A stretch of DNA of 64,000 nt, taken from positions 130,649-194,648 of the forward strand of contig VGJV01000001.1 of assembly GCA_016867315.1 (NCBI GenBank), given 5' to 3'. A model generated the notes under the pieces. That model saw nothing but the letters and a program-made list of their open reading frames with translations. It was not told the origin of the DNA and made no database searches. The DNA is from Candidatus Liptonbacteria bacterium. GTDB taxonomy: Bacteria > Patescibacteriota > Minisyncoccia > UBA6257 > 2-01-FULL-56-20. Shown here piece by piece: positions 1-64,000 of this stretch. The position numbers and the translations under genes were made by a program. Numbering within the stretch: position 1 is the first letter of the stretch; each line of letters opens with the position of its first letter.

Positions 1-315
1 TACGAAAAAAATTCACACCCGCTTCGCGCACAAGTACCGATAAACTTTTTACAAAGAACAGTTCGGCAAGCTACAAGCTGGTCTCTATGAATCCACTTCA
101 TCTAAACGAACCGGATTCAATTGAGGGTCCGACCGAAGCCAGACCACGTTTTCTGCGACGATTGTGGGAAGTCGCGCATTCCCGAGGTTCTGCTTCCTCT
201 GGGCTCCAGTGTGGATTTTTTAAGAGAATTACCCTGGATACAAACTCTTTACCTTGATTTACACCGCCGGATTTTGCGGCAACCTTCCCTTACGGAAAGG
301 CGTTAGAGAAGTCAG

Positions 316-579
316 CTACTGGCGCCTCGCCGCTCCCGCACACCCAGGCACGACCTTTTGCATCGCGTCGCACTCGGAAGTTCGGTTGCGGAGAATTGCT
401 TTCGCCTTCTTCTCACCAAGTATTTCCCAAGCTCGGCGCGCGTCGGGGTGGCTTAAGGCCACGTATCCGGCGGCAACCGTCTCGAGAAGTTCCTCGGCTT
501 CGAAGCGAGTCGTCATGACCCGTTCTCCTCCCGCGTTTTTCACTGACGCGGCGTCTCCATGACCACTGGAGACCGCCAA
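316..579 (-). CDS. hypothetical small protein (possibly ribbon-helix-helix-like); the true start may be the internal Met (MTTRFEAEELLE...)
   Basis: ORF in a GC-rich stretch. The minus-strand translation is charged and helical, whereas the overlapping plus-strand ORF 254..562 is low-complexity. No family recognised. Confidence 0.25.
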   Translation of the reverse strand: MAVSSGHGDAASVKNAGGERVMTTRFEAEELLETVAAGYVALSHPDARRAWEILGEKKAKAILRNRTSECDAMQKVVPGCAGAARRQ

Positions 580-1155
580 ACAGCTCGCTTTTCATGGCTG
601 CGAGTGCCTTTTTTTCTTGTTTTCCTGTTCTCTAGGGAGCGTCCCTACGATACATGACTGGGTAGGGCGCTCTCCAGAGAACAGGCTCTAATCAAGCATC
701 TAGGCGGCATTATAGCGGGCATTTATAAAACTGTCAATAGTTTTTGTCATAAAACTCCGACTTATCCTTTATTTTCAATATTAAATTGATATTTAATGTC
801 ATGTAAAAATATCTTATTTAAAAGTGTCATCTGTTCAATAAACGATTTTCCTTCATTTTCAATCCTAATACTTGAAAAAGTGAAAACTGACACGTTCTCT
901 TGATAAACTTTAAGATTTCTGCTACGCTTCCGTCACGCGGGGCTTTTAACGTGCTAAGCACAAAAAGAAAGAAAACAGCACGATGCCATCGGCGAGTAAG
1001 CTTGTCCCGTGTGCCGAAAGGCATTGTTGATAAAGAGAGGATTACCGATATGAAACATCGGACTTACCGAGGCGACGACGGTTAAGTAGTCGCCGCTCGC
1101 GCGAAAAGCGCGAAGTTGCTGAGTCGAGTCGATAACTCGAACTCAAAACAAACAA

Positions 1156-1193
1156 GGCTCGGTATCCAACAGGGATGCCGAGCCTATCTTTTT
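1156..1193. terminator. intrinsic terminator, 12-bp GC-rich stem with loop then a U-tract; T/A-rich on both sides, so likely bidirectional
   Basis: ggctcggtatcc-aacag-gggatgccgagcc followed by tatcttttt. It overlaps the stop codon of the 1184..1930 gene on the minus strand. Confidence 0.5.
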
Positions 1194-1930
1194 GCGGAAT
1201 CGATAATATAGCCTATTAAACTCTTCAAAGTTTCCGCGAGGTCGTGGCTCTTAATGTAAAGAGAGGAAATACTCTTTTTTAGAGAGTTTATCTTTATCTC
1301 GTCTCCATAAATGTCAATATCGCAGAAAATTGGATATTTGTTCTCGTCAATTCTCACCCGCTCGAAAGTCAGTTTCTCTGGAAGATCCCCTTTCGTGTGG
1401 GTGTACACCGAACGGCTTTTTGTTTTTGATTCAATTCGCTTATCTTCTAACTGTTTTCTTTCTGCTGGAGTAAAGAAATCATCATAGAGATCGCGGGAAT
1501 ATATACTGTATTTAAATTGCTCTTTTTTCCCTTCCTCGTACTTTTCTTTATACGAGGCTATTACACCTTCTCTGCCCTCAATGTACTTCACCACTGGTTT
1601 TGTGCCGCTTTCTTTTTGCACGCTCTTAAATTGCGGCACAAGGTCTTTTAAAAGTTTCGCTTTTTCTTCAAGCACTATTTTTTGCCGGGCAATGAACGTT
1701 TCGAGGCGCTCGGGAGGAGCGGCTTCAAAGCGGGTTTTCTTGCCCACTTTGGTTTCGGCCACTAATCCCTTTTGTTCGAGGGACTTCAAAACCACATAGA
1801 CTGTCGCGCGTTTCATGTCGAGCTTCCGGGAAAGTTCTAGCGGGGAAGAGTAATCCGCTTGGAGCAAGGCGAGGTAGATCGCCGCTTCTTTATCCGAGAG
1901 GCCGATGTCCTGGAGGTACTTTTCGAGCAT
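1184..1930 (-). CDS. TrmB-family HTH transcriptional regulator
   Basis: N-terminal motif LQDIGLSDKEAAIYLALLQ...LSRKLDMKRATVYVVLKSLEQKGLV is a TrmB-type winged helix. Confidence 0.55.
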   Translation of the reverse strand: MLEKYLQDIGLSDKEAAIYLALLQADYSSPLELSRKLDMKRATVYVVLKSLEQKGLVAETKVGKKTRFEAAPPERLETFIARQKIVLEEKAKLLKDLVPQFKSVQKESGTKPVVKYIEGREGVIASYKEKYEEGKKEQFKYSIYSRDLYDDFFTPAERKQLEDKRIESKTKSRSVYTHTKGDLPEKLTFERVRIDENKYPIFCDIDIYGDEIKINSLKKSISSLYIKSHDLAETLKSLIGYIIDSAKR

Positions 1931-1966
1931 ACGCTTATTATATCAAGGTTAAACCTTTTTGCAGAT

Positions 1967-2401
1967 TCAAGGTTTAACCTTAGGGGAGTTCAAATCGGAA
2001 AGGTATTGTTCCATTAAGCGCACATCGCTCTTATCCTTTTCGCGAGCGCTCCCGTCCATGAGCCAGCCGCGCTTTACGCTAAGGAGAAATTCGACGGTAA
2101 TATAGCGAACCCCGTCTATAACCGTGGACTGACGCAACAAATCCGCGAATTTCCAGGTTTTCCCGAGCACGGTCCAGCGTGTTCCTATCTCAACTACATC
2201 CTGCGTAAGCACCTCGTTCCCATGATTTTGCCCCTTTTTGAAACGGCGGGTCTTCGAAAGTTCCTCATATTTTTCTTCGGGTATCACCACATCAATGTCC
2301 TTGCTTTCCCGAAGATGCAGTGCACTTAAAATGCCGGACCCGATCACCACGGCATTGTGGGGATCCAATCCCAGCGCATATAACTTACTTTTTATTTCCA
2401 T
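1967..2401 (-). CDS. nucleotidyltransferase-fold (pol-beta/minimal NTase-like) protein
   Basis: GSGILSALHLRESKDIDVVI matches the hG[GS]x9-13[DE]h[DE]h NTase signature. Confidence 0.4.
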   Translation of the reverse strand: MEIKSKLYALGLDPHNAVVIGSGILSALHLRESKDIDVVIPEEKYEELSKTRRFKKGQNHGNEVLTQDVVEIGTRWTVLGKTWKFADLLRQSTVIDGVRYITVEFLLSVKRGWLMDGSAREKDKSDVRLMEQYLSDLNSPKVKP

Positions 2402-2404
2402 GAT

Positions 2405-3778
2405 TTAGACAAGCTCAAAACTTTCACCCTTCTTAGGCACTACGGCTTCTACTGCAAACATATCTTTTATCTTCCCCGCAAGCGTGAGACTCGCGCCGTT
2501 TTCCCCCTGCACCACAAACACTTTGCGAAGCGAGTATCGCATGGAACGGAGCCAGTGCAGAAGTTTCGGCTGATCGGCATGCGCCGAGTAGCCGCTTACT
2601 GCCACTCGCCGCGCATGCACTTCCACTTCTTCGCCATGAATGGTGACTTTTTTTGCACCGTCCAAAATCGCTCGGCCAAGGGAACCCTTGGTTTGATACC
2701 CCGCAAAGAGAATGGTGCTCTTAGGATCGGGTAAGTAGCGCTTTTCGTGATGGAGAATCCTCCCGCCCTGTGACATGCCGGACCCTGCAATAATAATTTT
2801 CGGGGGCATCACTTCGTTGATCTCCTTGGACTGCTCGGAGGTAAGACATAGGCGGAGATTGGGGAAATTCAGAATATCATCGCCGGACTTTACCTGCGCC
2901 CGCGTTTCTTTATTAAAATAATGCTCATATTTTTTGTAGACGCCTGTAAGCTTGATCGCCAAAGGACTATCGATAAAGACCGGTGCTCGCGGCACCTTCC
3001 CTTTCTCAAAAAGATTATTGAGGTGATAGAGCAGCTTTTGGGTCCGCTCAAGCGCAAAAGCAGGGATGAGGAGCGTTCCTCCCGCTTTTACCGTAGCTTC
3101 AATCACATCCTCCAAAGCTTCTTCTTGCTTCATTGCCTCTTCGTGTACTCGATCTCCATAGGTCGACTCAATTATGCAATAGTCCGCTGCCTCCACCTGC
3201 TCGGTAGGCTTAATTATGGGAGCCGAGTCATTTCCCAAATCTCCCGAAAACACAATCGAGCGAGAAATGTTTTTCTCTCGTATTTCGAATTTCACAATTG
3301 AAGACCCTAAGACGTGACCGGCATCCAGAAAGGAAATCTTCATTCCTCCGTACTCGATCGTTTCATGATACGGGACACCATGCCAATGCCTCATCGCGGT
3401 CTCGATGTCTATCACCGTATAGAGCGGAGCGGTACGCTCCCGTTCAGCTTCTTTTTGCAGGAGATGCTCGGAATCCAAGAGCAACAATTCCGCGCAGTCT
3501 CTCGTGGGCGGAGTGGAATAGACCGTCCCGCGAAACCCTTCTCGAAACATCTTCGGGATCAACCCTACGTGATCGATGTGCGCATGGGTCACAAATAATG
3601 CATCAATTTCCTTGGGATCATAAGAAAAGGCCTCGAAGTTTTCTTTCTCCGCAAAATGACCGCCTTGATGCAAGCCGCAGTCAATAAGAAACTTGATCGG
3701 TTTCTTTTCGCCTTCAATCTCGAGTAAATAATTGGCGCCGGTTACCGAGCCTGCTCCCCCGTGAAAAGTTAAACGCAT
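2405..3778 (-). CDS. MBL-fold beta-CASP ribonuclease (RNase J/CPSF-like RNA-metabolising metallo-beta-lactamase)
   Basis: HxHxDH motif (VTHAHIDHVG) near the N-terminus and a beta-CASP-like C-terminal half; 457 aa. Confidence 0.65.
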   Translation of the reverse strand: MRLTFHGGAGSVTGANYLLEIEGEKKPIKFLIDCGLHQGGHFAEKENFEAFSYDPKEIDALFVTHAHIDHVGLIPKMFREGFRGTVYSTPPTRDCAELLLLDSEHLLQKEAERERTAPLYTVIDIETAMRHWHGVPYHETIEYGGMKISFLDAGHVLGSSIVKFEIREKNISRSIVFSGDLGNDSAPIIKPTEQVEAADYCIIESTYGDRVHEEAMKQEEALEDVIEATVKAGGTLLIPAFALERTQKLLYHLNNLFEKGKVPRAPVFIDSPLAIKLTGVYKKYEHYFNKETRAQVKSGDDILNFPNLRLCLTSEQSKEINEVMPPKIIIAGSGMSQGGRILHHEKRYLPDPKSTILFAGYQTKGSLGRAILDGAKKVTIHGEEVEVHARRVAVSGYSAHADQPKLLHWLRSMRYSLRKVFVVQGENGASLTLAGKIKDMFAVEAVVPKKGESFELV

Positions 3779-3818
3779 AAATACGTATCGAAACTAATAC
3801 ATACATTGTACCAATACG

Positions 3819-5147
3819 CTAACGAGCGTGAGGCCCATTTGCCGTCATTTCCCGCAACTCTTCCCGCACCACCAATCGATCATCCCAGGCAATACTTTTC
3901 CCTTTTATGATCATAGACTGCTCCGCTCCTTTGCCAGTAATAAGCACCACGTCTCCTTTCTCTCCCAACGAGAGAGCTTTTCGAATTCCTTCCTGGCGAT
4001 CTTCTATACAAAACAGCGTTTTATCTCTCTCCTTGCCAGCGGCTTCTGCAGCTTGGGCAATATCTTCAATAATCTGCATGGGGTCATCATCGTAGGGGTC
4101 CACATTGGAGACGATTACGAAATCGGCGAGCTTCCCCGCAAGCTCTCCCATTAAAGGCCGCTTTTCTTTATCCCGCCCCCCGCCCTCAGCCCCGAGCAGC
4201 ACGATCACCCTTCCTCTCTTTCCTGCAAGAGCCCGGCCCGCGGTTAGGGCGGCTTCCATGCTCACTTTTTCATGCGCGTAGTCCACGATCACTTTAAAGG
4301 ATTGCCCTTCTTCAATCTCTTCCATCCGGCCAGGAATAAGTTTTAAGAAGGCGAGCCCTTCCGCAATACAGGCAGTGGGGAACCCCAGCATTTCTCCCAA
4401 CGCAACTGCAGGAAGGGCATTTTGCACATTAAATTCTCCCGCAATATTCAGATGATATTCGGCTTCTTTTACTCGGAAGGAGACCCCGTCCTTCGTGCTT
4501 TTAATACTTGCGGCTACATAATCCGCTCCCTGCTCCACTATTCCAAAAGTTGCCACTTTGTCCGCAGGAAAGCTCAAGAAGAAATCTCGGTCGGCTGCAT
4601 CTTTATTGATCAACGTCATGCGCCCGATGGGTTCTCCGTCTATTATTTTTCGCGGGTGCGCGGTGAGCGCTTTAAACAACTTTCCCTTGGCTGCCCGATA
4701 CGCTTCGAAGCTTCCGTGCGCTTCGATGTGCTCCCTCGTGAGATTCGTGAACACCGCCACGTCATACCAGATTCCTATATGTCTCCACTGCGCAAGACCT
4801 TCCGAAGTAGTTTCGATCACGCAGTGCGTGCACCCCTCATTCACCATCAATCGAAGAAACTTTTGTAGTTCGAAGGGGCCGGGCATCGTCATGTGATAAG
4901 GGTTCAACATCTGCTTGTCCCCCACCCGGATGAGCGCGGTGCTTATAAGACCAGTTTGCTTCCCTCCCGCTTGTAGCACCGCCCACAGGAAATTCGCGGC
5001 AGTGGTTTTTCCTTTAGTGCCTGTGACTCCGATCACCACCATCCCCCGCGAAGGGAATTTATACCACCCTGCGGCGGCGAAGGCTCGGAGGTAGTGATAT
5101 GCCGAGAGCACCCAGCGAGGAGTAAATGATCGGATGGTTTTTTTCAT
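3819..5147 (-). CDS. murE: Mur ligase family, UDP-N-acetylmuramoyl-L-alanyl-D-glutamate--diamino acid ligase (MurE-like)
   Basis: P-loop GVTGTKGKTT and Mur ligase middle/C-terminal domains; overlaps the downstream FemAB gene by 4 nt. Confidence 0.65.
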   Translation of the reverse strand: MKKTIRSFTPRWVLSAYHYLRAFAAAGWYKFPSRGMVVIGVTGTKGKTTAANFLWAVLQAGGKQTGLISTALIRVGDKQMLNPYHMTMPGPFELQKFLRLMVNEGCTHCVIETTSEGLAQWRHIGIWYDVAVFTNLTREHIEAHGSFEAYRAAKGKLFKALTAHPRKIIDGEPIGRMTLINKDAADRDFFLSFPADKVATFGIVEQGADYVAASIKSTKDGVSFRVKEAEYHLNIAGEFNVQNALPAVALGEMLGFPTACIAEGLAFLKLIPGRMEEIEEGQSFKVIVDYAHEKVSMEAALTAGRALAGKRGRVIVLLGAEGGGRDKEKRPLMGELAGKLADFVIVSNVDPYDDDPMQIIEDIAQAAEAAGKERDKTLFCIEDRQEGIRKALSLGEKGDVVLITGKGAEQSMIIKGKSIAWDDRLVVREELREMTANGPHAR

Positions 5148-6166
5148 ATGCCCAGCGTGCCTAAAAATTTTCTTGCTACGTAGGAATAATACCAGAATTT
5201 ATTTCCTATAAGATCCCGAAAATGGCCGTGCTCGAGAAGGGTCCCGCCAAATTTGCGCTTGAAACTCGAAAGGCCTCCCCACTGTTCGCGTGCATCGATT
5301 TCCGCCGTAACTCCACCGAAATTGTAGCGTGTGATCCCAAGTGTTTTTGCTTTGCGGATTGCGGTCCATTGGGCGGCGTAGGAGCCCATGAGCTCCCGAT
5401 GGGAAGAACTTGAACCTCCGAATACGAAGTTGGCTTGCCGCCCGCAGCACACAATAAAATGAGCTGCGAGAATATTCATTTCATGCTTTGCAAGCACCAA
5501 GAAGGCGCTGTTATTCTCTGCCGAAACCCGGAAAACTCCTTCGTAATATTCTTTAGCATGCAGGGTAAACGCATCCCGCTTCGCCGTTTCTTCGAGAAGG
5601 GCATAAAACTCTTCGAAATGCTCCGGGAGCTTCTGGCCTTCTATTACCTCAGTGCGCACCCCCCTTCTTTCGGCAGCTCGGATACTGTATCGCGTATTGT
5701 GATGCATCTCCCGAAGAAGTCTCTCTTCTGATTCTTTAATATCCAATACCCATTCAGCGCGCGGCTGTAGAAAAGAGCCGCGTGTCGTAACACTTGGGGC
5801 AGTTTTCAAACCTTTGGGCTGGAGTGAGGAAGGCAGCTCTATGCGAACAAATACCGATGCAGTTTCTTGGACCAACTCTTCCAGCTTGGTTTTAAGCGCT
5901 TCGAGGTAATGCTCATCCGGCTTTTCTTTCCATACCGGCCCATAGGGTGCATACCAGTAGGTTTTATTTTTCGCGAGCGGATATTCAATGAGCTGCACCG
6001 CACCAATTATTGCTCCGCCTTCTTTCCCCACCCACCGGCGGACATTCCTTCCTACTTCCCTTTGCCACTCTCCATATTCGAAGCTTTGCGTGAATGGGGC
6101 AGCCAACGAAAACTTCCCAATATCAAATTCCGCAGCCTCTTTAACTTCTTCAAATACAATACTCAT
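5144..6166 (-). CDS. FemAB-family peptidoglycan interpeptide-bridge aminoacyltransferase
   Basis: Length and composition are typical of FemX/FemAB GNAT-fold proteins, and it is translationally coupled to MurE. Call by family resemblance. Confidence 0.55.
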   Translation of the reverse strand: MSIVFEEVKEAAEFDIGKFSLAAPFTQSFEYGEWQREVGRNVRRWVGKEGGAIIGAVQLIEYPLAKNKTYWYAPYGPVWKEKPDEHYLEALKTKLEELVQETASVFVRIELPSSLQPKGLKTAPSVTTRGSFLQPRAEWVLDIKESEERLLREMHHNTRYSIRAAERRGVRTEVIEGQKLPEHFEEFYALLEETAKRDAFTLHAKEYYEGVFRVSAENNSAFLVLAKHEMNILAAHFIVCCGRQANFVFGGSSSSHRELMGSYAAQWTAIRKAKTLGITRYNFGGVTAEIDAREQWGGLSSFKRKFGGTLLEHGHFRDLIGNKFWYYSYVARKFLGTLGI

Positions 6167-6744
6167 CCCTTTCCACTTAGAACCTTGAGGGCCTCTTTTA
6201 ATCGAATCGAGAGATCTTCGGAAGAGGTTTTAGTTTTCTCAATCGCTTCCCGAGCTTCTTCCCGCCGATAGCCCAAACTTATGAGCGTTTCTTCGAGGTC
6301 CGCATTCGTATCCATCTGCCGCACCGTGGCTCCAGACCCGCGAGCTTTCACTTTCGTCTTTAGTTCTAGAATAATACGTTCGGCGGTTTTTCTTCCGATT
6401 CCCGACGCGCGCGTCAATAGATCCGGTCGTTCTTCAATTATTGCCGCTTCGATTTCCTTCAAGGCTGCGACGTCTAGAATGGAAAGGGCGGACTTCGGTC
6501 CCACTCCTCCTACTGAATTCAAAAGGTTAAAGAAAAATAATTCTTCTTCGCTCATAAAACCATAAAGATCCAGCGCATCTTCGCGCACATGAAGATGCGT
6601 AAAAAGCTTCACTTCCGTGCCCACTCTCGGCAGAGCTTTGAGCGTTCTCTCATTTGTCGCCACCAAGAAACCCACTCCTCCCACGTCGACCACGGCCGCA
6701 TGCTCCATTTTCTTTGCGAGTTTGCCTTCGAGCGCGTGGATCAT
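6163..6744 (-). CDS. ruvA: Holliday junction DNA helicase subunit RuvA
   Basis: Matches RuvA domains I-III (…LYGFMSEEELFFFNLLNSVGGVGPKSALSIL…GIGRKTAERIILELK). Confidence 0.85.
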   Translation of the reverse strand: MIHALEGKLAKKMEHAAVVDVGGVGFLVATNERTLKALPRVGTEVKLFTHLHVREDALDLYGFMSEEELFFFNLLNSVGGVGPKSALSILDVAALKEIEAAIIEERPDLLTRASGIGRKTAERIILELKTKVKARGSGATVRQMDTNADLEETLISLGYRREEAREAIEKTKTSSEDLSIRLKEALKVLSGKG

Positions 6745-6826
6745 GAATCTATACTACCACTCCCCATGAACCCCGAGAAACATTGACATCAGGGCCTCAA
6801 ATGCGGTACGCTAATCCCACTAAAAC

Positions 6827-7111
6827 ATGCCCATCATTTCTTCCGCGAAGAAAGCTCTGCGCCAAAGCGCTCGACGCCGGACGCTCAACTTGGCGCGCAC
6901 GGACGCCTATAAGCGCACCGTTAAGGAATTCCGAAAACTTGTGAGCTCAAAGAAACTCGACGAAGCCAAAACTATTCTTGCGAAGGCTTATAAGGTGCTC
7001 GATAAAGCTGCGAAAACTGGCACAATCAAGAAAAACAAAGCGGACCGGCTTAAGTCCCGATTGGCAGTGAAGCTTAACCCGCCCGCCCCGCGAACGCCCT
7101 CCAGCGCCTAA
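6827..7111 (+). CDS. rpsT: 30S ribosomal protein S20
   Basis: MPIISSAKKALRQSARRRTLNLARTDAYKRTVKEF... is a canonical S20. Confidence 0.85.
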   Translation: MPIISSAKKALRQSARRRTLNLARTDAYKRTVKEFRKLVSSKKLDEAKTILAKAYKVLDKAAKTGTIKKNKADRLKSRLAVKLNPPAPRTPSSA

Positions 7112-7140
7112 GGCGGCGACTTTGTGAATTGCAACTCTCC

Positions 7141-7170
7141 CGCCCTCGGCGCTCTCGAGGGCGTTTTCAT
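7141..7170 (+). terminator. intrinsic terminator downstream of rpsT
   Basis: cgccctcg-gcgctct-cgagggcg, an 8-bp GC stem, followed by tttt. Confidence 0.45.
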
Positions 7171-7290
7171 TATTTATAACCTTCCCTCACGAAACGCGGA
7201 GCACCCCTCAAAGCACATTTCGTCAGGGAATGCACCGTGCGGGTTCCCTGACCTAGCTTTCCGCACATTTACAATCAAAAAGGCTGAACA

Positions 7291-7719
7291 ATGGATACTT
7301 CAAATATCAGGAACGAAAAGGTGCGATGGATACTCGAGCAAATATATAGACTCGTAGGCGAGCACGAGCTCAGGCTCCTCCACGAAACCCCACTACCCAA
7401 CATTGATATGTTGCGCAGACGACTCGCAGATACCGTACGCTCGAAATTCGGAATGCTCTCGGAAAATGATTTCCAGCGGATTGGCTCATACGGCCTCGGA
7501 TTAGGGAATGATGGGTTCTGGGAGTTTGGGGACGACGACTTTCTTGAGGAAACTCAATTAGAGACCGCCGGACTTGTACTCAAGGCCGGGATGTCGGGCA
7601 ACGAATTCCTCCGCGAAGTGGCATACACCACTATCGTGGCGCTCACGTGGGACCTTCTCCACCAGGACGAATACCGCAGAGCAGAAGATCGACGGCGCCG
7701 AACGTATGCTCTGGTTTAA
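7291..7719 (+). CDS. hypothetical protein
   Basis: 142-aa ORF with a good downstream terminator; no recognisable family. Confidence 0.3.
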   Translation: MDTSNIRNEKVRWILEQIYRLVGEHELRLLHETPLPNIDMLRRRLADTVRSKFGMLSENDFQRIGSYGLGLGNDGFWEFGDDDFLEETQLETAGLVLKAGMSGNEFLREVAYTTIVALTWDLLHQDEYRRAEDRRRRTYALV

Positions 7720-7763
7720 TCATCGAAGCAAACTTAAAGAAACCTTTTAGAAAGGTAGAAATG

Positions 7764-7809
7764 AACAACCCTGTCCCGAATCAATCGGTAACAGGGTTGT
7801 TTTTGTTTT
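7764..7809. terminator. intrinsic terminator (11-bp stem aacaaccctgt/acagggttgtt plus T-tract), likely bidirectional
   Basis: Lies between the convergent genes 7291..7719 (+) and 7827..8921 (-). Confidence 0.5.
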
Positions 7810-7826
7810 CGATTTCCAGGTCGTGG

Positions 7827-8921
7827 CTATTCTTCCACGACCGTGAAAAATCTTTTGGGACTCAGGGGTTTTAAAGTCTCCATCGGTTGTCCGGTACCGA
7901 TGAAGAGTGTTTCTGTCCAGACATTGAAGTCTGAGGTTTCTCGCAGGCGGTATGTCTTCCCCGAGAACGTCGGCCAGGAGAGCACGACTCTGTCATTTGC
8001 TCTCTGAATACTCATTCTTAGCCGAATCGCGAGGAGTTTGCGCACGGCGGGGGCGATGCGTTCGGCCATCACGCGATAGCCTGCCGCATTCGGATGAAAG
8101 GTGTTGAAGTCCCAAAACTCCGAGATTTCTTCCAATCCGAAAAGCACGTTTGGAACATACCCCGCTCCCATTTCATCGCTTAACTTGCGGAACTCACGTT
8201 CGAAGTCATCAAAGAATGGCTTCTTGAATCCAACAATTACCACCATTGCTCCTTTTTCCTGACTGCGTCGAATGATTTCCCGAAGATTCCGGAAAGTAGT
8301 CTCGCGAGGAACAAACGTGCGATAGTCATTCCAGCCTCCGAAGATCGGTATTAGATCCGGATTATGTGGAAACACATCCGTTTCTAGTCTCATGAGCATC
8401 TGTTCGGTGGTGTCAGCATGTTTACCGGCATTGATCACTTCCACCTGCGTCATCGCTCCTAGTTGTGCAGGAAGGGTTTGCTCGGGGAGCAGATCGCGAC
8501 CTTCCACTATGCTGTCCCCCAGAAACACCACCTTCGAGCCTTCTTGCGGAAAGTTCTTCACCTTATGCGGGTCTGGGATCACTCCCACCACTTGTAGCGT
8601 CTCGCTCACGGCGAGTTCGCTTTGGAATTGCCCAGTGAAGGAACGATCCACGAGGCGAAGCCGGTAGGTGCCCGGCTCGGGGACAATAAAATCGGTGTCT
8701 CCGTCTCTGCCGAAGGTGACTTTTCGCTCTTCGAATTCCCAGCCTTTCGTTCCTTCCTTTTCGAGCTCGACCCATTTCGTAGCATCAATCGTCGAGGCAG
8801 GTGCCCATAGAGCCTCCACCGTTTCTCTTTCGAGCACGGGCGCAAGAGCTATAAAGGTGACGATGGCGGCGTAGGTAAGTGGAGCCGCTCCCACTATAGA
8901 CATTGCTTTCAAAACTTTCAT
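7827..8921 (-). CDS. SGNH/GDSL-family hydrolase with N-terminal signal/TM segment
   Basis: GDSIVEG block I (catalytic Ser) and GGWND block III are present. Confidence 0.6.
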   Translation of the reverse strand: MKVLKAMSIVGAAPLTYAAIVTFIALAPVLERETVEALWAPASTIDATKWVELEKEGTKGWEFEERKVTFGRDGDTDFIVPEPGTYRLRLVDRSFTGQFQSELAVSETLQVVGVIPDPHKVKNFPQEGSKVVFLGDSIVEGRDLLPEQTLPAQLGAMTQVEVINAGKHADTTEQMLMRLETDVFPHNPDLIPIFGGWNDYRTFVPRETTFRNLREIIRRSQEKGAMVVIVGFKKPFFDDFEREFRKLSDEMGAGYVPNVLFGLEEISEFWDFNTFHPNAAGYRVMAERIAPAVRKLLAIRLRMSIQRANDRVVLSWPTFSGKTYRLRETSDFNVWTETLFIGTGQPMETLKPLSPKRFFTVVEE

Positions 8922-8992
8922 AATCCTCCCATTTAAAATTGCTAAAGAGGCTTATCTTACTTAGGATAAGCCGCCCAAAATCTACTTACTTT

Positions 8993-9772
8993 TTAGGAAA
9001 TAGTCAAGTCTGTAAGTGCCTCTTCGTATTCCAGCTTTCCGGATTTAACTGCGGCATCGTAGGTCGCGAACCTCCCTATTGCCCCTGGAGTCATTGCGCT
9101 TAAAATATTAAAAATCTTCGCTGCAGGATCACGGGAGAGAAACATGGCCTCAAGCACCGCGAGGCGCGTTTTTTTGTCTCCGTATCCGAACCGACGGGCA
9201 AGCGCAAAAAATTCCGGCCGAATTTCTACTCCCAATTCTTCCAATTCCTTCCTCTGAATCGTCCGCTTCTCTCCTACGAACCTCTCGAGTTCAGTGATGA
9301 GTCTCCAGTTATCTCCCGCATAGGCATCGCTCAATAATTGCGCCGCGTCTGGCGCAAGCGAAACTCCTCTCATTTTGGCTTCGCTCACGATAAACTGCTC
9401 CCACGCCTTACCTTCCAGAGGCTCAAATTCTTGCGCGATTGCGGGAGCCTTCAAAAGAAAATTCAAATCCTTTTTGGGAACCTCCGACTCCGCAAGGAGA
9501 ATAGTAACGGTTTTGGAATTTTCGAACTTTGGGAGCCACTCGCTCAAAAACCCTTCCGGCGCTTCCCACGCGGCATCGAGTACCGCCAAGCGCTGAGGGT
9601 CAAAAAGAGATTCGTTCCGCCCGAATTCTTGAAGTTTAAGAAGCGCTTCTTCGTTCGCGCAGTCGAATTTTTCTAACCCCAACGAAGAATGTTTCTTCAA
9701 AAACTCTCCTATAATCTGCTGCTTCTTTCTTATGCGCCGGTAATCATCCGGACCGTAGAGCGTGATGAGCAT
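8993..9772 (-). CDS. holA: DNA polymerase III delta subunit (HolA-like)
   Basis: Size and N-terminal pattern (ITLYGPDDY...) are typical of delta; it overlaps pyrG by 29 nt. Confidence 0.5.
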   Translation of the reverse strand: MLITLYGPDDYRRIRKKQQIIGEFLKKHSSLGLEKFDCANEEALLKLQEFGRNESLFDPQRLAVLDAAWEAPEGFLSEWLPKFENSKTVTILLAESEVPKKDLNFLLKAPAIAQEFEPLEGKAWEQFIVSEAKMRGVSLAPDAAQLLSDAYAGDNWRLITELERFVGEKRTIQRKELEELGVEIRPEFFALARRFGYGDKKTRLAVLEAMFLSRDPAAKIFNILSAMTPGAIGRFATYDAAVKSGKLEYEEALTDLTIS

Positions 9773-11495
9773 TCGGATTAGGACGAACCACCAGCACCGC
9801 AGGCTTTCGATTCTTTTTTTCCTGCTCCCCGCGTTTTACGCTGGCTTTTATAAAGCTGCGGAAAAGCGGATGAGGAGCGAGCGGACGCGATTTAAATTCG
9901 GGATGAAATTGCGTGCCCACAAAAAAAGGGTGCGCGGCTTTCGGTAACTCGGCGATCTCCATGAGACGCCGATCCGGAGAAATGCCAGAAAATACCAGGC
10001 CTTTCTTTTCTAAGCGTTCGATGTATTTCGGATTCACTTCGTATCGGTGCCGATGCCGCTCGGAAATGCGCGGAGTGTCATAGGCTTCACGAGCTACGCT
10101 TCCCGGTTTTAATGTCGTGGGATACGCGCCCAAGCGCATCGTGCCTCCATAGTTTTTCTCCGCCACATTCGCTCGCTGCTCCGGTATAAAATCGATCACT
10201 GGGTGTGGGGTTTTGGAATCAATTTCCGTGGTGTTCGCTTTGGCCAACCCCGCTGCATTTCGCGCAAATTCAATCGTTGCTAACTGCATGCCGTAACAGA
10301 GACCGAATAAAGGAATCCCCTTTTCGCGTGCATACCTGATGGCGGCGATTATTCCCTCCACGCCGCGCCCACCGAATCCGCCTGGGACCACTATCCCCCC
10401 TACCCCTTCGAGTTCTTTAAGAAGTTTTGGATCTCTCTCATATCGCTCCGAGTCTAGCCACAGTATTTTCGCTTTTTTCCCCACGCTCCACGCCGCATGA
10501 TTTACCGATTCTATGACGGAAATGTAGGTGTCTTTTACGGATTTAAAATTGAAATACTTCCCCACAATCCCAATCACCACCTCCTTGTCCATTTTTTTGA
10601 TTTTTCTCGCGAGCGCCATCCAATCTTTCAAATCCTTCGTTCTGGATTTCAGCCCTAATGCCCCGAGCAGTGTATCACTCAACTTTTCCTTCTCGAAATT
10701 TACCGGCACGTCATAGATCGAATACACGTCGGGGGCAGAGATAATGCGCTCCACGGGCAAGCTGCACACGTTGCTGATGGTCCGTTTGATGTCCTGGGTG
10801 GCCGGCCGCTCGGCGCGACAGAGTACGAAATCAGGATTCAATCCCACCGAATGAAGATCGTTTACCGCTCGCTGGGTAGGTTTGGATTTCTGTTCGCCTA
10901 AGAGCGCAGGCGTGGGGAGATAGCTTATAAGCACCACCATTACATCCGCCGGATGTTTGGATTTCATCATCCGGGTGGCCTCGAGAAACGGGAAGAGTTG
11001 GTACTCTCCGACCGTCCCGCCATACTCCACTATCGTGATTTCCGCGTTATTTTTTCGCTGACACGCTTCGATGCGCCGAATGATTTCTTTCGGAATATCG
11101 GGGTACACCTCCACATCTTCACCGTGGTACTCGAGGTTTCGTTCCTTCCGGATGACTTCCTGATATACCTGGCCTGTCGTGATGTAATTCTCTCGGGTGG
11201 AGAGCTGATCCGTAAATCGCTCGTAGTTGCCCAGATCCTGATCGGCTTCGATGCCGTCCTCCCCCACAAACACTTCGCCATGTTCCGCGGGACGGATCGT
11301 ACCCGCGTCCACGTTTACATACATATCTGCTTTCAGGTTGGCTACGCGATAGCCGCGGGACTGCAAAATTTTCCCGATGGAAGCGGCGGCGACTCCTTTC
11401 CCCACCGAGGACATTACTCCTCCCACTACGAAAATATACTTTGGAGTCGTTTTCCCTTTGGCCGCCATATTGCCTATATTGTCCTCATAATTCAA
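9744..11495 (-). CDS. pyrG: CTP synthase
   Basis: N-terminal synthetase P-loop GGVMSSVGKG and a C-terminal glutamine amidotransferase (GLCYGMQLA, His/Glu). Confidence 0.9.
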   Translation of the reverse strand: MNYEDNIGNMAAKGKTTPKYIFVVGGVMSSVGKGVAAASIGKILQSRGYRVANLKADMYVNVDAGTIRPAEHGEVFVGEDGIEADQDLGNYERFTDQLSTRENYITTGQVYQEVIRKERNLEYHGEDVEVYPDIPKEIIRRIEACQRKNNAEITIVEYGGTVGEYQLFPFLEATRMMKSKHPADVMVVLISYLPTPALLGEQKSKPTQRAVNDLHSVGLNPDFVLCRAERPATQDIKRTISNVCSLPVERIISAPDVYSIYDVPVNFEKEKLSDTLLGALGLKSRTKDLKDWMALARKIKKMDKEVVIGIVGKYFNFKSVKDTYISVIESVNHAAWSVGKKAKILWLDSERYERDPKLLKELEGVGGIVVPGGFGGRGVEGIIAAIRYAREKGIPLFGLCYGMQLATIEFARNAAGLAKANTTEIDSKTPHPVIDFIPEQRANVAEKNYGGTMRLGAYPTTLKPGSVAREAYDTPRISERHRHRYEVNPKYIERLEKKGLVFSGISPDRRLMEIAELPKAAHPFFVGTQFHPEFKSRPLAPHPLFRSFIKASVKRGEQEKKNRKPAVLVVRPNPNAHHALRSG

Positions 11496-11562
11496 AGAAA
11501 GGCAAGTGGAATAAAAACAAAGGAGCCCACCTTTCGGCCGGGCTCACTTGTTTTTCTCTGCT

Positions 11563-11853
11563 TTAGTTCCATCGCGGATTCGGTGGGTCCTCGTCATCTC
11601 CTTTCTGTTTTTTCCACCAGTCGGGGTCGTCGTAGAATTTTTTATTTTGCTCCCCCTCTAACTCATCGTTGGCTTCTTGGATCATTCCCTGAGCTTCCTC
11701 AAACAAGCCTAGGTAGATTTCTTTTTCCTTCTCGCTTCGACACGCGTGGGCTTTCTTCAATGCCCAGAATGCACCCACGAGTCCGATTATTCCCGTAATC
11801 ACCGCTGAGCCTTTTCCTTTTCCCTTCCCCGCCAAGAGTAGCCCTTGCAACAT
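11563..11853 (-). CDS. hypothetical small membrane protein (one TM helix, acidic C-terminus)
   Basis: ORF with a hydrophobic segment ITGIIGLVGAFWAL. Confidence 0.3.
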   Translation of the reverse strand: MLQGLLLAGKGKGKGSAVITGIIGLVGAFWALKKAHACRSEKEKEIYLGLFEEAQGMIQEANDELEGEQNKKFYDDPDWWKKQKGDDEDPPNPRWN

Positions 11854-11891
11854 AAGGGTTTTCTCACTTTCTATCTGCCACCTGTTACTCG

Positions 11892-13226
11892 CTACGAAAG
11901 CGGCACTTCGTGCCGGGGCACGAGTTTCTGATCCGTCGCAAGCGTAAAGTGGAAGGTAGTCCCCCGCTCGGGAACGGACTCCGCCCAGATGCGGCCGCCG
12001 TGGGCTTGAATGATATTTTTCACAATATAAAGACCCAAACCTGAACCTTCCGTTTGAAGCTTCACCGCATTATCCGCCCGGAAGAATTTGGTGAAAAGTT
12101 TCTTCAAATCTTTCGGGGGGATACCGATACCGGTATCTTTTATTGTCACTTCTACGTAAGGACCTTCGGTGGCAGGTTTTACATCAACTGTCACTGTGCC
12201 GTTTTTTACGTTGTAGCGAATCGCATTTTCCACGAGGTTCGAAGTCGCCATGGCAAGCTTCTGCGGATCCGCAGTTACGAGCGGCAAACCAACCTTCGGC
12301 GCATTAAAATAAATTGAGACGCCTGCGTGCGTTGCCGCAGGGATGATTTGGGCCAGTAGCTTGTTCAAGAATTGCACGATATCTACCGTCGTGAAGGAAT
12401 ATCCAAATCGTCCCTCTTCGATCTTCGCGATGCCCAAGAGATCGTCGATGATCTTCAAAAGCGTCTCGCTGCCTTCGAAAGCACCATCGATAAGTGCCTT
12501 CGTATTTGCATCAAACTTCGAAGAGTCCTTATGGAGGGAGTCGAGGGCCCAATGAATGCCCGTCGTCGGAGTCCGCAGTTGGTGCGAAGCAATCGTTACG
12601 AATTCGCTTTTGGATTTGATGAGGCTTACCTCTCGAGTGCGATCCCGAATGACTTTCGCAAATCCTATCGGCGCTCCATCTTCTCCTTTCCCTAAAGAAA
12701 GCGAAGTGATGCGAAGTTCCAGGAAGGGGTCATTAAAAGAGAGGTCCACAATCTGAGGGAACACTCCCGCAGGAGAACGGGCAATCATTCCAGGGGCAAG
12801 CGAAGGAAACGCGACTTGCGCCAAAAGACGCCGGCGGGGATTTTCCGCATCCTGAGGGCTTACCACCTTTCCCAACACCTCGGCGGATTCTAAGCCAAAA
12901 AGCCTCTCGGCAGCTGGATTCCAAAATGTCACCTTGAAATCTTTGTCGTATACAAAAAGCGCATCATCTAACCTTTCGAGTACCGTGCGAAATTCTTCGG
13001 AAGCAAAAGAGGTAGCGGCAGGAGTAGGAGATTTCGGCTGAAGAGCTCCCAGGGCAGCAAGGAGTACCGCTCCCAGAATGAGCGCCCCCTGCATAATCAC
13101 AAGATAGGCGGGCAAGGCCCAGGCGGCGATTCCCACTGCCACAAGGAAAGGCACCCCTGCGAGCCAAATAAGATTCGTCGGCTTCGGAGGAGCGGCGTCG
13201 GTTTTGGGAAGCGGTTTAATTTCCAT
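11892..13226 (-). CDS. sensor histidine kinase (2 TM, PAS, HisKA, HATPase_c)
   Basis: H-box IASHQLRTPTT and G1/G2 boxes DTGIGIP…GSGLGLYIV; PAS segment VTFWNPAAERLFG. Confidence 0.75.
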   Translation of the reverse strand: MEIKPLPKTDAAPPKPTNLIWLAGVPFLVAVGIAAWALPAYLVIMQGALILGAVLLAALGALQPKSPTPAATSFASEEFRTVLERLDDALFVYDKDFKVTFWNPAAERLFGLESAEVLGKVVSPQDAENPRRRLLAQVAFPSLAPGMIARSPAGVFPQIVDLSFNDPFLELRITSLSLGKGEDGAPIGFAKVIRDRTREVSLIKSKSEFVTIASHQLRTPTTGIHWALDSLHKDSSKFDANTKALIDGAFEGSETLLKIIDDLLGIAKIEEGRFGYSFTTVDIVQFLNKLLAQIIPAATHAGVSIYFNAPKVGLPLVTADPQKLAMATSNLVENAIRYNVKNGTVTVDVKPATEGPYVEVTIKDTGIGIPPKDLKKLFTKFFRADNAVKLQTEGSGLGLYIVKNIIQAHGGRIWAESVPERGTTFHFTLATDQKLVPRHEVPLS

Positions 13227-13233
13227 TAGCTCT

Positions 13234-15708
13234 CTACAATGTGAGGGTTTCCATATGCCCCCAGTCTTTGCCCCTCGAAATTTTTACTGTGAGCGGCACA
13301 GAGAGTGGGTAGGCGGATTCCATGACCTCCCGTATCTTTGGCGCTATAAGAGCAATCATATCATCGCGGATTTCGAACAACAATTCATCATGAATAGAGA
13401 GAAGCATTGCAGCACTCTGCCCCCAGCCTTCCGCATGAAACAAGTCGCGAATGCGTACCATTGCGAGCTTCACAATATCTGCTTCCAACCCCTGAATGGG
13501 GAAATTCACTGCAACTCTTTCCGCCTCCGCCCGGAAACGAGGAACGGCCGAGCGGCTGCCTGGGATGTAGCGACGACGTCCAGTTAAGGTTTGGACGTAT
13601 CCCTCTTCTCTTGCCTCTTTCTTTATCAATTCCTGCCACTCTTTTACCCGTTCAAACGTTTTGAAATATTGGCCGATAAATTTCTTGGCTTCTTCCGCCG
13701 AAACGCCCGCAGCCTGCGCAAAAGCCCGTGCGCCCATGCCATACATAAGGCCGAAGTTTAAGGTTTTGGCGAGGCGCCGCTCCTTGTCTCCTACCGCTTC
13801 GGGAGCAATTCCCAATACTCGTGCGGCAGTAAGGCGGTGTAGATCGTCGCCACGGTGGAAAGCGGCCACGAGCTCCTCATCCCCCGAGAGCGCCGCAAGG
13901 ATGCGAAGCTCTAGCTGAGTGTAATCACACGCCACGAGCGAACTCCCTACGGGAGCAATAAACGCGCCACGAAGTTCTTTGGCCAAGACGAATGTTTGCG
14001 GAATATTTTGCAAATTCGGATCCCGAGAACTCAATCGGCCCGTGCCCGTGCCCGTTTGCACAAAATCAGTATGCACTCGCCCGTCTTCCTCAATGCAATC
14101 GAGGAGAGGGCCGAGATATGTGGACCTGGCTTTGAAAAACTCCCGATATTCCAAAAGCTCCCGCACAATCGGATGCACGTCCGCGACGCCGAGGAGTGCC
14201 TCTTCCCGAGTGGATTTCAGCCCCGTGCGAGTTACCGATTTCCCCCGAATCCCCAACTTTTCAAAAAGGATGCGGCTCACTTCGCGGGGAGAATTCAGAT
14301 TAAACACTTCGCCGGCATGGGCGTAAATCCCCTTTTCCAATTCTCGAAGGCGCGCATCCACCTTGGAGAGAAGCGACGTAAGTCGCTCTTTCGAGAGCGC
14401 CACTCCTTTTTGCTCCATTTCGGCGAGCACCCGAAGGAGGGGCATCTCAATGGTTTCGAATACCGTGTTTAAATTGTGCGCCGCAAGCGTGTGATATTCC
14501 CAGGCAAAAAGCTTTTCGTATTCATCTTTCGTATTCATCCATGGCGTTCCTAAAAATCGATGTGCAATTGAAGCAGGATCGTAGGTCTTGAAGTCGGGAT
14601 CGATAAGCCAGGCGCCTACCCCCAGATCCCAATAGGGCGCGGCTCCGTCTTCCGACTTTTCCCAGGCGGACTTTAGCCAGGATTTTAGATTGAATCCCAC
14701 CTTAAGCCCCTCGAAATGGATAGCTTCTTCACCCACTACAAACTCATGAAGGGGCAGAGGGCCCGCTTTCGTTAAAACTTCGGCGGGTAGGCCCTTCTTT
14801 TCTATTTCTACTTTTTGTTGGGTAGGCTCTCCGCCCATCCGCTTCACGAGTGCACGGAAACCGAGCGCCTCGAAGTATGCTTTCGCCGTGTCTAAATTCT
14901 CGGCCACTTCGACCGCCGGAAGGGAGTCGGCCGCGAGCGGCGCATCCGCGCGAAGTGTCACGAGCATTTTCGAAAGCTCCGCTTCTTCTCGGTATGGGAG
15001 CAGCTTGGTTTTTAATTTCTCGTCGGAAGGAGCGGCTTCGTACAATTTCTCGAGGGTTCCAAATTTCTGAAGAAAAGCAGCGGCGGTTTTGGGGCCTATA
15101 CCCGGGACGCCTTTCACATTATCAGAAGGGTCGCCTACTAAGGCCTTGTAATCGGGCAGTTGCCCCGGAGCTAATCCATATCGGGCGCGCACCGCGGTGT
15201 CTCCGTATTTCATCACTTCGCTAATGCCGGTTTTCAAGGCCCACACGACCACATGCTCGTCCTCCACTAATTGCAGGGTGTCCAAATCTCCCGTAAGAAT
15301 CACTACTTGATCCGGAGTCAGATGCCGGAATTTTCCTGCGGCAGTCGCGATTAAATCGTCCGCTTCCCATCCAGGCGCTTCAAACACCCCAATACCGAAG
15401 GCGGCGAAAAGTCGATGCGCCTCGATGATCTGCGCAATCAGTTCATCGGGCGCTTTGGGACGCTGTGCTTTATACGCCGCATACTTTTCTTTGCGAAAAG
15501 TAGGCTCAGGTCGGTCAAAAAAAGCCGCGGCGTAGCGTGGCTTTTCTTCTTTCCAGAGCTTCAACAGGATGCTGGCCACCCCATAGACTGCCTGTACGGG
15601 GGCCCCGCTCGGAGAGGTGAGCGGAGGGAGCGCATGAAACGCTCGATGCACGAGCGAATTGGCATCGATCAAAAATATTTTTTTGTTTGGATTATTCATT
15701 GGAATCAT
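13234..15708 (-). CDS. polA: DNA polymerase I (5'-3' exonuclease plus polymerase domains)
   Basis: 5' nuclease N-terminus (FLIDANSLVHRAFHAL) and pol A motifs (RRYIPG…, QVHDELLFE-like). Confidence 0.9.
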   Translation of the reverse strand: MIPMNNPNKKIFLIDANSLVHRAFHALPPLTSPSGAPVQAVYGVASILLKLWKEEKPRYAAAFFDRPEPTFRKEKYAAYKAQRPKAPDELIAQIIEAHRLFAAFGIGVFEAPGWEADDLIATAAGKFRHLTPDQVVILTGDLDTLQLVEDEHVVVWALKTGISEVMKYGDTAVRARYGLAPGQLPDYKALVGDPSDNVKGVPGIGPKTAAAFLQKFGTLEKLYEAAPSDEKLKTKLLPYREEAELSKMLVTLRADAPLAADSLPAVEVAENLDTAKAYFEALGFRALVKRMGGEPTQQKVEIEKKGLPAEVLTKAGPLPLHEFVVGEEAIHFEGLKVGFNLKSWLKSAWEKSEDGAAPYWDLGVGAWLIDPDFKTYDPASIAHRFLGTPWMNTKDEYEKLFAWEYHTLAAHNLNTVFETIEMPLLRVLAEMEQKGVALSKERLTSLLSKVDARLRELEKGIYAHAGEVFNLNSPREVSRILFEKLGIRGKSVTRTGLKSTREEALLGVADVHPIVRELLEYREFFKARSTYLGPLLDCIEEDGRVHTDFVQTGTGTGRLSSRDPNLQNIPQTFVLAKELRGAFIAPVGSSLVACDYTQLELRILAALSGDEELVAAFHRGDDLHRLTAARVLGIAPEAVGDKERRLAKTLNFGLMYGMGARAFAQAAGVSAEEAKKFIGQYFKTFERVKEWQELIKKEAREEGYVQTLTGRRRYIPGSRSAVPRFRAEAERVAVNFPIQGLEADIVKLAMVRIRDLFHAEGWGQSAAMLLSIHDELLFEIRDDMIALIAPKIREVMESAYPLSVPLTVKISRGKDWGHMETLTL

Positions 15709-15766
15709 TCGTCCTATTCCTTGCGGCCGTCGCTCTGCGAGAATCCCCGCACGGAACAGGACTTCA

Positions 15767-16216
15767 TTACTTATCTTCCCTTACTATAATAATTCGCTCG
15801 CGCTCGTTTCGCCCGTGTTCGAACGAGACTCGGACTGTCTTTTTTGGAAGGGTGCGCCCGGCGTGCTTTGCCCACTCTATTACAACTATGTTTTCCGGAG
15901 CAGCGAAAATTTCTTTCAACCTAAGGGCTTGAATGGCGCGAGGATCTTCCAGGCGATATAGATCGGCATGATAGAGCGACCCCTTATCCCGAAGTTTTAT
16001 TCGACGAAGCAAAATGAATGTGGGACTTACTGAACGACCGCGCACGCCTAAGGCCTTGAAAATCCCTTTCGTGAAAGTAGTCTTCCCTCCTCCCAGTGGT
16101 CCATCCAACGCGAACACAAGAGCCTGGGTTCTCTTTTTAAATCTATGAGCCGTCTCCCGAGTTATTTCCTGTCCCAGCCGCTCGGTCGTCCGCGCACTCG
16201 TCGTTACATAACGCAT
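15767..16216 (-). CDS. tsaE: tRNA threonylcarbamoyladenosine biosynthesis ATPase TsaE
   Basis: GPLGGGKTTFTKG Walker A in a ~150-aa YjeE-type protein. Confidence 0.7.
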   Translation of the reverse strand: MRYVTTSARTTERLGQEITRETAHRFKKRTQALVFALDGPLGGGKTTFTKGIFKALGVRGRSVSPTFILLRRIKLRDKGSLYHADLYRLEDPRAIQALRLKEIFAAPENIVVIEWAKHAGRTLPKKTVRVSFEHGRNERERIIIVREDK

Positions 16217-16225
16217 TCCGGAAGT

Positions 16226-17230
16226 CTACAAAAGATCCCCGCGGCGCACCACCCCCAAGTGGTCATATGCGGCCGGCAGCGCGATTCGCCCAGCGGAAGA
16301 CCGCTGCAAGAACCCCAAAGCCATGAGATACGGCTCATAAATGTCCTCGATTACTCCCCTATCTTCGTTCAACGCCGCGGCAAGGGTACCCACTCCTACG
16401 GGGCCGCCTCCGAACTTACCAATGATGATTTCGAGAAGTTTACGATCTTGAGGTTCTAATCCCAACTCATCAATTTCCAAAAGTTCCAGCGTGCCCATGC
16501 TTACTGCTTCATCAATGGAAAGTTTGCCGTGCACTTCTGCATAGTCTCGGGCTCGGCGGAGCAAACGATTTGCTACCCTCGGCGTGCCTCTCGAAGCTCG
16601 GGCGAGAATATTTATAGCCGTAGGCTCGATCGCGGTGCCCAAAATTCGGGCAGAGCGACTAAGAATTTCGGCGATCTCCGCGCTATTGTAATACCCCAAC
16701 CGAAAGGTGGCTCCGAATCTGGAGCGCAGCGGCTGCGAGAGCAAGTTTTCCCGAGTGGTCGCTGCAACGAGCGTAAATGGGGGGAGATCTAAAAGAAGCG
16801 TGCGCGCGCTCGGCCCCTTTCCCACTACTACATGGAGCTTCCGCATCTCCATTGCCGGGTAAAGCACCTCCTCTATCATTCGGTTGATCCGGTGGGCTTC
16901 ATCTATAAAAAGTACCTCGCCCGGATTCAGGTTCGTCAAAATGGCCGCGAGGTCCCCCATCTTTTCAATAGCAGGCCCCGAGGTTACCTTCATAGAACCA
17001 CCCATTTCTTTCGCTACTAAATGAGCCAGTGTAGTTTTGCCCAAGCCCGCCGGACCAGAGAATAAGAGATGATCCGCGGCCTCTCCCCGGCGCTTCGCCG
17101 CCTCGATCAGAATTCGAAGATTATCTTTGATCCTTTCTTGGCCTATATAGGCATCCCAAGACGCCGGCCGTAGGGCTTGATCGGTATTTCCTTCCTCTTC
17201 TTTAAGTTTTCGAGGGGTTTCAGGGGGCAT
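16226..17230 (-). CDS. ruvB: Holliday junction DNA helicase RuvB
   Basis: AAA+ motifs LFSGPAGLGKTTLA and LFIDEAHR. Confidence 0.9.
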   Translation of the reverse strand: MPPETPRKLKEEEGNTDQALRPASWDAYIGQERIKDNLRILIEAAKRRGEAADHLLFSGPAGLGKTTLAHLVAKEMGGSMKVTSGPAIEKMGDLAAILTNLNPGEVLFIDEAHRINRMIEEVLYPAMEMRKLHVVVGKGPSARTLLLDLPPFTLVAATTRENLLSQPLRSRFGATFRLGYYNSAEIAEILSRSARILGTAIEPTAINILARASRGTPRVANRLLRRARDYAEVHGKLSIDEAVSMGTLELLEIDELGLEPQDRKLLEIIIGKFGGGPVGVGTLAAALNEDRGVIEDIYEPYLMALGFLQRSSAGRIALPAAYDHLGVVRRGDLL

Positions 17231-17240
17231 TAGTAAGGGG

Positions 17241-17269
17241 TTGACAATGAAGATTCTTTATGCTACTAT
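17241..17269 (+). promoter_or_regulatory. sigma70-like promoter, TTGACA-17 bp-TACTAT
   Basis: Consensus -35 with a 17-bp spacer. It faces antisense to the pilB/ruvB direction, into a structured region with no ORF. Confidence 0.35.
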
Positions 17270-17275
17270 CTCCAA

Positions 17276-17445
17276 CCATAAGGAAGAAGTAGGTAGGTCA
17301 TTTGAAATCTGAGGGCTGGAATTATTTCTAGATATTTTAGGACGGCTTGGCTTCGGCGAAGCCCATCCTCAGAATAATTCTATCCTCTTTTCACTTTGTG
17401 AGAAGAGAAACCACCTGTCCCGATGAATTTCGGGATACGCCCTCA
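17276..17445 (+). ncRNA. candidate structured small RNA (unknown family)
   Basis: A 15-nt perfect long-range inverted repeat (ttgaaatctgagggc at 17302-17316 and gccctcagatttcaa at 17429-17443) closes a roughly 140-nt domain. Inside are the local hairpins ggcttcggcgaagcc, cctcttttcac/gtgagaagag and gtcccga/tcgggat. No start codon follows the AAGGAAG stretch. Confidence 0.2.
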
Positions 17446-17458
17446 GATTTCAAGCGAG

Positions 17459-19138
17459 CTACCATACTAAAGGACCGGTGACTTCCTCCACCTCTTTAGG
17501 ACTCGTCACCCCCTGAATGATTTTAAGTATTCCGTCTTGCTGCATGGTTACCATCCCCTGTTGCTCGGCGAGTTTGGCGAGCACCGCTTCGGAAGCTTCT
17601 CCTATAATTACCTCTTCCAAATCCCGCCCTCCCCGGAAAAATTCAAATATTCCCACTCTGCCTTTATAGCCAAAGTGGTTGCATACCTCACATCCTACCG
17701 GCTCAAAGAGCGTCGGGATGGCGTATTGCACTCGCTCCACTCGCGTGGGCAATTTTTTTAAGAACGCCTCGATTCTTTTTTTGAGTTCCGGCGTGGGTTC
17801 CACTGGTTTTTTACACTTTCCGCATAATTTTCGCACTAGCCGTTGAGCGATCACGAGCGAAAGCGCCGCGCCGATAGTCGCGGGCTTCACTCCGAGATTT
17901 GCCAACCTCGGCACCGCCCCCACCGCATCGTTCGTGTGTAGCGTGCTCAAGACTAGATGGCCAGTAAGCGACGCTTGTAACGCGATATCGGCGGTTTCCG
18001 TATCCCGAATTTCTCCCACGAGGACTATATCCGGGTCCTGCCTTACGATCGCTCGAAGGCCGCTTGCGAATGTATACCCTGCTTCCGGGTCGACTTGAGT
18101 CTGCTCAATACCTTCGATGCGATACTCAATAGGATCTTCCACGGTAATAATTTTCATCTCCGGATCGTTCAACTTCCGCAAAAAAGCGTACAGGGTGGTG
18201 GTTTTCCCGGAGCCGGTCGGCCCGGTGTTCAGGATTAACCCATTGGGTTTCGCGAGTTCCGCATTCACAATTACGAGATCATCCGGACGCAAGCCCAGGG
18301 CCGCAAATTCCAAAGTAGTTTCTTTGGGATCGAGCACCCGCATTACCACTGCTTCTCCAAACTCAGAAGGGGCGATAGAAACCCGGATTTCAATGTCCTT
18401 ACCCTCGACACGCACCGTGAATCTCCCATCCTGGGCTTCGTCTCTCACATTAATCTTTAGACCCGAGAGCAACTTCAGACGAGAAAGAAGCGATTCATAA
18501 CTTTTTACCGGAATGGCAGTGGCCGCATCGTGAAGGCGCCCGTCGATGCGATACCGGAACTTGGCATCTTTTTCTTCGGCTTCGCAGTGAATGTCTGACG
18601 CTTCGTTCGCGAGTGCGCCCGCGAGAAGCATTTCCAAAAGATCTGTAGTGCTTGTTTGATGAAAATCTAATTTACCAAATGCATCGTGCACCACTTGGAA
18701 GCCTTTAAGCTTCCCCATAAGTTCCGCGAATCGCCCTCCCAAATCCACCTTCCCAGTTATGTCGTGGGCTTCTTTGGCCGCGAAGGAATACATGTGCCAG
18801 AGTTCCTTAATTCCAGATTGCGACCCTATCATCACTTTAAACGTGGGGAATTGCTTTTTTAATTCACTTAGCAGCGCTTCGGTCGCGGGAAGACGAGGGT
18901 CTACCACCGCAACCACGAGGGCTTTATCTGTTTTTTCGAGTCCTACCGCCTGCGCTTCTTCGGCGCGCGCCTTAGGAATCACCAATACTGCATCAAACGA
19001 AGTGGGGACTTTACTTACTTCCACGTATGGGTAGCCTAGTTCTTCCGCCATCCTTTTTGCCGCTCTTTCTTCCCCCTCTCGGCGGAGACGGAGAAGTTCT
19101 TCATTTAACGGGGTGGGAGCAGCGATACTCATTGTCAC
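17459..19138 (-). CDS. pilB: type II/IV secretion-system ATPase of the GspE/PilB family (type IV pilus assembly ATPase)
   Basis: LNTGPTGSGKTTTL Walker A, VEDPIEY, a tetracysteine motif CGKCKK…CEVCN, and an N-terminal GSPII_E_N-like region. Confidence 0.8.
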   Translation of the reverse strand: MTMSIAAPTPLNEELLRLRREGEERAAKRMAEELGYPYVEVSKVPTSFDAVLVIPKARAEEAQAVGLEKTDKALVVAVVDPRLPATEALLSELKKQFPTFKVMIGSQSGIKELWHMYSFAAKEAHDITGKVDLGGRFAELMGKLKGFQVVHDAFGKLDFHQTSTTDLLEMLLAGALANEASDIHCEAEEKDAKFRYRIDGRLHDAATAIPVKSYESLLSRLKLLSGLKINVRDEAQDGRFTVRVEGKDIEIRVSIAPSEFGEAVVMRVLDPKETTLEFAALGLRPDDLVIVNAELAKPNGLILNTGPTGSGKTTTLYAFLRKLNDPEMKIITVEDPIEYRIEGIEQTQVDPEAGYTFASGLRAIVRQDPDIVLVGEIRDTETADIALQASLTGHLVLSTLHTNDAVGAVPRLANLGVKPATIGAALSLVIAQRLVRKLCGKCKKPVEPTPELKKRIEAFLKKLPTRVERVQYAIPTLFEPVGCEVCNHFGYKGRVGIFEFFRGGRDLEEVIIGEASEAVLAKLAEQQGMVTMQQDGILKIIQGVTSPKEVEEVTGPLVW

Positions 19139-19166
19139 AATTATACCTCACCCTTCGAACAACTTT

Positions 19167-19194
19167 GAAATTAGAAATTGGGAATTAGAAATTG
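19167..19194. repeat. tandem heptamer repeat GAAATTA GAAATTG GGAATTA GAAATTG (two adjacent 14-bp units)
   Basis: Read directly; it ends 12 nt before the yebC ATG, in the pilB-yebC divergent region. Confidence 0.5.
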
Positions 19195-19206
19195 TATGCT
19201 CTCGGT

Positions 19207-19743
19207 ATGGCAGGACATTCTCATTGGGCCGGAATAAAGCATAAAAAGGAAATTACCGATAAGAAAAAAGGGGCTACTTTTTCTAAGCTCCTTGCAGCAG
19301 TAACTGCAGCCGCAAAAAGAGACCCGAATCCGGATTTTAACCCCCGCCTCCGTACAATGGTCGAAAAGGCTCGAGCTCAGAATGTCCCCGCCTCGAACAT
19401 CGAGCGCGCAATTCAGCGCGCGAGCGAAGCAGGGGGAGCAATTGAAGAGCTTCTTTTTGAAGCGTACGGCCCAGGAGGGGTGGCGCTGCTTATTGAAGCT
19501 ACTACGGATAGCAAAAATCGGACGGTTGCAGAGGTAAAAAAGCTCCTTACGGATTTTGAGGGGAAATGGGCCGAGCCGGGCAGTGTACGGTGGGCCTTTG
19601 AGGAAATGCCTGGAGGAGGGTGGACTTCTAAGTTCCCTCTCGCCATCGACACCGAAGTGGCCGCGAAACTGCACTCATTAGTGGAGGCTTTGGAAGAGCA
19701 TGCGGACGTCCAGGCGATATATACTAATACTTCTCAGTTTTAA
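19207..19743 (+). CDS. yebC: YebC/PmpR-family transcriptional regulator (short form)
   Basis: MAGHSHWAGIKHKK… start and TVAEVKK…GSV motifs; shares ATGA overlap with ruvC. Confidence 0.75.
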   Translation: MAGHSHWAGIKHKKEITDKKKGATFSKLLAAVTAAAKRDPNPDFNPRLRTMVEKARAQNVPASNIERAIQRASEAGGAIEELLFEAYGPGGVALLIEATTDSKNRTVAEVKKLLTDFEGKWAEPGSVRWAFEEMPGGGWTSKFPLAIDTEVAAKLHSLVEALEEHADVQAIYTNTSQF

Positions 19744-20216
19744 TGGTTATTTTAGGAATCGACCCAGGCACTCATCGTGTGGGTTATGGATTTATCGAGA
19801 GCGAGCAGGGTGAATGCCGCTATCTCGCTGCAGGATTGCTCGCGGTTGGGCGGGCACAGCCTCATGCACAACTCCAGAAAATCAAACAAGAGTTGGACTC
19901 CCTAATCCATACCTTCAGCCCTGAGGCGTTGGCGCTTGAAAAACTTTATTTCACTAAAAACCAGAGGACTGGGATTTCGGTAGCCCAAGCGCGCGGCGTC
20001 ATTCTTCTTGCGGCGGCAGAACACTCTCTTCCCGTCGCAGAGTTCGGCCCCAGCGAACTCAAAGCCCATCTTACCGGGTATGGCTCTGCGGATAAGGCAG
20101 CGGTTTTCAAGATGGTGAAGCTTAGTCTGCGGTGTCCCACTTTGGATGTTATCGACGATGCAAGCGATGCGCTGGCACTCGCACTCGTCGCGCACTTTAC
20201 TAAAAGTTTTGCATAA
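19743..20216 (+). CDS. ruvC: crossover junction endodeoxyribonuclease RuvC
   Basis: ILGIDPGTHRVGYG N-terminus with catalytic acidic residues. Confidence 0.85.
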   Translation: MVILGIDPGTHRVGYGFIESEQGECRYLAAGLLAVGRAQPHAQLQKIKQELDSLIHTFSPEALALEKLYFTKNQRTGISVAQARGVILLAAAEHSLPVAEFGPSELKAHLTGYGSADKAAVFKMVKLSLRCPTLDVIDDASDALALALVAHFTKSFA

Positions 20217-20242
20217 ATTAGCATGAACCCACGCCGTGGGGC

Positions 20243-20270
20243 TTGACAACTATTGTGGCTCCACTATAAC
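20243..20270 (+). promoter_or_regulatory. sigma70-like promoter, TTGACA-16 bp-TATAAC
   Basis: Read from sequence upstream of the small acidic ORF. Confidence 0.35.
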
Positions 20271-20369
20271 AAGTGAAGATGTTACAACGCTTGGGAAATC
20301 CCCGGCGATTCACTAGAAGCAAAAGGTCGAATCAGAACTATTCATTCTGATTCCAAACGGTATTTATTC

Positions 20370-20534
20370 ATGACACGGGATTCTTTAGAACTGCATTCGC
20401 GAGGTTTGAGCGACGAAGAGGATGACAGTGAGTCTCCAATGACTTTCGGGGAAGAATTGGAGGAGTCCTTGCTTCCGAACGAAGAGGAGGGGGGAGAGCA
20501 ACGCTACGAAGAACGCTTCGAATTCAGCGAATGA
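20370..20534 (+). CDS. small acidic protein (54 aa), hypothetical
   Basis: ATG..TGA ORF (MTRDSLELHSRGLSDEEDDSESPMTFGEELEESLLPNEEEGGEQRYEERFEFSE) bracketed by a promoter and a strong terminator; absent from the track (<60 aa). Confidence 0.25.
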   Translation: MTRDSLELHSRGLSDEEDDSESPMTFGEELEESLLPNEEEGGEQRYEERFEFSE

Positions 20535-20549
20535 TCCGTATGGTTCTTG

Positions 20550-20586
20550 CCCCGCCCCTCAAAGGGCGGGGTTTGTTGTTTCTTCC
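20550..20586 (+). terminator. intrinsic terminator, ccccgccc-ctcaaa-gggcgggg plus tttgttgtttctt
   Basis: 8-bp G/C stem followed by a U-rich tract. Confidence 0.55.
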
Positions 20587-20642
20587 GATCTAAATACATG
20601 GGGTTTTCACGAAGACTCTGAGAAGCTACAATAACGAGCGGA

Positions 20643-23150
20643 ATGACTTCACACACCCATCCGCATACCCCTCACCACACTCCCCACCCCCATATGTCGC
20701 GCCCTCGCTTTAAAAAGTGGCTGCGCAGGGGGATATTTTTTAGTCTAGGCGCTCTCCTTTTGGGCGTGGCTGCAGCATTTTTATTTTATTTTTCGCTTCG
20801 GAGAGATCTCCCTTCTGTGGAACAGATCCTCCATCGCCAAGTAGCCCAATCCACTAAGATTTACGATCGCACGGGGAAAATACTGCTCTATGAGATCAGC
20901 GGAGGAGAGCGACGCACTGTGGTGCCCATCGAGGATATCCCGAAACATCTTCAGGAGGCCACCATCGCAGTGGAGGATGAGAATTTTTATACCAATCCTG
21001 CGTTCGATTGGAAAGGAATTCTTCGCGCAGTATACGTAAACCTTCGCACGGGTAGTTTTTCTCAGGGGGCTTCTACTATTACTCAGCAACTTGCTCGAAA
21101 CGCATTCCTTACGCCCGAAAAGAGCGTGATCCGAAAACTTAAAGAACTTATTCTCGCCGTAGAAATTAATAAGCATTACACCAAGGAAGAGATTCTAGAG
21201 CTCTATCTCAATGAAATCCCTTATGGCCCCACCGCATATGGCGTCGAAGCCGCAACCCAAACCTTTTTTGGGAAAAGCGTGAAGGATATTTCTTTGGCAG
21301 AATCTGCCATACTCGCCGCCTTGCCCAAAGCTCCCACATATTATTCTCCGTGGGGAAGCCACCGCGCTCAACTGCTGGACCGAGCTCAATTTGTGCTTAA
21401 AAAGATGAAGGAGCTTGGATATATTTCTGAAACTGAATATCACGCCGCCCGCCAAGATCAAGTTACTTTTATTTCTCAGGGGCAGCTCATTAAAGCTCCG
21501 CATTTTGTAATGATGGTTCAGGATTACCTCACTCAAAAATACGGGGAGGACTTAGTGCGCCGCGGCGGACTCAAAGTAATCACCACTCTCGATTGGGAAC
21601 TCCAAGACCTCGCAGAGCGGGTGGTGCGAGCAGGAGTAGATCGAAATACTGCACTTTATGGGGGCTCGAATGCCGCGCTTGTAGCGCAAGATCCTAAAAC
21701 TGGACAGATCCTTTCTATGGTAGGTTCGCGAGATTATTTCGACACCGCAAATGATGGAAATTTTAACGTAGCCACGCAAGGGTTGCGCCAGCCAGGTTCT
21801 TCCTTAAAACCTTTTGTATATCTCACCGCTTTCGAAAAAGGATACGCCCCTCAAACAGTGATATTCGATACTCCCACGGAATTCGCGGCTCGCAATCCGG
21901 ACTGTCCCGTCGTTCCCACCTATCAACAGGAAGAAAATGGGGATGAGACGGGCTGTTTTCACCCCCGCAACTTCGATGGGACATTCCGAGGTCCTACATC
22001 TCTTCGGGAGGCTCTCGCCCACTCTCGGAATATTCCGGCAGTAAAATTACTTTATCTCGCCGGGGTGCGCGACGTTATTCAAAAAGCCTATGCCTTTGGA
22101 CTCTCCACGCTCACCAACCCAAGTGAATACGGTCTTTCTCTTGTTTTAGGAGGAGGTGCAGTGCATTTGAGCGATCTCGTTCAGGCTTACGCAGTCCTTG
22201 CTCAGGATGGGATTAAACACCCGCAGACGTATGTTTTAGAAGTTCGAGATGGCACCGGGGCGGTAATCGAAGCGTATCGAGAAGAGAGCCAAGAGGTTGC
22301 CCCAGCTCAAGCCGTGAGGCTCGTCAATGACATTCTCACTGACGTAGAAGCTCGGCGCGGACTTTTTGGAGGAAGTACCGCCTTTACCACTCTTCCTGAT
22401 CGGGATGTAGCACTAAAGACTGGGACATCGAATGATTACCGAGACGCATGGGCGATGGGGTTCACCCCCTCACTTGTGGTAGGGGTATGGGCAGGAAGAA
22501 ACGATAATGCCCCCATGCATAAGTTTGGGTCGAGTATTTTTGCTGCGGTCCCTATATGGCATGAATTTTTCTCAGCCGCACACAAAACTCGAAATTTTCC
22601 CGTGGAGGCTTTTGCTCAGCCCGAACCCGTAGCCCCTTCTAAACCTGTGCTCGGCGGAGATTATCTCACGAACAACGAACTTCATTCTATCCTTTATTAT
22701 GTGAATCGGAGCGATCCCACAGGCGCTCAACCCACAGACCCCTCCGAAGACCCCCAATTCGTGAACTGGGAAGCGGGCATCCTCACATGGGCCTCTCAGA
22801 ACCTCCCGAATTTTGCGCAATACAACAAAAACGCGCTGGTCGCCGGACTTATTCCCAAACTTGGAGGAATGGGCTTCCAAATAGAGACGCCTGCGAATGG
22901 TTCTCTCGTGCAAGGCAGCTTCCTTTTCCTTAAAGCCACTTTTTCGAGCCCCCGAGAAGCCTCAGAAATCCACATTCGCCTTAATGGGCAGCTCCTCGAA
23001 ACTATTCCGGGCCCTTTCCCATTGCAGAGTCCTTATCCTCTGCTTCGCACAATCCCCTTAGGAACTGGGCCACAACAAAATCTTTTGGAATTAGAAGCGG
23101 TGAACGGTACCGAACTTATTGCTAAAACCCATACGATCTTCTACCGCTAG
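20643..23150 (+). CDS. class A penicillin-binding protein (glycosyltransferase plus transpeptidase, PBP1A-type) with His/Pro-rich N-terminus and roughly 200-aa C-terminal extension
   Basis: GT51 motifs EDENFY, QGASTITQQLARN and RKLKE; transpeptidase SSLKP, SRN and KTGTS motifs. Confidence 0.85.
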   Translation: MTSHTHPHTPHHTPHPHMSRPRFKKWLRRGIFFSLGALLLGVAAAFLFYFSLRRDLPSVEQILHRQVAQSTKIYDRTGKILLYEISGGERRTVVPIEDIPKHLQEATIAVEDENFYTNPAFDWKGILRAVYVNLRTGSFSQGASTITQQLARNAFLTPEKSVIRKLKELILAVEINKHYTKEEILELYLNEIPYGPTAYGVEAATQTFFGKSVKDISLAESAILAALPKAPTYYSPWGSHRAQLLDRAQFVLKKMKELGYISETEYHAARQDQVTFISQGQLIKAPHFVMMVQDYLTQKYGEDLVRRGGLKVITTLDWELQDLAERVVRAGVDRNTALYGGSNAALVAQDPKTGQILSMVGSRDYFDTANDGNFNVATQGLRQPGSSLKPFVYLTAFEKGYAPQTVIFDTPTEFAARNPDCPVVPTYQQEENGDETGCFHPRNFDGTFRGPTSLREALAHSRNIPAVKLLYLAGVRDVIQKAYAFGLSTLTNPSEYGLSLVLGGGAVHLSDLVQAYAVLAQDGIKHPQTYVLEVRDGTGAVIEAYREESQEVAPAQAVRLVNDILTDVEARRGLFGGSTAFTTLPDRDVALKTGTSNDYRDAWAMGFTPSLVVGVWAGRNDNAPMHKFGSSIFAAVPIWHEFFSAAHKTRNFPVEAFAQPEPVAPSKPVLGGDYLTNNELHSILYYVNRSDPTGAQPTDPSEDPQFVNWEAGILTWASQNLPNFAQYNKNALVAGLIPKLGGMGFQIETPANGSLVQGSFLFLKATFSSPREASEIHIRLNGQLLETIPGPFPLQSPYPLLRTIPLGTGPQQNLLELEAVNGTELIAKTHTIFYR

Positions 23151-23157
23151 CTCGCTC

Positions 23158-24267
23158 CTACGTCTTAAGGATAGGTTTCACTATGTATTGATAGGAAGCA
23201 TCCCCCACCGAACGAAAGAGGGCGGGGGTGTGTTCATCGTTCAAGCCTATAAACAGTTCTCCGCCGCGGGCTACGCGAAGCATATCGTGCACATATCGGC
23301 CATTAAAAAGCACCTCTCCATTTTCTCCTTGGATTTTTGCAGGAAGCATATATACATTTTCCCCCACTCCTTGAGAGGAGGAGCTTATCTCCACCGCTTT
23401 TTGATCTTTTGAAAATACTAGGCGAACCTCACTCGCTCGATCGTGAAACACACTGGCTAACTTTAAAGCCTCGATAAGATCTTCTTTTCCTACAGTAAGC
23501 TCGCTTTCGAAGGAAGCTGGAATGATGGCGGAGTATTCAGGGAATCTGCCCTCTACAAGCCGGGAGATACACTCCGCATTGGGCGTGGTGAAAAGGATTT
23601 GATTGTCATCCACATATATTTTTACATTCTCCCCTTCTTTTATCAGCCTCAAGAGTTCTTGGCTGGTTTTTAGGGGGATAAGTATTTGGAATTCTTCCCC
23701 AATATTTGAAGAGAATCGGGTGGAGGGGATTTGCTGTTCCGCTAAGCGAAAGCTGTCAGTGGCAGCGAGCGTGATGAGTTGTGGAGTAAAACGAAATGAA
23801 ACACTGTTTAGTTCTGGGCGAAGGTCAGAAAATTCGGTAGCAATGAGCACTCCTCCCAGAGCGTCCTTCAGCACCTCTGCCTTGCATTCAATGTATTTCT
23901 CCGTGTTTTTTATTTTGGGAATAATCGGAAAGTCTTCGGCGGATAAGCTTTGGAACGACGCGCGGTAGTTGTCAGAAGTAAGCGCGATGCTTTGTCCTTT
24001 TTGCTCTAGATTTACCCGTTCGCTCCTCAGTACGCTCAAGACCTCCCCGAAAGCTCGCGCGGGCACTGTGATTTTTCCATTTTCGATTACTTTTCCCGAT
24101 ACCCCATACTGAATCGCGATTTCTAGATTCGTACCCACAAGTGTAAGTTTATTGTTGTTTGCCTCGATGAGAATACTTTTTAAGATCGGAAGCGTGTCTC
24201 CGCCCGCAGCTCGGCTCACTGCGGCGATTCCTTCCATAATAGCTTCTCTTAAGGCGACGGCTTTCAT
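23158..24267 (-). CDS. dnaN: DNA polymerase III beta subunit (sliding clamp)
   Basis: Three-domain clamp pattern, and it sits immediately downstream of dnaA. Confidence 0.85.
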   Translation of the reverse strand: MKAVALREAIMEGIAAVSRAAGGDTLPILKSILIEANNNKLTLVGTNLEIAIQYGVSGKVIENGKITVPARAFGEVLSVLRSERVNLEQKGQSIALTSDNYRASFQSLSAEDFPIIPKIKNTEKYIECKAEVLKDALGGVLIATEFSDLRPELNSVSFRFTPQLITLAATDSFRLAEQQIPSTRFSSNIGEEFQILIPLKTSQELLRLIKEGENVKIYVDDNQILFTTPNAECISRLVEGRFPEYSAIIPASFESELTVGKEDLIEALKLASVFHDRASEVRLVFSKDQKAVEISSSSQGVGENVYMLPAKIQGENGEVLFNGRYVHDMLRVARGGELFIGLNDEHTPALFRSVGDASYQYIVKPILKT

Positions 24268-24402
24268 AATAATTATTTATTTAATACTTAAAGATTATTG
24301 TTACTGTGGATGCTGTTGGTGTTGTGTGTATGTGGATGAGTTTGAGAGATCTTATATTTATGAAGGCTTTTTCATGAAGATCTCGTGGGGATGGGTTGGG
24401 GA
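24268..24402. promoter_or_regulatory. dnaA-dnaN intergenic region with oriC-like features
   Basis: DnaA-box-like TGTGGATGC (24305-13) and TGTGGATGA (24331-39), an AT-rich tract, and GATC sites at 24348, 24379 and 24401 plus a fourth at 24427 just inside the dnaA 3' end. Confidence 0.4.
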
Positions 24403-25761
24403 TCAAACCTTGTATATCATGTCTTTGATCATAAGGATTTTCTGGTTAAGAAGGGCGAACTTGTTCACATCTCGGCTGATTTTTTCGAATGAATGGATGG
24501 CGGTGGTGTGATCTCTCCCCAACCTTTCCCCAATGGATGGGTACGATAATTCCAACATATCCCGAAGAAGGTACATCGCGATTTGACGGGGTTCCACCAC
24601 CTCTTTCCGCCGGTTGTGGCTGATTAAATCTTCGACGGTGATGTTAAAGAACTCTGCTATAGCCTTGAGGATCTGCCCGTCGGTTACCCGGCGGGAAAGA
24701 TTTTGAACAGACTTTTCGATTATTTCTTCAGCGGCGGATTCGGTGATGGGGGCTTGTTTGCGTTCTTGGTAGAAGAGAATTTTATTTAATATCCCCTCTA
24801 GCTCACGAATATTTTTCTTTACGCGCTTGGCAACCACGTCTACCACCTCATCCGGAAGGATGCGGCTCATCTCTTGGAGTTTGCTTTTGATGATCGCTAC
24901 TCTCATTTCGTACTCCGGATAGCTTATATCCGCGATTAATCCCCCTTCAAAGCGAGAGCGGAGCCGTTCCTCAAGTGTGGGAATGGATTGAGGAGGGCGG
25001 TCCGAAGAGATAATGATTTGTTTGTTGTGCTCATAAAGCGCATTAAAGGTGTGAAAAAACTCCTCCTCTGTTTTTTCTTTGCCCCCGATGAACTGAATGT
25101 CGTCGATAATGAGCAGGTCTACATCCCGATATTTCTTTTTAATATCCTCCATCCTTTTGTTTCGGATTGCCCATACGACGTCGCTCGTAAATTTCTCGGA
25201 TGGAACGTACTTGGGGCGGATTTGGTTGTTATATTTCTTTTTTACCTCATTGCCGATTGCCTGAATAAGGTGGGTTTTGCCTAATCCTACTCCTCCGTAT
25301 ACGAAGAAAGGGTTATATTTGGTACCTACATCGTTTACTATCGCCGAAGCTGCAGCGAAGGCGAGCTCATTCGAGGGGCCTACCACGAAGGAGGAGAGGG
25401 TGTAGCGGGGATTGAGATTGGTTTCGGGATCGATTTTGAGTTCCAGCCCCATATGGGCCTCCAATCGTTCTACTCTGGGTGCAATAGGCGCAAGCTTTTC
25501 AGTGGTGGCGACGTGCTGCGGGGCCACTACAAACTCCAGTTTTCTCGCGGAATTATCGAAGTTTCGGATTATTCCCAAGAGATTCTTCTGATATTTGTTC
25601 TCTACCCACTCCTTCGCGAAATTATTAGGGAGTGCTATGTATAATGTGCCTTCCTGCTTATCTACCAATCTACTTTGCTTCAACCAGGTGGAGAAATTCG
25701 CACGTGAGAGCTGCACCTCCATCTCTGCAAGGGTGGACTGCCATAAGTCTTCTAAGTTCAT
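24403..25761 (-). CDS. dnaA: chromosomal replication initiator protein DnaA
   Basis: AAA+ motifs GGVGLGKTHL and IDDIQFI with a C-terminal DnaA-box binding HTH. Confidence 0.9.
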   Translation of the reverse strand: MNLEDLWQSTLAEMEVQLSRANFSTWLKQSRLVDKQEGTLYIALPNNFAKEWVENKYQKNLLGIIRNFDNSARKLEFVVAPQHVATTEKLAPIAPRVERLEAHMGLELKIDPETNLNPRYTLSSFVVGPSNELAFAAASAIVNDVGTKYNPFFVYGGVGLGKTHLIQAIGNEVKKKYNNQIRPKYVPSEKFTSDVVWAIRNKRMEDIKKKYRDVDLLIIDDIQFIGGKEKTEEEFFHTFNALYEHNKQIIISSDRPPQSIPTLEERLRSRFEGGLIADISYPEYEMRVAIIKSKLQEMSRILPDEVVDVVAKRVKKNIRELEGILNKILFYQERKQAPITESAAEEIIEKSVQNLSRRVTDGQILKAIAEFFNITVEDLISHNRRKEVVEPRQIAMYLLRDMLELSYPSIGERLGRDHTTAIHSFEKISRDVNKFALLNQKILMIKDMIYKV

Positions 25762-25922
25762 AAAAGCAGGAGAAGAATATTCGCGACTAATGAGTTCATT
25801 GTAGGGAGATTTTGAAGGCAGTCAAAAGGGGTGCAAGCTCCTCGTCTGTGGATTTTCTGTGAATAGTGCATTTTTCAATTCTTTTTTTGGCAAAAGTTTC
25901 TCCTTGTGGTAGAGTGGGAGGC
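25762..25922. promoter_or_regulatory. dnaA/rpmH divergent region with DnaA-box-like motifs and a putative rpmH promoter
   Basis: TGTGGATTT (25847-55) and TGTGAATAG (25858-66). TTGGCA-17-TAGAGT (25887..25915) is followed by a GGGAGG RBS. Confidence 0.4.
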
Positions 25923-26057
25923 ATGTCGCGAACGTATCAACCAAAAAAGAAGAAGCGAGCCCGAACCCATGGCTTTCTTTCGAGGCAACGGCGCCCTGGT
26001 GGGCGGGCAGTTTTGCGTCGGAGGCGGGCGAAAAAGCGCTATTCGCTTACTGTGTAG
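25923..26057 (+). CDS. rpmH: 50S ribosomal protein L34
   Basis: [44 protein letters not shown] is a canonical L34. Confidence 0.85.
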
Positions 26058-26059
26058 GG

Positions 26060-26392
26060 ATGCTGCCGCGAAAGAAGAGGGCGACCGTGCCTGCGGTGCT
26101 CCGAGGAAGGCCAAAAACTCTCTACGCGTCTCCAAGTTTTATAGTTAAGGGAGTTCGTAATGCGGTGGGATATGGCAGATTTGGAGTAGTGGTGAGTCTT
26201 GGTGTGGATCGCCGCGCTACTCGACGCCATATGTTGAAGCGAATCGTGCTCAATGCAGCACGATCTTTCCCTCCCAGTTTTTCGTTAGACCTCATTTTTA
26301 TTTTAGGACGGCACTCTACGGAGCTTTCTCGAGCAGCGCTTCACGAGGAAGTGTTAAAAACCCTCGGGAAAGTGTCCCGGCAGTTCCCCTAA
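26060..26392 (+). CDS. rnpA: RNase P protein component
   Basis: Basic ~110-aa protein directly after rpmH, with an RNR-like basic motif. Confidence 0.8.
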   Translation: MLPRKKRATVPAVLRGRPKTLYASPSFIVKGVRNAVGYGRFGVVVSLGVDRRATRRHMLKRIVLNAARSFPPSFSLDLIFILGRHSTELSRAALHEEVLKTLGKVSRQFP

Positions 26393-26401
26393 TAAGCAGC
26401 A

Positions 26402-27109
26402 ATGGAATATCTTTATAATACATTCTTATATCACCCTTTCCTTAATGCGCTGGTGCTTCTTTATAACACCGTAGCATTTCAGGATTTGGGAATCGCAATT
26501 ATTTTTTTAACTATTCTTATTCGGGTCGTTCTTTTTCCTCTTTTCCAGAAAAGCGTTCGTCATCAGGCAGTGATGCAACGCCTGCAGCCTGAAATCAAGA
26601 AAATTCAGGTTAAATATCCCAAGGATCGTGAGCAGCAGGCTAAGGAAATGCTTGCGCTCTATAAATCACACCAACTGAATCCTTTTTCAGGGTTCTTCCT
26701 TCTTCTTATTCAACTGCCTGTGCTTATCGCTTTATATCAGGTTTTTGTCAGTATTTCTGACCCGCAAACTTTAGCGCATGGAATATATCCTTTTGTGCAA
26801 ATTCCTGCGGAGTTGAAAGCCACCTTCCTCGGCTTGATTAATTTGAAGGCCCAGAGTATCTTCATGGTGGGTTTAGCGGCTTTTGCCCAATATTTACAAG
26901 GCCGCGCGGCGCTTCCTCCTCATGCGCCGGGGGACTCTTTAAGTGACGCGGAGCGAATGGGAAGGAATATGGTGTATATTGCTCCCATTCTTACTCTTCT
27001 TATTTTCTGGAGTTTTCCTGCGGCGGTCAGCTTGTATTGGTTGGTGAGTTCGATGGTGTCTATTGGACAACAGGTTATCGTGAACCGAGAACTTCGTATA
27101 AAGCAATGA
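26402..27109 (+). CDS. yidC: membrane protein insertase YidC (short, Gram-positive/Oxa1-like form)
   Basis: Multi-TM protein of the YidC/Oxa1 pattern in the conserved rpmH-rnpA-yidC-jag order. Confidence 0.8.
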   Translation: MEYLYNTFLYHPFLNALVLLYNTVAFQDLGIAIIFLTILIRVVLFPLFQKSVRHQAVMQRLQPEIKKIQVKYPKDREQQAKEMLALYKSHQLNPFSGFFLLLIQLPVLIALYQVFVSISDPQTLAHGIYPFVQIPAELKATFLGLINLKAQSIFMVGLAAFAQYLQGRAALPPHAPGDSLSDAERMGRNMVYIAPILTLLIFWSFPAAVSLYWLVSSMVSIGQQVIVNRELRIKQ

Positions 27110-27543
27110 ATTTCGAAACTTTCGTACAACAAATTTTGGAACGCATGGGTTTTCGAGATTTTCGCGTGGAAATCAAAGAGGATAATCGCGGAGAGATCTT
27201 TATTTATGAAAACCAGACTTTGGTCAAGGAATTTTTGCCGGTTTTGGTGATGAGTGTGAACCACCTCGTGCAGCTTGTGGCGAGGAAACAGGAGGTCCCC
27301 GCAATAGTTTTCGATGTGAATAATTATCGTCAGGAAAGAGAAAATTTGATTGCGGAGCTCGCTAAGGCAGCAGCGAAGAAAGTGCACGCCACAAAGTCCG
27401 CAGTGGCTCTGCCGGCCATGAACTCCTATGAGCGGCGGATAGTACATACTGCGCTCGCCGTGCATCCCGAGGTGGTGACCGAAAGCATAGGAGAGGGGAA
27501 AGATAGATACGTGATAGTGAAGCCTATTCCAGAAAATAAGTAG
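27106..27543 (+). CDS. jag: Jag/KhpB RNA-binding protein (KH plus R3H)
   Basis: Starts at MNFETF (internal to track ORF 27037..27543); R3H-like C-terminus RRIVHTALA; conserved position after yidC. Confidence 0.7.
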   Translation: MNFETFVQQILERMGFRDFRVEIKEDNRGEIFIYENQTLVKEFLPVLVMSVNHLVQLVARKQEVPAIVFDVNNYRQERENLIAELAKAAAKKVHATKSAVALPAMNSYERRIVHTALAVHPEVVTESIGEGKDRYVIVKPIPENK

Positions 27544-27679
27544 GCTATTTTAGGGCGGCGCAATCCGCAATAATGTGCGGCACGGATTTTTACTGCTGTA
27601 AAAATACTCTTGCTCCCGCCGCCTCGGTCCGCACGGCCGCACATCACTGCGGTTCGCCTTCTTTAGTGATCCCTTGCCT

Positions 27680-28870
27680 CTACTTCAGCGGAATTGAGTA
27701 GAGTCTGTTGTCGTGCCGGTTTTTGAAATACAGAGTGGAGTTCGAGAAATACAGCCGGGTGCCGTCTAGAGGAGAGTCGGGGGTGGGAAGAATTTGAGTA
27801 GTTCCATCTGCAAGATTAATTTTGTACAGTTTGTCGGAGGTTAGCACCGCCCCTTTGAAGTATGAGTCTGGAAGCATCGCGGTTTTCCAGTCGAGTGAAT
27901 CGTTTGGTACTGCACATACGAGGGTCCGGAGAGTAGTGGTGGCAGTGGGACGCAAGTTACTCATCGCGCATTTTTCCGGGAGCGTAAGAAAAGAAAGTTC
28001 TTCTTCTATTTCACCTTTCAAGGAGAGAAGGAAGAGAGAGCCATTCTTTCCGAACTTATCTACTGTGAACGCTAATCCTTGGGTGACGCTTCCCTTCCCC
28101 CAGTTCATAGTGAGTCCATATTGATCCAGGGCAAATTGCGACAGAAGGCGGGTTTTTATATCAAATGCCCACGCGGAGCTAGGGACGAGGCCGCTCGGAC
28201 GTTCCCAAAGTAAAATTTGGTTAGGAGAGGGCCAGGTGAGAATGAGATTTTTGAGGCGGCTCTTAAAAAGTTCTTGCGGTTTCGCGCGAGGATCGGCCAC
28301 ATCAATTGTGCCCAGAGTGAGTACGCCCCCTTTTTCCGCCAGGTAGGCAATGCGAGTATCCGTGGGAGACCAGGCGGCATCGAGGATTTGCAAAGGAAGA
28401 GACTGCCACGTTTTGGTTCTTATATCAAAGAGGCCTGCTTCGAACCCCGTTTCTCCTCCTCCAAAAAGGGTAAGTAGCCTTAGGCTATCGGGAGCAAAGG
28501 TAGACTTGCGGAGATTGGAAATGGGAGTAGGGCTCAGGGTACTCACTCCTCCTACGCGGACCTCTACGATTTTTCCATCTGGTTCGAGTGCAATTATTCC
28601 CCCATCGGGTTTTACCGCAAAGTCCCATACGGGGTTTGTATAGAGAAGCTTCACCGGCCCGGTTTGCGGGGGAGGGAGAACGGGCGAGATGGCGGGAGTG
28701 GTAGGAGTGGTGCTCGCTGGAGTCGTTCGCGACGCGGGGGCTAGTGGTAGGTCGGTTCCCGGAGCGGGCTCGGGAAGAGGGGTCGGACTTTCATATCGGA
28801 AGTAGAAAAACGCTCCGATGATAAGACCGAGTACTACCAAAAAAATGAGGAGGTACAGAAGGCGTTTCAT
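27680..28870 (-). CDS. membrane-anchored Pro/Thr-rich protein with a TolB/PD40-like beta-propeller domain; last gene of the T4SS-like operon
   Basis: N-terminal TM, a PT-rich linker, then repeated WSPDG/IAY-like propeller motifs (AWSPTDTRIAYLAEKGG). Confidence 0.35.
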   Translation of the reverse strand: MKRLLYLLIFLVVLGLIIGAFFYFRYESPTPLPEPAPGTDLPLAPASRTTPASTTPTTPAISPVLPPPQTGPVKLLYTNPVWDFAVKPDGGIIALEPDGKIVEVRVGGVSTLSPTPISNLRKSTFAPDSLRLLTLFGGGETGFEAGLFDIRTKTWQSLPLQILDAAWSPTDTRIAYLAEKGGVLTLGTIDVADPRAKPQELFKSRLKNLILTWPSPNQILLWERPSGLVPSSAWAFDIKTRLLSQFALDQYGLTMNWGKGSVTQGLAFTVDKFGKNGSLFLLSLKGEIEEELSFLTLPEKCAMSNLRPTATTTLRTLVCAVPNDSLDWKTAMLPDSYFKGAVLTSDKLYKINLADGTTQILPTPDSPLDGTRLYFSNSTLYFKNRHDNRLYSIPLK

Positions 28871-28872
28871 CG

Positions 28873-29952
28873 TTAGGGCTTAAAATCTTTGCAGGTTAAA
28901 TTCTTCTTGGCGCATGATTCTTTGATTTTACTTATTGCGGCAGAGGCAGCCTCTCTCATCGCTTGGGCTTTTGGAGGGTCATTTTTGTCGAGATCTCGCG
29001 CGCGAGTTTCGGCGCTATTTGAAATCTGTTGCATGATTTTGTTTACATCCGAGGCTACTTTAGTAGTGTTCGGCAATTGTGCCCCGGCAGCGCCTGCTCC
29101 TGCGCCCGCTCTCGCGGCGGCTTGGGCCATTTCAATCGCACTTTGTTTCAGGCGCGCTTCCATGCCGTTGGCCGTAACTTCGGCATCGAAGTTGACGTTC
29201 GCCTTAAATCTTTCAAATAGGGCCGCAGCTGCGGCTTCCTGATCTTTTTTATCGAGGAATTCTTTTATACGCGAGTCGTATATTCTGTTTAGAGCCTCTT
29301 TTTGAACTTCCGTGGGGGCTCCTTCTTTGGCAAGGAGCTTGGCTTTTTCAGTAAAAAAATCGGTAGCGGAGTTCGTGTGCAGGTTTGCGGCCTCTTTTTC
29401 TAGTTTTAAAGCTTCGGAGGTTTTACCTTCGAGTCTTAGCTTGGCAGCCTGGGTTTCTAAGTCGTGTATCTCTTGAGTATTTGCTGCCGCTCTTTTTCTC
29501 GCCGCCTCGAACACTTCGTGATCTTTGTTATATTCCTGAAAGGTAGTTGAAGGGTCTATTGTATCTCGGATTCCTTCGAGGCCTTTAATAAGGAACGAAG
29601 GGCCTTGCGGATTTTTGGCGAGGATTTGGGGATTTACGAGATTCAGAATAATTCCTGCCCCTAATAGTAGTACGAGACCCAGGAGTGCTTGGGTGATTCG
29701 ATCCTTTCCCTCACTCTTTTTTTCGGGGTTCGCGGCGCCCAGAATGTAGAGGATGCTTCCGTAGACGATTGCACCGAATGCGAGGAGCCCTCCTAAGAGA
29801 AGCGCGAATTGGTAGGCATTACCTAGAATTCCCTCCGGGCTGCCGTAGGTGGGATTTGTGCCCGGAATATTCGGGTTGATCTCGGCAGCGGATGCCCCGG
29901 GACTTATGAGAAGAATTCCCAATACACCGAGGCTAAGAAAAAGTTTCTTCAT
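28873..29952 (-). CDS. VirB2/TrbC-like pilin domain (signal peptide plus two hydrophobic helices) fused to a roughly 250-aa Ala/Lys/Glu-rich coiled-coil extension
   Basis: Signal peptide …GASAA, then FALLLGGLLAFGAIVYGSILYILGA - short loop - ITQALLGLVLLLGAGIILNLV. Confidence 0.3.
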   Translation of the reverse strand: MKKLFLSLGVLGILLISPGASAAEINPNIPGTNPTYGSPEGILGNAYQFALLLGGLLAFGAIVYGSILYILGAANPEKKSEGKDRITQALLGLVLLLGAGIILNLVNPQILAKNPQGPSFLIKGLEGIRDTIDPSTTFQEYNKDHEVFEAARKRAAANTQEIHDLETQAAKLRLEGKTSEALKLEKEAANLHTNSATDFFTEKAKLLAKEGAPTEVQKEALNRIYDSRIKEFLDKKDQEAAAAALFERFKANVNFDAEVTANGMEARLKQSAIEMAQAAARAGAGAGAAGAQLPNTTKVASDVNKIMQQISNSAETRARDLDKNDPPKAQAMREAASAAISKIKESCAKKNLTCKDFKP

Positions 29953-30608
29953 GGGATGATGAGCGTGTTCGCCTTTTTGGCTGCTTCTATTTCGGAGAAA
30001 GGGTTGTAGATCGAGAGCGTGACGTTCAGAGCAGCACCTGCGGGGACGGTTTTAATCGTGAGTACGTCAGGTTCGCCCGAAGCCGCGGCTTTTTCGCCAT
30101 TCACTATCCAATCGAAAGAGAGAATTTCGGCGAAATCAACGTTGAAAAAAAACGGAAGGCCTTTTAGCGCTAAAGGAGGGCGAAGTGGGGTGCTTGGGGT
30201 TTGCATTACGGCTTCCGGAAATACAACCGGGATGGTAATTCCCTTAATAACTCCTTCTTTCAGCGTCGGAATTTCTACTCGGAGAGAGATTGGACTGAAC
30301 TTGAGAGGAGGGGTTCGGAAGAACGTGGAGTGTATGCCGGTTCCTCCACTTACAAAGTTATTGTCCACATACCAATATATGGTTTCTTTGGAGAGATCTA
30401 TAAGACGGCCATTTTGAAGTGCCTCTACCGACGCTTCGATGCGGGACTCGGCAGTAGGAAGAGGTTTTCCTAGATAGCCAGCGGGAGTAAAGGTAGAGGC
30501 CCGCCAGCTTATTATGACCTGAGGGGCGGATTGAGCGTGAAGAGGAAGGGTGGTGGCCAACCCCCCCAGAATAAGAAGCGCGCTATATGCGAGAATGGCT
30601 TTAGGCAT
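29949..30608 (-). CDS. secreted hypothetical protein (signal peptide)
   Basis: N-terminal signal sequence …TTLPLHAQSAPQ; no family recognised. Confidence 0.35.
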   Translation of the reverse strand: MPKAILAYSALLILGGLATTLPLHAQSAPQVIISWRASTFTPAGYLGKPLPTAESRIEASVEALQNGRLIDLSKETIYWYVDNNFVSGGTGIHSTFFRTPPLKFSPISLRVEIPTLKEGVIKGITIPVVFPEAVMQTPSTPLRPPLALKGLPFFFNVDFAEILSFDWIVNGEKAAASGEPDVLTIKTVPAGAALNVTLSIYNPFSEIEAAKKANTLIIP

Positions 30609-30767
30609 GTTCCCCTAATTATATCCGCTCTATATATTTCTCGCTTGAGTAGATTTCCACACCTCTTATCCTATAACCCCTGAAATTCACTCATTCTTCC
30701 CTGCAGGCTTACGGGCAGAATGAATGATTTCAAGGGTTCGGCATTATGCCGTGAGTGGCAGTTTACT

Positions 30768-31433
30768 TTAGTCATCTTTCGAACGGGGCTTTTCCGGTTC
30801 AGGCATTTTCGTCATGACTTCTTGGAGTTTTTCGAGGGGGTCTTTTTCGGCGCCCATTGCTTCATCCGAAACAGTACTTCCTGATTTTGCTGGGCTTTGT
30901 GCGAAGTTTTCACCTAATTCTTCCGTGCCCCCGGCTCTCACCGCGGTTTTTTCGGTTTTCTCTTGGTGCACCCCCGATCGTTCGACTCCGTGGGTGGCCG
31001 TTTGTTCGGCACGGACTGCAGCGGCGCCCGCTCGTACTTTTTGCATCATGGTGCCCCCGCCGCGCATCGCGGTGGAGACTCCCACTGTCGTATTTACCGC
31101 TTTTGCTGCAAAAGAATTTGGATTATGGTCGGCATATACCGTCCAAATCCAACCCGCGGTGAGTAATGGAGCTGCCCCCAACCACGGAAAGAGTTCTAGA
31201 AGCCAGGTGATGAGTTGGCGGATGGGAGGAATTCCCTTCAGGAAAAGATACACAAAAATAGTGGAGGCAAGGGTATCTAATATCCAAAAATCATCAAGAC
31301 CCACGAAAATAATTCCTATTTCCACCGCGTCTATCGCGGCGAATACAAAACCGATAAGGAGTGTTTCGGTTACGGAAATTTTCGGTTCGGGTTCGCTTCT
31401 TTCCCCATTTTCTGCTTCCAACTCTTCCGCCAT
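30768..31433 (-). CDS. hypothetical polytopic membrane protein (3-4 TM) with a hydrophilic C-terminus
   Basis: Hydrophobic helices; sits immediately downstream of VirB4. Confidence 0.35.
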   Translation of the reverse strand: MAEELEAENGERSEPEPKISVTETLLIGFVFAAIDAVEIGIIFVGLDDFWILDTLASTIFVYLFLKGIPPIRQLITWLLELFPWLGAAPLLTAGWIWTVYADHNPNSFAAKAVNTTVGVSTAMRGGGTMMQKVRAGAAAVRAEQTATHGVERSGVHQEKTEKTAVRAGGTEELGENFAQSPAKSGSTVSDEAMGAEKDPLEKLQEVMTKMPEPEKPRSKDD

Positions 31434-31436
31434 AAA

Positions 31437-33158
31437 TTATTTTTCTTTCAAAAGCTGTTCGGGGTTCGTGGTAACCAATTGGTCTTCGAAGTAGGAGGCT
31501 ATAATTTGGATGGCTACATGTTTTTTGCCTGCAAAAAACAACCCAGTCCCCACTTCTGCCCCGAGAAGCAGGCCTTTTTCGGCTTCCGTGAGATCGAAGG
31601 CTTTCGCTACTACGTCGATAGTGGCGGGGGCTTGTTTCAAAAGGAGCTGCAGGGAGGAGTTCGTAATAATAGGGCGGCCATAGGGAGAACGCAGGAAATC
31701 TTCCACGTCTTGGGTGATAGTAGAGACTCCCAGATAGTATTTTCGAGCTCGTTTTACTAAGCCGAAGAGGAAAGTGGCCGAGTCTTCGTTTTTCATCATG
31801 AGCCAGGCTTCATCGATGATGAGGATTCGACGCTTGAGCTTGGCCCTAATCAGATTCCAAATAAAGTTCAAAATCACAAACATCGCAATCGGGCGCAGTT
31901 CTTCTTCGAGGTCCCGAATGGAAAACACTATGAGGCGATTTCCAATGTCGATGTTCGTTTGTTTGTCGACAAAGCCCGCGAAGGAGCCTTTCGTGTATTT
32001 ATAGAGGCGTTCCGCCATTGCCCGTCCCCCTTCGAGATTTCGGAGCACGGTCTCCAAGTCTTCAAGGAGAGGGGGTTCTTTGCCGCTAAAATCTTCTCCC
32101 GCAACAATCTCACGCGAAGCGTATGTTTCGGTGATCGCTCGGTCGAGCAGCGAATCTTCTTCGGGGGTGAGTTTCCCAAGCATAAGCTTCACTAAGCTTG
32201 CGAGGTTTACAATATGCGATCGCAAAATGTCCGAAGCGGACTCCCCTTCCGGAATGATGGGGATATCGAAAGGATTAATGTGTTCTTCGGAAGAAAGAGA
32301 AATATTAAAGAAGCTCCCTCCTAAGGCTCGGGCTAAACGTTCATATTCGTTTTCCGGGTCGATCACAATTACCTCGGTGCCTACCATGAGCGAGCGGATG
32401 ATCTCGAGTTTGGTGGAGTAGGATTTTCCCGAGCCGGATTTGGCAAATACCACCTGGTTGGCGTTTTCAAGTGAGAAGCGATCGAATACGACCAGGCTGT
32501 TATTATGACGATTGATCCCGTACATTATTCCCTCGTTCGAGGTTAGATCTTCCGAAACAAAGGGGAAGAATGAGGAGATCGGACTCGAATTCATGGGAGT
32601 GTGTACATCGAGTTTATCGTTGCCGAATGGGAATACTGAGAGCAGGCCCTCGAGCTGTTCGAAGAGGGCAGGTTTGATGTAGACAAGTTTCGCTTCCATG
32701 AGGGAGACTATCTGGCTTTCCAGTTTCGCCAATTCTTCCGGGGTGTCGGCATAAATCGCAATATACACGGAAGTATTAAAAAGTTTTTCCTCGGATTGCT
32801 GGAGGGTGTCCCGAAGATTCTCCACATCCTTAAAAGCGGTTTCGAGGAGCGGATCTCTCACCAATCCCTTTTCTTCCGAGTCGGCGATTTGAGATTCGAG
32901 TTGCGCGGCTTTTTTACGCAGGTTTTTCAACGCATCGCCAGTATTGATCGGCGTAATGAAAATCGATACATCAAGCAAATTCGGAAGATTTACTAAGGGC
33001 TCAAACCAGCCGGTCGAAAGATACCGGGGGTAGGAGAGCACGAAAAAGGTTTTGGCGAGTTTGTTCCCGATTTTCAAATAGTTCGGAGTGACCTCCACTC
33101 CGGCAGGAGCGATGATTTTCGCAATGTCTGTGGGGTTGTTCTGCTTCGTTTCTTCCAT
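31437..33158 (-). CDS. virB4: VirB4/TraE/CagE-family type IV secretion ATPase (C-terminal portion carrying the ATPase domain)
   Basis: Walker A AKSGSGKSYSTK, VIDPENEY…INPFD, Walker B ILIIDEAW and the C-terminal TITQ motif, all VirB4 hallmarks. Confidence 0.75.
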   Translation of the reverse strand: MEETKQNNPTDIAKIIAPAGVEVTPNYLKIGNKLAKTFFVLSYPRYLSTGWFEPLVNLPNLLDVSIFITPINTGDALKNLRKKAAQLESQIADSEEKGLVRDPLLETAFKDVENLRDTLQQSEEKLFNTSVYIAIYADTPEELAKLESQIVSLMEAKLVYIKPALFEQLEGLLSVFPFGNDKLDVHTPMNSSPISSFFPFVSEDLTSNEGIMYGINRHNNSLVVFDRFSLENANQVVFAKSGSGKSYSTKLEIIRSLMVGTEVIVIDPENEYERLARALGGSFFNISLSSEEHINPFDIPIIPEGESASDILRSHIVNLASLVKLMLGKLTPEEDSLLDRAITETYASREIVAGEDFSGKEPPLLEDLETVLRNLEGGRAMAERLYKYTKGSFAGFVDKQTNIDIGNRLIVFSIRDLEEELRPIAMFVILNFIWNLIRAKLKRRILIIDEAWLMMKNEDSATFLFGLVKRARKYYLGVSTITQDVEDFLRSPYGRPIITNSSLQLLLKQAPATIDVVAKAFDLTEAEKGLLLGAEVGTGLFFAGKKHVAIQIIASYFEDQLVTTNPEQLLKEK

Positions 33159-33160
33159 GA

Positions 33161-33832
33161 TTATGTTTTAGCTTCGCTGCCCGGAATGGTGAGATCTTCT
33201 CTCTCGACGGATTCAGGATTATAAAAGTTATAGAGCATTTCCGCGAGTTCTTTATTTCCTAATGCCACGGCTTCCAAACCGATCGCGTTTAAACCTTCGA
33301 TAACCTGAGCGGTGCGTTGATTAAGTTGCTCCAAGGATTCTTTGAAATCCCCTTCTTTTTCTTCTGCGGCCGCCGCCGCCGCATTCTCGTTTTGTTTTAG
33401 AAATGGAATAAAACGCAGGATACTCCGTGTCGAGGGGAGGGCTACGGTTACCCAGGGGATCACCACAAAAAAAGTTTTTTCCATTATAGCGTTTTTTTCC
33501 ACAAAACCCCGGATGAATTCCCGGTATTCTGAGTTCTGGTTTCGTAATAGTGGGGAGGGTTCGGTTTTTTCAAATCCTCCCAACTTGTCGAGGTACTTTG
33601 AGATGTTAATTCTTCGGGAGTGAATAATAACTTGGAGCGGGAAATCAAGGGTGTTCAGAAAATTTTGATACCCGGAAGTGATGGTATTTTGTTCCGTTTC
33701 CGAACGCAGCGCGAAATTCATCCCGTTTACCATAAGGATTTGTCGTAGGCTGCCGTCGCGGAGTACCAGTACTCCATCGCGGACTTCTTTTACAGCCACT
33801 AAGTCTTGAGCGTTCGCGAATTGTTTTGGCAT
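33161..33832 (-). CDS. VirB4 N-terminal domain encoded as a separate ORF (split VirB4)
   Basis: DGVLVLRDGSLRQILMVNGMNFALRSETEQ…FLNTLDFPLQVIIHSRR matches the Gram-positive VirB4 N-terminal pattern. It ends TAA-tc-ATG, 2 nt before the ATPase ORF. Confidence 0.45.
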   Translation of the reverse strand: MPKQFANAQDLVAVKEVRDGVLVLRDGSLRQILMVNGMNFALRSETEQNTITSGYQNFLNTLDFPLQVIIHSRRINISKYLDKLGGFEKTEPSPLLRNQNSEYREFIRGFVEKNAIMEKTFFVVIPWVTVALPSTRSILRFIPFLKQNENAAAAAAEEKEGDFKESLEQLNQRTAQVIEGLNAIGLEAVALGNKELAEMLYNFYNPESVEREDLTIPGSEAKT

Positions 33833-33837
33833 AGAAC

Positions 33838-33867
33838 AGCTTTAAGGTTTAAGCTTTGAGCTTTAAG
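33838..33867 (+). repeat. 30-bp heptamer element, copy 1 (AGCTTTA AGGTTTA AGCTTTG AGCTTTA AG)
   Basis: Read directly; intergenic. Confidence 0.7.
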
Positions 33868-33879
33868 TGGAAGACCTTC

Positions 33880-34245
33880 TTATTGTACCTTTTTTTGCTC
33901 AAGTTTCTCCTTCATCCCGTAAAGCATTTTCTGGACTTCATCGAGGAGAGATTCGGCTCGTGCGTAGTTCAGTTTAGAATATAGGCGTTTCGCAATTATG
34001 AGTTGAGTTTCTAATTCTGCAGAAGACGCGTCGGCTATTCTTAGGAAGTGGAGGTATTCCGGAATGTCTTTTCGGCGAGAGCCTTCAGCAATGTTTGATG
34101 GTATGGAAATTGTAGCTCTCCGCATTTGAATGCTAAGACCAAACATCTCTTCTTTTGGGAATTGTGCAGTGAGTTCGTAAACTTCAATTACAAGCTCAAT
34201 CGATCTTTGCCATACAATAAGTTCTTTGTAGGATTTTACATACAT
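33880..34245 (-). CDS. four-helix-bundle protein (23S rRNA intervening-sequence protein family, TIGR02436-like)
   Basis: MYVKSYKELIVWQRSIELVIEVYELTAQFPKEE…SIPSNIAEG…LHFLRIADASSAELETQLIIA is characteristic of the family. Confidence 0.7.
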   Translation of the reverse strand: MYVKSYKELIVWQRSIELVIEVYELTAQFPKEEMFGLSIQMRRATISIPSNIAEGSRRKDIPEYLHFLRIADASSAELETQLIIAKRLYSKLNYARAESLLDEVQKMLYGMKEKLEQKKVQ

Positions 34246-34251
34246 ATTGGA

Positions 34252-34281
34252 CTCAAAGCTTAAAGCTGGAAGCTAAAAGCT
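34252..34281 (-). repeat. 30-bp heptamer element, copy 2, in inverted orientation (plus strand reads CTCAAAGCTTAAAGCTGGAAGCTAAAAGCT)
   Basis: Read directly; together with copy 1 it brackets the four-helix-bundle gene. Confidence 0.7.
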
Positions 34282-34287
34282 ATGTAG

Positions 34288-34794
34288 CTATCTGTAGTCT
34301 ACCCGGCGGGCAGCGTGCCGTTCGCCGGTTTTTTTCCGAAACACTGCAAATTGATCCTCGGCCTGGTTCAAGAAGGTTCCCGGGGAGATTTTCCCGGTTC
34401 CGGTTTGCAGCTTTTGCCAGGTTTTTCGCAGGGCCAATCCGGAGAGCACTTCTTCGAGGGAGGCGTTCGAAGTGGGAGAGGTGGGCTCTAGTACGGGAGC
34501 AGGAGCAGTTTTCTTATCCTGGGGTTGCCATACGTACGTTTGAGGTTTCCAGAAGTAGAAGAATGCAGCACGAGCTACGGTAGGAAGAGAACGCCCCCCG
34601 ATCTTTACAAACGCAAGCGCGATACCTATGGCAACAAGGGGCAAAGAGACCAAGAGCCACAGCCATAGTTCCACGAGAAGATATAATATGAGAGATATTC
34701 CTCCCGTAATTCCTATATAGATGAATTGTTTGAGGCTCAAAGGCCCCACAATTTTATCTTCGGTTTCGATGAATTGAGGAACTTGGAATTGCAT
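34288..34794 (-). CDS. PrgI-family (VirB3-like) small membrane protein
   Basis: MQFQVPQFIETEDKIVGPLSLKQFIYIG followed by two TM helices, as in Gram-positive T4SS PrgI proteins. Confidence 0.5.
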   Translation of the reverse strand: MQFQVPQFIETEDKIVGPLSLKQFIYIGITGGISLILYLLVELWLWLLVSLPLVAIGIALAFVKIGGRSLPTVARAAFFYFWKPQTYVWQPQDKKTAPAPVLEPTSPTSNASLEEVLSGLALRKTWQKLQTGTGKISPGTFLNQAEDQFAVFRKKTGERHAARRVDYR

Positions 34795-34801
34795 CAGATT
34801 T

Positions 34802-34831
34802 AGCTTTAAGCGTTAAGCTTTTAGCTTTAAG
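34802..34831 (+). repeat. 30-bp heptamer element, copy 3 (AGCTTTA AGCGTTA AGCTTTT AGCTTTA AG)
   Basis: Read directly; intergenic. Confidence 0.7.
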
Positions 34832-34841
34832 TAAGAATATA

Positions 34842-36062
34842 TCATTTTGGCGGAACGGGAGGCTCGTCGAACGAGTCAAGGTCGAGTATATCATCTCCTG
34901 GCTTCTCCGGCGTGGAGGGAGCTTCCGGGGCGGGAGGAGGCGGGATTTCGGACAGAGAGACAGTTTCCAAAACCTCTTTTTTCTTTCCAAAAAAGCGGGA
35001 GAAAAATCCGGGTTTACTCGGGGAGATGGGCTCCGGAGCAGGGGGAGTTTCTGTTGGAAGTGGCGGCGGAATTTCGGAATCGTTCGAAAAGTTTGAGAAA
35101 TTCAGCACGTCATTCTTGGAAGTTTCGGGATGGGGCATAGGCGGAGGTTCGTCTGCAGCCGGTTCTTTTATGGCTGAGAGAGGGGTTTCTGGAACAGCGG
35201 GTTCTAAGGGGGTGCGAAGATCGGCGTAGTGCACGATTCGCTCTTCGTTTTCGGTTTTACGTTGTTCTGCAGTTTCCTTATTCTCCTCCGAGCCAATCTC
35301 AATATTGGCTTGCGGAACTGGTATAGCCTCGGATTCGGAAGGTCCAAATTCTTCTGGCTTAATGTTTAGAGAAAAATCCTCCACGCGTGGAAGTGAAGGC
35401 GCCCCCGGTTCTTCGTGAAGGATGAATGGAGTGGCATCGGTAGAGGAGGAAGGCACATTTGGGGCAGGAGGGGTTTCAGTGGGCGCTGGAGGCGGAGTGA
35501 ATGACATATCGAACGAGGGGGGAGTGATATCTTGCGGAGGGGTGAAAGAAGGCGAAGGAGTGATTTCGGGCGAGGATTCTAATGAATCGAGCGTTACCGG
35601 GGCTTCCTTAAAGAAGGAATTTTCACCACTTTCCGGCTTTAACTTTTCGAGGGTTTGCTCAAAGGCATCCGGAGTTTGAATATCTTCCATTTGGGTGGGA
35701 GCGGCGTGTTCTTCGGGATGTGTGCCAGGAGGGGCATAGACTGCATCTAATTCATCGCGAAGCGAGCCGAATATTTTGGAGTTCAGTGTAACTGCGATTT
35801 TGTTCGCAATTTCGGGGTGTATGCCCGTCGAGAGTTTTACTTCGTTCGCCACATCCTCGGGATGAAGGAAGCCTAAAAATACCCACGAAGCGATACGCGC
35901 CACTTCTCGGTACTTCTCTTCGGAGAGGTGCTCGGCCTCACAAACTTGAGAGACGAGCTCTCCGTTTTTTTCGGAGGCCAAGGCTTCGCGCAGGTCCGGC
36001 GGGAGCATATCCCAGCGCTGCCAGACTAGATCGTTTGCAATTGTGGTGGGTTGAGGGTTCAT
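34842..36062 (-). CDS. hypothetical protein with a globular N-terminal domain and a long Pro/Glu-rich low-complexity C-terminus
   Basis: ORF within the operon; no TM segment. Confidence 0.35.
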   Translation of the reverse strand: MNPQPTTIANDLVWQRWDMLPPDLREALASEKNGELVSQVCEAEHLSEEKYREVARIASWVFLGFLHPEDVANEVKLSTGIHPEIANKIAVTLNSKIFGSLRDELDAVYAPPGTHPEEHAAPTQMEDIQTPDAFEQTLEKLKPESGENSFFKEAPVTLDSLESSPEITPSPSFTPPQDITPPSFDMSFTPPPAPTETPPAPNVPSSSTDATPFILHEEPGAPSLPRVEDFSLNIKPEEFGPSESEAIPVPQANIEIGSEENKETAEQRKTENEERIVHYADLRTPLEPAVPETPLSAIKEPAADEPPPMPHPETSKNDVLNFSNFSNDSEIPPPLPTETPPAPEPISPSKPGFFSRFFGKKKEVLETVSLSEIPPPPAPEAPSTPEKPGDDILDLDSFDEPPVPPK

Positions 36063-36065
36063 GGG

Positions 36066-38630
36066 TTAGTGATTGGGGTGGTCTCCTCCGCCGCCGCTAC
36101 TGCTGCCGAAAGGACTTTCTACCTTTGGCGCGTGTTCTTCTTTGTGTGCGTGTTCGCCATGGTCTTCGCCTTCATGCACATGCGCCTCATGTTCTTGGCT
36201 CGTCATGTGGCTGGCGAGACTTTTGTTAAGATTGTCGAGGCCTTTTTGCAATTTCTTTTTCAAATCCCCCGCGGAGGCATTGATTCCTTTGTTGTAGGTA
36301 GTTTTCATCAATTTTTCGAAACTCTGTAGTTGTTTCGCATTCAACTTCCCAATAATTTGAGGGACTAGCTGTTGATTGGTGTGTGCCATTTTCTCGGCAA
36401 GTACTTCAGCCATTATTTTAATACTCTCTTTGCTCAACCCGAATGCAGGTTTGTCTCCAAATATTTCTTTATATTGCACTTTGTCGCCTTTCTTTAGTTC
36501 CTCTACTTTTTTCTGTATCTCTTTTTGTTTTTCTAGCGCGTTGACTGTTCTTCCTGTAGGCTTGCCAGTTTCGGGGTCGATTTCGGCCACCTCCGCCTTT
36601 TCTCGCGCAGCTTGAGTCGCTTGTTTTACATATTTTTCAAACTCGGAAGGCTCATTGGCTTTTTGGAGAGCACTCTCTCTCGCATTTTCGGCTTTCTCAG
36701 GGCTATCACCGTGCGCGATTGCTTCTTCGTAGGCGACTTGACCTTTTTTATACCGGGCTACTGCTATTGCTTTGTCGCGTGCTTCCTCAGCTTCCTTGTC
36801 GTTGTCTCCGTGCATTTTAGCTTCTTCATAAGCCTTTTTACCGGCTTCCGATACTTCGGTGTCGCGGGAAAGGCCTTTTCTTTCCGCCCACATTTCCGCT
36901 TCCTCCCCGGCAATTTTTTCAGCTTCGGTCATTGCTTCTAGATAGGGTTTGGACAAACCTGCCCAATCCGTGGCTTTTTGCGCATTCTCATACGCTTCTT
37001 CCTTCCCAAATCGCTTAAAGGCGGCTTTTTGATCCGGAGCAATATATTTCGCATCTACCTTATCGAGCCAACCTTCCTTTGTGGCTTGTTCAATAAGCGC
37101 AATGCGGCGAGCCATGTTCGCTCCCGGGATCAAATTCGCTTTTTGCTGATTGGTCATTCCGGCGGTTTCTTTCTTCACAATTTCCGCTTCTTCTTTGGCG
37201 AGCTTGCCGGTTATCCTTACTTCCCCGGCTTGAATAGCCTCTCCTATTTTTTGACCTGCGAATTGTACGCCTGATAATTTAGCAGCTTTTCCTAGCCCTC
37301 TCATAAATCGATTACTGCTGTTCTGACCATACCCGCCGGACATCATTTTATTGGCTATATTTGGTACCCAGCCCTTAGTTTGGAGTACTTTTCCGCCGAG
37401 TTGCTTAGAGCGGCGGATACCCCAGTTCCCTACTGCTTTTACCGCCCACTTCGTGGCGTGGCCTCCGGCAATCCCGAATTTTTCAGCGACAATGATTCCT
37501 CCGATCGAGAGTCCTACAAGCACTGCGGCTTGGAGGAAAGTGCCAATGGTGTTTGAGGCGCCGCCCAACACGAAGTTCGAAAGCCCCGTAAGGAAGCTCG
37601 TATCATCTGCGGAGGTAAGCCCCAATCCTTTTAAAGCGGCGTATGGATTCGTGCCTCCTTCTTGAGACATTTTTTCCGAGGTGATGATCACAAGCCACAA
37701 GAAAAAAAGCGAGACAGGGGCGAAGAAGGTCCATTTCCAAAATTTATCCCACCATGAGGACCACCACTTCGAGGTATTAGGGAAAACCCACAGGAGCCAG
37801 ACAAGAGGCATGACGATGAGGAGCATCCCTATATAGATGTACCGGACTACAAGCATCCAGAAAAATACCGCGATTGTAATGCAGATCACGATAAGGATGA
37901 CCGCGGCGAATATGAGACTTATAAAAGGGGCAAAAATGGCTCCGAGAGACTGGCCAGCTGCAGCTGCCCCTCCGACTTTTTGCAAGTCTTCCATTTCAGT
38001 GGTGTAGTCTGCTTGAGAAAGAGTGGGATTGAGTATCGCTCGTTGAGGATTGAAAGCGCCTCCGAAGGCTTTAGCAAATTCGTGAAAACCTCGCGTTCCC
38101 CCTCCGCCTCCTGGAAGAGCGGTCAAAAATACTTTCGAGAATTGATCGGAGAAGTTTAGAATCCCCCCTGTAATGACCAAGCTGAAGTTAACCAGAAGAG
38201 CTGCGACAATGAGTTTCACGAGGAGCTTTTTCATTCCGTACGACTCGTAGCGGATGATTGTGGCGATAGCGATGATAATGATGCCAAGTACGAACCCCAG
38301 GTTTGCCACTTGGAGCGAAACCTCGAAGCCTTTTTGTACCGCGGTGGTATTGATGATATTTGTATTCAGCTCGAGCATGATGCCTATCCCGATGACCATG
38401 AGAGAGAGGAAAAATCCCACTACGGAGGTCACAAGATATGCAATCACAAAGGCCACCCAGCCTATGGCTCCTCCCAGGACGCTGCCAATTCCAAAGAGGC
38501 CGGTGAGCCAGCCCCCAAATTGGGCATGAGTGGGTAAAGGCAACAGGAAGGCGGTAGATATTCCGATACTTGCCAAGGCGATTATCGGTTTTCGCCAGAG
38601 TCGATTCACTATAGAAAAAAGGAAGTTCAT
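36066..38630 (-). CDS. VirB6/TrbL-like polytopic membrane protein with a charged coiled-coil C-terminal domain and a His-rich tail
   Basis: Roughly 420 aa with many TM helices, then an E/K/A-rich region with internal repeats (AYEEAKMHGDNDKEAEEARDKAIAVA / AYEEAIAHGDSPEKAENARESALQKA), ending HEAHVHEGEDHGEHAHKEEHAPK. Confidence 0.4.
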   Translation of the reverse strand: MNFLFSIVNRLWRKPIIALASIGISTAFLLPLPTHAQFGGWLTGLFGIGSVLGGAIGWVAFVIAYLVTSVVGFFLSLMVIGIGIMLELNTNIINTTAVQKGFEVSLQVANLGFVLGIIIIAIATIIRYESYGMKKLLVKLIVAALLVNFSLVITGGILNFSDQFSKVFLTALPGGGGGTRGFHEFAKAFGGAFNPQRAILNPTLSQADYTTEMEDLQKVGGAAAAGQSLGAIFAPFISLIFAAVILIVICITIAVFFWMLVVRYIYIGMLLIVMPLVWLLWVFPNTSKWWSSWWDKFWKWTFFAPVSLFFLWLVIITSEKMSQEGGTNPYAALKGLGLTSADDTSFLTGLSNFVLGGASNTIGTFLQAAVLVGLSIGGIIVAEKFGIAGGHATKWAVKAVGNWGIRRSKQLGGKVLQTKGWVPNIANKMMSGGYGQNSSNRFMRGLGKAAKLSGVQFAGQKIGEAIQAGEVRITGKLAKEEAEIVKKETAGMTNQQKANLIPGANMARRIALIEQATKEGWLDKVDAKYIAPDQKAAFKRFGKEEAYENAQKATDWAGLSKPYLEAMTEAEKIAGEEAEMWAERKGLSRDTEVSEAGKKAYEEAKMHGDNDKEAEEARDKAIAVARYKKGQVAYEEAIAHGDSPEKAENARESALQKANEPSEFEKYVKQATQAAREKAEVAEIDPETGKPTGRTVNALEKQKEIQKKVEELKKGDKVQYKEIFGDKPAFGLSKESIKIMAEVLAEKMAHTNQQLVPQIIGKLNAKQLQSFEKLMKTTYNKGINASAGDLKKKLQKGLDNLNKSLASHMTSQEHEAHVHEGEDHGEHAHKEEHAPKVESPFGSSSGGGGDHPNH

Positions 38631-41600
38631 TATTGTTGGACAGTCAGGGTGCGCACTCGCGGGGTGGCGGCTACGCCGTCCACTTCTAAGGTGTAGGTAA
38701 GCCGATAGGTGCCGGGAGGAAGGGTGTACAGAGAAGAGGTTGGATTTAGAGGTTTAATGGTGTTCCGTGCGGAATCTTCTATTTTCACCTGGATTTTGGA
38801 TTGATCAGCTGGCTGGGGGTTGTTGTAATACGGGTAGGCTTTGGCGGTTACCCATTGAGGTAAAAGCGGATTGATATTAGTGGCCTGTTTTTTCGTGAAC
38901 GAGGCGGGCACTTTTGAGACATCAATTACCGGGCGGAGATGGCGGAAGAGTTCCACTTCACGAAATACTATTCTTTGAGCTTCAAATCTCACCTTCGTGG
39001 TTTTTACGGTGTTTGCTTTTATGTTCCCTACATTCGTCCAGTTTCGAGGATCGTTTCGAGAGCCAGGGCCTCGATATGTTTTTTTCATCGCTGTTTCTTG
39101 GGAAAGGTTCACTTTCTTATCAGCTTCGCTGTTGTCTGTAAGGTCTATTTCATAGCGCGTGTTTTCATCTCCTTCGAAAAGTACGAGAAATGGACCCGCT
39201 TGGGTGCCGGTTTGAGCTCCTACAATTGAATAGGGTTTTAATGTAAATTTTTCTTCGCTTAAGTACTTTACATATTTCACCTCATTGAGGTATTCGGGGG
39301 CAAAGAGAGTCACCTCCCACCAGCCAGGATTATTATCCCCTCCATAATTATCGGAATAGGAGTCAAGGGTTCCATCTACCGCCTCCGAAGCGAACCGGTC
39401 TTTGTAGGTGTGGTTTTGGCCGGTGGTTGCGTCATACAGATTTACTTTGGGGTTCTGCGCCTCCAAATCTTCCAAGCCGGAGAGGAGGATATCTCCTTCT
39501 TCTGGGAAGTATATGTCATCGGGTACCGTTTCGGCTCCGGAAGTTTTGCGAGATTCGCTTACAATTCCAGCTACTCCAAATCTCACGCTTTGAAGGGTTT
39601 CAAGTTGTTTTCGCGCATTGGTACAAGCTTGGCTTTTTACCGTGCATTGGACTGTCACCTGATTTCGCAGCTTACATTCTTGTAAGTTTTGACCTGAAAA
39701 ATTCTTACAATTTCTTTCATCGAGCAATGCCTCCATCTGCTCACGAGCGGTGTCGCACGTGCTGCCGCTCTTTCTGCCGGTGTCGCATTCTGTAACTTCT
39801 TTTTGAATATTACATTCTTGAAGGGCTTGCCCAGTGAGGGCGGAGCAATCCGTGACTGTCACGGTCCCTCCCCTTCCGTAGCTTACTTGCGAGAGTCCCG
39901 AGCCGGTGGGTTGCCCATTAATCGCCGAAACTCCCGAGGTAATGAGGCGAGTGAGCGCCGCGTCTGCGGCCACCGCAATCAGACCTGCAATGTCATTCGC
40001 ATTGATAATGGTGTCCGCTGGTAGGGAAAGGCTTTTGGTGAGTGTGTCGCCCAACACTTTTCCGGGAGTGCGCACGATGGGTTGTTCTCCACCTGGACAG
40101 CCATCCGCCAGGTTAGAGCCGTCTGGCATCGGGCCGTACGGGCGAGGATTACCGTCTTTATCCTGCCCCGGTGGTTTGCCGGTCGAGGGACAGATTTCCG
40201 TGCTTAGGAATCCGCTTCCGGCGAGGGCTTTATTTTTGGCGGCTTCGGCGGCGGCAATTGCTTCTCTCGTTACCCGATCGTGACCCTCAATCATGATGCC
40301 GAAGAAGTTCCCCGTGGGTTGGAAGGTGACTCCGTATTGGATCCAGCCGCCGGCGTGGAAGTTGCTATAAAAATTTTTTATATTTGATACCACTTGATTC
40401 AGCGTGCAGCCGGTGTAGACGGGGACGGTGACTCCTGGGGCTTGAATGGAAATACGCAAAAATGCTCCTAGCTCCGAGGGATAGCAAAGTTCCGGAATCA
40501 GTTTTTCTATTACCGCCCCCGCAGCGTTATTGAAGGCATTCGATAAGAATCCTTTCCAGTCTGTCACGAATTGAGGTTTTCCACCGCCGTTGATCCAGCT
40601 CACGATTTGTTGCTGGAGCATCGCAATAAGCTGATTTTTGAGTTCTTGCAGAAACACTTTCTGGGCCAAATCCCACAAGCGTTGGAGCCAATTTTTCTTA
40701 TCATCAGCTACTTCATTCCCTGTGAGTTTTGCAGCAATCTTATTCAGCGTAGCGTCTAATACTGGTACGCGGCTTCCCTGGGCAAACGCTTGTTTAATTC
40801 CTAAAAGGCGTTCTAGCAAAGAAAGCTGGGTTTGAGGAGAGAGAGAAGAAAGATCGAGGAGTTCGGTTTCCCTCGCGAGATTTTGCATGTCTCTGAAGAG
40901 TACCCCCTCCGCCTGTTTTTCTACCTCTTTAATTATTGCGATCGACTTTAAGGGATCGTCTGGTTCTCCCAAGGCTACGTCCACCATTTTTTTCTGGTTC
41001 GAGACGAGCGTGAGTAACTTCTTATGAAATTCCAAAAGAGGTTGAGGCACACTCGCTTTCAAAAGAGCTTGCGTGGCGCTTCTATATACAGTTACCCCGG
41101 CGTAAATTGCTTCGAGACTGGCGGATTTTTTTTGCAGGTTCTCAAAATCATTGCTCAGAATAGTACGATTGAGGACGTCTTCAGTCGTCGCAATATATTG
41201 GGCGAAATCTTGTTCGTTGGGATTTGAAATCAGAGAAAGTTCTTTCTCGTTCACACTTTCCGGAAATTCAGGAAGTTCTTTTAAGAGCGCAGGAGCATCT
41301 ACTAGATTTTGTGTAATAAGTGTTTCGAGGGTGGTGCGGTTGGGAGAGGTAAGGCCATTCGCAGGACCATTGAGGGTGCCTACCGCATCATTTACTCGAA
41401 TTACTTCCCCTGCCAAAATGTTTCCCAGTCGGCGAGTGAGGTTGGTCGAGCTCGCATGTCCGGAGTTAAGAGAGGCGGAGGGAGAAAGTGATTGGGTTTT
41501 CGAGGTAAACGCGTTTTCGGGAGCGGCGGATTTGGAGGTGGAGAGAGAGGGAGTGGCTTCAGAGCGTAAGTAATCCAAGAAGCTCGAGGTGCCGAAGGAG

Positions 41601-41662
41601 AAGAGAGTTGCTAACACAGAGAAGAAGAGGAAGCCGGAAATAAGTTTTTTGATATCGGGCAT
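38630..41662 (-). CDS. large (1010 aa) secreted/surface protein with a Cys-rich central region; first gene of the T4SS-like operon
   Basis: N-terminal hydrophobic signal/anchor and multiple CxnC clusters (…CSALTGQALQECNIQKEVTECDTGRKSGSTCD…). Confidence 0.4.
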   Translation of the reverse strand: MPDIKKLISGFLFFSVLATLFSFGTSSFLDYLRSEATPSLSTSKSAAPENAFTSKTQSLSPSASLNSGHASSTNLTRRLGNILAGEVIRVNDAVGTLNGPANGLTSPNRTTLETLITQNLVDAPALLKELPEFPESVNEKELSLISNPNEQDFAQYIATTEDVLNRTILSNDFENLQKKSASLEAIYAGVTVYRSATQALLKASVPQPLLEFHKKLLTLVSNQKKMVDVALGEPDDPLKSIAIIKEVEKQAEGVLFRDMQNLARETELLDLSSLSPQTQLSLLERLLGIKQAFAQGSRVPVLDATLNKIAAKLTGNEVADDKKNWLQRLWDLAQKVFLQELKNQLIAMLQQQIVSWINGGGKPQFVTDWKGFLSNAFNNAAGAVIEKLIPELCYPSELGAFLRISIQAPGVTVPVYTGCTLNQVVSNIKNFYSNFHAGGWIQYGVTFQPTGNFFGIMIEGHDRVTREAIAAAEAAKNKALAGSGFLSTEICPSTGKPPGQDKDGNPRPYGPMPDGSNLADGCPGGEQPIVRTPGKVLGDTLTKSLSLPADTIINANDIAGLIAVAADAALTRLITSGVSAINGQPTGSGLSQVSYGRGGTVTVTDCSALTGQALQECNIQKEVTECDTGRKSGSTCDTAREQMEALLDERNCKNFSGQNLQECKLRNQVTVQCTVKSQACTNARKQLETLQSVRFGVAGIVSESRKTSGAETVPDDIYFPEEGDILLSGLEDLEAQNPKVNLYDATTGQNHTYKDRFASEAVDGTLDSYSDNYGGDNNPGWWEVTLFAPEYLNEVKYVKYLSEEKFTLKPYSIVGAQTGTQAGPFLVLFEGDENTRYEIDLTDNSEADKKVNLSQETAMKKTYRGPGSRNDPRNWTNVGNIKANTVKTTKVRFEAQRIVFREVELFRHLRPVIDVSKVPASFTKKQATNINPLLPQWVTAKAYPYYNNPQPADQSKIQVKIEDSARNTIKPLNPTSSLYTLPPGTYRLTYTLEVDGVAATPRVRTLTVQQ

Positions 41663-41712
41663 GTGGATAACCGGCGCATTCCTTGTGGATAGAATACGCC
41701 ACCTCTATTATA
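41662..41712 (-). promoter_or_regulatory. leader/promoter of the T4SS-like operon, containing a perfect DnaA box (41662-41670), a second 8/9 box (TGTGGATAG, 41684-41692) and a TATAAT -10 hexamer (41707-41712)
   Basis: On the coding strand this reads …TATAAT…CTATCCACA…TTATCCACATG with the start codon at the end; read directly. Confidence 0.35.
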
Positions 41713-41766
41713 CCCGCCGCGAAACTTACAATTATGCAGTTTTATGCACAGCCCCGTCCTTTTTCT

Positions 41767-42564
41767 CTAGAAAAAGGAGGTGAGGGAGTGAATTTGGGAA
41801 AGAGAGAGGGTTTGGGGGCGGACCGAGGGGTCGATCCCCTTCTCTTTCAGGATTTTGGCGAGTTTCTCTTTGGGGAGCTGGAGGGTGGCGGCAAGATTAT
41901 TGAGCACTGTTTTTCGAGGTTGGCTGAATAATGATTGTACTGTAGCGAAATATTTTTTTTCTTTTCCTTGTTTCACGATGGGGAAAATTTGAATGACTGC
42001 GGATTCTACTTTAGGGGGAGGAGAAAAGGCTCCAGGGGGAATTTGGAGAATAATTTTACCTTTTCCCCAAAATCCCACACTTGCCGCCAATTTATTCATA
42101 TGCGGAGGTTTGGCGAGGAGTCGCTCCGCTACTTCTTTTTGAATCAAAAGAACCGTTAGCTGGGGAGAGGGCTCGCGTTCTCCGATAAGACGTAAGAGAA
42201 ACCCTGTAAGATAGTAAGGAATGTTTCCTACTATTTTATAGGGCAGCTTTGAGCTTTGAGCTTTGAGCTTTGAGATCAGAGAGGGAAGCACTTCTCGAAC
42301 ATCACCCTCTACAATTTCTAGATTTCTGGCTTTGGCAAATTTTATCCGAAGCTCTTCTGCGAGTCGCGCGTCTTTTTCTATCGTTACGATTTTTGGGGGG
42401 CTCGCTAAAAGCTTATCGCTTAACGCTAAAAGCTCTTTCGTGAGTTCCCCGTGTCCTCCCCCTATTTCAATTACCGTTTCTCCTTTTTGGGGAGCAAGGG
42501 CCGCCGTAATTTTAAAAAGCGCGCTTTTATCTTTTAGAAAGTGTTGACCAAGCTTCTGTCCCAT
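41767..42564 (-). CDS. rsmA: 16S rRNA (adenine1518/1519-N6)-dimethyltransferase RsmA/KsgA, carrying two in-frame 10-codon insertions
   Basis: MGQKLGQHFLKDKSALFKI… with the SAM motif VIEIGGGHGELT. The two insertions are the heptamer elements at 42245 and 42405. Confidence 0.85.
   Translation of the reverse strand: MGQKLGQHFLKDKSALFKITAALAPQKGETVIEIGGGHGELTKELLALSDKLLASPPKIVTIEKDARLAEELRIKFAKARNLEIVEGDVREVLPSLISKLKAQSSKLPYKIVGNIPYYLTGFLLRLIGEREPSPQLTVLLIQKEVAERLLAKPPHMNKLAASVGFWGKGKIILQIPPGAFSPPPKVESAVIQIFPIVKQGKEKKYFATVQSLFSQPRKTVLNNLAATLQLPKEKLAKILKEKGIDPSVRPQTLSLSQIHSLTSFF
42245..42274 (+). repeat. 30-bp heptamer element, copy 4 (AGCTTTG x4 plus AG), in-frame inside ksgA (encodes KLKAQSSKLP-region)
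   Basis: Read directly and translated. Confidence 0.7.
42405..42434 (-). repeat. 30-bp heptamer element, copy 5, inverted orientation (CTAAAAGCTTATCGCTTAACGCTAAAAGCT), in-frame inside ksgA (encodes LALSDKLLAS)
   Basis: Read directly and translated. Confidence 0.65.
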
Positions 42565-42632
42565 TTGGGGCTATTATGCCTTGGGAGGGCATTCATGGGA
42601 AGGAAGAACCGTTACGGGTATAATCTCCCTAT

Positions 42633-43793
42633 ATGAGTACCAGGGGCAAAGTTTTGGTGATTTTAGGAAGTGGTCTCTTTATACTTCTCTTATTTTTGGC
42701 TCTGTTCGTGTTTAGGAAGCAGCCTACGCTTCCACAGGCGGTTTATCCAAAAGATTCATACCCCTCTTCTTTAGAAGAAGGGGCTCGCAACGCGTTTTTG
42801 AATTCTAAGGGCGATCGGCTGGTTCCTATGGAAAACGAGAATGGGATGATTTTACCGAGCAGCGATTTTTTACCTACTTCCTCTCGAACGTATTCGGTCG
42901 AAGTGCCCGAGCCGGTGAAGAGTTTTGTCTCGGTTAATACCCCCCCTCTTTCAGAAGAGACTCTTGCTCTCCCCCTTATTCCCGATTCGGAGCTCGCAGT
43001 GGATTCTTCGGGTGTGAAAACTGCTGAGGAATATATAAAGCATTTCATTGCTTTTTCTGGAGAGGTGCAGTTTGATTCTAAGCGTTTTCAATCGGCTCTT
43101 CGAAATTCAGATGGAGTGGCAATTCTTCCGGCTAATTTAATGGAGCAGGCATTGGAACGCAATTCGTTTGTAGAAATAAAACCCTCATTGCTTATTTGGA
43201 AAGAATTTATTTCTGCAAAGCTTGCATTTATGAAAGGCATCAAGGTATATGGCGAGGCTGTGTTGGTGCAGAAGAGGATGCTTGGATTCGATGAGCTTAC
43301 CCTAGGTCTTATTGAGGATGCTTTAAAAGTGGAGGAAGGAAAAATGATGCGTGCAGAATTTGAGAACTTTTTTAAAAAGTTTAGAGCCACTGCGCGACAG
43401 GAGAACCGAGAATTAGGAAAGCAGTTTCAATTAGCAAGGCTTCAGAGGGACGGAGGATTTTTTGACCGTCTCCTCGCTTGGTTCGGAATTCTCCCTGTTT
43501 CTGCGGCTAATCCTCCACTTGGGGCCACTCTTGGGCAGCCTTTGATGTGCACGTGTGAAAACGCGTACTGGATTCCAGTGACGGGGCCCACGGTGCCGCC
43601 CATCGGTTCGATCTGGGTGCCTATGACTTTCTTGTCCTCGCCTCTTTATTATGACAACCAAACTATGCGCGCCGGAGTATGGTGGCTAGGGCTCTATACC
43701 CAAGGCATACAAACCTGCAAAGATGCTTCGGATGAGTGTAGTGGAGTGTGGAGGCAGGGTGCTCCTATTTTTATGACTGGTACAAACAGTTAA
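42633..43793 (+). CDS. hypothetical membrane-anchored protein with a Cys-containing C-terminal domain
   Basis: N-terminal TM VLVILGSGLFILLLFLALFVF; no family recognised. Confidence 0.35.
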   Translation: MSTRGKVLVILGSGLFILLLFLALFVFRKQPTLPQAVYPKDSYPSSLEEGARNAFLNSKGDRLVPMENENGMILPSSDFLPTSSRTYSVEVPEPVKSFVSVNTPPLSEETLALPLIPDSELAVDSSGVKTAEEYIKHFIAFSGEVQFDSKRFQSALRNSDGVAILPANLMEQALERNSFVEIKPSLLIWKEFISAKLAFMKGIKVYGEAVLVQKRMLGFDELTLGLIEDALKVEEGKMMRAEFENFFKKFRATARQENRELGKQFQLARLQRDGGFFDRLLAWFGILPVSAANPPLGATLGQPLMCTCENAYWIPVTGPTVPPIGSIWVPMTFLSSPLYYDNQTMRAGVWWLGLYTQGIQTCKDASDECSGVWRQGAPIFMTGTNS

Positions 43794-45586
43794 TCCAATT
43801 GGATTTCTAAATCGTCGGAATACGAATCCGAATAAGAAGGGTCTGTCGCGGTTTCGGTGCGAAGAAACTCCGCGAGATTGGGCGGAATTTCGCCTATGAA
43901 TCGGGAAGGAATCCCGGAGAAAGAAATCGCCAGCTCGTGGCGCGCTCGCGTCATTCCTACATACATCAATCGGCGTTCTTCTTCAATCTCGTTTTCTGAT
44001 TCCATAGAGCGATTGTGAGGCAACATTCCTTCAGCGCAGCCAGCGAGAAAAACCTGGTCGAATTCTAGGCCTTTTGCAAGGTGAATGGTCGAGAGATGGA
44101 CCGGCATAGCGTTAAGCGTTAAGCTTTTAGCTTTAAGTTCCGCGTTCACGTCGTCGGTCGATTGCACGAGCGCAATATGTTCGAGAAAGGTTCCCAGATC
44201 ACTAAAGCTTTCTGCAAATCGAAGCAGCTCATTGATGTTTTCGCGCCGCTCCTCCGGATTCATCGTTTCTCGTTCAAGATAGTCGAAATACTCTGTAGTG
44301 GAGAGAAAGTTTTCGATTACTTCTCGAGGAGGTTTCCCCAGAGCTTCTTCGAGCACTGGAAGAAGGGCTTTCCAAACTCGGACGCGAAAAGCCTTTTCTA
44401 ACCGTTCGCGGCTCATTTCATCTTTGGGATTCATTGTGAGGCGGAGCGCTGCCACAATGTCTTTAATTTCGCGGCGGTCATAAAATTTTAAGCCTCCGTA
44501 AATTCGGTACGCAATGTTTTTCTTGAGTAGGGCTTGTTCGATTGCACGGGATTGCGCGTTCGTGCGGTAGAGAATCGCGGTACTTCCCTGCCTGTTTCCT
44601 TTAGAGAGCTTCCCTTCCAAAATTTGTGCGGCGATCCATTCTGCTTCATCCTCTTCATTTAACGTTTCCGTAATCGTGATTACCTCGCCGTCTGGGTTGC
44701 GCGTCCAGAGATTTTTTTCCCGAGCTACTATATTGTTCGCGATCACCGCTGAGGCTGCGTGTACGATCGTGCCCGACGAGCGATAGTTTTCCTCAAGGAG
44801 TACCACTTGCGCGTTCGGCCAATCCCGCTCGAACTGGAGAAACGTTTCTATGTTGGCATACCTCCATCCATAGATCATTTGAGCATCGTCTCCCACGACA
44901 CTCACATTTTTGTTAGGCCCAGAGAGAAGTCGGATTAAGGTATATTGCGCAGGACTCACATCTTGATATTCATCTACCAGGATATACTGGTATTTTTCCT
45001 GATACTTCGCGAGAATGGCGGGACGATTTTCGAAAAGCCAAACTACTTTCGCAATAAGATCGTCAAAATCGAACGCGTTATTTCGAGTGAGCGCCATTTC
45101 ATATCGCTCAAACACTCTTTGTTCTTCGCGGTGACGAAGCGAGAGGGTTTCTTTTCCGGCGCCGCTCTTTATATAGGAGATGAATTGAAGGAAGCGCGGA
45201 GGTTTGCCGCCCTTAATATCCAACTCCTTTAGCACTTTTTTTATTACGGAAAGGCTGTCGTGATCATCAAAAATAGTGAAGTGTGAGGTACGGCCTAGCT
45301 CCTTAGCTTCTTTTCTTAAGATATTTGCCCCGAGGGAATGAAAGGTGCCGATGAAGCCTCCAGATTTGGGATTGTAGTGCACTCGTTCCGCCATTTCTTT
45401 AGCGGCTTTATTTGTAAAGGTAACCGCGCATATAGTGTGGGCAGGCGCTCCGTGTTCAATAAGGTGCATAAGCCTGCTCGTAAGGGTTCGGGTTTTGCCT
45501 GTGCCTGCTCCTGCCACAATCAAAAGGGGCGTGTTTTCGGCTTTCACGGCACGTTGCTGTTGGGGATTTAAAGTGGAAAAGTCCAT
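43790..45586 (-). CDS. pcrA: UvrD/PcrA-family ATP-dependent DNA helicase (short form) with one in-frame 10-codon insertion
   Basis: Walker A AGAGTGKTRTL and motifs …VDEYQD…, …TIHLAKGLEF…; the insertion is the heptamer element at 44108. Confidence 0.85.
   Translation of the reverse strand: MDFSTLNPQQQRAVKAENTPLLIVAGAGTGKTRTLTSRLMHLIEHGAPAHTICAVTFTNKAAKEMAERVHYNPKSGGFIGTFHSLGANILRKEAKELGRTSHFTIFDDHDSLSVIKKVLKELDIKGGKPPRFLQFISYIKSGAGKETLSLRHREEQRVFERYEMALTRNNAFDFDDLIAKVVWLFENRPAILAKYQEKYQYILVDEYQDVSPAQYTLIRLLSGPNKNVSVVGDDAQMIYGWRYANIETFLQFERDWPNAQVVLLEENYRSSGTIVHAASAVIANNIVAREKNLWTRNPDGEVITITETLNEEDEAEWIAAQILEGKLSKGNRQGSTAILYRTNAQSRAIEQALLKKNIAYRIYGGLKFYDRREIKDIVAALRLTMNPKDEMSRERLEKAFRVRVWKALLPVLEEALGKPPREVIENFLSTTEYFDYLERETMNPEERRENINELLRFAESFSDLGTFLEHIALVQSTDDVNAELKAKSLTLNAMPVHLSTIHLAKGLEFDQVFLAGCAEGMLPHNRSMESENEIEEERRLMYVGMTRARHELAISFSGIPSRFIGEIPPNLAEFLRTETATDPSYSDSYSDDLEIQLD
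44108..44137 (+). repeat. 30-bp heptamer element, copy 6 (AGCGTTA AGCGTTA AGCTTTT AGCTTTA AG), in-frame inside pcrA (encodes LKAKSLTLNA)
   Basis: 29/30 identical to copy 3. Confidence 0.7.
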
Positions 45587-45803
45587 AAAAGTGCCTATAT
45601 TATGAAGAGTTTTTCATATTGCGGCGAGAGGGCCGCTCCAGTATACTATAGGCCAGAGCCTATCCGAAAACCCCCTCCGGCCGCGATACGAGCAAATTTC
45701 TCGGAATTCCAAGGCTTACTGACGATGGCGTACTCGGAGAGTACGGCGAGGAGGTGTAACGCAGGAATTCAGAAAATTTGCTGTATCCCCAAGGGTTGCG
45801 GAC

Positions 45804-45891
45804 AATTCATTTTCCTGCTGTGTTACTCCTCGGAGCTGTACTATCGTACTAATCTCCTCGTCGTGCCTTGCAGGAAAATGAATTTTCCTGC
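45804..45891 (+). promoter_or_regulatory. dyad-symmetry element overlapping the start codon of the LysM-M23 peptidase gene
   Basis: The perfect 9-4-9 palindrome GCAGGAAAA-TGAA-TTTTCCTGC (45870-45891) encloses the ATG at 45878. An upstream 15-nt segment AATTCATTTTCCTGC (45804-45818) is perfectly complementary to 45870-45884. Confidence 0.35.
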
Positions 45892-46951
45892 AACGCGGGC
45901 GCGGAGCGGGTTTACGGATAGGCTCTTATCGAAAATGGGAGCTATTTTACCGCTTAAGGAGGGAGGAAAGAGGCCATTACTTGTGGCGTTTTTTTTGCTT
46001 GGGGGATTACTTCTTGTAGGCCTTTTTACATCTTTGGTCCAGCCGGTTCGAGGAGGGGAAAAGGGTATATGGGGAGGCCCTGTTACGGAGCCAAACAATC
46101 GCAATCTTCTTGCGTGGCTCGAAAGTCAGCCTCGGATAGGATCCTCGAACTCCCATGAGGCGAGAGTAGATTCAAAAGTTTCTTTCCTCGTCGCCACTCT
46201 GGATGCTTTTGGGGAGACTCCAGGATTTGCTCCTCGCACGGAATTTACTACATATAAAGTGATGCGAGGAGACACTCCGGGGAAGATTGCGGCGAAATTT
46301 GGAATTTCGCTCGATACTTTGCTCAAAGCAAATGCCGATATGAAAGCGAAAAGTCTGCGGATCGGAATGCTGCTTCAAGTGCCCCCCGTGTCGGGGACGG
46401 TTTACACCATTAAGGAGAAAGACACGATTGAGTCTATTTCGGAACTTTTTGCGGTGAGTTCAAAGGATATTGGCGCAGCCAATCCTTCCGTGAATGCTGC
46501 GCAGCTAACTCCGGGTATGAGGCTTATTATTCCGGGTACTACTAAGCGAGTGGCAGATTCCGGGAATCCCCTACCGGTGCTCAAGGGGTATTTCACCATG
46601 CCCGCGAGTGGATTTAATTGGGGGAAATTACATCCGGAAAATGCAGTGGATATTGCCGGAGTTTGCGGGACTCCCGTGGTTGCTGCGGCAGAGGGACTGG
46701 TTATCCCTGATGAAAAACATGGGAATAGCACGGATGGATGGAATGGGGGTTATGGTAATTTTGTGTTGCTTGAGCATCCGGCCGGAGCGAACGTACGGAC
46801 GCGATACGCTCATCTGCGGTCGGTGTCTGTAGAAGTGGGAGACTATGTGCGCCAAGGACAGGATATTGGAACGATGGGTGATACCGGAGATGCTTCAGGG
46901 TGCCACGTGCATTTCGAGGTGCACGGAGTAGCGAATCCTTTTGTTAAGTAG
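45878..46951 (+). CDS. LysM-domain (x2) M23-family metallopeptidase (peptidoglycan endopeptidase), membrane-anchored
   Basis: LysM segments YKVMRGDTPGKIAAKFGISLDTLLKAN and YTIKEKDTIESISELF; M23 motifs HxxxD (…HPAGANVRTRYAHL…) and GDTGDASGCHVHFEV. The upstream track extension from 45602 is Cys-rich and non-protein-like, so the start is taken at 45878 (45935 is an alternative). Confidence 0.7.
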   Translation: MNFPATRARSGFTDRLLSKMGAILPLKEGGKRPLLVAFFLLGGLLLVGLFTSLVQPVRGGEKGIWGGPVTEPNNRNLLAWLESQPRIGSSNSHEARVDSKVSFLVATLDAFGETPGFAPRTEFTTYKVMRGDTPGKIAAKFGISLDTLLKANADMKAKSLRIGMLLQVPPVSGTVYTIKEKDTIESISELFAVSSKDIGAANPSVNAAQLTPGMRLIIPGTTKRVADSGNPLPVLKGYFTMPASGFNWGKLHPENAVDIAGVCGTPVVAAAEGLVIPDEKHGNSTDGWNGGYGNFVLLEHPAGANVRTRYAHLRSVSVEVGDYVRQGQDIGTMGDTGDASGCHVHFEVHGVANPFVK

Positions 46952-46959
46952 ACTTGGAT

Positions 46960-46983
46960 AACCGCGAAAGCGGTTTTTTATTT
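46960..46983. terminator. bidirectional intrinsic terminator aaccgc-gaaa-gcggtt plus T-tract between convergent genes
   Basis: Read directly. Confidence 0.55.
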
Positions 46984-48509
46984 CAGGCTTCTTCTCTTAT
47001 CCGGTAGCTCCAGGCTTCCGCCACGTGTTCCGCTCCTACGGATTCCTGCGATTCAAGATCCGCGATTGTCCGAGCGGTTTTCAAAAGTCTGAAATAGCTT
47101 CGAGGAGAAAGATTTGTCTTTGTTATTTTTTCGAGGAATGTTTCGGCGGCGGGTTGCAAATGAATGAGGTTTTCGGTTTGGCGCGAATTCATTTCCGCGT
47201 TGGTGCTAATGGATAGATTTTTGAAACGGGATTCCTGCAGCGCGCGGGCAGCCGCAATTGTTTCTATGATTGTTTTACTTGAGATAGCAGAAGAGCTGCG
47301 AGTCCGGAGTTCTTCAATGGGGACCCTCGGAACAGATACGTGCAGATCGATCCGGTCCACAATGGGTCCGGAGATCTTTTTTTGATAGCGTATAACTTCG
47401 AACGCGGCGCATTTACAATCTTTTTCTTGATCGCCGTAGTACCCGCACGGGCACGGATTCATGGCAGCGACGAGAGTAAAACGCGCAGGGAACGAAAGTG
47501 TCCCGCGGGCTCGAGCAACGCGTACCGCGCCCATTTCCATGGGCGCGCGGAGCGACTCCACAATATGCCGCTGGAATTCCGGAAATTCATCGAGAAAAAG
47601 TATTCCTCGATGCGCCAAACTGATTTCGCCCGGTTTTGGATCCGATCCTCCCCCGACGATCGCGGGCAGCGTGGCGGTTTGATGCGGGGCTCGGAAGGGG
47701 CGACTCGCAAGTAATCCTCCCACTGGAATTCCTGCGGCGCTCCACACTTTTGTAACTTCGATGGACTCATCCAAATTCATTGGCGGAAGAATTCCCACCA
47801 TGGCGTGAGCGAGGAGGCTCTTCCCTACTCCGGGAGGACCGCTCATCAGAAGATTGTGTCCGCCGGCGGCAGCGATCATCAATGCGCGTTTCGCATTTTC
47901 TTGTCCTTTGATATCAGCAAAGTCCGGGGCATTTGATGTGAGCGGTCTCGGAGGTTCATATGTGTGAGGAACGAGCGGACGGCGCGTTTCTATAATTTCT
48001 ATCGCTTCCAATAAGTTTTCGACCGACACTACTTTTACCTTCTTCACTACGGCGGCTTCATTCGCATTTTCTTTGGGGAGAAATAAAAATTGGAATCCCC
48101 TCTCTGCGGCCATGTGCGCAATATTCAAGGCTCCATGTATTGGGCGAAGTCGGCCATCGAGCGCAAGTTCACCCATAAAAATTTTGTCGTGAGTTTCAAA
48201 CTTTTTTATTTGATGTGTGGCAAGGAGATACCCAATGGCGATTGCAAGATCATATTGTGCTCCAGCTTTTTTCACATCGGCGGGAGCGAGATTCACGGTA
48301 ATTTTTCGATTCTCCCTATTAGGAGGTTTTACTCCAGAATTTTTTAGAGAAGAATTCACTCGTTCGCGAGCTTCGTTCAATGCTTTGTCAGCGAGTCCTA
48401 CTATATTAAACGCATGGAGGCCGACATTTAAGTCGACCTCCACCTCAATCAGCTTCGCGTGTATGCCTTCGAGTTCTGCAGAATGCACTCGCGCCAAATG
48501 TTCGCGCAT
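46983..48509 (-). CDS. yifB: YifB/ComM-family Mg-chelatase-like AAA+ ATPase
   Basis: N-terminal Lon-like ChlI domain and Walker A LMSGPPGVGKSLLA; roughly 508 aa. Confidence 0.8.
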   Translation of the reverse strand: MREHLARVHSAELEGIHAKLIEVEVDLNVGLHAFNIVGLADKALNEARERVNSSLKNSGVKPPNRENRKITVNLAPADVKKAGAQYDLAIAIGYLLATHQIKKFETHDKIFMGELALDGRLRPIHGALNIAHMAAERGFQFLFLPKENANEAAVVKKVKVVSVENLLEAIEIIETRRPLVPHTYEPPRPLTSNAPDFADIKGQENAKRALMIAAAGGHNLLMSGPPGVGKSLLAHAMVGILPPMNLDESIEVTKVWSAAGIPVGGLLASRPFRAPHQTATLPAIVGGGSDPKPGEISLAHRGILFLDEFPEFQRHIVESLRAPMEMGAVRVARARGTLSFPARFTLVAAMNPCPCGYYGDQEKDCKCAAFEVIRYQKKISGPIVDRIDLHVSVPRVPIEELRTRSSSAISSKTIIETIAAARALQESRFKNLSISTNAEMNSRQTENLIHLQPAAETFLEKITKTNLSPRSYFRLLKTARTIADLESQESVGAEHVAEAWSYRIREEA

Positions 48510-48527
48510 GAGAACTTTGTTCTCGTT

Positions 48528-48878
48528 CTAAGAAATTTGTTTGCACGCCCGACACATCGCAGATTCGGGAGCCGTGGCGAGCACTTCTGTTTCTATAGTT
48601 TTACCGCAGCGCTCACAAATACCATAGGTGCCCCGCTGGATTTTTTCGAGCGCAGTTTCAATCTCGGTCAAATCTTCCCGGAGTCCTTGTGCGATCGCGA
48701 GGCGATTCCCCTGTTCCTCGGCTTCATCCGTTTCTTCATCTCCAGAATCTACATCATTACCCATGATTTCGGGCGTGGAGTGAGAAGCGATTTGCTCTAA
48801 GAGATTCGCCTTTTGCTTTTCTAACTCCGTCTTATATTGAGAAAGGTTCTTTGAGTCCATGGGATAAGCATACCACAT
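48528..48878 (-). CDS. DksA/TraR-family C4-type zinc-finger protein
   Basis: C-terminal CERCGKTIETEVL…CRAC four-Cys finger after a coiled-coil. Confidence 0.7.
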   Translation of the reverse strand: MWYAYPMDSKNLSQYKTELEKQKANLLEQIASHSTPEIMGNDVDSGDEETDEAEEQGNRLAIAQGLREDLTEIETALEKIQRGTYGICERCGKTIETEVLATAPESAMCRACKQIS

Positions 48879-49512
48879 TCAAAAGTTTAATGACCTTGTA
48901 TTTTAGCCTGATGCTGTATTTTGATAAACAATTTTGTTTGTCTCCCATATAAATTCTTGATAAATAACTGACAAACACCTTTTTTATTAGATTTCCTGGT
49001 TTTTAAGACTTCCTGGCCTTGTAAAGCGACAAACAATTTAAATTTTATCCAAATTGTCGTAGAAGCCTGATTTATGAAGCTTATGTATAAACTTAAATTT
49101 TTCAGGAACCTCAGGGTCGATTCCTATCTGTTCTAACCAACTTTCAAACTGTCTGCCTTTATTTCCGATTAACTTATTGTAGAAAAGCGGGACTATTATG
49201 TTCTTTAATGGTCCAAATTCCCTCACTATAAGAATTGCTATTGGGCCTCTTTTTGATCCATCCCTTCCTTGGTAATGATATGTATATATTTTGTTTTTTA
49301 GGCCTAATGAATCCCTTACCGATTTTAATAGTTCCTGGTCCCTCATATGCATCCTAATTGCAAAGGCTGGTATTTTCTTCCCATTCGATTTGGAAAATGT
49401 AAAGCATCCTTCTCCCTCTACTAACCCTCTTATATATTCTGGTGAGATGCTCATGTTTCGCGTTTTACATCTTAATTTTACATTATTTGTTTACCCGTTA
49501 TACACTGCTTTT
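48879..49512. mobile_element. AT-rich insertion carrying a free-standing LAGLIDADG homing-endonuclease gene
   Basis: Local base composition drops sharply relative to the flanks; the non-coding flanks are 159 bp and 58 bp; the only gene is a single-motif LAGLIDADG ORF. Confidence 0.35.
49038..49454 (-). CDS. LAGLIDADG-family homing endonuclease (single-motif, 138 aa)
   Basis: YIRGLVEGEGCFTF is a LAGLIDADG motif variant, followed by the typical beta-sheet/helix spacing. Confidence 0.6.
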   Translation of the reverse strand: MSISPEYIRGLVEGEGCFTFSKSNGKKIPAFAIRMHMRDQELLKSVRDSLGLKNKIYTYHYQGRDGSKRGPIAILIVREFGPLKNIIVPLFYNKLIGNKGRQFESWLEQIGIDPEVPEKFKFIHKLHKSGFYDNLDKI

Positions 49513-49881
49513 ATGAGCAGTAAGCTGGGAGTTTTTGGAGAAGATATTGCTTGCCAGTTCCTCCTTGAAAAGAGGTATAGAATTTTAAGCAGGAATTTTC
49601 GTAGGCCTTGGGGAGAAATTGATATTATTGCGCGCCACCCTTCCGGCATTTTGATATTTGTAGAGGTGAAAACAATTCGGCAAGGAAGTCTTTTGCCGGA
49701 AGACCATCTTACAGTGGCAAAGTTAGGTCGGTTAAGTAGGACTAGTGAACTTCTTGCGAATGGGGAATATGAGAAAGAATCTAAGAAGGGGTGGCAGATA
49801 GACTTGGTCGCTATTGCGCTAGGGGATGATAATGTGGTGACGCGAATTACTCATTATGAGAATATTGCCGGATTGACGTAG
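49513..49881 (+). CDS. yraN: YraN-family (UPF0102) predicted endonuclease
   Basis: GEDIACQFLLEKRYRILSRNFR…GEIDIIA…ILIFVEVKT matches the YraN pattern. Start taken at the ATG at 49513. Confidence 0.6.
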   Translation: MSSKLGVFGEDIACQFLLEKRYRILSRNFRRPWGEIDIIARHPSGILIFVEVKTIRQGSLLPEDHLTVAKLGRLSRTSELLANGEYEKESKKGWQIDLVAIALGDDNVVTRITHYENIAGLT

Positions 49882-49960
49882 GGCCTTTACGGGAGTACAG
49901 TATAAATAGTTGAGATTCCGCGTCGGCGGAATTTTTAGATTAAGGAGGCACAAAAAATTA

Positions 49961-51166
49961 ATGCTCAATATAAAAGATATTTCTCGAGCTTTGAAGCAGG
50001 TGGCCGAGGAAAAAGGTTTGCAGCCGGAGCGCGTGCTGGAGGCGATCGAATCTTCTATCGCGGCGGCTTATAAAAAAGAATATGGAACTCGAGGCGAAGT
50101 AATCAAAGCCAAGTTGGATGGAAAAACGGGCGAGCTTCGATTTTGGCAGGCAAAGACTATCGTGGATGAATCGATGGTCCGTGTGGTAGAGGAGAGAGAA
50201 GAAGAAAAAATTCCTGAGACTGCGGCAGAGGGGGAAACCGCACTTCCTCGCTACAACTCTGATCGGCATGTCTGGCTTGCCGAAGCGAAAAAAGTAAAAC
50301 CCAATGCCAGCGTGGGGGAAGAACTTTTGTTTCCTCTCGAGACGCATGAAGATTTTAGCCGTATTGCGGCGCAGACTGCCAAGCAAATTATTTTGCAAAA
50401 ACTTCGCGAGTCTGAACGCGATTCCATTCTTTCCGAATGGCGCGATAAAGAAGGACAGATTGTGAGCGGGATTGTGCAACGGTTTGAGCGTGGACACGTG
50501 TATGTGGATTTGGGTCGCACTGTGGGGGTAATGTTTGCAAATGAATCTATCCCGGGGGAGCACTATCGGTCCGGTGAGCGACTTCGATTTTTGGTACTCG
50601 CGGTGCAAGAAGATACGCGATTGCCCGGGATTGTACTTTCTCGATCGCATCCTAAGTTTGTAGCTAAACTTTTTGAAATGGAGGTGCCCGAATTAGCGGA
50701 GGGAGTGGTAGAAGTTAAGGCTATTGCGCGAGAAGCGGGAAATCGTACTAAGATCGCGGTAGCTTCAAAAGCAGAAGGAGTGGATCCTGTGGGAGCACTC
50801 GTAGGACAACGCGGAACGCGCGTCATGGCAGTAGCAAATGAGTTGGGACCAGAAAAAGTAGACATCATTGAATGGTCTGAGGACCCCGCCGCGTTTGTGG
50901 GGAATGCTTTGTCGCCGGCGAAGGCGGAGCATGTGGAAGTCTTGCCCCGGCGAGAAGCGCGCGTGTATGTGCCCGAAGATCAATTGAGCCTCGCGATTGG
51001 AAAAGGAGGACAGAATGTGCGTCTGGCTGCGAAACTTACTGGATGGAAATTAGATGTACGGTCGCAGACAAGACCCGAGGAGGCTCAAGAAGGTGGAGTG
51101 GCAGGCACCACTGATTTTGGAGAAGAAAATAGAGAAGAGAAGTCGTCGGAAGAGACAAAGGAATAA
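49961..51166 (+). CDS. nusA: transcription termination/antitermination factor NusA
   Basis: N-terminal domain plus S1 plus two KH domains (GxxG …IGKGGQNVRLA…); RBS TAAGGAGG at 49941-48. Start is internal to track ORF 49910. Confidence 0.85.
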   Translation: MLNIKDISRALKQVAEEKGLQPERVLEAIESSIAAAYKKEYGTRGEVIKAKLDGKTGELRFWQAKTIVDESMVRVVEEREEEKIPETAAEGETALPRYNSDRHVWLAEAKKVKPNASVGEELLFPLETHEDFSRIAAQTAKQIILQKLRESERDSILSEWRDKEGQIVSGIVQRFERGHVYVDLGRTVGVMFANESIPGEHYRSGERLRFLVLAVQEDTRLPGIVLSRSHPKFVAKLFEMEVPELAEGVVEVKAIAREAGNRTKIAVASKAEGVDPVGALVGQRGTRVMAVANELGPEKVDIIEWSEDPAAFVGNALSPAKAEHVEVLPRREARVYVPEDQLSLAIGKGGQNVRLAAKLTGWKLDVRSQTRPEEAQEGGVAGTTDFGEENREEKSSEETKE

Positions 51167-51207
51167 ATAATTAAAGGCCAAGGTCGTTTATATAACGAAT
51201 TACTATT

Positions 51208-53208
51208 ATGTCTTCAGTGGCATTTGCAGTGGTGGCGGGAGTGATTTCAATCCTCGCCGCCGGGTGGTTGGGAAGGAGAATTGCGGTGCGTCCGGGAGGG
51301 GATGCGCGCATGGAAGAGATTGCGGGGGCAGTGCGAACGGGCGCGAACGCCTATTTGAATAGGCAATACAAAACGATAGGAATGGTGGCGGTCGTGATCG
51401 CCGTACTCATTGGTATTTTCGTGAACGTCACGACGATGTTGGGGTTCATTGTGGGAGCAGTAGCGTCTGGGATCGCGGGCTATGTGGGAATGCATGTCTC
51501 AGTGCGTGCCAATGTAAAAACTGCGGAAGCGGCGAAGAAGGGGCTCAAAGAAGCGCTTACGGTGGCAGTAGAAGGAGGAGCGGTTACAGGCTTTCTCGTA
51601 GTCGGTCTCGCGTTACTTTCAGTCGCAGTATTTTATGCACTCACTCGGAATGTGGAAGCGCTCATAGGACTGGGATTCGGAGGGAGTTTGATCTCCGTGT
51701 TCGCTCGGCTAGGAGGAGGTATTTTCACCAAGGGGGCGGATGTGGGAGCGGATCTGGTAGGGAAGGTGGAGGCTGGAATTCCAGAAGATGATCCTCGAAA
51801 CCCCGCAGTGATCGCAGATAATGTGGGAGACAACGTGGGAGACTGCGCCGGCATGGCGGCGGATCTTTTCGAAACGTATGCGGTGACCGCGATTGCGGCG
51901 ATGCTCTTAGGCGCGCTCACGTTTCCGAATACTCCCGTTGCGATTGCATTGCCTCTTATTATGGGCGGAATCGCGGCGATCGCATCTGTTTTGGGGCTTT
52001 TCTTTGTGAGGTTGGGAAAATCAAATTCCATAATGGGCGCTCTTTATAAAGGACTTGCGGCGTCCAGCTTGCTTTCGCTTTTAGGATTTGGATTCTTGGC
52101 GAGCTGGTATGATGGAGTGCTTCGGGTGGGGAGTGTGACGCTCAACACCTCGGCGCTATTCATCCCCATGCTTGTGGGAATTGCAGTGACTGCGCTTCTC
52201 GTGCTTATTACGGAGTACTATACTTCGAAAAAATTCAGACCCGTCCGCGCGATTGCGGAAGCTTCGGAAACCGGGCACGGAACTAATATCATTGCGGGAC
52301 TTTCGGTGGGGATGGAAGCCACTGCTTTGCCGGTGCTTGTGATCGTAGGGGGAGTGTTGCTGTCTTTCTATGCTGCAGGCCTCTATGGAGTAGCACTTGC
52401 GGTGATGAGCATGCTTTCGATGACGGGAATTATCGTCGCAATCGATGCGTTCGGTCCTATCACTGACAATGCCGGAGGAATTGCCGAGATGGCGGGATTG
52501 CCCGACTCGGTGCGGGAAGTGACTGATGCGCTCGATTCGGTAGGAAATACCACGAAGGCGGTGACCAAAGGATACGCGATCGGTTCGGCGGGACTCGCGG
52601 CGGTGGTACTCTTTGCTTCTTACGTGCATGATCTCGCGGCGAAGCACGCGGCGCAAACGTTTGATCTTACGGATCCGCAGGTGATCGCAGGGCTCCTTAT
52701 TGGAGGACTCATTCCATATCTCTTCGCCTCGATTTCAATGCGGGCGGTAGGGAAGGCGGCAGGCAGTGTGGTGGTGGAGGTGCGGCGCCAATTCAAAGAA
52801 ATCCCCGGACTTATGCAGGGGACTGCAAAACCTGATTATGCAAAGTGCGTAGACATTGTGACTCAGGCTGCGATTAAGGAAATGGTGGTGCCGGCTCTTC
52901 TGCCCGTTGCGATTCCTATACTTGTCGCGTGGTTCATGGGATCCCGGGCGCTGGGCGGATTACTTTTGGGATCGATCATTACCGGAATTTTCGTGGCGCT
53001 TGCGATGACTTCCGGAGGGGCAGCGTGGGACAATGCAAAGAAATATATAGAGGAGGGAAATTTCGGAGGGAAAGGTTCCAATGCGCATAAGGCGGCAGTA
53101 ACGGGGGACACGGTGGGAGATCCTTATAAAGATACGGCTGGACCGGCCATCAATCCTGTGATCAAGATCATCAACATTATTGCGTTGCTTTTGGTGCCGT
53201 TTCTCTAA
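51208..53208 (+). CDS. hppA: membrane-bound proton/sodium-translocating pyrophosphatase
   Basis: 16-TM protein with GGG…[21 protein letters not shown] and the C-terminal motifs of H+-PPases. Confidence 0.85.
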
Positions 53209-53256
53209 ACTTCACACATTCTTCCGTTTCTTTCCCCAATTCTCTATACTAAACAC

Positions 53257-53838
53257 ATGAATCTTGTTCCTACAGTTATCGAAAAATCCCAATATGGAGA
53301 GCGTGCGTATGACATTTACTCCCGGCTGCTCAAAGAGCGGATCATTTTCCTTGGAGGACCGGTAACAGATGCGGTGGCGAACACAGTGATTGCCCAGCTT
53401 CTTTTCTTGGAGCACGAGGATCCTAAGAAGGACATCAAACTTTACCTGAATACTCCCGGAGGGTCGGTGACGGCGGGACTTGCGATCTATGACACGATGC
53501 AGTACGTGAAGCCAGATGTGGCCACGATGTGCGTGGGGATGGCAGCTTCGATGGGCGCAGTACTTCTCGCGGCAGGCACAAAAAGTAAACGATTCGCGTT
53601 GCCTAACTCCGAAATTTTGCTTCACCAAGTGATGGGAGGAGTAGAAGGGCAAGCTATCGAAGTGGAGATCACCGCGCGGCATATCATCAAGATCAAAGAC
53701 AAGATCAATCAGATTCTTGCGAAGCACACCGGGCAAGCGATAGGAAAAATTGAAAAAGACACTGATCGCGACTTTTATATGTCTGCTCAGGAGGCGAGAG
53801 ATTATGGGCTAGTGGATGAGATTATAAAGAGCAGTTAA
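53257..53838 (+). CDS. clpP: ATP-dependent Clp protease proteolytic subunit
   Basis: Catalytic Ser context GMAASMG, plus His and Asp; 193 aa. Confidence 0.9.
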
Positions 53839-53882
53839 AAGCAAAAGCCGCCCTTTCTTGAGAGTCAGGACGGCTCGCTGAT

Positions 53883-55211
53883 TTATTTTTTTTGGAAACT
53901 GGGCGTGCTGCGAAGCCAGTTTTCCAAGAGTAGCTTTATAATTCGTGTCTCCACAAATGATGGGAGAAACTCGAGAAGGAGGAGCTCGGCAAGTAAGCTT
54001 ACCACTCCATCAGGCCGGATAGTCCGATCGGGATCCTGAATCGTGCCTGTGAGGAATTTGTTCCGCTCATATCCCGTGATAATTCCCGGCCTTTCATTGG
54101 TGATCATTTCTGCCAGGATAATTACTCCCAATTTATGCATAAACTCTCTCCAAGGAGGGAATTCATCGGGGTTTTTCCCGAGGAGAATGCAGAAGTCGGC
54201 AGGTGCAGCTACAACTTCTGTAATCTCGGGCGTAATTTTCCCCGGAAGATCAGCGAGCACTATGTCTGCTCCCGAGCGCACGGTTTGGTGTACGTGTTCG
54301 AGTGCAGCCCATGCCATTTCTTGGGTCCAGGGACGTTTAAGCGCACTCGTTTCAGCTCTAATTTTGCCCCTACCCTTTTCGATGGCATCGCTCGTGGGGG
54401 TTGCGAGATCCATAGTAACTCGCTTTACCTGGAGTGTTGTATTTTCCCATCCCCGGTATGTCGAAAGAGTGTGAAGAATACATTGCATGTGCAACATGAG
54501 CGAGGTGGCAAGGGTGCTTTTCCCTACGCCAGGATTGCCGCCAATGACGCCGAAGAGACGCTTGCCTTTGAGATCGCATATCCTTCCAGCTTTGAGGTCT
54601 TGGAGCGTGAGCGCTGTAACTTCTTGGTTTCCTTCGCGCATGGAGATGGGGATGAATACTCGTCGCTCTCCCATGGGCCTACGTTGTCCGTTGATTTCCG
54701 AAATGTCTGGATCGGGAACATGATCGGGACCAATCCATTCTTTCCATGGACTTATTTTCCTGACCAGATATTGATTGAAATAAAGGACCGCTTTTTCAAG
54801 AATCTGTCGCGGCGTGTGGTGGTGCAAGGTGAGTCGCAGAAACCCCACCATCAGATTTCCCAGGCGTTTGTGGTGTTCCGCATCCATGCTGTTTCCTGAG
54901 AAGTAGTTCAGCATCTTGAGAAGAAGCGTCTGCTCTTCGTGCGGAGCCCGTTCCCTAATGAGTTCTTGGAGTTTATCCACGAGCCTGTTATCTTTGGATT
55001 TTTTGAGAAGTGCGATGCGGCAAACTGCTTCGTTCCCAAAAAAGTGGATCAGTGCAGCGCTTTCTCCATATCCTCCTTCGCGATGATGGTGGTATTTGAT
55101 AATCACCTCATTACTTAGCATTCCCAGTTTCCTGAACAGGAAGAAGGCGAATGCTACTGCGGGGGGGATGGGGTTGGGTACGAGAAAAACCCTTATGAGA
55201 AGTTTATCCAT
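53883..55211 (-). CDS. uncharacterised two-domain protein: His-rich N-terminal domain plus C-terminal P-loop NTPase/kinase-like domain
   Basis: Walker A VIGGNPGVGKSTLATS and Walker B IVLADLPG. The N-terminus contains IIKYHHHREGGYGES and LTLHHH. The start codon is uncertain. Confidence 0.35.
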   Translation of the reverse strand: MDKLLIRVFLVPNPIPPAVAFAFFLFRKLGMLSNEVIIKYHHHREGGYGESAALIHFFGNEAVCRIALLKKSKDNRLVDKLQELIRERAPHEEQTLLLKMLNYFSGNSMDAEHHKRLGNLMVGFLRLTLHHHTPRQILEKAVLYFNQYLVRKISPWKEWIGPDHVPDPDISEINGQRRPMGERRVFIPISMREGNQEVTALTLQDLKAGRICDLKGKRLFGVIGGNPGVGKSTLATSLMLHMQCILHTLSTYRGWENTTLQVKRVTMDLATPTSDAIEKGRGKIRAETSALKRPWTQEMAWAALEHVHQTVRSGADIVLADLPGKITPEITEVVAAPADFCILLGKNPDEFPPWREFMHKLGVIILAEMITNERPGIITGYERNKFLTGTIQDPDRTIRPDGVVSLLAELLLLEFLPSFVETRIIKLLLENWLRSTPSFQKK

Positions 55212-55346
55212 ACTTCCTCCTTCCTTGTTAAGTTTTCAATATACTGTCGGTGAGAGGCGGATGCCGCGCATTCAGTATTCACAACCTACCAAAAGCAAGG
55301 AGGGGAAGGCAAGAGACGCTCGCCTGAACCCGAATTTTCTTGTAGA

Positions 55347-56609
55347 ATGGGAACCATGCGAAAAGCGGACGAGGCACGGATTGAGCAGCTCCTCACGCGC
55401 AATGTGGAGCACGTGATCGATAAGGGGCACCTCAAAGAGAAGCTTCGAAGTGGGAAGAAGCTGCGCATTAAATTAGGAATCGATCCTACTTCTCCTGATT
55501 TACACCTCGGGCACGCAGTCGTGCTCTGGAAGCTTCGCGAGTTTCAGGATTTAGGGCACACGATTGTCCTTATTATCGGAGATTTTACTGCCCAAGTCGG
55601 AGACCCTTCCGGGAAGACTCGTACGCGTCCACCGCTTACGGAGGCCGAGGTGAAGCGTAATATGAAAGATTATATTGCGCAGGCTTCGCGGGTGCTCAAC
55701 ATGAGAAAAGTAGAAATTCACTACAACAGTGAATGGCTCAAAAAATTGGATGGGAAAAAGATGTTGCAGCTCCTTGCCTCGCTCACTACGCAGCAGATTT
55801 TGGAACGAGAAGATTTTCAGAAGCGATTGGGAGCGAATCAACCGGTGCATCTTCATGAGCTTATTTACCCCGTACTTCAGGCGTATGATTCCGTAGCTAT
55901 CAAGGCAGATTTGGAATGTGGCGGGACGGATCAGCTCTTGAATTTGCTTGTGGGTAGAACTCTTATGGGAAGGAGAGAGCTGCCCCCGCAAGATGTGCTT
56001 ACCGTGCCTCTCCTTGAGGGGCTTGATGGGGTACGCAAGATGAGCAAGAGCCTCAAGAATTATATTTCTCTTTCCGAAGAACCCCACGAAATGTATGGGA
56101 AAGTTATGTCTATCCCCGATTCTCTTATTGTTAGGTATTTTTGGCTTACCACTGATGTGGCGGAACGGGAAATAAAGGATTTTGAATTCAAGCTTGCAAA
56201 TCGCCAGGTGAATCCCAAAGAAGTGAAATCTCGTTTGGCATTTGAAATCGTGCAACGCTATCACGGAGAAAAAGCGGCGCAGGCGGCGATCGAGCGCTTC
56301 GATACATTGTTTTCTAAGGGAGAATTGAGCGGGGAACTTCCCACGCTTGTGTTGCAAAGTGCGAAAGCTGCGGAAGCGGTGCCCGCGCTCGAAGCTGTAA
56401 AAATTCCCGCGGTAGAAATTGTTGTAGCTTCGAAGCTTGCGGAGAGTAAGAGTGAAGCTCGCAGACTTGTGCTTCAAGGGGGCCTGCGCGTAAACAATGC
56501 CGCTTATAAAAACCCTGCCGAGCTTGTATTTATACGCACGGGAGATGCGGTGAAAATCGGGAAACGGCATTTTTTCCGGGTAAAAGTAGAGTTTCAGCCC
56601 GGGGCTTGA
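55347..56609 (+). CDS. tyrS: tyrosine--tRNA ligase
   Basis: HIGH-like PDLHLGHAV, KMSKS motif present, C-terminal S4-like domain. Confidence 0.9.
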   Translation: MGTMRKADEARIEQLLTRNVEHVIDKGHLKEKLRSGKKLRIKLGIDPTSPDLHLGHAVVLWKLREFQDLGHTIVLIIGDFTAQVGDPSGKTRTRPPLTEAEVKRNMKDYIAQASRVLNMRKVEIHYNSEWLKKLDGKKMLQLLASLTTQQILEREDFQKRLGANQPVHLHELIYPVLQAYDSVAIKADLECGGTDQLLNLLVGRTLMGRRELPPQDVLTVPLLEGLDGVRKMSKSLKNYISLSEEPHEMYGKVMSIPDSLIVRYFWLTTDVAEREIKDFEFKLANRQVNPKEVKSRLAFEIVQRYHGEKAAQAAIERFDTLFSKGELSGELPTLVLQSAKAAEAVPALEAVKIPAVEIVVASKLAESKSEARRLVLQGGLRVNNAAYKNPAELVFIRTGDAVKIGKRHFFRVKVEFQPGA

Positions 56610-56656
56610 GGAGGAGGAGGGAAGTAGGTAGTATGTGTAAGGCAAAAGTACCAGGC

Positions 56657-56727
56657 GCGGGTATCGTATAATGGCATTACCTCAGCTTTCCAAGCTGATG
56701 ACAGGGGTTCGATTCCCCTTACCCGCT
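56657..56727 (+). tRNA. tRNA-Gly (anticodon UCC)
   Basis: Manual cloverleaf: acceptor GCGGGTA/TACCCGC, anticodon stem TCAGC/GCTGA with loop TTTCCAA, T-arm AGGGG-TTCGATT-CCCCT, discriminator T. Confidence 0.7.
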
Positions 56728-56913
56728 CACTGAAATTAAAACGCTCATCGTAAGGTGGGTGTTTTAATTTTAGCTTGATGAGTAGGGGAATCGAACTAGC
56801 AGCGCCCCGTGTTGGAGAGCGTGGAGAACCAGAAGTGTCCGCCGCGATCGCGCGCGGACCTTTCACGGGATTGATTATTTTTGGGGGATACGGTACAAAG
56901 TCTACGTATAGAC

Positions 56914-57501
56914 ATGTCTCGGCGCCTTACATTATTCGCAATATTTGCCTTTATCGTTCTCGGAGGATATGGGGTGAGTCGGCTGTTTTCTTTCTCCCGC
57001 ACTATTCCTTCAGAATTTCAGGATGCTCGGTTGCGCGGTGCCCTCATTGCGCAGAACATCGTGAATCTTTCGAACGATTCGGCGAAGAATTTAGAGAAGA
57101 TAAACGAGCTTGACAAGAAGGGGCAATTTACGGAGGCGCTTTCCATCACTACTGCCGCGGCCAAACAGAGCGCGGATATTCGAGATCAAGCAGTGGCGCT
57201 CGCGGATGAGATTGGGAATATGACCAAGGCGCTTTCGGGCATTCAAGATTTTGGAGCTCGACAAGCGGCGCTCGAGTCCATTGCGAGCCGGTTGGCGCTT
57301 TTGAATAGACTTATTAATTACAGTAATTATTTAAGCGAACTCACCCAAGCGCTCGAAGCTCGATTTAAAGGAGTGCCGGGAGCGGCGCGGCAAGTGGCAG
57401 TCATTGTGAATCAGATCAATGCGGAGGTACAGGCAATCAACACCTTCAACAGTCAAGCCGGCCAAGCCATGGATCGGTTTGATTCGATAACAAAGCAGTA
57501 G
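56914..57501 (+). CDS. hypothetical membrane-anchored coiled-coil protein
   Basis: ATG at 56914 (the track ORF begins at an upstream TTG); one N-terminal TM helix. Confidence 0.3.
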   Translation: MSRRLTLFAIFAFIVLGGYGVSRLFSFSRTIPSEFQDARLRGALIAQNIVNLSNDSAKNLEKINELDKKGQFTEALSITTAAAKQSADIRDQAVALADEIGNMTKALSGIQDFGARQAALESIASRLALLNRLINYSNYLSELTQALEARFKGVPGAARQVAVIVNQINAEVQAINTFNSQAGQAMDRFDSITKQ

Positions 57502-57553
57502 CAGACTTTCGAACCTCTACTATGCTATAATTTAAGCATAGGTTGAAGGTTCT

Positions 57554-58222
57554 ATGGCTAAGAGAGCAGAGCAACAAATGGCTATTGAGTTGCGTAAACT
57601 CGGTAAGAGTTATCGAGAGATACGCAGCGTGTTAGGTGTGAGTAAAAGCACCTTGAGTTATTGGCTTCGTCCATTTCCTCTTTCTATGGAAAGATTACGA
57701 GAGGTTCGGGACTGGAATAGAAAAAGGATAGAAAATTATATTGCAACTCGTAGAAAGAAAAAGGAAGAGTTGTTGCATCAAATATATTCTGAGCAGGAGA
57801 AAGTTATTCTGCCTCTGAGTGACCGTGAACTCTTTTTAGGGGGACTTTTTCTTTACTGGGGAGAAGGCGCGAAATCGATGCGGGGAGAAATTTCGATTTC
57901 CAATACCAATCCGGGAATTATCAAGGCTTTTATACAGTGGGCGCAGCAGATTCTTAAGGTGGATCGCGGTCGTATTATTGTCAAACTACAGCTTTATTCT
58001 GATATGAATCCTCAAAAGGAAATGGGGATATGGGCGAAAGAGTTAGATATTCCTTTATCCCAATTTCGCTCTCCATATTTCAAAACCAGCAAATTTAATT
58101 CTCTTACTTACCGTAGGGGGTTCGGACATGGTACTTGCAATGTCTTTGTAAGAGATGCTACTTTAGCGAAGAAGGTTTTCATGGCATTGAAGGTTTTTGA
58201 AAATTACTTTAACGGCCTGTAG
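57554..58222 (+). CDS. N-terminal HTH plus LAGLIDADG-like endonuclease-fold protein; its 3' end overlaps the downstream tRNA by 10 nt
   Basis: HTH YREIRSVLGVSKSTLSYWLR; LAGLIDADG-like LFLGGLFLYWGEGAKS followed by ISISNTNPGIIKAFIQWAQQIL. Confidence 0.4.
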   Translation: MAKRAEQQMAIELRKLGKSYREIRSVLGVSKSTLSYWLRPFPLSMERLREVRDWNRKRIENYIATRRKKKEELLHQIYSEQEKVILPLSDRELFLGGLFLYWGEGAKSMRGEISISNTNPGIIKAFIQWAQQILKVDRGRIIVKLQLYSDMNPQKEMGIWAKELDIPLSQFRSPYFKTSKFNSLTYRRGFGHGTCNVFVRDATLAKKVFMALKVFENYFNGL

Positions 58223-58283
58223 CTCAATGGAAGAGCGGATGTCTTATACACTTCTGACGGAGGTTCGATTCCTCCCAGGCCGA
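58213..58283 (+). tRNA. tRNA with anticodon UAU (tRNA-Ile2-like)
   Basis: Manual fold: acceptor CGGCCTG/CAGGCCG, D-arm GCTC-AATGGAA-GAGC, anticodon stem GATGT/ACTTC (one U-U mismatch) with loop CTTATAC, T-arm GGAGG-TTCGATT-CCTCC, discriminator A. Confidence 0.55.
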
Positions 58284-58334
58284 CAGAGTATTTACTTTTA
58301 TTTCGCTCTAGCGAAGGCACGTGCACCACTATGT

Positions 58335-59666
58335 CTATCGAGACCATTTCAGCTCTTCGATTCGAGCGCGGATCGATTGCATCTGTTGCAGGAGAGAGTT
58401 TAGCCGAGCGCGGAGCACTTCGAGGGGGCTAGTTTGAGTTTCTGCATCTTCTTCTTCAACTTTCAAATCCTCGCTGTTCCACCAAGGTACTATAAGAAAG
58501 CCGTCATCGTCGAAGCGCAGCCCGGCGCCTTCCGCGCGGGCGGAGGGTATTCCCATATCCGAGAGGGAGGCGAGGAGGGAGCGTGCGGGTTTCTGTACTT
58601 GTTTTTGCGCGTTGCCTGCGATTTCAATTTCGTATCGAAAGTATTTCACTCCAGGAATGTCTGGGGTGACATTTTTCGAAGGCTCTTTCTTGCTTAATGG
58701 GATTAGCACTCGACAGTTTGCATCGAGTGACTTATTTCCAACGCGTATGGAAGCGCACGTCACCTGTTTTTCTTCTACCTCAAACATGGAATACCCGGAG
58801 AAAGGAAGGAGTTCATATGCTTTTACGGAAAGTGGCACGACCCACACAGGATTGGTTTTGAAAAGAATGTCTTCGCCTTTCTCTGTTATTTTTGCAGTAA
58901 TTCTCCCCGTAATAATTCCTCCATCTGGAGAGATTGCTCCCACCCCACCCTCAATGCATCCTTTTATAAGATCTCCAGGAAGTGTTTTGCACACTTCTTT
59001 CATAGTGCTCGGAATGATCTTTCGGGCTTCGGGGACTGTGAGGGTGAGGAGAGCGGCCGAATTTTCTACTACCGAGAACTTGGTGGACATTCCTGGGGTT
59101 TGGGTAATTGTTTCCCCTGTTCCTTTGTACGGTCTCATCTCGATATCTGGTTCGTCTTCGGCTTCTTTCCACCCGGAATCTGTACCCTTGGGACCGGTGC
59201 ACGATTTTCGTTCTTTATTTTCTTCCACAAAAATGTCTCCCTGAACTACTTTCACAAGACTTCGGATGGCGGAGAGAAATGTGTGCTCCTCGGTGCAAGA
59301 GTGAATCCCATAAGCCTTTTTCCACCATTGCTTGTAAAGGGTAACCTTCTTTGTGGAACTTTTTTCAAGAGGTGTTCTTTGTAAGAAGCCGGCACCGGGG
59401 ATTTGTCCTATAATTTCTTTTTTAATGAAGTTTCCTCTTGGGCTATACTCTTTTTTTATTTCTGTGTAGTAACTTTGGATAGAGTTACACATGTCACTTT
59501 CCTTGGAAGTGCAGGTGTAGGTAATTTGCTCCGTCTTTTTATACGAGGGATAAGAAATTATAGCTCCGAGGTCCGTCGCTTCTGCGTGGTATGGATTAAG
59601 ATAGAGGAGCCCACAAGTACTTATCACGCTCGCAAATAGGAGCGTGTTGCGTACCGATTTTTTCAT
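58335..59666 (-). CDS. secreted hypothetical protein (signal peptide, scattered Cys)
   Basis: N-terminal signal …LYLNPYHAEA; no family recognised. Confidence 0.35.
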   Translation of the reverse strand: MKKSVRNTLLFASVISTCGLLYLNPYHAEATDLGAIISYPSYKKTEQITYTCTSKESDMCNSIQSYYTEIKKEYSPRGNFIKKEIIGQIPGAGFLQRTPLEKSSTKKVTLYKQWWKKAYGIHSCTEEHTFLSAIRSLVKVVQGDIFVEENKERKSCTGPKGTDSGWKEAEDEPDIEMRPYKGTGETITQTPGMSTKFSVVENSAALLTLTVPEARKIIPSTMKEVCKTLPGDLIKGCIEGGVGAISPDGGIITGRITAKITEKGEDILFKTNPVWVVPLSVKAYELLPFSGYSMFEVEEKQVTCASIRVGNKSLDANCRVLIPLSKKEPSKNVTPDIPGVKYFRYEIEIAGNAQKQVQKPARSLLASLSDMGIPSARAEGAGLRFDDDGFLIVPWWNSEDLKVEEEDAETQTSPLEVLRARLNSLLQQMQSIRARIEELKWSR

Positions 59667-59688
59667 TCTTTCAGTATACCAAATCTTC

Positions 59689-61545
59689 CTACGCCCCCAC
59701 CGGTTTGATTTTGAAAGGCTTGAGGAGGCTCACAAATTCCTCTTGCTCCAGCGTTTCTCTTTCGATAAGTGCCCCCGCAATTGCTTTGAGGGCGGATTTA
59801 TGCGTACGGATCAATTTTTCCGCGGTGGTGTAAGCTCGCGCAATGAAGGATTTCACTTCTTCATCGATTTCCGCGGCTACTTTCTCCGAATAATCTTTTT
59901 CGGTGGCAATTTCTCTTCCCAGAAATATCATCTCTTCGGTTTTACCAAATGTTTGTGGGCCCAGTTTCTCGCTCATGCCATATCTCATTACCAGCCTTCT
60001 CGCGAGTTCGGTGGCTTGCTTCAGATCGCTCGAAGCGCCGGTGGAGACGTCTCCAAATGTAAGTTTTTCCGACACATAGCCGCCGAGCATCATGGCGAGA
60101 TCAGTCAAAAATTGCTGCCGCGTGCGGAGGTGCTGTTCTTCTATCGGCAGTTTCATCGTGTATCCTCCGGCAGTGCCTCGGCTGATAATCGAAACTTTGT
60201 GTATGGGATCCGCGTTTTTCAAGGAAGCGGCGGTTAACGCATGCCCGGCTTCGTGATATGCCGTAATTTCTTTTTCTCGGGGAGAAATGGCTCGGCTTTT
60301 CCGTTCCGGTCCTAGGAGGACCTTTTCCACGGAGCTGAAGAGATCTTCTTGAGTCACTTGTTTCTTATTTTGGCGGGCGGCAAGAATAGCAGCTTCATTC
60401 ATGAGATTCGCGATATCTGCGCCGGAGAAACCCGGAGTGCGAACTGCCACTTTGCGGAGATCTACCTCCGGAACAATCGCTTTGCCTCGCGCATGAATTT
60501 TTAGAATTTCTTCGCGGTCGTTCAAGTCGGGGAGATCCAAAATTACTCGACGGTCAAAGCGGCCTGGGCGGAGGAGAGCGGGGTCTAAAATATCGGGTCT
60601 GTTCGTCGCAGCGAGGACAATTACGCGAGTTTCGCGATCGAAGCCGTCCAGTTCCACGAGGATCTGGTTTAAGGTTTGTTCCCGTTCGTCGTTCCCGCCA
60701 CCGAGGCCGGCGCCACGCTGACGGCCTACCGCGTCTATTTCATCGATAAAAAGAATGGCCGGAGCGGCTTTCTTTGCGACTGCAAAGGCATCGCGTGTGC
60801 GGGAAGCTCCTACTCCTACAAAAAGTTCTACAAACTCAGAAGCAGATATATAGAAGAAGGGAACATTCGATTCGCCGGCGACTGCTCGCGCAATAAGGGT
60901 TTTGCCGGTGCCGGGAGGGCCCATGAGGAGTACGCCACGAGGAATTCTGGCGCCGAGATCCAAAAACTTTTTAGGGTTCTTCAAAAAATCTACAATTTCT
61001 ACTAGTTCTTCTTTGGCTTCTTTGAGGCCCGCCACGTCCTTAAAGGTAACCTTCTCTTTCTCAAAGGTGGTGAGGCGAATATTCGAGCGGCCGAAGCTGA
61101 AGGCTTGATTGGCTCCGCTTCTCGCCTGACGGAACATAAGCCAGAAGAAAAAGCCGATCGCGAGAATAGGAAGCAGCGTGGGGATCAAGATGCCTGCCCA
61201 GAATTGCCAACCGGAAGGGCTTTGCACCGCCATATTCACTTTTTGCAAAGCTTCCGGAGCTACTCCTAGATTTTTGAATGTCTCGGTAAATCCTGCCTCG
61301 GTTTCTTTTTTGGAGTAGGCGGTTTTATCATTTTGGAGTTTTACTACGAGATCATCTCCGTTCACTGTTACTTCTTTTACTTCTCCGGCGGCGATTTTTT
61401 GCGCGAGTTGGCTCAAACTCAATTTTTCCGGGGCAGGGGAATTCGCTCCAAAAAGCGAGAACAGAAACGAAATAAGTACTAAGGTGAGAAACGCCCAGGC
61501 GATATTTTTAAAGATATTGGACATATTGGAAGTGTTTTGATTCAT
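59689..61545 (-). CDS. ftsH: ATP-dependent zinc metalloprotease FtsH
   Basis: AAA motifs [17 protein letters not shown] and zinc motif HEAGHAL. The first ATG is 9 codons inside the track ORF, which begins at TTG 61572. Confidence 0.9.
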
Positions 61546-61592
61546 TTCAGCATAGTAAAAAAGAACGCTCAAGTCAAAGAAAATTTTTGTTT

Positions 61593-61608
61593 GGGTGACG
61601 CGTCACCC
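61593..61608. promoter_or_regulatory. perfect 16-bp palindrome GGGTGACGCGTCACCC upstream of the ftsH promoter region
   Basis: Read directly. A TTGACT-14-TACTAT promoter-like element on the minus strand ends 6 nt before the ftsH ATG. Confidence 0.3.
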
Positions 61609-61747
61609 TGATTAAATCTTCTTATTGTGGAGCTTTAGAGATGGTTATTGTATTAAGAAAACGAAGGTTTGGTTTAGTATTTGTTTTAATTTTGGCTATC
61701 CACAGAACGGATAGTTTACCTTATAAAAATAGATTTATAATTTAATT

Positions 61748-62242
61748 ATGCCGATTGTTTCCTGCAAAATCTGCAAAACAAAATTTTATGCGAAGCCTTT
61801 TTGGGTCGCGCGAGGTTTTGGGAAGTATTGTTCGGCAAATTGCCAACACATCGGAAGAAGGAATGGACGAATCGTGCTTTGTGAGATTTGTGGCAAGGAA
61901 GTTTATAAGCCAGGGAGAGCATTGAGACATTCGAAAAGTGGAAAACATTTTTGCGGTAGATCCTGCCAGACAAAATGGAGGAATATTGTTTTTGTGGGCA
62001 AGAGACATGCAAATTGGAGAACGGGACGGTTTGCTTATAAAACTGTTCTGCGGCGTCATAAAATCCCGGAAATATGTGGACTTTGTCGCACGAAAGATGG
62101 GAGAGTCTTGGCAACTCACCATATCGATGGTAATAATAAGAACCACTCCTTAAAGAATCTTATGTGGCTTTGTCATAATTGCCATTTTTTGATTCATCAT
62201 TATGATGAGGAGCGGAAGAAGCTTATGGTGCCCATAGTGTAA
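61748..62242 (+). CDS. HNH endonuclease with N-terminal zinc-ribbon repeats; its last 16 nt overlap the 5' end of tRNA-His
   Basis: HHIDGNNKNHSLKNLMWLCHNCHFLIHH HNH motif and CxxC…CxxC pairs. Confidence 0.7.
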   Translation: MPIVSCKICKTKFYAKPFWVARGFGKYCSANCQHIGRRNGRIVLCEICGKEVYKPGRALRHSKSGKHFCGRSCQTKWRNIVFVGKRHANWRTGRFAYKTVLRRHKIPEICGLCRTKDGRVLATHHIDGNNKNHSLKNLMWLCHNCHFLIHHYDEERKKLMVPIV

Positions 62243-62298
62243 CGGCAACACTAGAGTTTGTGGAACTCTCATTACGGGTTCGAATCCCGTTGGGCACC
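62227..62298 (+). tRNA. tRNA-His (anticodon GUG) with encoded G-1
   Basis: Manual fold: G-1 paired to C73, acceptor GTGCCCA/TGGGCAC, D-arm GTGT-AACGGCA-ACAC, anticodon stem AGAGT/ACTCT with loop TTGTGGA, T-arm ACGGG-TTCGAAT-CCCGT. Confidence 0.7.
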
Positions 62299-62397
62299 CA
62301 TGAATACGAAGTCGAATACTTGCCAGGTATGCCACGGGAGTCTTGTATCGGCAATATTGATTCGAGCCATAAAATCTTTATTCTAGAGATAACCGAT

Positions 62398-62913
62398 ATG
62401 AATCCTGAATCCCAAAACAAAAGGCCATCGTGGGACGAATATTTCATGAGTATCGCGGAGTTGGTGGGAAGCCGCGGGACCTGCTCGCGCGGGAGGTCGG
62501 GGTGCGTGGTGGCCAAAGACAAACGGATACTCGTCACGGGGTATGTGGGCTCGCCTGTGGGGCTGGCCCATTGCGATGATGTGGGGCACCAAATGCACCT
62601 CGTCACGCATGAGGATACTACGGTAACAGAACACTGTATTCGCACTGCGCATGCGGAGCAAAATGCTATCGCCCAAGCCGCGAAAATTGGGGTTTCTCTC
62701 GAGGGAGCGACGCTCTACTGTCACATGACTCCTTGTTACACCTGTGCGAAGATCTTGATCAACGCAGGAATAAAAAAGGTGGTGGCTTTGAAGGATTATC
62801 AGGCGAGCAAAGACACGAAAGAAGTTTTTGCGCAGAGCGGGGTGAAGCTCCAAGTTTTGAATCCCGAGGTCGAGGATTATTCGAGCGATCGCTTTATGAA
62901 ACATGAAGCTTAA
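62398..62913 (+). CDS. dCMP/cytidine deaminase-family protein (ComEB-like)
   Basis: HAEQNAI and PCYTCAKILINAGI zinc-binding motifs. Start taken at MNPESQNKRPSWDEYF, since the upstream track extension overlaps tRNA-His. Confidence 0.75.
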   Translation: MNPESQNKRPSWDEYFMSIAELVGSRGTCSRGRSGCVVAKDKRILVTGYVGSPVGLAHCDDVGHQMHLVTHEDTTVTEHCIRTAHAEQNAIAQAAKIGVSLEGATLYCHMTPCYTCAKILINAGIKKVVALKDYQASKDTKEVFAQSGVKLQVLNPEVEDYSSDRFMKHEA

Positions 62914-63325
62914 ATTCAAAAAATTACATCCCGACGCGATAGTTCCCAAAGGAAATTATCAGGGAGACGCCGGCGTAGATTTGTTTACCGTGGAGGAGTT
63001 CGAGCTTGAACCGGGGGAGCGCAAGACGGTGCCGCTCGGATTTGCGCTGGAGATTCCCGAAGGGCACGTAGGACTCATTTGGGATAAAAGCGGTTTATCA
63101 CATAAGTACGGAGTCAAAACTTTTGGAGGGGTAATCGATGCGGGTTATCGAGGGGAGATGCACGTCGGGATTATGAATCTTTCCAATAAATTTTTCAGCT
63201 TTCAAAAAGGACACAAGATTGCCCAGCTTTTGATTCAGAAGGTGGAAAAACTGGAATTCGAAGAAGTCGATGAACTTTCGGAGTCGGATCGCGGGATGAA
63301 AGGGTTCGGGAGTAGCGGAAGATAA
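62903..63325 (+). CDS. dut: dUTP diphosphatase
   Basis: Five dUTPase motifs including [15 protein letters not shown] and [10 protein letters not shown]. Confidence 0.85.
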
Positions 63326-63339
63326 TTACCAACAAACCG

Positions 63340-64000
63340 ATGAATAACTCGCTCAAAGCACAAGATCCGGAATTAGCTTCTGTTATAGAAGAGGAAAAGA
63401 ATCGTCAACGAGATGGTTTGGAGCTCATTGCTTCCGAAAATTATGTGTCTGTTGCGGTTTTGGAAGCTATGGGGACCGTGCTTACGAATAAGTATTCCGA
63501 AGGATATCCAGGTAAGCGTTATTACGGCGGCAATGAGGTGATCGATAAGGCGGAGACGCTCGCGATCGAACGAGCGAAGCGGCTTTTCGGGGCGGAGCAT
63601 GTAAACGTACAGCCTCTCTCGGGGAGTCCGGCGAATCTTGCGGTGTATATGGCATTGCTTCAGCCAGGGGATAAGGTATTGGGATTCTCTCTAGACCAAG
63701 GGGGGCATCTTTCTCATGGGCACCCGCTTAACTTTTCAGGAAAGCTTTACACTATCATTCCCTACATGGTGAAAAAGGATACGGAGATTATCGATATGGA
63801 CGAAGTCGAAGCGATCGCACTTCGCGAGAAGCCCAAGATGATCCTTGCTGGATTTTCAGCATACAGCCGGAGTATGGATTGGAAACGCTTCAGAGAGATC
63901 GCGGATAAAATAGGAGCGTTTACTTTCGCAGACATTGCGCATGTGGCGGGACTTATTGCCGGGAAACAGTTAGAGAGCCCGGTTCCTTATTTCGATGTGG
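63340..64000 (+). CDS. glyA: serine hydroxymethyltransferase (5' partial, runs off the window end)
   Basis: [11 protein letters not shown]…[13 protein letters not shown]…[10 protein letters not shown] are SHMT motifs. Not in the track because no stop codon falls within the window. Confidence 0.85.

Follow-up and report, generated by a model that had tools for sequence, protein, structure and literature searches.

Why should two nuclease-like genes of one bacterial genome each end inside the tRNA gene that follows them? The window, by which is meant the whole 64,000-nucleotide stretch of a Candidatus Liptonbacteria contig that was analysed, contains two such ORFs, called ORF1 and ORF2 below. 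They are probably two unrelated free-standing homing-endonuclease cassettes, each lying directly 5' of one chromosomal tRNA gene in this ultra-small Patescibacteria (CPR) bacterium. The overlap with the tRNA, the nature of the two proteins and the expression of the cassettes are considered in turn, together with the explanations that compete with this one.

Two ORFs and the tRNA genes they run into

The features concerned are the following.

56657..56728, + strand: tRNA-Gly(UCC), the third tRNA of the window, here without an endonuclease ORF
57503..57553, + strand: ORF1 leader, with an extended -10 box TGCTATAAT at 57523-57531 inside a hairpin at about 57511-57552
57545-57549, + strand: ORF1 Shine-Dalgarno GAAGG, covered by the 3' arm of the hairpin
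57554..58222, + strand: ORF1, 222 aa, with an N-terminal HTH, a long helix and a putative, divergent single LAGLIDADG-type domain
58213..58283, + strand: tRNA-Ile(UAU) (ARAGORN; Rfam, 66 bits), CCA not encoded
58213-58222, + strand: positions 1-10 of tRNA-Ile, shared with the ORF1 stop and the three sense codons before it
61699..61747, + strand: predicted ORF2 promoter region, with a conserved TCCACA (61699-61704), a -35-like GTTTAC (61714-61719) and a -10 TATAAT (61736-61741); Shine-Dalgarno absent
61748..62242, + strand: ORF2, 164 aa, with two TRASH/zinc-ribbon-like modules and an HNH (His-Me finger) core
62227..62298, + strand: tRNA-His(GUG) with G-1 (ARAGORN; Rfam, 60 bits; sequence)
62227-62242, + strand: bases common to tRNA-His and the ORF2 codons M-V-P-I-V-stop

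The tRNA boundaries and overlaps proposed from the letters alone are corroborated by ARAGORN (tRNA-Ile(UAU) at 58213-58284, tRNA-His(GUG) at 62228-62299, tRNA-Gly(UCC) at 56657-56728) and by the Rfam tRNA model (58213-58283 as tRNA-Ile, 62228-62298 as tRNA-His), and neither tRNA 5' end lies downstream of the ORF stop. The base at 62227 is a G able to pair with C73 of tRNA-His, and is therefore taken as the encoded G-1. The ORF1 stop TAG (58220-58222) is U8-A9-G10 of tRNA-Ile, giving an overlap of 10 nt, and the ORF2 stop TAA (62240-62242) is positions 13-15 of tRNA-His, giving 15 nt, or 16 nt with G-1. Both pairs are on the + strand. The TyrRS gene ends at 56609, before tRNA-Gly(UCC); in other genomes an ORF1 paralogue precedes this tRNA.

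ORF2 contains CxxC...C...C modules at residues 6-32 and 45-73 and an HNH core at residues 110-150 (nt 62075-62197), where a His...Asn...His motif is combined with a CxxC...CxxC zinc site. Among 22 homologues, C110, C113, H124, H125, N137, C142, C145, H146 and H150 are invariant. PHROG 1271 'HNH endonuclease' matches residues 5-159 (E=7e-18), the ORF2 profile matches the HNH domains of group II intron maturase and IscB (E about 0.002), the NCBIfam IscB model matches weakly (5.5e-4), and Pfam HNH models give nothing at E<0.1. The HNH core of ORF2 is 41% identical over 66 aa to enzymes of T4-like phages that are annotated as resembling T5 TflIV. The earlier assignment to the HNH endonucleases is borne out by the PHROG and phage matches and, judged by its sequence, ORF2 is an HNH endonuclease related to T5 F-TflIV-like enzymes. 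This likeness is limited to the HNH core, and the N-terminal zinc-ribbon modules match other phage HNH proteins only, at about 30% identity. In phage ACG-C40 a TflIV-like HNH gene ends 7 nt before tRNA-Leu, heading a cluster of 10 tRNAs on the same strand. Unlike the TflIV-like genes, ORF2 has a cellular host and its linkage is strictly to tRNA-His, not to a tRNA cluster. The homology search returned 120 matches, near full length among the matches listed.

The helix-turn-helix of ORF1 (residues 2-39) resembles those of transposases and resolvases (HTH_23, HTH_SB, HTH_7, IS630). In the predicted structure the motif GLFLYWGEGAK (residues 97-107, nt 57842-57874) closes helix 90-102 at its C-terminal end, with a beta-hairpin coming next; GLFLYWGEGxK has the form of a LAGLIDADG helix, which ends in Glu and then Gly. 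Over 85 superfamily sequences (25-50% identity), G105 never varies, and E104, K107, G97 and Y101 are kept in at least 90%. A superfamily profile matches residues 82-149 of the archaeal LAGLIDADG enzyme I-DmoI (PDB 1b24, 2vs7) at E=4.7e-5. The alignment spans the second LAGLIDADG motif of that enzyme: LYWGEGxK aligns with LYVAEGDK, and E104 and K107 with the Glu and Lys of AEGDK. Foldseek against viral models gave weak matches to homing endonucleases and intein hosts (TM about 0.42). On the opposite side, no LAGLIDADG match for ORF1 was obtained from Pfam, NCBIfam, PHROGs, a family-level PDB profile or Foldseek against PDB, no Pfam LAGLIDADG model matches the 76 family members at E<=1, and hhalign with a canonical LAGLIDADG family gives a probability of 0.3-2%. 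The LAGLIDADG-like character suggested for ORF1 thus survives only just, from the superfamily-level profile and the weak viral fold matches. I-DmoI, whose gene lies in an rRNA intron, is a monomer with two motifs. ORF1 has one motif and therefore probably acts as a dimer; it further differs by the HTH at its N-terminus and by an additional helix inserted between strands 3 and 4.

Length is uniform in the ORF1 family (~220 aa in all 76 aligned members), and long superfamily members have extra HTH copies only and no informative domain. The homology search gave 2331 matches, near full length among the matches listed, and the superfamily amounts to 5967 representative clusters (50% identity) without nuclease annotation. 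Phage relatives of ORF1 were not found at E<=1e-3.

Linkage to one tRNA species and optional insertion

Linkage was assessed in 80 GTDB loci holding ORF1 homologues, of which 76 were evaluable, and in 80 metagenome loci holding ORF2 homologues. The next same-strand feature is tRNA-Ile(UAU) in all 76 ORF1 loci, and tRNA-His(GUG) comes next in 72 of the 80 ORF2 loci, the remainder being mostly contig ends. The repetition seen in one genome is therefore a general one: each nuclease family is bound to one tRNA species across many (hundreds of) genomes, a linkage that is visible from the protein side only, since the loci were picked by protein similarity. Paralogues of ORF1 (25-38% identity) precede the genes for tRNA-Arg(UCU), Arg(CCU), Phe, Gly(UCC), Gly(GCC), CAU and Ala(GGC). 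For remote superfamily members, a tRNA is near in one of three checked (L178, 76 nt before tRNA-Gly(GCC)), and the other two contigs are too short. Similarly, a Pfam-positive LAGLIDADG_3 family precedes tRNA-Leu(GAG) in 9 of 43 loci; most of the other tRNA-Leu(GAG) loci have rplS directly upstream. At least three nuclease families take part, with one subfamily per tRNA species.

Both cassettes are optional. Where present, they are inserted at a fixed point, 0-15 nt away from position +1 of the tRNA. For ORF1 the cassette-free comparison drew on an rplS-anchored sample of nine lineages with the same gene order. All nine have tRNA-Ile(UAU), directly after ftsH in eight of them, and ORF1 is present in one (L164-166, against its absence from L161, L167, L170 and L172-175), as a clean block of ~760 nt that separates the tRNA from the ftsH stop. 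ORF2 is missing from L009, which has the window's gene order, and from L172, which has tRNA-His. These prevalences come from few lineages (1/9 for ORF1; 0/2 incidental tRNA-His loci for ORF2). Presence and absence at fixed sites sustains the idea of selfish genes parked at tRNA loci. Around ORF1 and ORF2 in the window there are no terminal inverted or direct repeats or target-site duplications, just short chance repeats.

Immunity through tRNA sequence differences was rejected, as the tRNA-Ile alleles of ORF1 carriers do not differ from those of genomes without ORF1 in any systematic way that could account for it. A horizontal transfer test, in which ORF1 distances were set against rplS distances, gave a weak result (r=0.19, Mantel p=0.064); in one close genome pair identity dips over the 5' half of ORF1, and a second dip occurs elsewhere in the same locus. 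Mean identity is 59.7% for ORF1 and 60.2% for ribosomal protein L19. Conservation of this L19-like order is unusual and counts against ORF1 as a purely selfish gene.

The shared bases and the expression signals

The overlap is not specific to endonuclease genes, because rplS runs 10 nt (L039, L065) or 21 nt (L027) into tRNA-Leu, and rbfA runs 10 nt into tRNA-Cys. To state it plainly, it is a by-product of genome compaction: the ORF extends to the first in-frame stop, which often comes from the near-invariant U8-A9-G10 or N13-A14-R15 of the tRNA, and the C-termini of ORF1 and ORF2 homologues track the tRNA 5' sequence. Overlap with tRNA-Ile occurs in 36 of the 76 ORF1 loci (33 by exactly 10 nt), and the other 40 have their own stop upstream, with gaps mostly <=15 nt. 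Likewise, 53 of the 72 ORF2 loci overlap tRNA-His (50 by exactly 15 nt) and 19 stop upstream. The length is fixed because the tRNA bases U8-A9-G10 and A14 are invariant. The original prediction of a recurring insertion or expression strategy hence holds for the insertion, which does recur, but not for the overlap, which rplS and rbfA also have and about half of the homologues avoid.

That prediction had also set RNase P maturation and selfish genes against each other as alternatives, yet they are not exclusive, since T4 segB combines both (PMC2330249). SegB is a free-standing GIY-YIG homing endonuclease of the T4 tRNA gene cluster (Brok-Volchanskaya et al., 2008, PMC2330249). Its gene is co-transcribed with tRNAs, is missing from related genomes, is without its own promoter and has a hairpin predicted to sequester the ribosome-binding site; when tRNA-Arg is processed, the stop codon is severed from the codon before it, and the recognition site of the enzyme takes in a conserved tRNA motif (PMC2330249). 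The genes of the T5 F-Tfl enzymes also lie within a tRNA cluster (PMC2330249). Like segB, ORF1 and ORF2 are on the same strand as the next tRNA and stop at or inside it. They differ in that the enzymes are HNH and LAGLIDADG-type, in that they reside in a bacterial chromosome beside essential single-copy tRNA genes, and in that each subfamily is bound to one tRNA species over hundreds of genomes.

The stop codon in the tRNA might instead be a selected control, whereby RNase P makes a non-stop mRNA and tmRNA tags its product, and the same idea has been put forward for T4 segB (PMC2330249). The fixed length in 33/36 overlapping ORF1 loci and 50/53 overlapping ORF2 loci would suit such a control. 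It is nevertheless unlikely, given the upstream stops in 40/76 and 19/72 loci, the same 10-nt overlap in the housekeeping genes rplS and rbfA, and the invariant U8-A9-G10 and A14, which suffice for a fixed length.

Each cassette brings its own predicted promoter. The ORF1 leader folds with -17.4 kcal/mol (z=-3.1), and a TAWAAT box abutting GAAC, together with GGTTCAATT before the ATG, is found in 46 of 76 ORF1-homologue leaders against 0.4 in shuffles. The inner stem covaries, with 89% of cells paired as against 79.5% in shuffles (0/500 reach 89%) and 20-50% in slid controls; its sequence varies and its pairing is kept, which fits a structured RNA and not an operator. In these leaders the -10 box either adjoins the 5' arm of the hairpin or falls within it, and the Shine-Dalgarno is covered by the 3' arm, as in leaders of T4 homing endonucleases that have a promoter at a hairpin sequestering the ribosome-binding site (PMC2330249). 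This promoter at the hairpin distinguishes the ORF1 cassette from segB. In the T4 leaders the arrangement concerns early versus late timing in infection, whereas the ORF1 hairpin would insulate the gene from host-operon read-through.

The -10 TATAAT of ORF2 ends 6 nt before the ATG and no Shine-Dalgarno is present; the mRNA is therefore predicted to be, and appears, leaderless. Of 75 ORF2-homologue loci, 54 have a TAnnnT whose end lies 5-7 nt upstream of the start codon (7.7+-2.6 in shuffles) and 40 have TCCACA at about -51 (0.9 in shuffles). The ORF2 leader has no significant fold, and a mean z of -0.75 ruled out a leader hairpin. A candidate tRNA-His promoter inside the ORF2 3' end (TTGCCA-N16-TATGAT, 62179-62206), with a similar element in the cassette-free L009, was also dismissed, being found in 35/73 loci against 30.7+-3.3 in synonymous shuffles and thus not enriched; it arises because the codons of the NCHFLVHHYD motif produce it. 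The same shuffle test for a promoter before tRNA-Ile inside ORF1 gave 12/77 against 8.4+-2.1, and none is selected. That neither tRNA has a selected promoter of its own inside the ORF speaks indirectly for co-transcription.

Proposed homing, its rivals and the tRNA genes of CPR

If the two ORFs are homing cassettes, the enzyme would make its cut in or close to the tRNA gene of an allele that lacks the cassette, and repair by recombination would copy the cassette in, with the conserved tRNA gene as a target common to distant genomes. The one hint of a recognition site inside a tRNA gene is that each family is linked to a single tRNA species. The tRNA would be co-transcribed with the ORF and then freed by RNase P, a release that in overlapping alleles would remove the stop codon and so limit enzyme output. 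Translation may be restricted to transcripts from the cassette's own promoter: in ORF1 the hairpin would mask the ribosome-binding site in read-through RNA, and in ORF2, with its leaderless mRNA, read-through RNA would find no Shine-Dalgarno.

WhiA is a transcription factor made of LAGLIDADG and HTH domains. ORF1 and ORF2 could likewise be domesticated DNA-binding proteins, no longer mobile, that regulate or insulate tRNA transcription units for the host. The HTH of ORF1, its conservation equal to that of L19, the uniform ~220 aa of its 76 aligned members and a conserved palindromic leader over the promoter, which could be an operator, speak for domestication. However, eight of nine syntenic lineages keep tRNA-Ile without ORF1, the putative catalytic E104 and K107 are kept in at least 90% of the 85-sequence superfamily alignment, HNH and LAGLIDADG_3 nuclease families sporadically fill the same niche, and the inner stem of the leader varies but stays paired, as suits RNA structure better than an operator. 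Domestication is, on this balance, distinctly improbable.

A spread by site-specific recombination or transposition, with ORF1 as a small tRNA-targeting transposase- or integrase-like protein, is very unlikely. It would draw on the transposase/resolvase-like HTH, on the standing of tRNA genes as classic integration sites and on a 23-nt duplicate of the tRNA-Arg 3' end in L172, but neither ORF in the window is flanked by terminal inverted or direct repeats, the cassettes sit at the 5' and not the 3' end of the tRNA, searches of Pfam, PDB and folds gave no DDE, serine or tyrosine recombinase domain, and the C-terminal domain of ORF1 matches I-DmoI. A chance or annotation artefact, with false genes or misplaced tRNA boundaries, as might be feared of an ORF list made mechanically, is refuted by the 2331 and 120 homologues, by the 5967 superfamily clusters, by the agreement of two tRNA predictors and by high AlphaFold pLDDT (90.7 and 94).

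In the literature searched, no description was found of tRNA-adjacent, stop-sharing homing endonucleases in cellular genomes. The design is known from a few phages (T4 segB, T5 F-Tfl), and what is new is its presence in Patescibacteria chromosomes, at essential single-copy tRNA genes. It is conceivable, if somewhat doubtful, that the ORF1 superfamily is an unrecognised HTH-LAGLIDADG homing radiation with one tRNA gene per subfamily, and that, once the HNH and classical LAGLIDADG families are counted in, homing in CPR takes place mainly at tRNA genes. If so, its subfamilies would specialise in Ile-UAU, Arg-UCU, Arg-CCU, Phe, Gly-UCC, Gly-GCC, CAU and Ala-GGC, and through such enzymes tRNA genes and the DNA beside them would undergo gene conversion and be exchanged horizontally among distant lineages. 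The reading of ORF1 as a homing cassette explains a large CPR family now annotated as "helix-turn-helix domain-containing" or "hypothetical", and this family would offer a naturally occurring series of related LAGLIDADG-type proteins whose targets, tRNA genes, differ and can be guessed. Co-transcripts of mRNA and tRNA with common bases may be routine in the compact genomes of CPR, and the sporadic cassettes could mark recombination between CPR lineages.

Linkage of the two ORFs to tRNA genes

Three tRNA genes are found in the window by ARAGORN, and the Rfam tRNA model places the 5' end of each at the same position. They are listed here with the helix-turn-helix (HTH) and LAGLIDADG-like ORF (ORF1) and the HNH ORF (ORF2).

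56657-56728, plus strand: tRNA-Gly(UCC); ARAGORN, Rfam 64 bits
57554-58222, plus strand: ORF1, 222 aa; stop codon TAG (58220-58222) formed by tRNA-Ile bases U8-A9-G10
58213-58284, plus strand: tRNA-Ile(UAU); ARAGORN, Rfam 66 bits
61748-62242, plus strand: ORF2, 164 aa; stop codon TAA (62240-62242) formed by tRNA-His positions 13-15
62228-62299, plus strand: tRNA-His(GUG); ARAGORN, Rfam 60 bits, with G-1 encoded (G at 62227)

The same-strand overlaps of the original prediction, 10 nt for ORF1/tRNA-Ile and 15-16 nt for ORF2/tRNA-His, are borne out in length and strand, as both predictors place the tRNA 5' ends upstream of the ORF stop codons. The G+C content of ORF1 and ORF2 is about 8-10 points below that of the flanking DNA. 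In the same window, a 41-nt inverted repeat with 73% complementarity (56707-56796) links the 3' part of tRNA-Gly(UCC) with a partial copy in inverted orientation (GGGGAATCGAAC) that lies 50-90 nt further downstream; it may be a relic of a rearrangement or form a long hairpin resembling a terminator.

The suggested recurrence of the pattern proved to be family-wide for both ORFs. There are 2331 homologues of ORF1; among the matches listed they are of about 220 aa with 48-73% identity, and those named belong to Patescibacteria (Giovannoni-, Lipton-, Wolfe-, Nealson- and Falkowbacteria). For ORF2 the number of homologues is 120, with a length of about 165 aa. Loci chosen through protein similarity, 80 from genomes for ORF1 and 80 from metagenomes for ORF2, were inspected with ARAGORN and tblastn. 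The ORF1 family is followed by tRNA-Ile(UAU) in 76 of 76 evaluable loci, with an overlap in 36 (exactly 10 nt in 33) and its own upstream stop in 40 (gaps mostly ≤15 nt). Likewise, the ORF2 family is followed by tRNA-His(GUG) at 72 of 80 loci, overlapping in 53 (exactly 15 nt in 50) and stopping upstream in 19 (gaps of 2-26 nt). The exceptions among the ORF2 loci are contig ends, two loci in which the reading frame continues through the tRNA (L112, L149), and L146, in which the HNH gene lies just 3' of tRNA-His; the contig of L147, which is near-identical to L146, yielded no tRNA.

The overlap itself is not a strategy of endonuclease-like genes, as had been proposed, since housekeeping genes also overlap tRNAs: rplS runs into tRNA-Leu by 10 nt (L039, L065) or 21 nt (L027), and rbfA into tRNA-Cys by 10 nt. 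In about one half of the ORF1 family and one quarter of the ORF2 family, the ORF ends a few bases short of the tRNA. The overlap lengths are fixed because the tRNA bases are near-invariant, U8-A9-G10 reading UAG in one frame and N13-A14-R15 reading UAA or UAG in another. The C-termini of both families betray the tRNA sequence, many ORF1 homologues ending in ...GQ, ...GL or ...GPVA and most ORF2 homologues in [FL]M-x-x-[ILMV]-[VA]. The conserved feature is tight abutment, and the overlap is a by-product.

Optional insertion and other nuclease families

The prevalence of ORF1 was also viewed from the tRNA side with rplS as a neutral anchor, which gave nine lineages with a common gene order (gyrA...S1...ftsH-tRNA-Ile(UAU)-tRNA-Val-rluA-rplS-tRNA-Leu-Val-Phe-Gly). 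All nine carry tRNA-Ile(UAU) and one carries ORF1 (L164-166). In L161, L167 and L170 the tRNA begins 5-9 nt past the ftsH stop, and the remaining ORF1-free anchored lineages likewise have no ORF1 upstream of tRNA-Ile. In an alignment, ORF1 and its leader stand out as one cleanly bounded insert of about 760 nt that separates the stop of ftsH from tRNA position +1. Locus L009 shares the arrangement of the window (tRNA-Gly(UCC), ORF1-tRNA-Ile, and ftsH divergent from tRNA-His) and lacks ORF2, a spacer of about 170 nt standing in its place; L172 has tRNA-Arg(UCU)-tRNA-His, again without ORF2. Hence the comparison of orthologous tRNA loci finds the endonuclease ORFs in some and not in others, and both are dispensable for their tRNAs, which occur in genomes without them.

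A tRNA-Ile bearing the UAU anticodon is present in all nine sampled CPR (Patescibacteria) lineages (L161-L175) and in the window (58213-58283). In most bacteria AUA is decoded by TilS-modified tRNA-Ile2(CAU) (PMC3575796), which suggests that the clade relies on the rare UAU solution. In L172, a 23-nt duplicate of the tRNA-Arg(UCU) 3' end (TTCGATTCTTCCCAGGGGCACAA; about 18770-18965, minus strand) lies about 100 nt downstream of that gene, in the spacer ahead of tRNA-His, and looks like an integration or excision footprint.

Other tRNA genes carry comparable insertions. Distant ORF1 paralogues of equal length and the same HTH (25-38% identity) lie directly 5' of tRNA-Arg(UCU), Arg(CCU), Phe(GAA), Gly(UCC), Gly(GCC), Ala(GGC) and a CAU tRNA. 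In L173, and in 9 of 43 loci taken from the first two sets, a third family, above the Pfam LAGLIDADG_3 threshold, sits between rplS and tRNA-Leu(GAG); most loci without it have rplS directly 5' of this tRNA. The tRNA pairs Val-Phe, Phe-Gly and Arg-His are adjacent in most genomes and split by a nuclease-family ORF in a minority. ORFs ending at the 5' end of other tRNAs in these loci are rare (Val-GAC 2/31, Val-UAC 2/29). This sporadic, site-specific distribution is the behaviour of homing-endonuclease genes. ORF1 is conserved as strongly as the protein L19, and a role that benefits the host thus retains some plausibility.

The 5' placement is usual and not obligatory, as seen with the HNH gene of L146 and with a LAGLIDADG ORF of L172 (11882-12535, minus strand) located downstream of tRNA-Leu(UAA) rather than upstream of a tRNA. 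An 80-aa GIY-YIG ORF in L178 (2414-2656), located after tRNA-Gly(GCC), may represent a fourth nuclease family at tRNA genes; just upstream of it, an ORF1-like gene splits tRNA-Phe from tRNA-Gly. Degenerate-looking copies, namely a frameshifted ORF1-like gene before tRNA-Gly(GCC) (L023, 3208-3854) and ORF2 homologues whose frame runs through the entire tRNA-His (L112, 3001-3669; L149, 251-832), fit the decay phase of the homing-endonuclease life cycle. Homing elements are plentiful in these genomes; for example, gyrA holds an intein in two lineages, and the L172 ftsH an intein with a LAGLIDADG_3 domain (L161-L163, 1-4024; L172, 1-594 and 6504-9797). In L171 (4074-5482), a bAvd gene adjoins a reverse transcriptase (RVT_1) in what looks like a diversity-generating retroelement.

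Identity of the encoded proteins

ORF2 combines an HNH core, CxxC...HH...N...CxxCH...H, whose residues are invariant, with two zinc-ribbon modules that are TRASH-like. It matches PHROG 1271 "HNH endonuclease" over nearly its full length (E=7e-18) and PDB HNH domains at E of about 0.002, so that its earlier assignment as an HNH endonuclease is upheld. The core is 41% identical to T4-like phage HNH genes annotated as similar to T5 TflIV, and in phage ACG-C40 a TflIV-like HNH gene ends 7 nt ahead of the first of ten tRNA genes.

For ORF1, the N-terminal HTH was confirmed, and the LAGLIDADG assignment is likely on a profile match, most searches being blank. Its C-terminal domain had no match in Pfam (even with 76 members at E≤1), NCBIfam, PHROGs or the family-level PDB profile, by hhalign against the canonical LAGLIDADG family, or by Foldseek against PDB. 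The AlphaFold models are confident (pLDDT 90.7 and 94), with the order helix, hairpin, helix, strand, extra helix, strand, helix; among viral models they best match a "homing endonuclease" (probability 0.99, TM 0.42), along with several intein-bearing proteins. A profile of 85 diverse members of the superfamily, which comprises 5967 representative clusters at E≤1e-3, matches I-DmoI (E=4.7e-5), with LYWGEGxK opposite LYVAEGDK, the second LAGLIDADG motif of I-DmoI. At least 90% of the 85 aligned sequences keep E104 and K107 of ORF1, and the Glu and Lys opposite them in I-DmoI are active-site residues. The domain is likely, though not proven, to be a divergent single-motif LAGLIDADG domain.

Expression signals predicted from sequence, and comparison with phage systems

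No evidence of a selected internal promoter was found just 5' of tRNA-Ile or tRNA-His, and co-transcription of ORF and tRNA is therefore the simplest reading of the sequence. Cassette-free genomes, which lack the nuclease ORF together with its leader and predicted promoter, likewise have no promoter room between ftsH and tRNA-Ile. The ORF1 leader carries a conserved TAWAAT box abutting GAAC, and GGTTCAATT ahead of the ATG; the two occur together in 46 of 76 leaders, compared with 0.4 in shuffled sequences. These arms are predicted to form a hairpin whose 3' arm covers the Shine-Dalgarno and whose inner stem varies in sequence across genomes while keeping its pairing. As the sequences were selected on helix 1, the independent test is helix 2 only; pairing is kept in 89% of inner-stem cells, compared with 79.5% after shuffling (0 of 500 shuffles reaching 89%). 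Covariation scores 0.36 against 0.20, and in slid controls 20-50% of cells pair. The leader of the window has a folding energy of -17.4 kcal/mol (z=-3.1), and TGCTATAAT falls within the hairpin. RNA started at the predicted cassette promoter would be free of the 5' arm and open to translation, and in read-through RNA the hairpin would hide the ribosome-binding site.

At ORF2, a -10 box ends 6 nt ahead of the start codon in 54 of 75 loci (7.7 in shuffles) and the start region has no Shine-Dalgarno; therefore, a leaderless mRNA is predicted. In 40 of 75 loci a conserved TCCACA(G/A) motif lies at about -51 (TCCACA at 61699-61704 in the window), about 10 nt 5' of the -35 region; it may mark the cassette border or serve as an operator or UP-like element.

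These features parallel the phage systems of the SegB type, and the mechanism is therefore of a known kind. The endonuclease gene segB lies within the T4 tRNA cluster and is missing from relatives, the SegB recognition site takes in the T-psi-C motif of the tRNA, the ribosome-binding site of segB is predicted to be masked by a hairpin, and tRNA-Arg processing cleaves segB between its final codon and stop codon (PMC2330249). The same idea is cited for T5 F-TflI, II and IV, and promoters located at the sequestering hairpin are noted for I-TevI, II, III and MobE (PMC2330249). In contrast to the SegB and T5 F-Tfl systems, the genes described here reside at essential tRNA genes of a cellular chromosome, with one tRNA species per subfamily. 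No description of this arrangement was found in literature searches on homing endonucleases and tRNA in CPR/Patescibacteria. What is new is the cellular setting, the subfamilies each devoted to one tRNA, and a large ORF1 superfamily that has carried no nuclease annotation.
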